A stretch of DNA of 32,000 nt from Aquifex aeolicus VF5 (GCF_000008625.1 NC_000918.1:1519336-1551335), one strand, 5' to 3'; positions 1 to 32,000 are shown, counted from the first letter of the stretch. Translations and numbers: made by a program. Notes: generated by a model from the letters alone, not told the origin.

Positions 1-2
1 CT

Positions 3-1421
3 ATAGAGAGAATAAAAGAAGCGGTATTGAAGAAGAAAAGAATAATAATATACGGGGACTACGACGTTGACGGAATAACGGGAACGGCAATCCTCTACAG
101 AGTTTTGAAACTCCTCGGTGCAAAAGTTTATCCCGTTCTACCGAACAGACAAACGGGATACGGTCTCAACAAAGAATTAATGTCCATATTTGAGAAGTAC
201 GGAGATTTTCTCATAACCGTTGATAACGGCACTTCCGCAGTTGAGGAAATAGACCAGTCAAGTTTAGAAACCGTGGTAATAGACCACCACAACGTTCCGC
301 CCAGAATTCCAAAGAAAGCCCTGATAGTTAATCCGAAAGTCGGGGCAAAAAGGGAAGGCTTAAAGGCTCTATCTTCCTCAGCTTTGAGTTTTTACCTCGG
401 CAGTGCCTTGATAAGGGAATTTAACTTAGACGAAGATCCCAGAAACTTTTTAGATCTGGTTGCCCTAGGACTCCTTGCGGATTACATGCCCGTAAATCCA
501 GTCACCCGCACACTCGCCGTTAAGGGAATGTACTTGCTAGAGAAAATAGCTCAAGGCAAGGTAAGAAAACCGGGGGTGAAGGCACTTTTAGAGATTTCTT
601 CGGTAAACGGTAACGTCACTTCAAGGGACGTATACTTTTCCTTAGCTCCGAGGATAAACGCTGCGGGTAGGATTTCAAAGCCGAAGTTTGCCCTTGATCT
701 CCTCCTTGAAGAAGACGAGAGGAGGGCAAGGGAACTTGCGTTAAAACTCGAGGAAATCAACAGAAGAAGAAAGGCTATAACAAACCTGACTTACAAGGAA
801 GCGAAAAAGAAGGCTATTGAGGAAATTGATAAAAACTTCTTGGTAGTCTGGGACGAGGAGTGGCATCCAGGAATTCTCGGTATAGTTGCTGGAAGACTTG
901 CGGGAGAATTTAACAAACCCGTCGCCGTGTTTTCTAAAGGAAAGACGAAAGCGGTAGGCTCTATAAGGAGCATAGAGAGTATTGACGTTTATGACAAGGT
1001 AAGCACTATGCGTGATATGTTCCTCAAATGGGGCGGACACGACAAGGCTATGGGACTCACGCTCCCTTCAAATAGACTTGAGGAGTTCAGAGAAAAGGTA
1101 AACCAGATATTCGAAAAAGTTAAAGAGAGTGAAGTGATAATTCCGGTTGATATGGAAATAGATCCGAGAGAATTCGGAGAAGAAGATTTAAGAACCATTA
1201 AATCCCTCGAACCTTTCGGAGAGGGAAATCCCCATCCCACGTTTATGACCACGGTAAAAGATGTAAAGCTCGGAGAAGGCTACAAGGTTTCTATAAACAG
1301 TGTAGAGATGGAGTGCTGGGATACGGAACTTCTTAAACACTTAAAAATCGGCAAAAAAATACTTTACAGACTTGACGGCGGGAAGTTTATCTTAGAGGAT
1401 GTAGAAAATGGCTTCGTATAA
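3..1421 (+). CDS. recJ: Single-stranded-DNA-specific exonuclease RecJ, with its 5' end truncated by the window edge
   Basis: DHH-family motifs are present: DYDVDG, VIDHHN and WGGHDKAMG (GGH). The reading frame stays open from position 3 to the listed TTG at 27, so the true start lies upstream of the window. Confidence 0.85.
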   Translation: MERIKEAVLKKKRIIIYGDYDVDGITGTAILYRVLKLLGAKVYPVLPNRQTGYGLNKELMSIFEKYGDFLITVDNGTSAVEEIDQSSLETVVIDHHNVPPRIPKKALIVNPKVGAKREGLKALSSSALSFYLGSALIREFNLDEDPRNFLDLVALGLLADYMPVNPVTRTLAVKGMYLLEKIAQGKVRKPGVKALLEISSVNGNVTSRDVYFSLAPRINAAGRISKPKFALDLLLEEDERRARELALKLEEINRRRKAITNLTYKEAKKKAIEEIDKNFLVVWDEEWHPGILGIVAGRLAGEFNKPVAVFSKGKTKAVGSIRSIESIDVYDKVSTMRDMFLKWGGHDKAMGLTLPSNRLEEFREKVNQIFEKVKESEVIIPVDMEIDPREFGEEDLRTIKSLEPFGEGNPHPTFMTTVKDVKLGEGYKVSINSVEMECWDTELLKHLKIGKKILYRLDGGKFILEDVENGFV

Positions 1422-1890
1422 AGGGCATGAGTTATTTAACGTTCTCGCTTTAGGTCCTCTAATTTTGTTAGTTCCTCAGGATTACAGAATCCCTTTCGGA
1501 ATTGGATACCTTCTCGGAACTTTCTTCCTATCTCCCGATTTAGACCTGCATTTTTCCAAACCGTCTCAGAGGTGGAAGTTCTTAAAATTTCTGTGGTTTC
1601 CCTTCTGGGTGTTTTCAAGACACAGAGGCATAACCCACGTTCCCTTTTTAGGAACTCTCGTGAAATTGTTTTACTTGATATTCATATTCTTCTTTCTTTA
1701 CTTTGCAGTTTTAGGAGTTTTAAGTATTTTAGGCTTTGCCCCAAAAGAGCTTCTATCCTTTGATCCCTTCGCTTTTATAAATGAATTCTTAAAAAGCGAA
1801 AAGGGGTTTTTCTTCATTCTCGGCTTAATAGTAGCGGATTTACTTCACATAGTTTTAGACATAGTTTCATCCTTCATCAAGAGGTTTTAA
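1408..1890 (+). CDS. Hypothetical polytopic membrane protein, possibly a DUF2227-like metal-binding membrane protein
   Basis: 160-aa ORF with several hydrophobic helices and an SPDLD...SRHRGITH motif. Its start overlaps the recJ stop by 14 nt. Its 3' end overlaps the convergent nucleotidyltransferase gene by 24 nt. The family assignment is from memory only. Confidence 0.55.
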
Positions 1891-3405
1891 GTTCTTCGTA
1901 CTTCGTTTAATGAATTCTATAGCTTCTTCTTTCGTCTCTACTTTTCCGTCTATTTGGGCCTCAAGGAGTGCTTTCTTTAAAATACCTACTATCTTTCCGG
2001 GCTTAATCCCTAAAATTTCCATGATTTCATCGCCGTTCAGGAGGGGTTTCTGAATTTCTTCCTTCATCTCGTTTCTGTTAAAGCTTTCAAGTTCCGCTAT
2101 CGTCTCCATAAGAGCCTTTATGTCCTCCTCTTCATCCCCGCTTGCCATAGCGTCTGCAATAGAGAGGAGGAAAAGGTGTGGAGCTATATCACCGCATTCC
2201 CTCCAGAAGTTGGCCATTCCCCTCCTCTTGAGCTCTCCTTTCTTGAAAGCTTCCCTCAAGAAAAAGGGTCTTAAGTGATGTCTTACGAGTTTTGCAACAA
2301 ACTCCGTCGCTTCGTCTCCCCACCTTAACCTCTCGCCTATCTCTCTTACTATTTGTGCCCCTACTTTATCATGTTCGTAAAAGGTTACCTTTCCCTCCCT
2401 TACAGCAAAAGTTTGAGGTTTTCCTATATCGTGAAAAAGTGCTCCCCACTTGAGGAGTTCAACATCGGTAAACTCTCCCAGAACTCTCTTTTTTCCAAAG
2501 TTTTCAAGAAGTTCCGCACTCAGGTACTTTGCACGATCCTCTATTACTTGTTCCAAGTACTCTAAAGTCTTTAGGGTATGTTCATCAAGCGGGTATATGT
2601 GGTGCTCTCCCTGATCCTTTACCTCCCTTAACCTGCCTATCTCAGGAATTATTGCCTCGAGAACGCCGTACTCGTAGAGTTCCCTTATAACCTTGTGTGC
2701 GGTTTTTTCCTTCATTATCTTGAAAAGTTCATGGGTTATTCTCTCAACCGCGGACTTTAAAACTATTCTCGGATCTTCCTTTACGAATTCATAAAAGTCT
2801 TCCGTGAGCTGTAAATTTTTCTCAATCGCTATCCTGAAGCCTCTCAAAACCCGAACGGGGTCTCTCTTTAGGTTTTCTATGGACACGGGTCTGAGAAGCC
2901 CTTGCTCCAGATCTTTTATCCCACCCGTAGGGTCGTACACTATAGTTTGTTTTGCACCTATACTCAGAACGTCGTCGAGGTTAACAGCTATCGCGTTTGC
3001 GGTAAAGTCCCTCTCCTTTAAATCCTCTATGAGCGCCTTTTCAAGGTCTTTTCCCTTCAGCGGGGAAAAGTCAAACCTGTACCTGTAGGGAGGAAGGTGA
3101 AGAACAACGCTTGCTATCGTGGGTCTCTTTATTAAGAATCCCCTTTTCTCAAATACGAAAAAGTGTCCTCCAATTCTTTTTGCAAAATTCTTAGCGAGTT
3201 CCACGGGGTCTGCAGTTGTTAAAAAGTCAACGTCTATGTTGTAACCCACGGGTTCTCCCAATATCCTGTCTCTTACCCATCCGCCGACTATAAAGCAGTA
3301 ATGTTCTCTTGGAAGGACTTTTGCGACGTCGTCGAAGTAAGAAAGGTAAAAGTTCAATCCGTGAAGTGTGTGTTTTCCCGAGGAAACTATCTCGATGTTT
3401 TCCAT
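1867..3405 (-). CDS. Class II tRNA nucleotidyltransferase (poly(A) polymerase/CCA family) with a C-terminal HD domain. Probably the short CC-adding paralogue of a split CC-/A-adding system.
   Basis: The N-terminal head motif is [10 protein letters not shown]...NIDVDF and the HD motif is LFHDIGKP. The 512-aa length matches my recollection of the short Aquifex enzyme. Specificity (CC vs A vs CCA) cannot be read from the sequence alone. Confidence 0.8.
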
Positions 3406-3523
3406 GTCTTTAAAATATATACGCCCTTTTGTATGATTAAGAGCAAAAGAAGCAATGTGGTGGAAATTTTCGCTCTACTTGTCACACTATAGATACAGGT
3501 TTCCGAGCGGTAAAATTTTTACT

Positions 3524-4030
3524 ATGAAAATCCTTTGGGCTCCTTGGAGAAGGGCTTACGTAGAAAACGTGGACAAAATAGAAGGCTGTTTCCTCTGTCA
3601 CGCCCTTTCACAACCGCCAGAAAAGTGGAAGGAGGTGCTATTGGTTTACAAAGGAAAAAATGCATTCATAATCCTCAATAAATACCCTTACAACACGGGA
3701 CACCTCATGATAGTTCCCGTAAAGCATATCGGGAACTATGAAGAAGTGGACGAAGAAACGGCCCTTGAGATGCACAAACTCCTTCAGGTATCTTTAAAGG
3801 CTCTAAAAAAGGAGTACAAGCCCCACGGCTTTAACGTAGGCTACAACTTCGGAAGACCCGCAGGAGCAGGACTTGAAGAACACATACACCTCCACGTAGT
3901 TCCGAGGTGGAACGGAGACACCAACTTCATGCCCGTTTTAGCTCAGACTAAGGTAATCTCAGAAGACCTTTACAGTACCTACGACAGAGTAAAGAAAGCG
4001 ATAGAAGAAGTCTTAAATGAGTCTTCTTGA
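3524..4030 (+). CDS. HIT-family nucleotide hydrolase/transferase (histidine triad protein)
   Basis: Histidine triad EHIHLHVVPRW. I chose the internal ATG at 3524 (MKILWAPWRR...) over the listed 3455 start because homologues begin near this point. A TAAAAT box sits 7 nt upstream of that ATG. Confidence 0.8.
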   Translation: MKILWAPWRRAYVENVDKIEGCFLCHALSQPPEKWKEVLLVYKGKNAFIILNKYPYNTGHLMIVPVKHIGNYEEVDEETALEMHKLLQVSLKALKKEYKPHGFNVGYNFGRPAGAGLEEHIHLHVVPRWNGDTNFMPVLAQTKVISEDLYSTYDRVKKAIEEVLNESS

Positions 4031-4772
4031 AGTTAAAAACTTAAACCTCTGGTACAGGGAGAAGCAGGTTCTCTTTGACGTTTCCTTTGAAGTAAAGATA
4101 GGGGAAATCCTGTGCATAGTTGGAGAAAGCGGTTCCGGTAAGAGCTCCATACTCTTTACCATCTTAAGATTGCTTCCTCCTTACGCCAGAGTGTCGGGTA
4201 GCGTAAAGTTTTTAGGAAGGGAACTCTTAAAGCTCTCGGAAAGGGAAATGAAAAGTATTAGAGGAAAGGAAGTAGGAATGGTGTTCCAGGAACCTTCCCT
4301 TTACCTTGACCCTCTCTTTACGGTAGGCTCTCAAATTGAAGAGACTTACCTTTCCCATTTCAAAGCCGGCAGAAGAGAGGCTTACGAGGCTTGTATAAAA
4401 GCCATGAAGAAGGCAGGAATACCCAAACCCGAGGAAAAGTACAGGATGTACCCCCACCAGCTCTCGGGAGGACTCAAGCAGAGGGTATGTATAGCAAATG
4501 CAATCGTGTGTGAGCCAAAACTCGTCCTTGCAGACGAGCCCACCACTGCTCTGGACGTTTCTGTCCAGAGAAGAATACTCGCCCTTTTCAGGAATATGAA
4601 GGAAGAGGGTAAGGCTGTAATACTTATAACCCACGATTTTGGAGTGGTTGCGGAAGTGGGAGACAGGGTAATAGTCTTAAAAGACGGCAAAGTGGTGGAA
4701 GAAGGAGACGTTTTTGAGATTTTTGACAATCCTAAGCACGAATACACAAAAAAACTTCTCTCTGCGATTTAA
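4017..4772 (+). CDS. ABC transporter ATP-binding protein, DppD/OppD-like and short-form
   Basis: Walker A GESGSGKS, signature LSGGLKQR, Walker B LVLADEPTTALD and H-loop ITHD. The start overlaps the HIT stop by 14 nt. No permease or binding protein is co-oriented next to it. Confidence 0.85.
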   Translation: MSLLEVKNLNLWYREKQVLFDVSFEVKIGEILCIVGESGSGKSSILFTILRLLPPYARVSGSVKFLGRELLKLSEREMKSIRGKEVGMVFQEPSLYLDPLFTVGSQIEETYLSHFKAGRREAYEACIKAMKKAGIPKPEEKYRMYPHQLSGGLKQRVCIANAIVCEPKLVLADEPTTALDVSVQRRILALFRNMKEEGKAVILITHDFGVVAEVGDRVIVLKDGKVVEEGDVFEIFDNPKHEYTKKLLSAI

Positions 4773-4782
4773 AATAGAAGGA

Positions 4783-5409
4783 ATGATCGTGGAATTATCT
4801 CACCCCCTGATAAAGCACAAGGTAAACACAGCAAGAATACAGGACACTTCCGCAGAAAAGCTCAGGAAAACCTTAAAGGAACTTGGTTTTATGCTTGTAT
4901 ATGAAGCCCTAAAAGACATACTTTTAGAGGAAAAGGAAGTCAGAACGTGGATAGGTAACAAAAGATTTAATTACTTGAATGAAGAAGAAATAGTATTCGT
5001 TCCCATACTGAGGGCGGGACTTTCCTTTCTGGAGGGAGCACTCCAAGTCGTACCGAACGCAAAGGTAGGATTTCTAGGAATAAAGAGAAACGAAGAGACT
5101 CTTGAATCTCACATATACTACTCAAGACTGCCAGAGCTGAAGGGAAAAATCGTAGTTATACTTGACCCCATGCTTGCAACCGGAGGAACGCTGGAAGTGG
5201 CGTTAAGGGAAATCCTCAAACACTCACCTCTTAAGGTAAAGAGCGTGCACGCGATAGCCGCCCCGGAGGGTCTAAAAAGGATAGAAGAAAAGTTTAAAGA
5301 AGTGGAAATCTTTGTGGGAAATGTAGATGAAAGATTAAACGACAAGGGATACATAATCCCGGGTCTGGGAGACATAGGCGACAGGTTATACGCGGTAAGT
5401 GTGTATTGA
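4783..5409 (+). CDS. upp: Uracil phosphoribosyltransferase
   Basis: PRPP-binding motif VVILDPMLATGGT and C-terminal YIIPGLGDIGDR. The start is set at the ATG at 4783 (MIVELSHPLIKHK), the typical Upp N-terminus, 10 nt after the ABC ATPase stop. Confidence 0.9.
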   Translation: MIVELSHPLIKHKVNTARIQDTSAEKLRKTLKELGFMLVYEALKDILLEEKEVRTWIGNKRFNYLNEEEIVFVPILRAGLSFLEGALQVVPNAKVGFLGIKRNEETLESHIYYSRLPELKGKIVVILDPMLATGGTLEVALREILKHSPLKVKSVHAIAAPEGLKRIEEKFKEVEIFVGNVDERLNDKGYIIPGLGDIGDRLYAVSVY

Positions 5410-5955
5410 TTTCTTTTCTTTGATCATTTTCGCTATTTCCTCATAGTTGTCGTTCAGTCTTCTGTCTATTTTTTCCACAACTAGCTCCACGTTTTCTGGT
5501 ATGGATATCCAGAGCTTACCTCTCTTTTCCGGTGCAAAGAGTTTTACACACTTTTTAAGAAACTTGTAGTAATGTTTCGGGAGTCTGTAAACCGCGTGCT
5601 GAACGATATCTGGAGTTTGCCATGGGCACACTTTATAACCTTTCTCTAGTTTTTCAAAGAGTCCTTTAGTTCCGTGAATTGCCCTGTTTAGAGCCATTAA
5701 AAAGGTGGGAACACCCTTGAGAAAAGCGTCCGTGAGTTCCTTATTTTCATGAACCGTTGCGTCGTACATAATTACCTTTTTTTCTTCAAGGAGAGCCTTT
5801 ATAAGGTCTATAGGGACCGCAAACTCGGGAAAGTAGAGAGGCGTCCCGGCAGCGGTGTAAGATGATGGAAAGTAAACTATGTAGTCGTAATCGGGATAAA
5901 CTATTAAGCCGTTTGTCATGTTCGCAACGTGGAGAACCTTTTTATCTTCCTTCAT
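5386..5955 (-). CDS. Hypothetical protein, 189 aa, with no motif I recognise
   Basis: Long ORF with host-like composition and no signal peptide or TM segment. Its 3' end overlaps the convergent upp gene by 24 nt. Confidence 0.5.
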   Translation of the reverse strand: MKEDKKVLHVANMTNGLIVYPDYDYIVYFPSSYTAAGTPLYFPEFAVPIDLIKALLEEKKVIMYDATVHENKELTDAFLKGVPTFLMALNRAIHGTKGLFEKLEKGYKVCPWQTPDIVQHAVYRLPKHYYKFLKKCVKLFAPEKRGKLWISIPENVELVVEKIDRRLNDNYEEIAKMIKEKKSIHTYRV

Positions 5956-5961
5956 AAAGAA

Positions 5962-6699
5962 TTAAGATACACTCTTCTTAAGAGTTGTTAAAAACACCAA
6001 TATACCCGTTAAGGCGTGGAAGAAAACAAGGGTAAAACCGGTTGGTAGGTCAAGCTTAAATGAAATCAATATCCCGAGTGTATTGACGAGAGCACCGTAA
6101 ACCCATGCAAACAAAAGCCCTTTTCCGAGCAGGTTTGCAACAAGAGCTGGAGCCACAAGAATTGAGAAAACTATTAAAACACCCACCAGTTTTACGGAAG
6201 AAGTAACCGTTATAGAAAACAAGGTAAAAAAAGATACCTCCCTCAGGAGTTCGTTCCTCAAATACCTCCTCAGGTAAAGGAGGAAACCTATCGCTGCGTA
6301 AAGCATCCCGGAAATCAAAATCTCCTTCTTTGAAACGAAGAGTATGTCACCTGCGGTTAATTGCAGGAATTCCTCCATACCGTGAGGGGTTTGTGAAAGT
6401 ATGAGAACAACGGAAGAAAAGCCAAGAGCGTAAAGGAGACCTATGAACGCCTCCGCAAATTCTTTTTTTACCTGCGAAAGTGCAACCAGCATACCCGCAA
6501 AAAGGGAAAAGACAAAAGCCATTAAGTAGGAAGGTTCGTGGAAAATTAAAATGGAAAGGGCAAGCCCAACCGCTGCAAACTGTGCTACCGCTATGTCTAC
6601 GAAAATTATGCCTCTCCTCACTATTTCCAATCCGAAACTCGCGTGTATCCCGAGCAGGATAAAAGAAAAGAGAAGGGCCTGGAAGAATAAATCAACCAC
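5962..6699 (-). CDS. Metal (Zn/Mn) ABC transporter permease, ZnuB/TroC-like
   Basis: 245-aa multi-pass membrane protein of the ABC-3 type. It overlaps the stop of the upstream ZnuA-like gene by 8 nt. Confidence 0.75.
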   Translation of the reverse strand: MVDLFFQALLFSFILLGIHASFGLEIVRRGIIFVDIAVAQFAAVGLALSILIFHEPSYLMAFVFSLFAGMLVALSQVKKEFAEAFIGLLYALGFSSVVLILSQTPHGMEEFLQLTAGDILFVSKKEILISGMLYAAIGFLLYLRRYLRNELLREVSFFTLFSITVTSSVKLVGVLIVFSILVAPALVANLLGKGLLFAWVYGALVNTLGILISFKLDLPTGFTLVFFHALTGILVFLTTLKKSVS

Positions 6700-7564
6700 C
6701 CTTTAACCTCCTCAGGATTTCGTCAAACAGGGAAAAATTGTCCTTTACTTCAGGCAGGGAGTTTACATCGTGGGGGAGTACTAAAACCTTAGCTCCAAGC
6801 TCTTTGGCCACGAACTGGGCCGTTCTTCTTTCGTTGTAAACCGCAAGGAGTACGTACTTTATATCCTTCAAAGAAAGGAGTTTCTGTATGTGGCTCTTTG
6901 TGGGAGGTATTCCGGGCAAGGGTTCAAGGGTGGCAACGAGAACAACACCGTACCTTCTAAGCAGGTAGTTAAAAACAGAGTGATAACTTATTACCCTTGT
7001 GCCTCTGAAAGTTGAAAATTCCCTGTCCCACACTTCCAGCTTTTCGTTCCACTTTGCCAGAAACTCATTTAAATTCTTTCCGTAAAATTCGCAGTTTCCG
7101 GGGTCAATTAGACACAGCCTGTCCTTAATAGCCTGGGCCAGAACAGGGATATTGTGAGGGTCAAGGTTGTAGTGGGGGTTTCCCTCTGGGTGAACATCTC
7201 CCATAGCCCGTGAAACTTCCTTCGGTTTTTCTATAAGCTCAATAAACGTAGAAAGGTCTAAAAATCCCTTAGTCCCGGGTTGTATCTTGGGGTTGTTCGA
7301 TTGAGAGAGCAAAGGAGGAAGAAAGCCTATTTCCAGAGAAGCACCCTGAATTATAAGTAAATCCGCCCTTCTTAGCTTAGCTATATGTGAGGGTTTAGGA
7401 ACTACGAAGTGAGGGTCCTCTGTTCCCTTTGCTATAATGTAAACCTTTACCTTTTCTTTTCCTATCTTGTCAACCAAGTCGCCTATCCACGGATAAGTTA
7501 CAACTACGTTCAGTTTTGCAAAAGAAAGGGTTATAAAAAAGAGAAAAACAAACAGAGCTCTCAT
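6692..7564 (-). CDS. Metal ABC transporter periplasmic substrate-binding protein, ZnuA/TroA-like
   Basis: Signal peptide MRALFVFLFFITLSFA. Cluster-9 SBP hallmarks are present: EDPHFV, NPHYNLDPHN and the size of 290 aa. Confidence 0.8.
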   Translation of the reverse strand: MRALFVFLFFITLSFAKLNVVVTYPWIGDLVDKIGKEKVKVYIIAKGTEDPHFVVPKPSHIAKLRRADLLIIQGASLEIGFLPPLLSQSNNPKIQPGTKGFLDLSTFIELIEKPKEVSRAMGDVHPEGNPHYNLDPHNIPVLAQAIKDRLCLIDPGNCEFYGKNLNEFLAKWNEKLEVWDREFSTFRGTRVISYHSVFNYLLRRYGVVLVATLEPLPGIPPTKSHIQKLLSLKDIKYVLLAVYNERRTAQFVAKELGAKVLVLPHDVNSLPEVKDNFSLFDEILRRLKGG

Positions 7565-7576
7565 CTTTACACCTCC

Positions 7577-8986
7577 CTAAAAGGGGTGAGAAGTGTGTGC
7601 ACCTATTACAAAGTTAAACTGGAAGATAAACTCGTTTATCGTTTTCCTCTTATCCTCTTTGTAGAAGGCTCTGTTCTGCCCGAGTTGAAGTCTTATACGG
7701 GAAAATTCAGTGGGATTGAATTCAAGCATCCAGTAATAAGCGGAAAGGTCATCGGGAAGGTCCTTTTTTATTCCGTTCACTTTGAGTTCGTTCTTGTTTA
7801 TCAGGTTGTATTGAATTCCGGTTCTCCATCTCCTGTCAAACTTCCAAACAACTTGGGCATACAGTCCTCCCTGCTTTTTTGTTAGCGGGGAAGTACTTTC
7901 AGGAGTGTACTTTGTGCCTTCTTGTCTTCTGTACAAATACTCCCCCTGAAAAGCGAGGTATCTGTAAGAGTCTATAAAGTACTTCGCAGTAAGGTCTAAG
8001 CCGTATATTTTCGTTCTTCCCGCAAAGGCGTGAGGCTCTTCCTCGTCTTCTAAGTGGTTTATCCTCGTTCTTCCGTAGGCGTAAGAAATCCCTCCGAGCA
8101 AGGATAAATTTCCTACATCAAATGAAGTCTTTAAAAATCCTACGTAGAGGTTTGGCTTTGGAGTGTCCGGTACGCGTAGGTCTTCATTCACAGAAAATCC
8201 TTCCGTTCCGAAACTCATCTCATTTTCTCCCTGTAAAACTTCCGCTCCGAGTAAGAGGTAAAAGGGCACCGGTGCGAGCCAGTTAACTTGAACTCCCTTT
8301 TCTATCAATCCCTCACCCAAGAAAACCTTATAAACGAGGGGAGGATTTGCGAATTCCCATACGTGGGGATGCTGGGAGTTAAGTCTTCCGAAGGAACTCC
8401 TGAACTTACCCACCTTCACCTGAAAACCGTAAGGGAGACCTCTCGTCACCGCATAAGCCTCTTCAACTGTAGAACCATCCTCCGAAAAGGGAATGGTAGC
8501 GTAAAGGTCAAAGTAGGGGTCAACCGGAGCGTAAAGGAACAGCTCCGCGTAGTTCAAATTAAAACCGCGCTTTTCATTAAGTTCACCGTGTTCGTGTCCC
8601 CCGTGTCCGTGGTAGAGTGCGGGAATTTCAAGCTCCTTTAATTCGGAATCCTTCTTGTTGCGTCCCACAAAAGAAAAGTCCAGTATCAGGGAAATGTCTG
8701 GAAGAAACGCTTTCTGGGAAAAGGGTGATACCTGGTAAGCTCCGAGTCTTTCCTCGTATTTTGTCCTTATCTTGAGCGTTCTGTCCGCGGGTGTAGGTTT
8801 CAAGGCTACCGCCTCTTTTTTCTTTTCTTCTTCTTTCTTGGCTTTCTCAAGCTCTTCTAAACGCCTTTCTATCTCTTGAATTTTTTTCTTATACTCTTCC
8901 AAAAGCCTTTTCAAATCTTCAACACTTTCCTGAGAAAAAGCCACACTTATGAACAAAATTGAAAGTAAAAGGACATACTTTTTCAT
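7577..8986 (-). CDS. Outer-membrane beta-barrel (porin-like) protein with an N-terminal coiled coil and a His-rich loop
   Basis: Signal peptide, a K/E coiled-coil segment (residues ~20-60), an alternating beta-strand pattern and a C-terminal ...AHTSHPF with a terminal aromatic residue. The loop motif is YHGHGGHEHGE. It sits directly upstream of the ZnuA/B-like genes on the same strand. Confidence 0.6.
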   Translation of the reverse strand: MKKYVLLLSILFISVAFSQESVEDLKRLLEEYKKKIQEIERRLEELEKAKKEEEKKKEAVALKPTPADRTLKIRTKYEERLGAYQVSPFSQKAFLPDISLILDFSFVGRNKKDSELKELEIPALYHGHGGHEHGELNEKRGFNLNYAELFLYAPVDPYFDLYATIPFSEDGSTVEEAYAVTRGLPYGFQVKVGKFRSSFGRLNSQHPHVWEFANPPLVYKVFLGEGLIEKGVQVNWLAPVPFYLLLGAEVLQGENEMSFGTEGFSVNEDLRVPDTPKPNLYVGFLKTSFDVGNLSLLGGISYAYGRTRINHLEDEEEPHAFAGRTKIYGLDLTAKYFIDSYRYLAFQGEYLYRRQEGTKYTPESTSPLTKKQGGLYAQVVWKFDRRWRTGIQYNLINKNELKVNGIKKDLPDDLSAYYWMLEFNPTEFSRIRLQLGQNRAFYKEDKRKTINEFIFQFNFVIGAHTSHPF

Positions 8987-9037
8987 AACTACACACCTCC
9001 TGCAGTTTTTTTTAGAAAAAAAAGCGTTTTGGAATTT

Positions 9038-9301
9038 TTAGACCGCAGGAGGTGCCCTTGCGTCTTTATATCTGATTACTACGGGGACGGTGAAATTAAA
9101 AGCTTTTCTGGAATCTATGAAAAATACGGGAAAATTAACCCTCTTTGGAGATATTTCTGGCTTTTCGTAATTGGCAGGGTTGTACTTTACTATACATACG
9201 TGGCAGTTCGGGTGTACTTTCCCGTCGTTATGTTTATGAGTGAGAGAAACCTGTCCCTCAATTACAAAGAGCAGTAAAAGAATTGCTACTAAAATTCTCA
9301 T
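9038..9301 (-). CDS. Small secreted His/Cys-containing protein (87 aa), the first gene of the metal-uptake cluster
   Basis: Clear signal peptide MRILVAILLLLFVIEGQ followed by THKHNDGKVHPNCHVC. I prefer it over the overlapping + strand ORF 9029..9277, which has a TTG start and no recognisable features. Confidence 0.45.
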   Translation of the reverse strand: MRILVAILLLLFVIEGQVSLTHKHNDGKVHPNCHVCIVKYNPANYEKPEISPKRVNFPVFFIDSRKAFNFTVPVVIRYKDARAPPAV

Positions 9302-9326
9302 TTAACGTTTAGTATCTTATTTTAAC

Positions 9327-11011
<1,685 letters not shown>

Positions 11012-11410
11012 CTTTATCGGTTTCTCCCTTTCCCAGACTATAACGGGAGAAGCAAACTCCTTAGAATTTCTAAAGGACAGACTCATTTACAAAGGGAACG
11101 TAATACTCCACAGGGACAGCTCAACGCTGAAAGCGGACGAAGTGGTAATACTCCTTGACAAAGAAAACAAGCCCTACAAGCTTATCGCAAAGGGAAATGT
11201 AAAGTTCAGGGAAAACGGAAGGAAGGCAGAGGCGGAATTTGCTGAGTACGACTTGAGGAAGGAAATAATACATCTAAAGGGAAATGCAAAGATTGAAGAA
11301 AACGGCAGAGTCGTGGAAGCGGATGAAATAATTATTTACAAGAGGGAAAAGAGGCTTGTGGCTAAAGGTAAGGGAAAGAGAGTGAGAACCGTTTACGTGG
11401 AGGAGAAGAA

Positions 11411-11713
11411 ATGACGAAATCAGATATAGCTAAGGAACTCGCAAGGAGGCACGGCATATCCTACAAAAAAGCCCTCCTTATAGTCAACATGACCTTTGAG
11501 ATACTAAAAGCAAAAATACTGAACGGTGAAAAGGTAGAGGTAAGGGGACTGGGAACCTTTAAGTTGAAGAGAAAACCGGGAAGGTTCGTAAAGAACCCGA
11601 AAACGGGTATAGAAATTTACGTAAAGGAGAGGTACGTTCCCTACTACAAGATGTCTAAACTTTTAAGGAAGAAACTAAACGGCGATAAAGAAAGGGAGGA
11701 GTGTTTGACTTGA
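11411..11713 (+). CDS. HU/IHF-family DNA-binding protein
   Basis: 100 aa with a typical HU/IHF fold sequence: VEVRGLGTFKLKRKPGRFVKNPKTGIEIYV (beta-arm with Pro). Confidence 0.85.
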   Translation: MTKSDIAKELARRHGISYKKALLIVNMTFEILKAKILNGEKVEVRGLGTFKLKRKPGRFVKNPKTGIEIYVKERYVPYYKMSKLLRKKLNGDKEREECLT

Positions 11714-11716
11714 GTA

Positions 11717-11789
11717 TCGGGGCGGCCGGACTTGAACCGGCGACCTTCGGCTCCCAAAGCCGACGCTCTACCACCTGAGCTACGCCCCG
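11717..11789 (-). tRNA. tRNA-Pro (anticodon UGG) with no genomically encoded 3' CCA
   Basis: The reverse complement folds as a cloverleaf. Acceptor CGGGGCG pairs with CGCCCCG. D-arm GCTC/GAGC. Anticodon stem TCGGC/GCCGA with loop TTTGGGA. T-arm GCCGG-TTCAAGT-CCGGC. The discriminator is A, followed by TAC rather than CCA. Confidence 0.93.
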
Positions 11790-11823
11790 TCCCGAATAAA
11801 ATATTATAACGGAGGTGAAGAAA

Positions 11824-12780
11824 ATGAAAAAATTATTACTACTTCTTAGTGCAAGCTTTGCCTTCTCACTTCAGATGGATTTCAAAGAAGTTAAGAAGTT
11901 TCCTTACATAAAGTACGTCACTGCTTGGAAGGGAACACCCGCTGAAACGAAGGACGTTGCAGTTCCAAACGTCTACATAGTCGTTGGACAGAAGGAAAGT
12001 CCAGAGGTTCTTACCTCCGCCGCAAAGGTAGCTTTCTATTTAGGACAGTGGACGGACGGAATAGGACTTTCACCTAAACTTGTAAAGGAAGGAAAAATCC
12101 CTAAGCTCATAATAAGCGACAAGGAAGTAGAGAAGTACAAGGACAGGAACCTCATAGTGATAGGGACCAACAACGAGATAGTAAGAGAGCTGGGACTCAA
12201 GTTTAAAGAGCCGACCCTGAAGGTAGTAGAAAAGGACGGAAGAAAAATACTCATAGTAGGTGGTAAGGACACGAAGGAAGTGGTAAAAGCTGCAAGCTTT
12301 CTGGCTGACAGGGTAATTTCCTTCAAAGTAGGAGCTTACAACACTTTCTTTAACTGGGTAAGGGTAAGGGGAATGATAGAACACGGAAATTATGAGGGTG
12401 CTTACGACATGCTCACAGACTCAAGGGGCGTGCACGCCTGCGGTAGGAACATGTCACTTGCAGCTCCCATGATGGCAAAGTTCCCCCCTGAAGTGAAGAA
12501 GGTGGTAAAAAAGAGAAACAAGATAATGTACGTGGAACTTCCAAAAGCCTTAAAAGAAGAAAATAAAGAAAAGGCAAAGAAGCTCTGGAGAGAGGCTATG
12601 ATAACTTGCTTCCAGTGTCACCACGGGATAGGAATACCTAAAATGAGGAAGTTTGAACCTTTAGCGGATATACACTCAAAACACCAGAGGATAGCAAATA
12701 AGTACGGACTTTCGTGTAAGGACTGCCACTACGGAATTACAGAGTACAGAGGATACGAGGAGGGAACAACTGAACAATGA
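11824..12780 (+). CDS. Periplasmic di-haem c-type cytochrome with a large uncharacterised N-terminal domain
   Basis: Signal peptide MKKLLLLLSASFAFS. Two CXXCH motifs (CFQCHH, CKDCHY) lie in the last ~70 residues. The start is set at the ATG at 11824, downstream of GGAGGTG; the listed 11815 is a GTG inside that SD. Confidence 0.7.
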   Translation: MKKLLLLLSASFAFSLQMDFKEVKKFPYIKYVTAWKGTPAETKDVAVPNVYIVVGQKESPEVLTSAAKVAFYLGQWTDGIGLSPKLVKEGKIPKLIISDKEVEKYKDRNLIVIGTNNEIVRELGLKFKEPTLKVVEKDGRKILIVGGKDTKEVVKAASFLADRVISFKVGAYNTFFNWVRVRGMIEHGNYEGAYDMLTDSRGVHACGRNMSLAAPMMAKFPPEVKKVVKKRNKIMYVELPKALKEENKEKAKKLWREAMITCFQCHHGIGIPKMRKFEPLADIHSKHQRIANKYGLSCKDCHYGITEYRGYEEGTTEQ

Positions 12781-13283
12781 GGATTTACCTTATAGGCTTT
12801 ATGTGCTCCGGGAAAAGCACAGTTGGTTCCCTCCTCTCCCGCTCTTTAAACATTCCCTTCTATGACGTTGACGAAGAGGTGCAGAAAAGGGAAGGACTTT
12901 CAATCCCCCAAATCTTTGAAAAGAAAGGGGAAGCTTACTTCAGAAAGCTTGAGTTTGAAGTCTTAAAGGATTTATCCGAAAAAGAAAACGTAGTCATTTC
13001 CACGGGAGGAGGACTCGGGGCAAACGAAGAAGCATTAAACTTTATGAAGAGTAGAGGCACAACCGTTTTCATAGATATCCCCTTTGAGGTTTTCCTTGAA
13101 AGGTGTAAGGACTCAAAGGAGAGACCCCTTTTAAAGAGACCTCTCGATGAGATAAAAAACTTATTTGAAGAGAGGAGAAAGATTTATTCAAAGGCGGACA
13201 TAAAGGTGAAGGGGGAAAAACCCCCCGAAGAGGTTGTAAAGGAAATTTTATTATCCCTTGAAGGGAACGCCCTTGGTGGGTGA
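12777..13283 (+). CDS. aroK: Shikimate kinase
   Basis: P-loop [16 protein letters not shown] motif and 168 aa. The start overlaps the upstream stop. Confidence 0.9.
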
Positions 13284-14054
13284 AGAGGGAACTGCGTAAG
13301 TTCTCTTCGGCATCCTTCCGGCAAGGTAAGCAAGTCTTCCGGCGATTGTTGCGTACTTCATAGCCACGGCCATCTTTATAGGATCTTTTGCCTCCGCGAG
13401 GGCGGTATTCGTGAGTACTCCGTCCACACCGAGTTCCATAACGGGCGGTATATCGGTAGCGCTTCCTATACCCGCGTCAACTATAACGGGAACAGAAACT
13501 GCTTCCTTTATGAATATCAGGTTATAGGGATTTTGTAGCCCGAGACCCGAGCCTATAGGTGCCGCCAGAGGCATAACCGCAGCACAGCCTATGTCTTCAA
13601 ATTTTTTTGCAAAAACGGGGTCGTCAAAAATGTATGGTAGAACCACAAATCCCTCTTTTACGAGTACCTTAGCAGCCTTGTAAGTCTCCTCCATGTCGGG
13701 AAGGAGTGTCTTTTGGTCACCTATAACTTCAAGCTTTACCCAGTTTATACCCGTAGCTTCCCTCGCCATCATAGCGGTCTTTATGGCTTCCTCCGCCGTG
13801 TAACATCCAGCGGTATTTGGGAGTATTAAGTACTTCTTAGGGTCTATGTAATCGAGGAGGTTTTCCTTGGTGGGATCCGTTATATTTACCCTTCTTACGG
13901 CAACGGTTATTATTTCCGCTCCGGACGCTTCCAGAACTTCCTTAGTTTGCTGGAAGTCTTTAAACTTACCGGAGCCTATTATTAAGCGGGATTTGAACTT
14001 TCTTCCCGCAATCTCCAAGTAGTCGTCCTGAAGGAGTTTTTCCCAGTCCTGCAT
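13251..14054 (-). CDS. thiG: Thiazole synthase
   Basis: Full-length ThiG-like TIM barrel ([26 protein letters not shown]), downstream of thiS. Confidence 0.9.
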
Positions 14055-14075
14055 TTATCTACCTCCAAATTGATT

Positions 14076-14285
14076 TTATCCACCGCCAACCAATTGAACA
14101 ACTTCCACTTTATCGCCTTCCCTTACCTTCCTCGTAGTGTACTCCGATTTCGGAACAACCTCTTCGTTTATGGCAACTGCCAGTCCCACTTCCCTGAACT
14201 TAACCCCTATCTCTTCCAGGAGTTCCATTATGGTCATTTCCCTAGGTATTTCTCTCTCTTCGCCGTTCAGGACTATTCTGGGCAT
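14076..14285 (-). CDS. thiS: Sulfur-carrier protein ThiS
   Basis: 69 aa with a ubiquitin-like fold sequence ending in ...VGGG (C-terminal Gly-Gly). It lies immediately upstream of thiG. Confidence 0.85.
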   Translation of the reverse strand: MPRIVLNGEEREIPREMTIMELLEEIGVKFREVGLAVAINEEVVPKSEYTTRKVREGDKVEVVQLVGGG

Positions 14286-14344
14286 GATAATTTATAAATA
14301 TAAGAATTTCTTTATTACTTTGGTATTTGTATATCCTTTTATTT

Positions 14345-14905
14345 ATGGGAGAAAAGCGCTCGGACACAAAGGAAAAAATACTGAGTTCCGCACTCAAACT
14401 CTTTTCCAAAAAGGGATTTAAGGAAACCACCATAAAAGACATAGCAAAGGAGGTAGGCATAACCGAGGGTGCTATATACAGGCACTTCACGAGCAAGGAA
14501 GAAATAATAAAGAGCCTTCTTGAGAGCATAACCAAGGAATTAAGACATAAGCTGGAGGTTGCCCTTCAAAGAGGTGAAACGGATGAGGAAATTCTGGAGA
14601 GCATAGTGGATACCTTAATAGATTACGCTTTTTCCAATCCCGAATCTTTCAGGTTTTTGAACCTATACCACCTTCTCAAGGAGTACGGAGAGGTGAAGAA
14701 CTTGCCCGGAGAACTCATACTCAAGTTCCTTAACGGCCTTTACTTGAAAAGAAAGCTGAAAACCTACCCCGAAATCGCCCTTGCGGTAGTGACGGGAAGC
14801 GTGGAGAGGGTTTTCATATTCAAAGAGAGAAACTTCCTTGATTACGACGAGGAAACCATAAAGAAGGAACTCAAGAAGGTTCTAAAGAGTGCCATTTTGG
14901 CTTGA
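14345..14905 (+). CDS. TetR-family transcriptional regulator
   Basis: N-terminal HTH: KEKILSSALKLFSKKGFKETTIKDIAKEVGITEGAIYRHF. The start is set at the ATG at 14345 (MGEKRSD...). Confidence 0.85.
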   Translation: MGEKRSDTKEKILSSALKLFSKKGFKETTIKDIAKEVGITEGAIYRHFTSKEEIIKSLLESITKELRHKLEVALQRGETDEEILESIVDTLIDYAFSNPESFRFLNLYHLLKEYGEVKNLPGELILKFLNGLYLKRKLKTYPEIALAVVTGSVERVFIFKERNFLDYDEETIKKELKKVLKSAILA

Positions 14906-14932
14906 AAGTAGCGAGTTTTTTCCTAAAATTAA

Positions 14933-14952
14933 ATATGACAAGTTTGTCATAT
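14933..14952. promoter_or_regulatory. Perfect inverted repeat ATATGACAA-GT-TTGTCATAT, a candidate operator upstream of moaE
   Basis: 9-bp arms with a 2-nt spacer, read directly from the sequence. It lies 27 nt after the TetR stop and abuts the GGAGGTG SD (14954-14960) of moaE. Confidence 0.5.
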
Positions 14953-14962
14953 GGAGGTGGGC

Positions 14963-15415
14963 ATGATTCCGAGAGTTTACCTCGGACACGAGTGGTTCGG
15001 TGCGGAAAGGATACTGAGTGAATACCAAGTTCCCGAAGACTGCGGAGCGCAGGTTCTGTTCCTCGGCATTCCCAGAAACGCACCCGAAGACGGCGGAAAT
15101 ATAGAAGCTCTTGAGTACGAGGCGTACCCCGAAATGGCTATAAAAGAAATGGAAAAGATAAGACAGGAAACGATAGAGAAGTTCGGCGTAAAGGAAGTAT
15201 TCATACACCACAGGCTTGGTCTGGTGAAAATCGGAGAACCTTCCTTCTTAGTGCTTGCGGTAGGTGGACACAGGGAAGAAACCTTTAAAGCGTGCAGGTA
15301 CGCCGTTGACGAGACGAAAAAACGCGTCCCCATATGGAAGAAGGAAATCTTTAAGGAAGGAAAAGGAGAGTGGGTCCTAGGGGAAAAGAAAAATGCTTCT
15401 GGACAAACTAAGTAG
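14963..15415 (+). CDS. moaE: Molybdopterin synthase catalytic subunit MoaE
   Basis: MoaE-like sequence ([28 protein letters not shown]). The ATG at 14963 follows GGAGG. The listed 14951 ATG lies inside the palindrome. Confidence 0.85.
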
Positions 15416-16355
15416 ACCGCTGAAAGTCCTCAGGATTTCTCTAACGGATAGATGCAACCTCAGGTGCAACTTCTGCATGCCCCCGGGAAAGGAGTATAAC
15501 TTCCTTCCTAAAAGACAACTACTTACCCCCGAAGAAATAGAGGAGTACGTCAAGATATTTGCCAAACTCGGCGTTGAAAAAGTTCGCCTAACAGGCGGTG
15601 AACCTCTCCTGAGGGAAGATTTAGAGGAGATAATTCAAAGAATTTCAAAAGTAGAAGGAATTAAAGATATAGCTCTAACGACTAACGGCGTATTTTTAAA
15701 AGAAAGGTTAAAAGCTTTAAAAGAAGCGGGATTGAAGAGGATTACCGTAAGCGTACACTCACTGAATCCCGAAAAGAACCAAAAACTTGTTAATAGAAGT
15801 GTTAACTTAGGTGAAGTCTTTGAAGTAATAATAAGAGCAAAAGAGCTTGGCTTTAAAGTGAAGGTGAACTCCGTAATAATAAAGGGTTTTAACGACGACG
15901 AGATTCTGGATCTTGCAAGGTTCTTTAAAAACCTGGGTGTAACGCTGAGGTTTATAGAGTACATGGACGTGGGAACGGTTAACGACTGGGATTTTTCAAA
16001 GGTTGTAAGTGCGGACGAAATTCTGAACTTAATGAAGAAAGAGTTTACATTTTATCCTCTTCCCAAAAGACCCGAAGATACGTCAATGGATTTCATTTAC
16101 GAGGATGGGAATAAGTTCGGGATAATAGCCTCGGTGACGAAACCCTTCTGCAGGGGTTGTAACCGCATAAGACTTTCTGCAGACGGTAAGCTCTACACAT
16201 GCCTCTTTTCGGATAAAGGACATGACTTGAGAAACGCCGTTGATAAAGAAAACTTTATTAAAGAAGTCTGGAAAGACAGAAAAGACAGGTACTCAGAACT
16301 CAGGCGGCAGATGAAGAGAGAGAGAAAAGTAGAAATGTTCAAAGTCGGCGGTTAA
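15393..16355 (+). CDS. moaA: GTP 3',8-cyclase MoaA (radical SAM)
   Basis: Radical-SAM cluster CNLRCNFC, C-terminal cluster [18 protein letters not shown] and a terminal GG. It overlaps moaE by 23 nt. Confidence 0.92.
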
Positions 16356-16930
16356 TGTTTTAAGAGTCCGTAAAGTATGAGCTTTTTAATGGTTTCAGGA
16401 TCCTTAATGATCTTTCCCTTTTTACCTCTGAGGAACCATTGGAAGGCCTTTGCCTGAAGTAGACCTATTATGGAGTAAGCGGTTTCTTCTACGTCCACGT
16501 CGTCCCTGAACTCTCCAATTTTAATACCTTCTTCTATAACTTCCATAACCATTTGAGCGTATTCGTTTAAAAACTCACTGATCCTCTTTTTTATACTCCT
16601 TTTGTCACTCCTTGAGAATTCAAAGCAAATTATCGGTATTATTCCTTTCGTTTTCTCCAGAAGTTCTATGTGACCTTCCAGGATTCTTTCGAGTTTTTCC
16701 TTAGGTGTTTTGCCCAGGGTTACCGCTTCCTTCGTTTTGAGGATACACTCGTTCGTGTACCTCCTGATGATTTCTTCCGCTATTTCTTCCATAGAGGAAA
16801 AGTGTTTGAATATGGCCGCGTCGCTTATTCCGATTTTACTCGCCAGATTTTTTGCAGTGAACCTTCTTAAACCTTCGTGGGCGATAACTTCCGCACCAAC
16901 TTTGAGAATTTTATCCCGGGTCTTTACCAT
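16352..16930 (-). CDS. TetR-family transcriptional regulator
   Basis: N-terminal HTH: RDKILKVGAEVIAHEGLRRFTAKNLASKIGISDAAIFKHF. It lies directly downstream of sqr on the same strand. Confidence 0.85.
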   Translation of the reverse strand: MVKTRDKILKVGAEVIAHEGLRRFTAKNLASKIGISDAAIFKHFSSMEEIAEEIIRRYTNECILKTKEAVTLGKTPKEKLERILEGHIELLEKTKGIIPIICFEFSRSDKRSIKKRISEFLNEYAQMVMEVIEEGIKIGEFRDDVDVEETAYSIIGLLQAKAFQWFLRGKKGKIIKDPETIKKLILYGLLKH

Positions 16931-17013
16931 AATTTTTATTTTAAAACTTAGGATATTAAATACTTACTAACTTTTTCTTATAAAAGATATAAGAAAAGGA
17001 AAAGGGAAGGGAA

Positions 17014-18306
17014 TTAACACCTACTTCCGGGTGCTCCTTCGCAGTCCTTACAAAGTTCTATGGGGTGAACCTTGAGGAATATTTCGAGTACCTTTTCTTC
17101 AAAGGAGGGTGCGATGTTTCCGTTCCTGACCTTCCAGAGGAAGTACTTTTCAAACGCGGTCTTGAAGTAGTGTGCCCACTTGCCCATCTTGGTTATTACT
17201 CTTTCCCTCGGAGGTATTACGGGGTCTGCGAAGAAAAATCCAGCGTCTTCTCCGAAGTCAGCTATACATATGGCGGAAAGTCTCGGAGCGTACTTGTCGG
17301 GGTTGTTCCTTATGTCGTTTACTATGTTGTGAGCTACAGCCATAGCCATTTGCTCAATCATCATACCCGTCTTTGGTACGCCGGTGGGTATAGGCGTCTT
17401 TTCTATAGGGGGTATAGCCGTTACAACACCTACTCCGAATATGTTCTTGTAAGTGGGGTTCTGGAAGCACCTGTTAACTATAACCATCTTGTTTGCGGGG
17501 TTTGCCACTTTGTCTCCCGCGGAAGCAACTACCTCAGGTCCTTGGAAGCTGGGCATGAACATGGTAAACTTGGCGGGGACTTCGTGGGTGTTTCCGTTCA
17601 GGTCTTCGTATATAACCTTGTCAGGTTCTATAGCCTTGACTGCTACGTTTGCAATCCAATCTATGTTCCTTTCAGCGAAAAGGTCCTCTACCAGTCTCTT
17701 TGAAGCACCTATACCACCAACTCCAAAGTGTCCAAGGTAGGGTTCGGAGGTAATGAAGGTCATGGGAACCTTGTACCTTATCCCTCTCTTTTTGAGTTCG
17801 TAGTGAAGCATTAAAGCGAACTCGTAAGCCGGTCCGAAACAGCTAACTCCGGGGATAGCACCTATTACGACCGGTCCGGGATTTGCGTAAAGTTCCTGGA
17901 GCTTCTTCTGAGTTTCTAGTGCGTGTTCAGCCGTACATATGGAGGTAGAGTTCTCTTCCTGTCCTTCCGCGCCGAAAACGAGCTTGGGTCCTGTAGCTAT
18001 TACGAGGTAGTCGTACTCAATCTTCTTGCCGGACTGGGTCGTTACGGTGTTTGCGTCAGGGTCAATGGATTCGGCTTTTTCGTTTATAAACTCGATGTTG
18101 AACTTGGGAAGTAACGGTGCGAGTGGTACGGAAATGTCTTCAAACTTCCTCCATCCCATTGCGAGGTGGGGGAACGCAGGGGTAAATCCGAAGTAAGGCC
18201 TGTCGGAAATTAAGGTGATCTTAAGGTCGGGCATTAAGTTCCTGAGGTTGTAAGCGGTTGCTATACCGCCTACTCCTCCTCCTATTACTACAACGTGCTT
18301 AGCCAT
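17014..18306 (-). CDS. sqr: Sulfide:quinone oxidoreductase (type I SQR flavoprotein)
   Basis: FAD fold VVVIGGGVGG. The three catalytic-type Cys contexts are STSICTAEH, GVSCFGPAY and LSAICIADFG. The 430-aa length and sequence match my memory of the crystallised Aquifex aeolicus SQR. Confidence 0.93.
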   Translation of the reverse strand: MAKHVVVIGGGVGGIATAYNLRNLMPDLKITLISDRPYFGFTPAFPHLAMGWRKFEDISVPLAPLLPKFNIEFINEKAESIDPDANTVTTQSGKKIEYDYLVIATGPKLVFGAEGQEENSTSICTAEHALETQKKLQELYANPGPVVIGAIPGVSCFGPAYEFALMLHYELKKRGIRYKVPMTFITSEPYLGHFGVGGIGASKRLVEDLFAERNIDWIANVAVKAIEPDKVIYEDLNGNTHEVPAKFTMFMPSFQGPEVVASAGDKVANPANKMVIVNRCFQNPTYKNIFGVGVVTAIPPIEKTPIPTGVPKTGMMIEQMAMAVAHNIVNDIRNNPDKYAPRLSAICIADFGEDAGFFFADPVIPPRERVITKMGKWAHYFKTAFEKYFLWKVRNGNIAPSFEEKVLEIFLKVHPIELCKDCEGAPGSRC

Positions 18307-18484
18307 TTGCCTACCTCCATTCGTAAATACTAACCTAATTAATTATATAAGGAGAACTTTTTGAACTATGAAAAACAGTTATTATAAGATTTGCTTATCT
18401 CTACATAATGCCCTTTTATACATTAAGAAGTATTAAGGAATTCAAAATATAAATGAAGATTTAAATCTGGTTAGGAGGTGAAGA

Positions 18485-19261
18485 ATGGCTCACACTGAAA
18501 CCATGCACCACGAAGAAGTAAGTGTCTGGCCATTTGTGATCGGTATGGGGATGTTATTCGCACCGATAGCCTTGACCGCTTACTTTGCGTGGCAAAACCA
18601 CATGGCCGGACTCGTACTGGGAGGGTTGTCCCTAATCCTGATACTCTTCGGAGCTGCAGGTTGGGCAAACGAACACTTTACAAAGGATCGTGAACACGGA
18701 CTGGGAGCACTGGGAACGTACTTCTTCATAATCACGGAAGCTGTAATATTCGGAACGATGTTCGCAGCCTACTACACCGCAAGGGTAACTCACGCTCACG
18801 AGTGGGCAAACTGGGTTCCTGAAGGTATAAGCCTAGCAATGGCAGGACTGCTTACCTTAATCCTGTGGGCATCTAGTTACACCATATGGAAAGCAGAAAC
18901 AATACTTGAGGAAGAAGGTAATAATGGAAAAGCTCTCAAGTGGGTATTCTTCACCTTTGTACTGGGACTGCTCTTCGTAATCCTTCACGTAAACGAGTGG
19001 AAGCACCTCTGGCATGAAGGATTTACCTTAAGCTCCAACATGTACGGAACTGGATTTTACGCACTCACGGGACTCCACACTTCACACGTCCTCCTCGGAC
19101 TTATAATGCAACTCTACTGTATGTGGCTTCTTGCAACCGGTAAGATGACTCAACTGAGACCTACGGTTCTCAGGGCTACTTCTGCATATTGGCACTTCGT
19201 AGACTTCATGTGGCTCCTCGTAGCAGGTTCTGTTTACATAATCGGAACCTTAGGGGTGTAA
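18485..19261 (+). CDS. coxC: Cytochrome c oxidase subunit III
   Basis: Seven-helix membrane protein with the subunit III pattern (YWHFVDFMWL). GGAGGTG lies upstream of the ATG. Confidence 0.85.
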   Translation: MAHTETMHHEEVSVWPFVIGMGMLFAPIALTAYFAWQNHMAGLVLGGLSLILILFGAAGWANEHFTKDREHGLGALGTYFFIITEAVIFGTMFAAYYTARVTHAHEWANWVPEGISLAMAGLLTLILWASSYTIWKAETILEEEGNNGKALKWVFFTFVLGLLFVILHVNEWKHLWHEGFTLSSNMYGTGFYALTGLHTSHVLLGLIMQLYCMWLLATGKMTQLRPTVLRATSAYWHFVDFMWLLVAGSVYIIGTLGV

Positions 19262-19262
19262 G

Positions 19263-20060
19263 ATGAGAATTCTTCTCTCTTTCCTCTTTCTTATTACTCT
19301 TGTTTTCGGAGGAGCTGTTGGACCTTCCAACAAAGCATTTGATGACAACGATATGTTCAATCCCGAAATACTAAAAATCAATGAAAAACAATACCTCGGA
19401 AATTTTGTTCCGAATGTTGAAGTAATCTTAGAAGACGGAACGAAAACGGATCTGTACACCTTAATAAAAGAAAAACCCACTATACTCCTTCTTTCCTACT
19501 ACACCTGTGAGGGTACCTGCCCTGTAAGGGTTGACAACTTAAAGAAGTTAATCGACGAAACGGATTTAAAAGACAGAGATTTTATGGTTCTCAACCTCTC
19601 TTTTGACGAGAGGGATGACCTCCAAACTTTGAAGGAATTTGTAAAACTACACGGGCCTTTCACTAAACACTGGGTGTTCGGAATAATCGATAAAGAAAAT
19701 ATAGAAAAACTTACTAACTCCGTAGGGTTCAAGTTCTTCTTCGTGGAGAGGGACAAGACATTTGTGCATCCAAACGTTTACATCTTCCTTTCCCCTGAAG
19801 GGAGGATAACGAGGTATCTCTGGGGAGTAAAGCCAAGCTACAGAGATGTGAGAATAGCCCTTGCGGAAAGTACACAAAACAAGATAACTGTAAACTCCAT
19901 AGTAGATCTCGCTTACATAGCCTGTTTTACTTACGATCCTTCAAGGAGTAGATACGTCATAAATCCGACTTTGCTCTTTGGTGGTATTGGTTTTTCTGCT
20001 TTAGGTTTGGTCGTGCTATCTGGTCTTTTGATGAATAAACTTAGGAAGAAGGAGGTGTAG
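19263..20060 (+). CDS. SCO1/SenC-family copper chaperone with a C-terminal membrane anchor
   Basis: Thioredoxin-like fold with CEGTCP (CxxxC) and a distal His (FVHPNVYIFL). It has an N-terminal signal-like segment plus a C-terminal TM helix. Confidence 0.8.
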   Translation: MRILLSFLFLITLVFGGAVGPSNKAFDDNDMFNPEILKINEKQYLGNFVPNVEVILEDGTKTDLYTLIKEKPTILLLSYYTCEGTCPVRVDNLKKLIDETDLKDRDFMVLNLSFDERDDLQTLKEFVKLHGPFTKHWVFGIIDKENIEKLTNSVGFKFFFVERDKTFVHPNVYIFLSPEGRITRYLWGVKPSYRDVRIALAESTQNKITVNSIVDLAYIACFTYDPSRSRYVINPTLLFGGIGFSALGLVVLSGLLMNKLRKKEV

Positions 20061-20062
20061 TC

Positions 20063-20773
20063 ATGGAGCAAGTTATTGCACTGCCCTATAAGTGGTGGGC
20101 AGAGGCTGTAACTGTCTGGCTTATAGTAGCCGTAGTGATCTATTTAATCGTCGCAATACCGGGTATTTACTTCATCTACAAGTACAGGTACAAGCCCGGT
20201 GAAAGAGAAATAGGGGACCACGACTTTGAGGGACACATGGGCTTAGAAGCACTTCTTACCATAATTCCACTGCTTACGGTCATATTCTTAGCAACATACT
20301 CCTTTACCATATTTAAGAAGCAAAGAACTGTACCCGACGGAGCGATGACGATTAAGGTAACCGCTTTCATGTGGGGATGGCAGTTTGATTACCTCGACGA
20401 AAACGGAAAAGTTATAAAGACTGTGGTTACCGGATACCACGCAAACGACTACAACCTGCAGGAATTTGAAAAGCCTGTAATACCCGCAGGTAAACCTATA
20501 AGAGCTCTGCTTACGTCTATGGACGTAATACACTCATTCTTCGTGTTACCTGCAAGGATAACTGAAGACATGGTTCCTGGAAGAACGACATATCTGTGGT
20601 TCCAGATTAACAAGCCTGGTGAGTACTGGGTGTTCTGCAGGGAGTACTGCGGAACAGGACACTCTCACATGTTTACTAAGTTAAAGGTTGTTCCTCCTGA
20701 GCAATTTACAGCTTGGCTTTATGGTAAAAATGAAGTTGCTATAAAATCTAACAACAAGGAGGTAGCAAGATGA
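20063..20773 (+). CDS. coxB: Cytochrome c oxidase subunit II (CuA)
   Basis: Two N-terminal TM helices and a cupredoxin domain with DVIHSFFV and CREYCGTGHSHM. Confidence 0.9.
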   Translation: MEQVIALPYKWWAEAVTVWLIVAVVIYLIVAIPGIYFIYKYRYKPGEREIGDHDFEGHMGLEALLTIIPLLTVIFLATYSFTIFKKQRTVPDGAMTIKVTAFMWGWQFDYLDENGKVIKTVVTGYHANDYNLQEFEKPVIPAGKPIRALLTSMDVIHSFFVLPARITEDMVPGRTTYLWFQINKPGEYWVFCREYCGTGHSHMFTKLKVVPPEQFTAWLYGKNEVAIKSNNKEVAR

Positions 20774-22392
20774 GGTAAGCAGTTCACGTAGAGAAGCCAT
20801 ATTTTCTCGGAACTTTAAGAGAGTGGCTCTTTACTACCGATCACAAAAAGATCGGAATACTTTACTTTACGACCAGCTTCCTCGTTTTCCTTATAGCGGG
20901 TGTATTTGGTCTGCTCGTAAGGCTGGAGCAGTCTGTGCCCGGGATGCAGGTCGTTGACTTCAAGACCTATAACTACTTACTTACCGGGCACGGAGTAGGA
21001 ATGCTCTTCTGGTGGGCTATAGCAGCTCACATAGGAGGATTCGGTAACTTCCTACTCCCCTTAATGATTGGAGCAAAAGACGTCGCATTTCCCAGACTGA
21101 ACGCGCTCAGCTGGTGGGCATTCTTTGCAGCAAACGTACTCTTCCTTATGACTCTTATCCCGGGAAACCACATAATGACTATGTGGACCGGATACCCACC
21201 CTTCTCCCTTAACAACGATGCGGGAGTAACAGCTCTCTACGTATTCGTAATGCACTTACTCGGAGCATCTTCTATAGCAACCGCTGTTAACTTCCTTGTT
21301 ACTTACATTACGATGAGAGCTCCCGGATACACCTTCTTCAAGACGAACCTCTTCGTACATACTCTCATAGCTGCTAACGTAATTCAGCTTGTAGGTGTTC
21401 CTTCTCTTGCAGGCGCAGTTACGATGCTCTTCCTTGACAAGTACCTCGGAACTAACTTCTTTAACCCCGCTAAGGGTGGAGACCCCCTCATATACCAGAA
21501 CATTTTCTGGTTCTACTCTCACCCTGTTGTTTACGTTCAAGTTCTACCGGTATTCGGTTTCTACTCCGAAATAATTCCCGTATTCGCAAGGAGACCTCTC
21601 TTCGGATACACCTCTATGGTATTTGCAGTTTGGGCAATAACGGCGGTAAGCTTCTTCCTATGGATACACCACATGTTCGTTTCCGGAGTACCCAACTGGA
21701 CAAGAGTACTTTTCTCCTACACCACACTCCTGATAGCAGTTCCCACAGGAATTAAAATCTTCAACTGGATGTTAACTCTATACAGAGGGGCAATTCACTT
21801 CAGATCACAAATGCTCTACGCACTCGGTGGAGTGTTCATGTTCCTCATAGGTGGTCTCACAGGGTTACCTCTTGGAATGGTCGCTATAGACCTGGGTGTA
21901 TCCGATTCTTTATTCGTAGTAGGACACTTCCACTACGTTCTCGGGATGGCTATTACCCTCGGAATTCTCGGAGCTGTAATACACTGGTTCCCCCTTGCAA
22001 CAGGAAAGTACTACCCTGAAAACCTCGGAAAACTCAGCTTCTGGCTCATATTCGCAGGAGCAAACATCTTCTACTTCCTCCAAATGGTCGCAGGTATGCT
22101 TGGTAATCCCAGAAGGTATCCTGACTATCCTCCCATACCCGAATGGACAACCCTCCACGTAATACAGACTATCGGAGCTCTCATACTCGGTGTAGGTGTA
22201 GTAATCTTCACATACGGAATAATTAAGGGACTCAAAAGCGGTGAAAAGGCTTCAGACAATCCCTGGAAGTCTCCTTCTCTTGAATGGAAGGTCGGAGTTC
22301 CCGCAAGGGCACACGGTCACGGAGACCATCCTCCCAGGGTAGAACCCGACTGGCACCCATACAGATACGACAAAGAAGAAATACTCAAGTGA
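20770..22392 (+). CDS. coxA1: A-family haem-copper oxidase subunit I, interrupted by an in-frame TAA at codon 3. The longest canonical-start ORF is 20935..22392.
   Basis: AAGGAGGT precedes an ATG at 20770 that overlaps the coxB stop as ATGA. The sequence then reads AGG, TAA (20776-20778). The same frame continues as AVHVEKPYFLGTLREWLFTTDHKKIGILYFTTSFLVFLIAGVFGLLVRLEQSV, the conserved start and helix I of subunit I. That stretch has no in-frame ATG, GTG or TTG until 20935. Downstream motifs include WFYSHPVVY and HHMF. Confidence 0.85.
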
Positions 22393-22617
22393 TTTCTCCT
22401 CTTTCCTTCCTCTATATTTTTTTATTTGAAAAAATTAATTACTTTTTGATCACAAAATCACTTTTATCTTAAATTTGAGCTAAAACATAAAACAAAGAAA
22501 CATATTGATTTTCAATTAGTTTAATCTTGTCAGTAAGTTAGTATTACTTGACAATTACAAGTTTGAGGTGAAAAATTAATTATGTAGCTCATAAAAACTC
22601 GTGAGGAGGTGTGAAAA

Positions 22618-22743
22618 ATGAATGAAAAGCATGAACATGAGGAATTTTTCCCGTCGGGTACAATAGCATTTTTTATCTTCATGATGGTCTTTTATGCGGT
22701 TCTCTGGTTCATGATTTACTGGGTTCTACTTGAAAGGGGGTAA
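22618..22743 (+). CDS. ba3-type oxidase small subunit IIa, a 41-aa single-TM protein not in the ORF track
   Basis: GAGGAGGTG precedes the ATG at 22618. The translation is MNEKHEHEEFFPSGTIAFFIFMMVFYAVLWFMIYWVLLERG. It has one TM helix and a C-terminal RG like Thermus ba3 subunit IIa (from memory). The stop is 6 nt before the coxB2 ATG. Confidence 0.7.
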   Translation: MNEKHEHEEFFPSGTIAFFIFMMVFYAVLWFMIYWVLLERG

Positions 22744-22749
22744 GGAGAG

Positions 22750-23200
22750 ATGGACAGGGCTGAAAAAACAGGACTAACTTTAGCTTTAATACTTCTGCTT
22801 ACCTTCTTTAGCTTGATCGTTTACGCTGCAAAGGGACTCAAGATAGACATTCCCCACGTGTGTAACGGACGTAGAACCCTTCCAGGAAGGGAAACTCATT
22901 AAACACGGGGACAAGAGGTACGAACTCCACATACTCGCAAGGATGTGGTACTTTGATTTCAACAAAGGTGCTACCGAAATAAAGATACCCGTAGGTTCCG
23001 TAGTGGACATATTCACGACTTCAAAGGATGTAGTTCACGGTGTACATATTCATGGAACCAATTACAACGTAATGGCAATTCCCGGAACTGTTGGTTACAT
23101 GAGGATAAAGTTTGAAAAACCCGGAGTTTACCACGTTGTTTGCCACGAGTTCTGCGGTGTTGGTCACCATGCTATGCAAGGAAAAATAATCGTTGAATAA
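22750..23200 (+). CDS. coxB2: ba3-type (B-family) oxidase subunit II, split by a +1 frame break near the C4 run at 22852-22855
   Basis: AAGGAGAG precedes the ATG at 22750. That frame encodes a TM helix (MDRAEKTGLTLALILLLTFFSLIVYAAKGLKIDIP) and stops at 22900-22902. The +1 frame is open from 22847 and encodes TCVTDVEPFQEGKLIKHGDKRYELHILARMWYFDF...DVVHGVHI...CHEFCGVGHHAM (CuA). The listed ORF 22943..23200 is only the C-terminal part. Confidence 0.8.
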
Positions 23201-23214
23201 AGGAGGTGTGGGTG

Positions 23215-24984
23215 ATGCAGGTGAGCAATGCAATTAAGTTTATAATCCTCACAGAAATTATATTTCCCACTCTACTTCTGGTGTTCGGTATATACCACGG
23301 TGTAATGCAGGTTTTCTATAGATCAGGAATTATAAAAGCTGAAAGCTTCCTCGGAATTGATTACTATCAAGGCCTAACACTCCACGGAGTTATAAACGTA
23401 ATCGTTTACACAACGATATTCATCGTTGGATTTTCCAACGCAATAGTAGCTTACTCACTCAAGAAACCCTTAAGGGAAAAAGTCCAGTGGATAGCCCTCG
23501 GAATGATGGTTATCGGAACCCTTATGGCAGCATGGGCTATGTTCACTGGAAGGGCAACCGTACTCTACACCTTCTACCCACCTCTAATAGCTCACTGGAC
23601 CTTCTACTTGGGAGCTGTACTCTTAGTACTAGGTTCACTGGTACCCTTTTTCTTTGATTGGATACCGAGTGCAATCCAGTGGAAGAGGGAAAATCCCGAC
23701 CAAAAACTTCCCCTTGCAGTATTCGGAACCTTTGTGAACTTCATCCTCTGGACCATAATGATCGTTCCCGTAGCGATTGAAATACTCTTCCAGCTCCTAC
23801 CCCTTTCTCTCGGACTCGTTGACGAGATTAACCCCTTACTTGCAAGAACTCTCTTCTGGTTCTTTGGACACCCGGTAGTTTACTTCTGGTTACTCCCCGC
23901 ATACGTAGCACTCTACACGATACTTCCCAAGATTGTTTCCGAAAAAGGAAAACTTTACTCTGACCCTGCAGCAAGACTTGCGTTCATACTCTTCCTAATA
24001 TTCTCACTGCCTGTAGGACTCCACCACCAGTTCACCGACCCTGGAATTACTAATACGTGGAAGCTCATACACGCACTCTTTACCTTCGGTGTTGCACTTC
24101 CCAGCATGATTACCGCGTTCACGGTTGCAACGTCTCTTGAGTACAGCGTAAAGGCTGAACACCCCGAACTCAAGAACTCCAAGTTCTACTGGTGGACCTT
24201 CCTGCCCTTCATGAGGCTTGAAGGAAACAAGTGGATGTTCTCCTACTTCTTCGCAGGACTCGTACTCTTCTTCATCGGAGGAATTACTGGAATAGTTAAC
24301 GCTTCTTACAACGTAAACCTCGTAGTTCACAACACCGCTTACGTTCCCGGACACTTCCACACGACAGTTGGTGGACTCGTATTACTCGTATTCTTCGCAC
24401 TATCCCTCTACATGGTATCCAAGCTAAGGGGAAGTGAAGTAAAACTGAAGGGACTAGCGGTTCTCGCACCCTACTTCTGGATGCAGGGAATGTTCATGTT
24501 CTCTTACGCTATGATGGTAGGAGGTGTAGTAGTAGGCTTCCCCAGAAGAACCAACGCAGGACTCACGTACCTGAACCCCGACTCTCCCCTCTACAGACCT
24601 GAGTGGACCGGATACGCACAGCTTGCGGCAGTTGGAGGAGTACTCCTCGCAATAGGATTTGCCTTCTACTTCGCATCACTCATAGCTACCGCTCTCGCTC
24701 CCAAAGTCAGGGAAAGTACCCTTGAGTTCCCCATAGCTGACGCTTACCACGACGCACCCGCACCCCTTCTCAACAATCTCAAAACTTGGACCGTAGCAGC
24801 TATAATTCTCGCAGTACTCTCCTACATACCGCCCCTTTACGACGCATCCGTAAGAGGAGTATTCTTCAAGTCACCCGCTTACAACGAAAAGTTCCCGATG
24901 CCTCTGAAACAGCTCCAAGGTGCTGAAAAGAAAGAAGAAAAGAAAGAACTCTCAAAAGCTGAAGGGGGTATCACTCAGAAATGA
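23215..24984 (+). CDS. coxA2: B-family (ba3-type) haem-copper oxidase subunit I
   Basis: Multi-helix protein with WFFGHPVVY, GLHHQF and VPGHFHTTV. AGGAGGTG lies upstream, with the ATG at 23215. The listed start at 23206 is a GTG inside the SD. Confidence 0.9.
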   Translation: MQVSNAIKFIILTEIIFPTLLLVFGIYHGVMQVFYRSGIIKAESFLGIDYYQGLTLHGVINVIVYTTIFIVGFSNAIVAYSLKKPLREKVQWIALGMMVIGTLMAAWAMFTGRATVLYTFYPPLIAHWTFYLGAVLLVLGSLVPFFFDWIPSAIQWKRENPDQKLPLAVFGTFVNFILWTIMIVPVAIEILFQLLPLSLGLVDEINPLLARTLFWFFGHPVVYFWLLPAYVALYTILPKIVSEKGKLYSDPAARLAFILFLIFSLPVGLHHQFTDPGITNTWKLIHALFTFGVALPSMITAFTVATSLEYSVKAEHPELKNSKFYWWTFLPFMRLEGNKWMFSYFFAGLVLFFIGGITGIVNASYNVNLVVHNTAYVPGHFHTTVGGLVLLVFFALSLYMVSKLRGSEVKLKGLAVLAPYFWMQGMFMFSYAMMVGGVVVGFPRRTNAGLTYLNPDSPLYRPEWTGYAQLAAVGGVLLAIGFAFYFASLIATALAPKVRESTLEFPIADAYHDAPAPLLNNLKTWTVAAIILAVLSYIPPLYDASVRGVFFKSPAYNEKFPMPLKQLQGAEKKEEKKELSKAEGGITQK

Positions 24985-25679
24985 AACTACTCTTTTCCTT
25001 CCTTTTCCTAATAACTTTTTTATTGGCCCAAACGGGAAGTACAGGAATTCCCCCGAATGAAGCCAAAACACTCGGAACATACGTTCCAGGTGATATTACC
25101 TTAGTGGATTCCTACGGAAATGAGTTCCAGTTGAAGAATCTCAAGGGAAAACCGATTATACTAAGCCCAATATACACCCACTGCAGAGCAGCATGTCCTT
25201 TAATTACTAAGAGTCTTTTAAAGGTTATCCCTAAGCTCGGGACTCCGGGAAAGGATTTCTGGGTAATTACATTCACCTTTGATCCGAAAGATACACTTGA
25301 AGATATTAAAAGGTTTCAAAAAGAGTATGGCATAGACGGGAAAGGCTGGAAAGTTGTAAAGGCTAAAACGAGTGAAGATTTATTTAAGCTTCTAGACGCG
25401 ATAGACTTCAGGTTTATGACGGCTGGAAACGACTTTATTCACCCGAATGTCGTAGTGGTTCTCTCACCAGAACTCCAGATAAAGGACTACATATACGGTG
25501 TGAATTACAATTACTTGGAATTCGTAAACGCTCTTAGACTTGCAAGAGGAGAAACCGCACTACCTGAAGGTTTCAGGTCCTACCTCTTCATTATTGGAAT
25601 GGTAGGACTGGTAGGTACCAGCGTTTACATAATGTACCTCTTGAACAGGATACTTCAAAAGAGGAAGAAGGCCGCGTAA
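24981..25679 (+). CDS. SCO1/SenC-family copper chaperone (second copy) with a C-terminal membrane anchor
   Basis: CRAACP (CxxxC), a distal His (FIHPNVVVVL), an N-terminal signal-like segment and a C-terminal TM helix. The start overlaps the coxA2 stop (ATGA). Confidence 0.8.
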   Translation: MKLLFSFLFLITFLLAQTGSTGIPPNEAKTLGTYVPGDITLVDSYGNEFQLKNLKGKPIILSPIYTHCRAACPLITKSLLKVIPKLGTPGKDFWVITFTFDPKDTLEDIKRFQKEYGIDGKGWKVVKAKTSEDLFKLLDAIDFRFMTAGNDFIHPNVVVVLSPELQIKDYIYGVNYNYLEFVNALRLARGETALPEGFRSYLFIIGMVGLVGTSVYIMYLLNRILQKRKKAA

Positions 25680-26425
25680 ACGAGACCTATTAAAATCCTG
25701 TAAAATCCGAAAATCTTTAAGCTATGACTTTTTAAGAAATTTAGAAACCACTTGACTACGATGAGTGCAGTAATAAAGGAAGTGATAAAGCCGATGATCA
25801 AGATGTTCCATTCCTGTGCATTAAAGCTCCCTCCGCTTTTTATCAAATCGTAAGTGGTTGCTGCAAACATAGTTGGAATAGCGAGAAGGAAGGAAAACTC
25901 AGCCGCCACTTTTCTGTTCAAGCCCATAAGCATCCCGCCTATTATGGTAGAACCCGAGCGGGAAACCCCCGGAATTACCGCGATACTCTGAAACACACCT
26001 ATCATAAAAGCTTTTCTAAGAGGCAATTCTCTCACATCTCCGAGGTAGCAAAACTTTTCGCAGTAAGTGTCCGCAAAGATAAGGATTATCCCTCCGAGGA
26101 TCAGGGAAACAACAACTACGAGGTCATTTCCTATCAGAAATCCCTTTATTAACTTGTAAAGGAGAAACCCTATAATCCCTGTTGGTATAAAGGCGGCGAT
26201 TATCCTCTTCCAAATCTCGTAATCTCTAATAAGTCTGTTAAAGTAAAGAACAACTACCGCAAGAATGGAACCGAGCTGAATGGAAATCTCAAAGCTCTTT
26301 ACGAAATCCGTGTGCTTTATACCAAGAATGTGAGCTGTAAGGATGAGGTGTCCAGTAGAGGATATAGGCAAGAACTCCGAAATTCCCTCCACTATTCCTA
26401 GGACTACAGCTTGCCATTCTGTCAT
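25655..26425 (-). CDS. uppP: Undecaprenyl-diphosphate phosphatase
   Basis: BacA/UppP motifs EGISEFLPISSTGH and PGVSRSGSTI, with 8 TM segments. Confidence 0.9.
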   Translation of the reverse strand: MTEWQAVVLGIVEGISEFLPISSTGHLILTAHILGIKHTDFVKSFEISIQLGSILAVVVLYFNRLIRDYEIWKRIIAAFIPTGIIGFLLYKLIKGFLIGNDLVVVVSLILGGIILIFADTYCEKFCYLGDVRELPLRKAFMIGVFQSIAVIPGVSRSGSTIIGGMLMGLNRKVAAEFSFLLAIPTMFAATTYDLIKSGGSFNAQEWNILIIGFITSFITALIVVKWFLNFLKSHSLKIFGFYRILIGLVYAAFFLF

Positions 26426-26428
26426 GGG

Positions 26429-27184
26429 TTATATGATAAAGAACTTTATCTTTTCTCCCTCTTTTAAGTTGAACTTTTCCCTTGCGTTATCTACGGGAAC
26501 GAAAATTTCCATAAACCCGAAACTCCCGCAGGTGGCGTTTAACTTTCCTCTTTCCCCTGCAAGGAAGTAAGGAACAACCTTTAGCTTATCTTCTCTGAAT
26601 TCAGCGTATGCGTACTTTCCACAAGGAACGTTTGTAATCGCATTCCCGAACTTGTCAAAGTAAATAATTTCACCTTCTATAAAATCTTTTTCCCTTTTGG
26701 GCTCCGGAAATTTTAATTTCTCCCTGTACTCAATTCTCGGACCTATTTCCTCAGGTTTTACTCCTTTGCTCAAGTATGCGGCCACCGGGGCAAATACGTC
26801 CCTTCCGTGAAAGGTGTTGTTCTTTTTCGGAAGAGTGAACTTTTCGTTTTTTATTTCGTAGACCTCAAAGTCCTTTGCTTCTTTTATTACCAGGTCAAAC
26901 AGTCCGTTGTCAGGACCCACGAAGAAATACTTTTCAGTTTTTACGATTATCCCCTTTCTCTCTGAACCCACTCCCGGGTCTACAACACCTACAAAAACAC
27001 TTTTTTCCGGAAAATAAGAGTAATGGGCTTTGAGGAGGAGAGCACCCTCGAGTACGTTGAAGGAATCAACTTCGTGGGAGAGGTCAACAATCTGAACGGA
27101 AGGGTTTATGGAGAGGATGACCCCTTTTACGGCACCTACAAAACCGTCCTTTGTCCCGAAGTCCGTAAGGAGAACTATCGCCAT
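26429..27184 (-). CDS. SAM hydroxide adenosyltransferase / DUF62 (chlorinase-fluorinase-like) family protein
   Basis: The N-terminus VLLTDFGTKDGFVGAVKGVI and the motifs GVVDPGVGS and FHGRDVFAP are typical of DUF62. Confidence 0.75.
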   Translation of the reverse strand: MAIVLLTDFGTKDGFVGAVKGVILSINPSVQIVDLSHEVDSFNVLEGALLLKAHYSYFPEKSVFVGVVDPGVGSERKGIIVKTEKYFFVGPDNGLFDLVIKEAKDFEVYEIKNEKFTLPKKNNTFHGRDVFAPVAAYLSKGVKPEEIGPRIEYREKLKFPEPKREKDFIEGEIIYFDKFGNAITNVPCGKYAYAEFREDKLKVVPYFLAGERGKLNATCGSFGFMEIFVPVDNAREKFNLKEGEKIKFFII

Positions 27185-27672
27185 CAGTTGAGCATTCCGA
27201 GTATCTGGTGTCTTAACATGTGAGAGGGTTTGTAATCGGGCTTAATCTTTATAGCTTCTTCTATTTCTCTTAAGGCTTCGTAGAGTTTACCTTGTAACAT
27301 GTAAACCTTTGCGAGATTTATGTAAGGATAGTGCCTAGGTTCGTACCTCTTAGCCCTTTTAGCCTTTTCCAGCCACTCTATGGCCTCGTCCAGTTTTCCG
27401 AGCTCTATCAGGTAAGAACCTATGTCGTTGTAGGGATTTCCAAAGTCAGGGTCTATTTCTATAGCCCTTTTGCAAGCTTCTATAGCCCCTTCGTAATTTC
27501 CTCTCATGCTGTAAGCCCAGCCGAGGAAAGTCCAGGCTTCGGCTGTCGGGTAAACGTCTATAGACTTTCTATAAAGTTCTATGGCTTTATCAAGGTCTCC
27601 GAGCATGTGGTATTTATAGGCTTCTTCAAATAATTTCATCGCTTGTTCTTTTAGTCCTTCCATGGCAAGCAC
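27184..27672 (-). CDS. TPR-repeat protein
   Basis: About four 34-residue repeats with the A/Y/G pattern (AWTFLGWAYSMRGNYEGAIEACKRAIEIDPD and others). Confidence 0.75.
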   Translation of the reverse strand: MLAMEGLKEQAMKLFEEAYKYHMLGDLDKAIELYRKSIDVYPTAEAWTFLGWAYSMRGNYEGAIEACKRAIEIDPDFGNPYNDIGSYLIELGKLDEAIEWLEKAKRAKRYEPRHYPYINLAKVYMLQGKLYEALREIEEAIKIKPDYKPSHMLRHQILGMLN

Positions 27673-27803
27673 CTCCTATACTTTAATATACTTTTGTTAA
27701 ATTTTCTTAACAAGAGCAGACTAATATCCGATTTTTCAATTTTCGAAGCCTTATAAATCAAGTACTTGAAGATTATTTAAGTGCAAAAAACTTAAATTAC
27801 CTC

Positions 27804-27832
27804 TTGACAAAATCCGAGGATGTTAATATAAT
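27804..27832 (+). promoter_or_regulatory. Consensus sigma70-type promoter of groES-groEL
   Basis: TTGACA (27804-27809), a 17-nt spacer, then TATAAT (27827-27832), about 45 nt upstream of the groES ATG. Confidence 0.7.
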
Positions 27833-27876
27833 TTCTGGTGTAAGTAAACAGGTAAACCACGGAGGAGGTGGACGGA

Positions 27877-28245
27877 ATGAAATTAAGACCCCTTTACGAC
27901 AAAATAGTTGTTGAAAGGCTTGAAGAAAAGGAAGAGAAAACTCCTTCTGGTATCATCATCCCCGATACTGCAAAGGAAAAGCCTCAGCTCGGTAAGGTTG
28001 TAGCTGTAGGTCCTGGAAAGCTTTTAGACAACGGAGAACTTAAGCCTTTATCTGTTAAGGAAGGTGACGTAGTTCTCTTTAACAAGTACGCTGGTAACGA
28101 AGTAGAGATTGAAGGAAAGATTTACCTCGTTATGTCTGAAGACGAAGTTTTAGCTGTTGTTGAAGATTATTCAAGCTTAATAGGAGGTGAGGTGAGATGG
28201 CAGCAAAGGCAATTATCTACAACGAGGAAGCAAGGGCAAAACTAA
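27877..28245 (+). CDS. groES: Co-chaperonin GroES/Cpn10 with a ~25-residue C-terminal extension
   Basis: Canonical GroES core from [12 protein letters not shown] to EDEVLAVVE, followed by [36 protein letters not shown] lies upstream and the ATG is at 27877. The 3' end overlaps groEL by 49 nt. Confidence 0.9.
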
Positions 28246-29834
28246 AGGCTGGTGTTGATAAACTCGCAAACGCAGTTAAGGTTACCTTAGGTCCAAAAGG
28301 TAGGGAAGTTATCTTAGGAAAGAACTGGGGAACTCCCGTTGTAACCAAGGACGGTGTTACGGTAGCTAAGGAAATTGAACTCAAGGACAAGTTTGAAAAT
28401 ATCGGAGCTCAACTCGTAAAAGAAGTTGCTTCCAAGACCGCGGACGTAGCAGGTGACGGAACTACCACCGCAACGGTACTCGCACAGGCAATATTCCACG
28501 AAGGACTCAGGGTTGCAGCAAGCGGTGCAAACGTAATGGAAGTAAAGAGGGGAATTGACAAGGCCGTAAAGAAAATTGTTGAAGAACTCAAGAAACTCTC
28601 CAAGGACGTAAAGGAAAGGAAGGAAATAGAACAGGTAGCTACCATATCCGCTAACAACGATCCCGAAATCGGAAAGATAATAGCGGACGCTATGGAAGAA
28701 GTTGGAAAGGACGGGGTTATAACTGTTGAAGAAAGCAAGTCCGCGGAAACCACCCTCGAAGTAGTTAAGGGAATGCAGTTTGACAGAGGATACCTATCTC
28801 CGTACTTTGTAACAGATCCTGAGAAGATGGAATGCGTACTAGAAAATCCCTACATACTCATATACGAAAAGAAGATAACCAACGTAAAGGAACTTCTTCC
28901 AATACTTGAACAAGTAGTAAGAAGCGGAAGACCACTTCTGGTTATAGCTGAAGACGTAGAAGGTGAAGCACTCGCAACACTCGTTGTAAACCACATCAAA
29001 GGAGTACTCAAGGCTTGTGCAGTAAAGGCTCCCGGATTCGGACAAAGGAGAAAGGACTACCTCGGAGATATTGCAGTTCTCACAGGCGGACAGGCTATAA
29101 CTGAAGACCTCGGAATTAAGCTTGAAAGCGTAACACTTGACATGCTCGGACAGGCTGAAAAGGTAGTGGTTGATAAAGAACACACCACCATAATAGGCGG
29201 TAAGGGAGATCCCGAACAAATAAAGGCAAGGATAGAACAAATAAAGAGACAAATTCAGGAAACAACCTCTGACTACGACAGGGAAAAGCTACAAGAAAGA
29301 CTCGCTAAACTCTCAGGTGGAGTTGCAATAATAAGGGTAGGTGCTGCAACCGAAGCTGAACTCAAAGAGAAGAAGTACAGAGTTGAAGACGCGGTACACG
29401 CAACCAAGGCTGCAGTAGAAGAAGGAATAGTTCCCGGTGGTGGAGTAGCACTTGTGAGGGCATCCGAAGCACTTGAAGACCTCAAAGGTGACAACCACGA
29501 TCAACAACTCGGAATAGACATAATCAAGAAGGCTGTAAGGACACCCCTCAAGCAAATAGCTTACAACGCAGGATACGACGGATCCGTAGTACTCGAAAAG
29601 GTGATTGAACTCGGAAAGGAAAAAGGTGTAAGCTGGGGATTCAACGCGGCAACCGGAGAGTACGTTGACATGTACGAAGCCGGAATAATAGATCCGACCA
29701 AAGTCGTAAGAACCGCTATAGAAAACGCGGCATCCGTAGCAGGAACGATGCTCACCGCTGAAGCACTGATAGCAGACCTTCCCGAAGAAAAGAAGAAAGA
29801 CATAACTCCCACTGACATGCCTGAACTTGACTAA
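28197..29834 (+). CDS. groEL: Chaperonin GroEL/Cpn60
   Basis: 545 aa with [12 protein letters not shown]..., [11 protein letters not shown] and [12 protein letters not shown]. The C-terminal tail is not the usual GGM repeat. Confidence 0.97.
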
Positions 29835-29840
29835 TTCCAG

Positions 29841-29859
29841 CCCCCTCTGGGGGTTTTTT
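29841..29859 (+). terminator. Rho-independent terminator of groESL
   Basis: CCCCC-TCT-GGGGG hairpin followed by TTTTTT, 7 nt after the groEL stop. It overlaps the recO stop codon on the other strand. Confidence 0.75.
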
Positions 29860-30496
29860 ATCTATTTAAATGAAAAGATAAAAATTTCTCCAAAATCTCC
29901 CTTCCCTCTTCAAAATCTTTTCTTTTTATTTTTATCCTCTCATATTCCTCCAGTTGATGTATCTTTTTCAAGAGGTTTAGCAGGCTACTGCGTACTTTTA
30001 CCCCAGAACTTGATAAACTTCCCTTTTCTAAGTCCAAAAATGCGTACCTTCCTCTTACTCTTTCTCTCAAAAATAGGGGTTCGTAGCCGAGAGTTTTTAA
30101 AAGGTTTAAGAAAAACTTAAAGTAAGAAGCTTCAGGGTTCTTAGTTTCCTTTAAAAAGAATCTCAAAATGAGTGAGAATAACTCCTCGTCGTAAAAATTT
30201 ATATGCCTCAGAACGGTCTGGGAAATGTAGGACATTAAAAAGTATCTTTTCACATCTTTTGCGAAATAAGAAAATCTTTTTACTTCCAAAACGTCCCTTG
30301 GGATTATCAGCCCCGAACTCTGGTAGTAATCTATCTTTACGAGGTTAAAGGGTTCAAAAACTCCGAAGAGTTTCTTTTCGTTCAGGTATCCTTCCCTTAA
30401 AAACAGACTTACTTTCCCCGCAGTGCCATATAGGGTTGCGACGAGGTCAACGTCTCCTCCCCTTACCCTTCTCAAAACTAGGAAAGTGCCTTTCAT
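29858..30496 (-). CDS. recO: DNA repair protein RecO
   Basis: 212 aa with an N-terminal OB-fold-like sequence (FLVLRRVRGGDVDLVATLY) typical of RecO. The start is 1 nt after the upstream M16 gene stop. Confidence 0.7.
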   Translation of the reverse strand: MKGTFLVLRRVRGGDVDLVATLYGTAGKVSLFLREGYLNEKKLFGVFEPFNLVKIDYYQSSGLIIPRDVLEVKRFSYFAKDVKRYFLMSYISQTVLRHINFYDEELFSLILRFFLKETKNPEASYFKFFLNLLKTLGYEPLFLRERVRGRYAFLDLEKGSLSSSGVKVRSSLLNLLKKIHQLEEYERIKIKRKDFEEGREILEKFLSFHLNR

Positions 30497-30497
30497 A

Positions 30498-31757
30498 CTA
30501 AGGTTCTACGACTACACAGTGGTGAAAGTCTATGTATTTTCTGACCGCTTCTTCAACTTCCTCCCTCTTTACTTCACTTATACGCTTCGTGTACTCCTCG
30601 TCCATTTTCCAGCCGAGCCCCATAACTTCAAAAAAGCCCAAATACCAGGCTTGCCTTAACCTTGTTTGATGATCCAGGAGAAAGTCGCCTATTATTTTCC
30701 TCTTTGCCAGTTCAACGTCCTCTTCACTTACCCTTCCCTCGGAAACTACTTTGATTAAATCCTGAAGGGCGTTTTCCTTCTTTTCGGGAGAAGTGCCGAC
30801 GTATGCGAAAAGTCTGGGAGACGAGTACCTTGTGGGATAAAAGGAGTAAGTAGCGTAAGCATATCCCTTTTCTTCCCTCAAGACCTTAAATAGCTTTGAA
30901 GTCATTCCTTCTCCGAGAACCGCGTTGTAAACCTTGAAAACGAAGTAATCCTTTGAGTCTTTAGGCGGTGCGTTGAAAGCACAAAGTATCGTGGCCTGCG
31001 TCCCTTCCCTCTTTACCCTTTTTACTTCATTTTTCTCAATCTTTTTGTTAACACTTGAAAGTTCAAACTTTCCCTTCGGAATATCCGAAAAAGCTTCTTC
31101 CAAGAGGGGTAGGACATCTTCAGCTTTAAAGTCTCCGACAAGGACTACTACGACATTTTCTCCCTTTTTAATTTGATTAAAGCGTCTTATTAAATCCTCC
31201 CTGCTAACTCTTTCTACATCTTCATCTTTTCCCAGTGAGGAGTATTCGTAGGGTGTTCCTTTGTAAGTCAGTGTTCGCAGTTCTTCGTATGCGTAAGACA
31301 TTCCCCTCTCCCTCTTTGACCTTATAGCGACTATCTGGTTTCTCTTTTCGAGTTCCAGAACCTCTTCTTTAAAGAGTGGGTTCTGAATTATATCTCTAAT
31401 TACCTTCAGACCCTCTTTTAGTCCTTCAACTTTAGTGGAAAAACCGATTTCCGAAAAGTCGTCTTCGGAAGAGGAGTATATGTATCCCCCGTACTTTTCA
31501 AAGGGGTACGAAACTGCAGATGCATTGGGGTAATTCTTTGAACCTTTTAAGAGCATAGTAAAGAGGAGCTGTGTTTCTCCCCTCTTTTCCTCTCCGTGAA
31601 CGCCCCCTTTGAAGAAAATAACCCCGGAAACCAGTCCCCTTCCTTTTGTCTCTTTTATTATTACCTTTACGCCGTTTTCTAGCGTCTTATCCATAATCCT
31701 TTGCCCTCCGAAAAGTGGTAGGGAGATTACAAGGAGTAAAAAGAGAAAGTTTCTCAT
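30498..31757 (-). CDS. M16 (pitrilysin) family peptidase homologue lacking the HxxEH zinc motif; secreted
   Basis: Signal peptide MRNFLFLLLVISLPLFGG and an M16 two-domain architecture. The position of the inverted zinc motif reads GETQLLFTMLLKG, with no His-x-x-Glu-His. Confidence 0.7.
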   Translation of the reverse strand: MRNFLFLLLVISLPLFGGQRIMDKTLENGVKVIIKETKGRGLVSGVIFFKGGVHGEEKRGETQLLFTMLLKGSKNYPNASAVSYPFEKYGGYIYSSSEDDFSEIGFSTKVEGLKEGLKVIRDIIQNPLFKEEVLELEKRNQIVAIRSKRERGMSYAYEELRTLTYKGTPYEYSSLGKDEDVERVSREDLIRRFNQIKKGENVVVVLVGDFKAEDVLPLLEEAFSDIPKGKFELSSVNKKIEKNEVKRVKREGTQATILCAFNAPPKDSKDYFVFKVYNAVLGEGMTSKLFKVLREEKGYAYATYSFYPTRYSSPRLFAYVGTSPEKKENALQDLIKVVSEGRVSEEDVELAKRKIIGDFLLDHQTRLRQAWYLGFFEVMGLGWKMDEEYTKRISEVKREEVEEAVRKYIDFHHCVVVEP

Positions 31758-31894
31758 TTTTCCTTTTCCACCTTAACTTTATAACCTTCCTTTCCCAAGT
31801 AATAACCGGCAGCTCCGCCAGCGGCCGCACCGACCATAAAGGCACAGGATGATAGAATGACACTAAGGAAACTCAAAAGGATAATAATCCTCAT
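31754..31894 (-). CDS. Small lipoprotein (46 aa) with a glycine-zipper segment; not in the ORF track
   Basis: The reverse complement encodes MRIIILLSFLSVILSSCAFMVGAAAGGAAGYYLGKEGYKVKVEKEK. It has a lipobox (LSSC). Its stop overlaps the M16 start as ATGA. Confidence 0.55.
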   Translation of the reverse strand: MRIIILLSFLSVILSSCAFMVGAAAGGAAGYYLGKEGYKVKVEKEK

Positions 31895-32000
31895 GTTTAA
31901 ATTATAGCGAAAGGTAGAGACAGTTATGAATTTGCAAACTTGTAATTTTTAATGTTAAAATAATTAAGCTAAACTCTTTACGATAAACGGAGGTTTGAAG

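Follow-up and report, generated by a model that had tools for sequence, protein, structure and literature searches.

A recent nonsense mutation at codon 3 of coxA1 probably leaves Aquifex aeolicus VF5 with little or no A2-type cytochrome c oxidase

Respiratory-chain biochemists and structural biologists use Aquifex aeolicus VF5 as their reference hyperthermophilic bacterium, and its genome is usually said to encode two cytochrome c oxidases. Only the ba3 (CoxA2/CoxB2/IIa) and bd oxidases have been found in VF5 membranes (PMC3128077), which bears out the statement of the preliminary description of this DNA that ba3 alone had been found biochemically. Cryo-EM of an A. aeolicus oxidase sample likewise showed CoxA2/CoxB2/IIa (PMC8251803). 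The second cytochrome c oxidase (oxidase I), if expressed, was reported to be at least tenfold less abundant, which the authors attributed to low oxygen (PMC3128077). The gene for subunit I of this second enzyme, coxA1, has an in-frame stop codon at its third position. What is this stop codon, and does it account for the missing enzyme? The coxA1 stop codon and coxA1 expression data were reported in none of the papers found by literature search.

The window, the whole stretch of DNA analysed here, has 32,000 nucleotides (NC_000918.1:1519336-1551335). All features below are on the + strand, and window coordinates equal genome coordinates minus about 1,519,335. The primers of PMC3128077 (genome positions 1,541,988 and 1,542,353) match the window exactly at 22653–22672 and 22997–23017. 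The A-type genes lie in the order coxC–sco–coxB–coxA1. The first two are intact. coxC (18485–19261) encodes subunit III (Pfam COX3 over its full length, 1.2e-24), is syntenic in all relatives and has a dN/dS of 0.067 against A. pyrophilus. It is followed by a gene for a SCO1/SenC-like copper chaperone (19263–20060; Pfam PF02630), also syntenic in relatives. coxB (20063–20773) encodes a 236-aa subunit II with the CuA site; it scored 149 bits with TIGR02866 CoxB, above the cut-off, and contains the motif CREYCGTGHSHM.

coxA1 occupies 20770–22392 (540 codons) and carries a single disabling lesion. Its start signals are strong. The Shine–Dalgarno sequence AAGGAGGT (20756–20763) is invariant in five aligned species and is separated by a 6-nt spacer, AGCAAG, from an ATG (20770–20772) at the position where the orthologues of 540/541 aa begin. 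This ATG overlaps the TGA of coxB (20771–20773) as ATGA. The gene then reads ATG AGG TAA, so that the frame, which should run uninterrupted from the conserved start, is closed at codon 3 (20776–20778) and is open from there to 22392. Codons 4–55 (20779–20934, 52 codons), which encode the N-terminal tail (AVHVEKPYFLGTLREWLFTTDHKKIG) and transmembrane helix I, contain no in-frame ATG, GTG or TTG. The first canonical start after the TAA is the GTG at 20935, 6 nt downstream of a GGAG. The ORF from this GTG (20935–22392, 485 aa, GenBank AAC07899.1) covers helices II–XII and all metal ligands, and it lacks helix I. On re-reading the sequence, we confirmed what the preliminary description had claimed about the start signals, the ATGA overlap, the TAA, the 52 codons and the called ORF.

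The databases hold three conflicting models of coxA1. These are a 482-aa protein from the ATG at 20944 (Logan), the 485-aa protein from the GTG, and a 511-aa RefSeq protein (WP_274532232.1, MLYFTT...), whose length places its start at an ATA codon (20857–20859) with no Shine–Dalgarno sequence. Searched exactly, with V or M as the first residue, the 485-aa protein had no match in the protein collection, and the 482-aa protein was matched. These starts are annotation conventions and do not show that the codons are used. Database CoxA1 models have been used in phylogenies of heme–copper oxidases, for example O67935 (PMC9731990). All of them silently lack helix I, which is a warning against their use.

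The preliminary description had taken coxA1 for an A-family subunit I gene whose homologous N-terminus and helix I lie upstream of the called ORF, and both claims held. Translation from 20779 spanned positions 1–436 of the Pfam COX1 HMM (1.8e-136). It matched TIGR02891 CtaD_CoxA from HMM position 1 with 582 bits, which misses the equivalog cut-off of 670, and this was still the best-scoring family. A full-length match to COX1/CtaD requires the frame to be read through the TAA or from just after it. The best match of solved structure was 2YEV_A, subunit I/III of the Thermus thermophilus caa3 oxidase (1.7e-130), and this alignment ran from query residue 13 and chain residue 15 onward, far upstream of the GTG. 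The TTDHK motif was found in every full-length protein among about 120 homologues, 7–42 residues from the N-terminus; it was missing only in contig-edge fragments and in the VF5 database models themselves. None of about 110 full-length homologues lacked helix I or started near codon 56. Homologues thus do not begin near 20935, and the similarity of the TTDHK region is not spurious. At the protein level, the 52 upstream codons are conserved as well as the rest of coxA1, so they were coding until very recently. The homology is far beyond chance, and these codons are genuine coding sequence.

The alignments to 2YEV_A and 7JRO_a contained the motifs TGHG, GAKDVAFPRLN, GGFGN, SHPVVY, WIHHMF, PTGIKIF and VGHFHY. 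The six His ligands of heme and CuB, the cross-linked Tyr, the K-channel Lys and the D-channel Asp/Asn are all there in CoxA1, with roles that we take from what is known of bovine and Paracoccus cytochrome c oxidases. None of the heme and CuB ligands is encoded upstream of the GTG. In helix VI, CoxA1 has FWFYSHPVVY, the A2-type 2YEV has FWFYSHPTVY and mitochondrial A1 has FWFFGHPEVY. The A2 signature of Pereira et al. (2001) is reportedly a Tyr–Ser motif in helix VI that replaces the A1 glutamate. By this motif, with Tyr–Ser and without the A1 glutamate, CoxA1 is classed as an A2-type enzyme.

The caa3 oxidases of T. thermophilus (2YEV) and Rhodothermus marinus have a subunit I of the same A2 type, and the alignment to 2YEV_A begins in the N-terminal tail and reaches the C-terminus. 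They differ from the VF5 system in three respects: the VF5 subunit I is not fused to subunit III, its subunit II has no fused cytochrome c domain, and its coxA1 is interrupted at codon 3.

What codon 3 is in other Aquificae was then read from the syntenic loci of six relatives: A. pyrophilus JCM9492, three assemblies of Aquifex sp., one lineage of Aquificaceae MAGs and an 82%-identical lineage (L011). The gene order in all of them was sqr / coxC–sco–coxB–coxA1 / (IIa)–coxB2–coxA2–sco, and the junction read TAAGGAGGTAG....ATG AG(G/A) GAA GC. Codon 3 was GAA in every relative examined. The relatives encode 540–541 aa; the closest of them have 540-aa proteins that are 91–95% identical to CoxA1 and begin with MREA(V/I)HVEKPYFLGTLREWLFTTDHKKIG. 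In A. pyrophilus JCM9492 (WP_459774757.1) and Aquifex sp. (WP_461831524.1), with 94–95% protein identity, the gene order, Shine–Dalgarno sequence and ATG are the same as in VF5, but codon 3 is GAA instead of TAA, and coxB stops at a TAA of its own, 12 nt ahead of the ATG and without an overlap. A relaxed DNA pattern found two further metagenome contigs, both with GAA at codon 3. The exact VF5-type junction pattern, with any base allowed at 20776, had no match in metagenome or genome contigs, so no wild allele of VF5 background, TAA or GAA, was recovered. By these alignments, the VF5 coxA1 gene has a G-to-T change at 20776 that turned Glu3 into a stop, and GAA is the ancestral state.

The reference sequence of this cluster is known to contain an error. 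An extra nucleotide between coxA1 and coxB2 truncated coxB2 and hid subunit IIa (PMC3128077). We searched de novo (Logan) assemblies of public runs for contigs encoding the exact VF5 CoxB or the 482-aa CoxA1 remnant. ATG AGG TAA was present in the three run assemblies whose DNA was read, ERR15087784, SRR29904084 and SRR22575694, with the junction identical over 261–444 nt. Their weight as evidence for the TAA depends on the nature of these runs (DNA or RNA, real or simulated). Over 20.7 kb, ERR15087784 and the reference differed at 14 places, 11 SNPs and 3 indels. The C at 22852 is missing in ERR15087784, in agreement with the correction in PMC3128077, which gives a 149-aa CoxB2. The T at 28170 is missing too, and GroES then has its normal length of 100 aa; the indel of the reference in groES is probably a second error. 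With 14 differences, including the published coxB2 correction, ERR15087784 is not derived from the reference. SRR29904084 matched the reference at 100% over 20.7 kb and contains both suspected errors as well, so it may not be an independent witness. In the collection of 15 billion proteins, the Glu3-corrected 540-aa CoxA1 of VF5 was absent and truncated versions were present, which argues against a hidden correct version.

ERR15087784 has the derived state at some SNPs and the reference has it at others (coxA2 T306A and A472V). The pattern of these SNPs indicates that the two are slightly diverged sister lineages (~0.05%) and that the TAA is older than their split. Because the TAA is common to two lineages that each have private changes, it did not arise very recently as an artefact of culture, and it has lasted for a while.

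The rest of coxA1 shows no decay. No further stops or frameshifts were found in the gene. Between VF5 and A. pyrophilus, the dN/dS of coxA1 was 0.041 (dN 0.032, dS 0.78; Nei–Gojobori, NG86), and among the intact orthologues it was 0.028–0.043. The expressed coxA2 gave 0.052 for the same pair of species. By dN/dS, the genes of the A-type operon were not accelerated in comparison with those of the ba3 enzyme, and the relaxed constraint expected of a pseudogene was not observed in coxA1. At columns invariant in 19 homologues of 60–95% identity, the only private changes of VF5 were the E3-to-stop change and a conservative K526R. With only two private changes and no decay, the nonsense mutation is recent on the species timescale. 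From the dN/dS values and the invariant columns, the lesion would roughly occupy at most ~1–2% of the VF5 branch, since longer neutral drift should have left more private changes at such columns. With a lesion this recent, coxA1 is an 'incipient' pseudogene at most. An intact remainder of coxA1 would also be expected if the gene were still expressed under selection.

With a probability of about 0.8, coxA1 of VF5 carries a real, very recent nonsense mutation that leaves the A2-type oxidase null or nearly so. A nonsense mutation in an incipient pseudogene was the first explanation offered in the preliminary description, and it is the best supported one, given GAA in the relatives and TAA in independent assemblies. 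In this mechanism, ribosomes would load at the conserved Shine–Dalgarno sequence and ATG, by direct recruitment or through coupling to the coxB stop that overlaps the ATG, make fMet–Arg and then terminate. As no canonical start precedes the end of helix I, at most traces of full-length subunit I would be made. The A2-type cytochrome c oxidase (CoxA1/CoxB/CoxC) would then be absent or nearly absent, and respiration would fall to the ba3 oxidase encoded just downstream and the bd oxidase. We infer the loss of the CoxA1 protein and of the A2-type enzyme from the sequence.

The codon-3 stop most simply explains why only the ba3 enzyme has been found, as opposed to culture at low oxygen. It predicts that a changed oxygen supply will not bring out the A-type enzyme in VF5. 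Their intact genes make A. pyrophilus or wild Aquifex the place to study an Aquifex A2 oxidase. The lesion is an ordinary nonsense mutation with no new mechanism, and its value is local to Aquifex bioenergetics and annotation. It resembles strain-specific unitary pseudogenes, in which a single nonsense mutation hits a redundant respiratory gene: one substitution disables one of several terminal oxidases, no other decay is seen and the product, whose function would be lost here, has never been detected. Unlike in those cases, the lesion of coxA1 is so near the start that pipelines pick downstream starts, which hides it without a pseudogene flag.

A first alternative is that coxA1 still works at a low level, either by readthrough of the UAA or by reinitiation at the AUC at 20851 or the AUA at 20857, which would keep the hydrophobic core of helix I. 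The AUG–AGG–UAA mini-ORF would then be a strong attenuator, not a knockout. We consider this unlikely. Its specific form, in which a few ribosomes at 85–95 °C read through the UAA or resume at the AUC and AUA (codons 28 and 30) and keep up a trace of oxidase, is a little more doubtful still. A trace of A2 oxidase would explain the 537 undecayed codons, with their dN/dS of 0.04 and one conservative singleton, and also the sharing of the TAA by two slightly diverged lineages, but recency explains the lack of decay equally well. The table-11 alternatives in frame before the end of helix I are ATC 20851, ATA 20857, ATA 20893 and CTG 20911/20923. RefSeq picked the first of these ATA codons as a start, but neither it nor the ATC, nor any of the others, is preceded by a Shine–Dalgarno sequence.

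UAA is the least leaky stop codon, and the context here is UAA-G, which is a strong terminator context. A recoding site would be expected to keep its stop among orthologues, but all of them have GAA, and there is no sign that a recoding site has evolved here. The sequence 3' of the stop can form a hairpin that is more stable than in shuffled sequences (z = −3.2 at 37 °C), which would speak for recoding, but it lies in conserved coding sequence and is nearly unchanged in the relatives without the stop. The only stem difference seen (Aquifex sp., by eye) breaks a pair and does not compensate one, and the hairpin would be much weaker at 85–95 °C. An Rfam search for a recoding element found nothing, and the search for a suppressor tRNA within the window found only a tRNA-Pro. 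That the enzyme was never detected (PMC3128077) also stands against a working gene. Rescue by frameshifting was rejected as well. The +1 frame after AGG reads AAG CAG TTC ACG TAG, which closes after four codons and is not the COX1 frame, and the coxB frame ends at its TGA.

A second alternative is that the truncated subunit I from the GTG at 20935 or the ATG at 20944 is a real functional product that works without helix I. The GGAG before the GTG, the position of every heme and CuB ligand downstream of it and the call of this ORF by two annotation pipelines (GenBank and Logan) are in its favour, but they are set against a family in which no full-length member lacks helix I and against 52 upstream codons that were coding until very recently. 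Helix I is one of the 12 helices of the conserved core, where it packs next to the D-pathway region, and without it helix II would need a translocated N-terminus. Translation from the GTG could give VF5 a product that lacks helix I, but that it functions is very improbable.

The least credible alternative is that the 1998 reference is wrong at the TAA and that codon 3 is really GAA. The published extra C near 22852 and the probable error in groES give it some ground, but the documented errors are single-base indels and the TAA is a substitution, ERR15087784 fixes both indels, has SNPs of its own and still carries the TAA, as do the two other run assemblies, and no Glu3 protein is in the collection. 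A base-call error, which the preliminary description had listed among its four explanations, is therefore rejected, since independent read assemblies carry the same TAA. The coxB2/coxIIa error (Prunetti et al. 2011, PMC3128077) is a close known case, in the same seven-gene oxidase cluster of the same reference and with a truncated oxidase-subunit annotation as its result. There, the 1-nt insertion was removed by resequencing and is missing in ERR15087784, whereas the TAA of coxA1 persists in independent reads.

The junction of coxB and coxA1 also differs from that of the relatives. Promoter and terminator scans around it scored no better than shuffled sequence. In VF5, a 1-nt deletion (T) removed the ancestral TAA of coxB and added five codons (KEVAR) up to the TGA that overlaps the ATG of coxA1. 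The same ATGA overlap was found in the 82%-identical lineage, which shows that the arrangement is natural variation, not damage.

In VF5, the ancestral TAA stop codon of coxB has been lost through a 1-nt deletion (20750-20773). The coxB frame (20063-20773) therefore crosses the coxA1 Shine-Dalgarno sequence and runs on to the TGA within the ATGA overlap, which adds KEVAR to the product. The same coxB/coxA1 architecture was found in L011, a lineage with 82% identity. The 12-nt gap between coxB and coxA1 is kept in the closer relatives, A. pyrophilus and the Aquifex sp. assemblies.

An RNA hairpin (20788-20835) begins about 10 nt past the coxA1 TAA (20776-20778). The 121-nt hairpin region had a folding energy of −30.1 kcal/mol at 37 °C, with a z-score of −3.2 against shuffled sequences. 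The hairpin lies within conserved coding sequence, and relatives without the stop codon have that sequence too.

The highest promoter-like score in the region was obtained at 22548-22576 (TTGACA, 17 nt, AAAAAT; 10 of 12 positions matched), within the 225 nt that separate coxA1 from coxIIa. The match suggests that the ba3 oxidase genes have a putative promoter of their own, in which case polarity from the coxA1 stop codon need not affect them.

Among these ba3 genes, coxB2 is broken in the 1998 reference genome. An extra C at 22852, within the C run at 22849-22855, splits it into 50-aa and 85-aa ORFs. ERR15087784, a public-run assembly that carries the coxA1 TAA, lacks this C and encodes a CoxB2 of 149 aa, in agreement with the published correction (PMC3128077). 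The same assembly has one T fewer than the reference at 28170 in groES (27868-28245). Without this T, GroES has a normal length of 100 aa and the C-terminus ...VVEDYQA; the reference product is about 122 aa, and its odd tail extends into groEL. The groES site is probably a second indel error in the reference genome, or else a difference between stocks.

Further differences between ERR15087784 and the reference were found over 10063-30773. Of the 11 SNPs, 10 were transitions. Ten SNPs lay in coding sequence, and every one of these was nonsynonymous. An A inserted at 23492 causes a frameshift in coxA2, the gene for ba3 subunit I. Such a combination of SNPs and a frameshift would be unusual under natural divergence; its source might be mutation accumulation in the laboratory, mutagenesis or assembly noise.

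Another assembly with the coxA1 TAA, SRR29904084, was 100% identical to the reference over 20.7 kb (10063-30773). It retains the extra C at 22852, and the suspected error at 28170 is also present. Either some stocks genuinely carry both suspected errors, or the run depends on the reference, as simulated or mock data would.

Three public models of coxA1 were found: 482 aa (ATG at 20944), 485 aa (GTG at 20935; GenBank and UniProt O67935) and 511 aa (ATA at 20857; RefSeq WP_274532232.1). None of the three is flagged as disrupted. One published HCO phylogeny (PMC9731990) took O67935 as its 'A1' sequence for Aquifex. Separately, a 544-aa JGI metagenome protein (P0006) resembles another subunit I lineage over its first ~110 residues (MSKSYFDETHCAIGHPKTKVMQWLLTVDHKRIG...) and is Aquifex-like beyond them. 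It probably comes from a chimeric metagenome contig.
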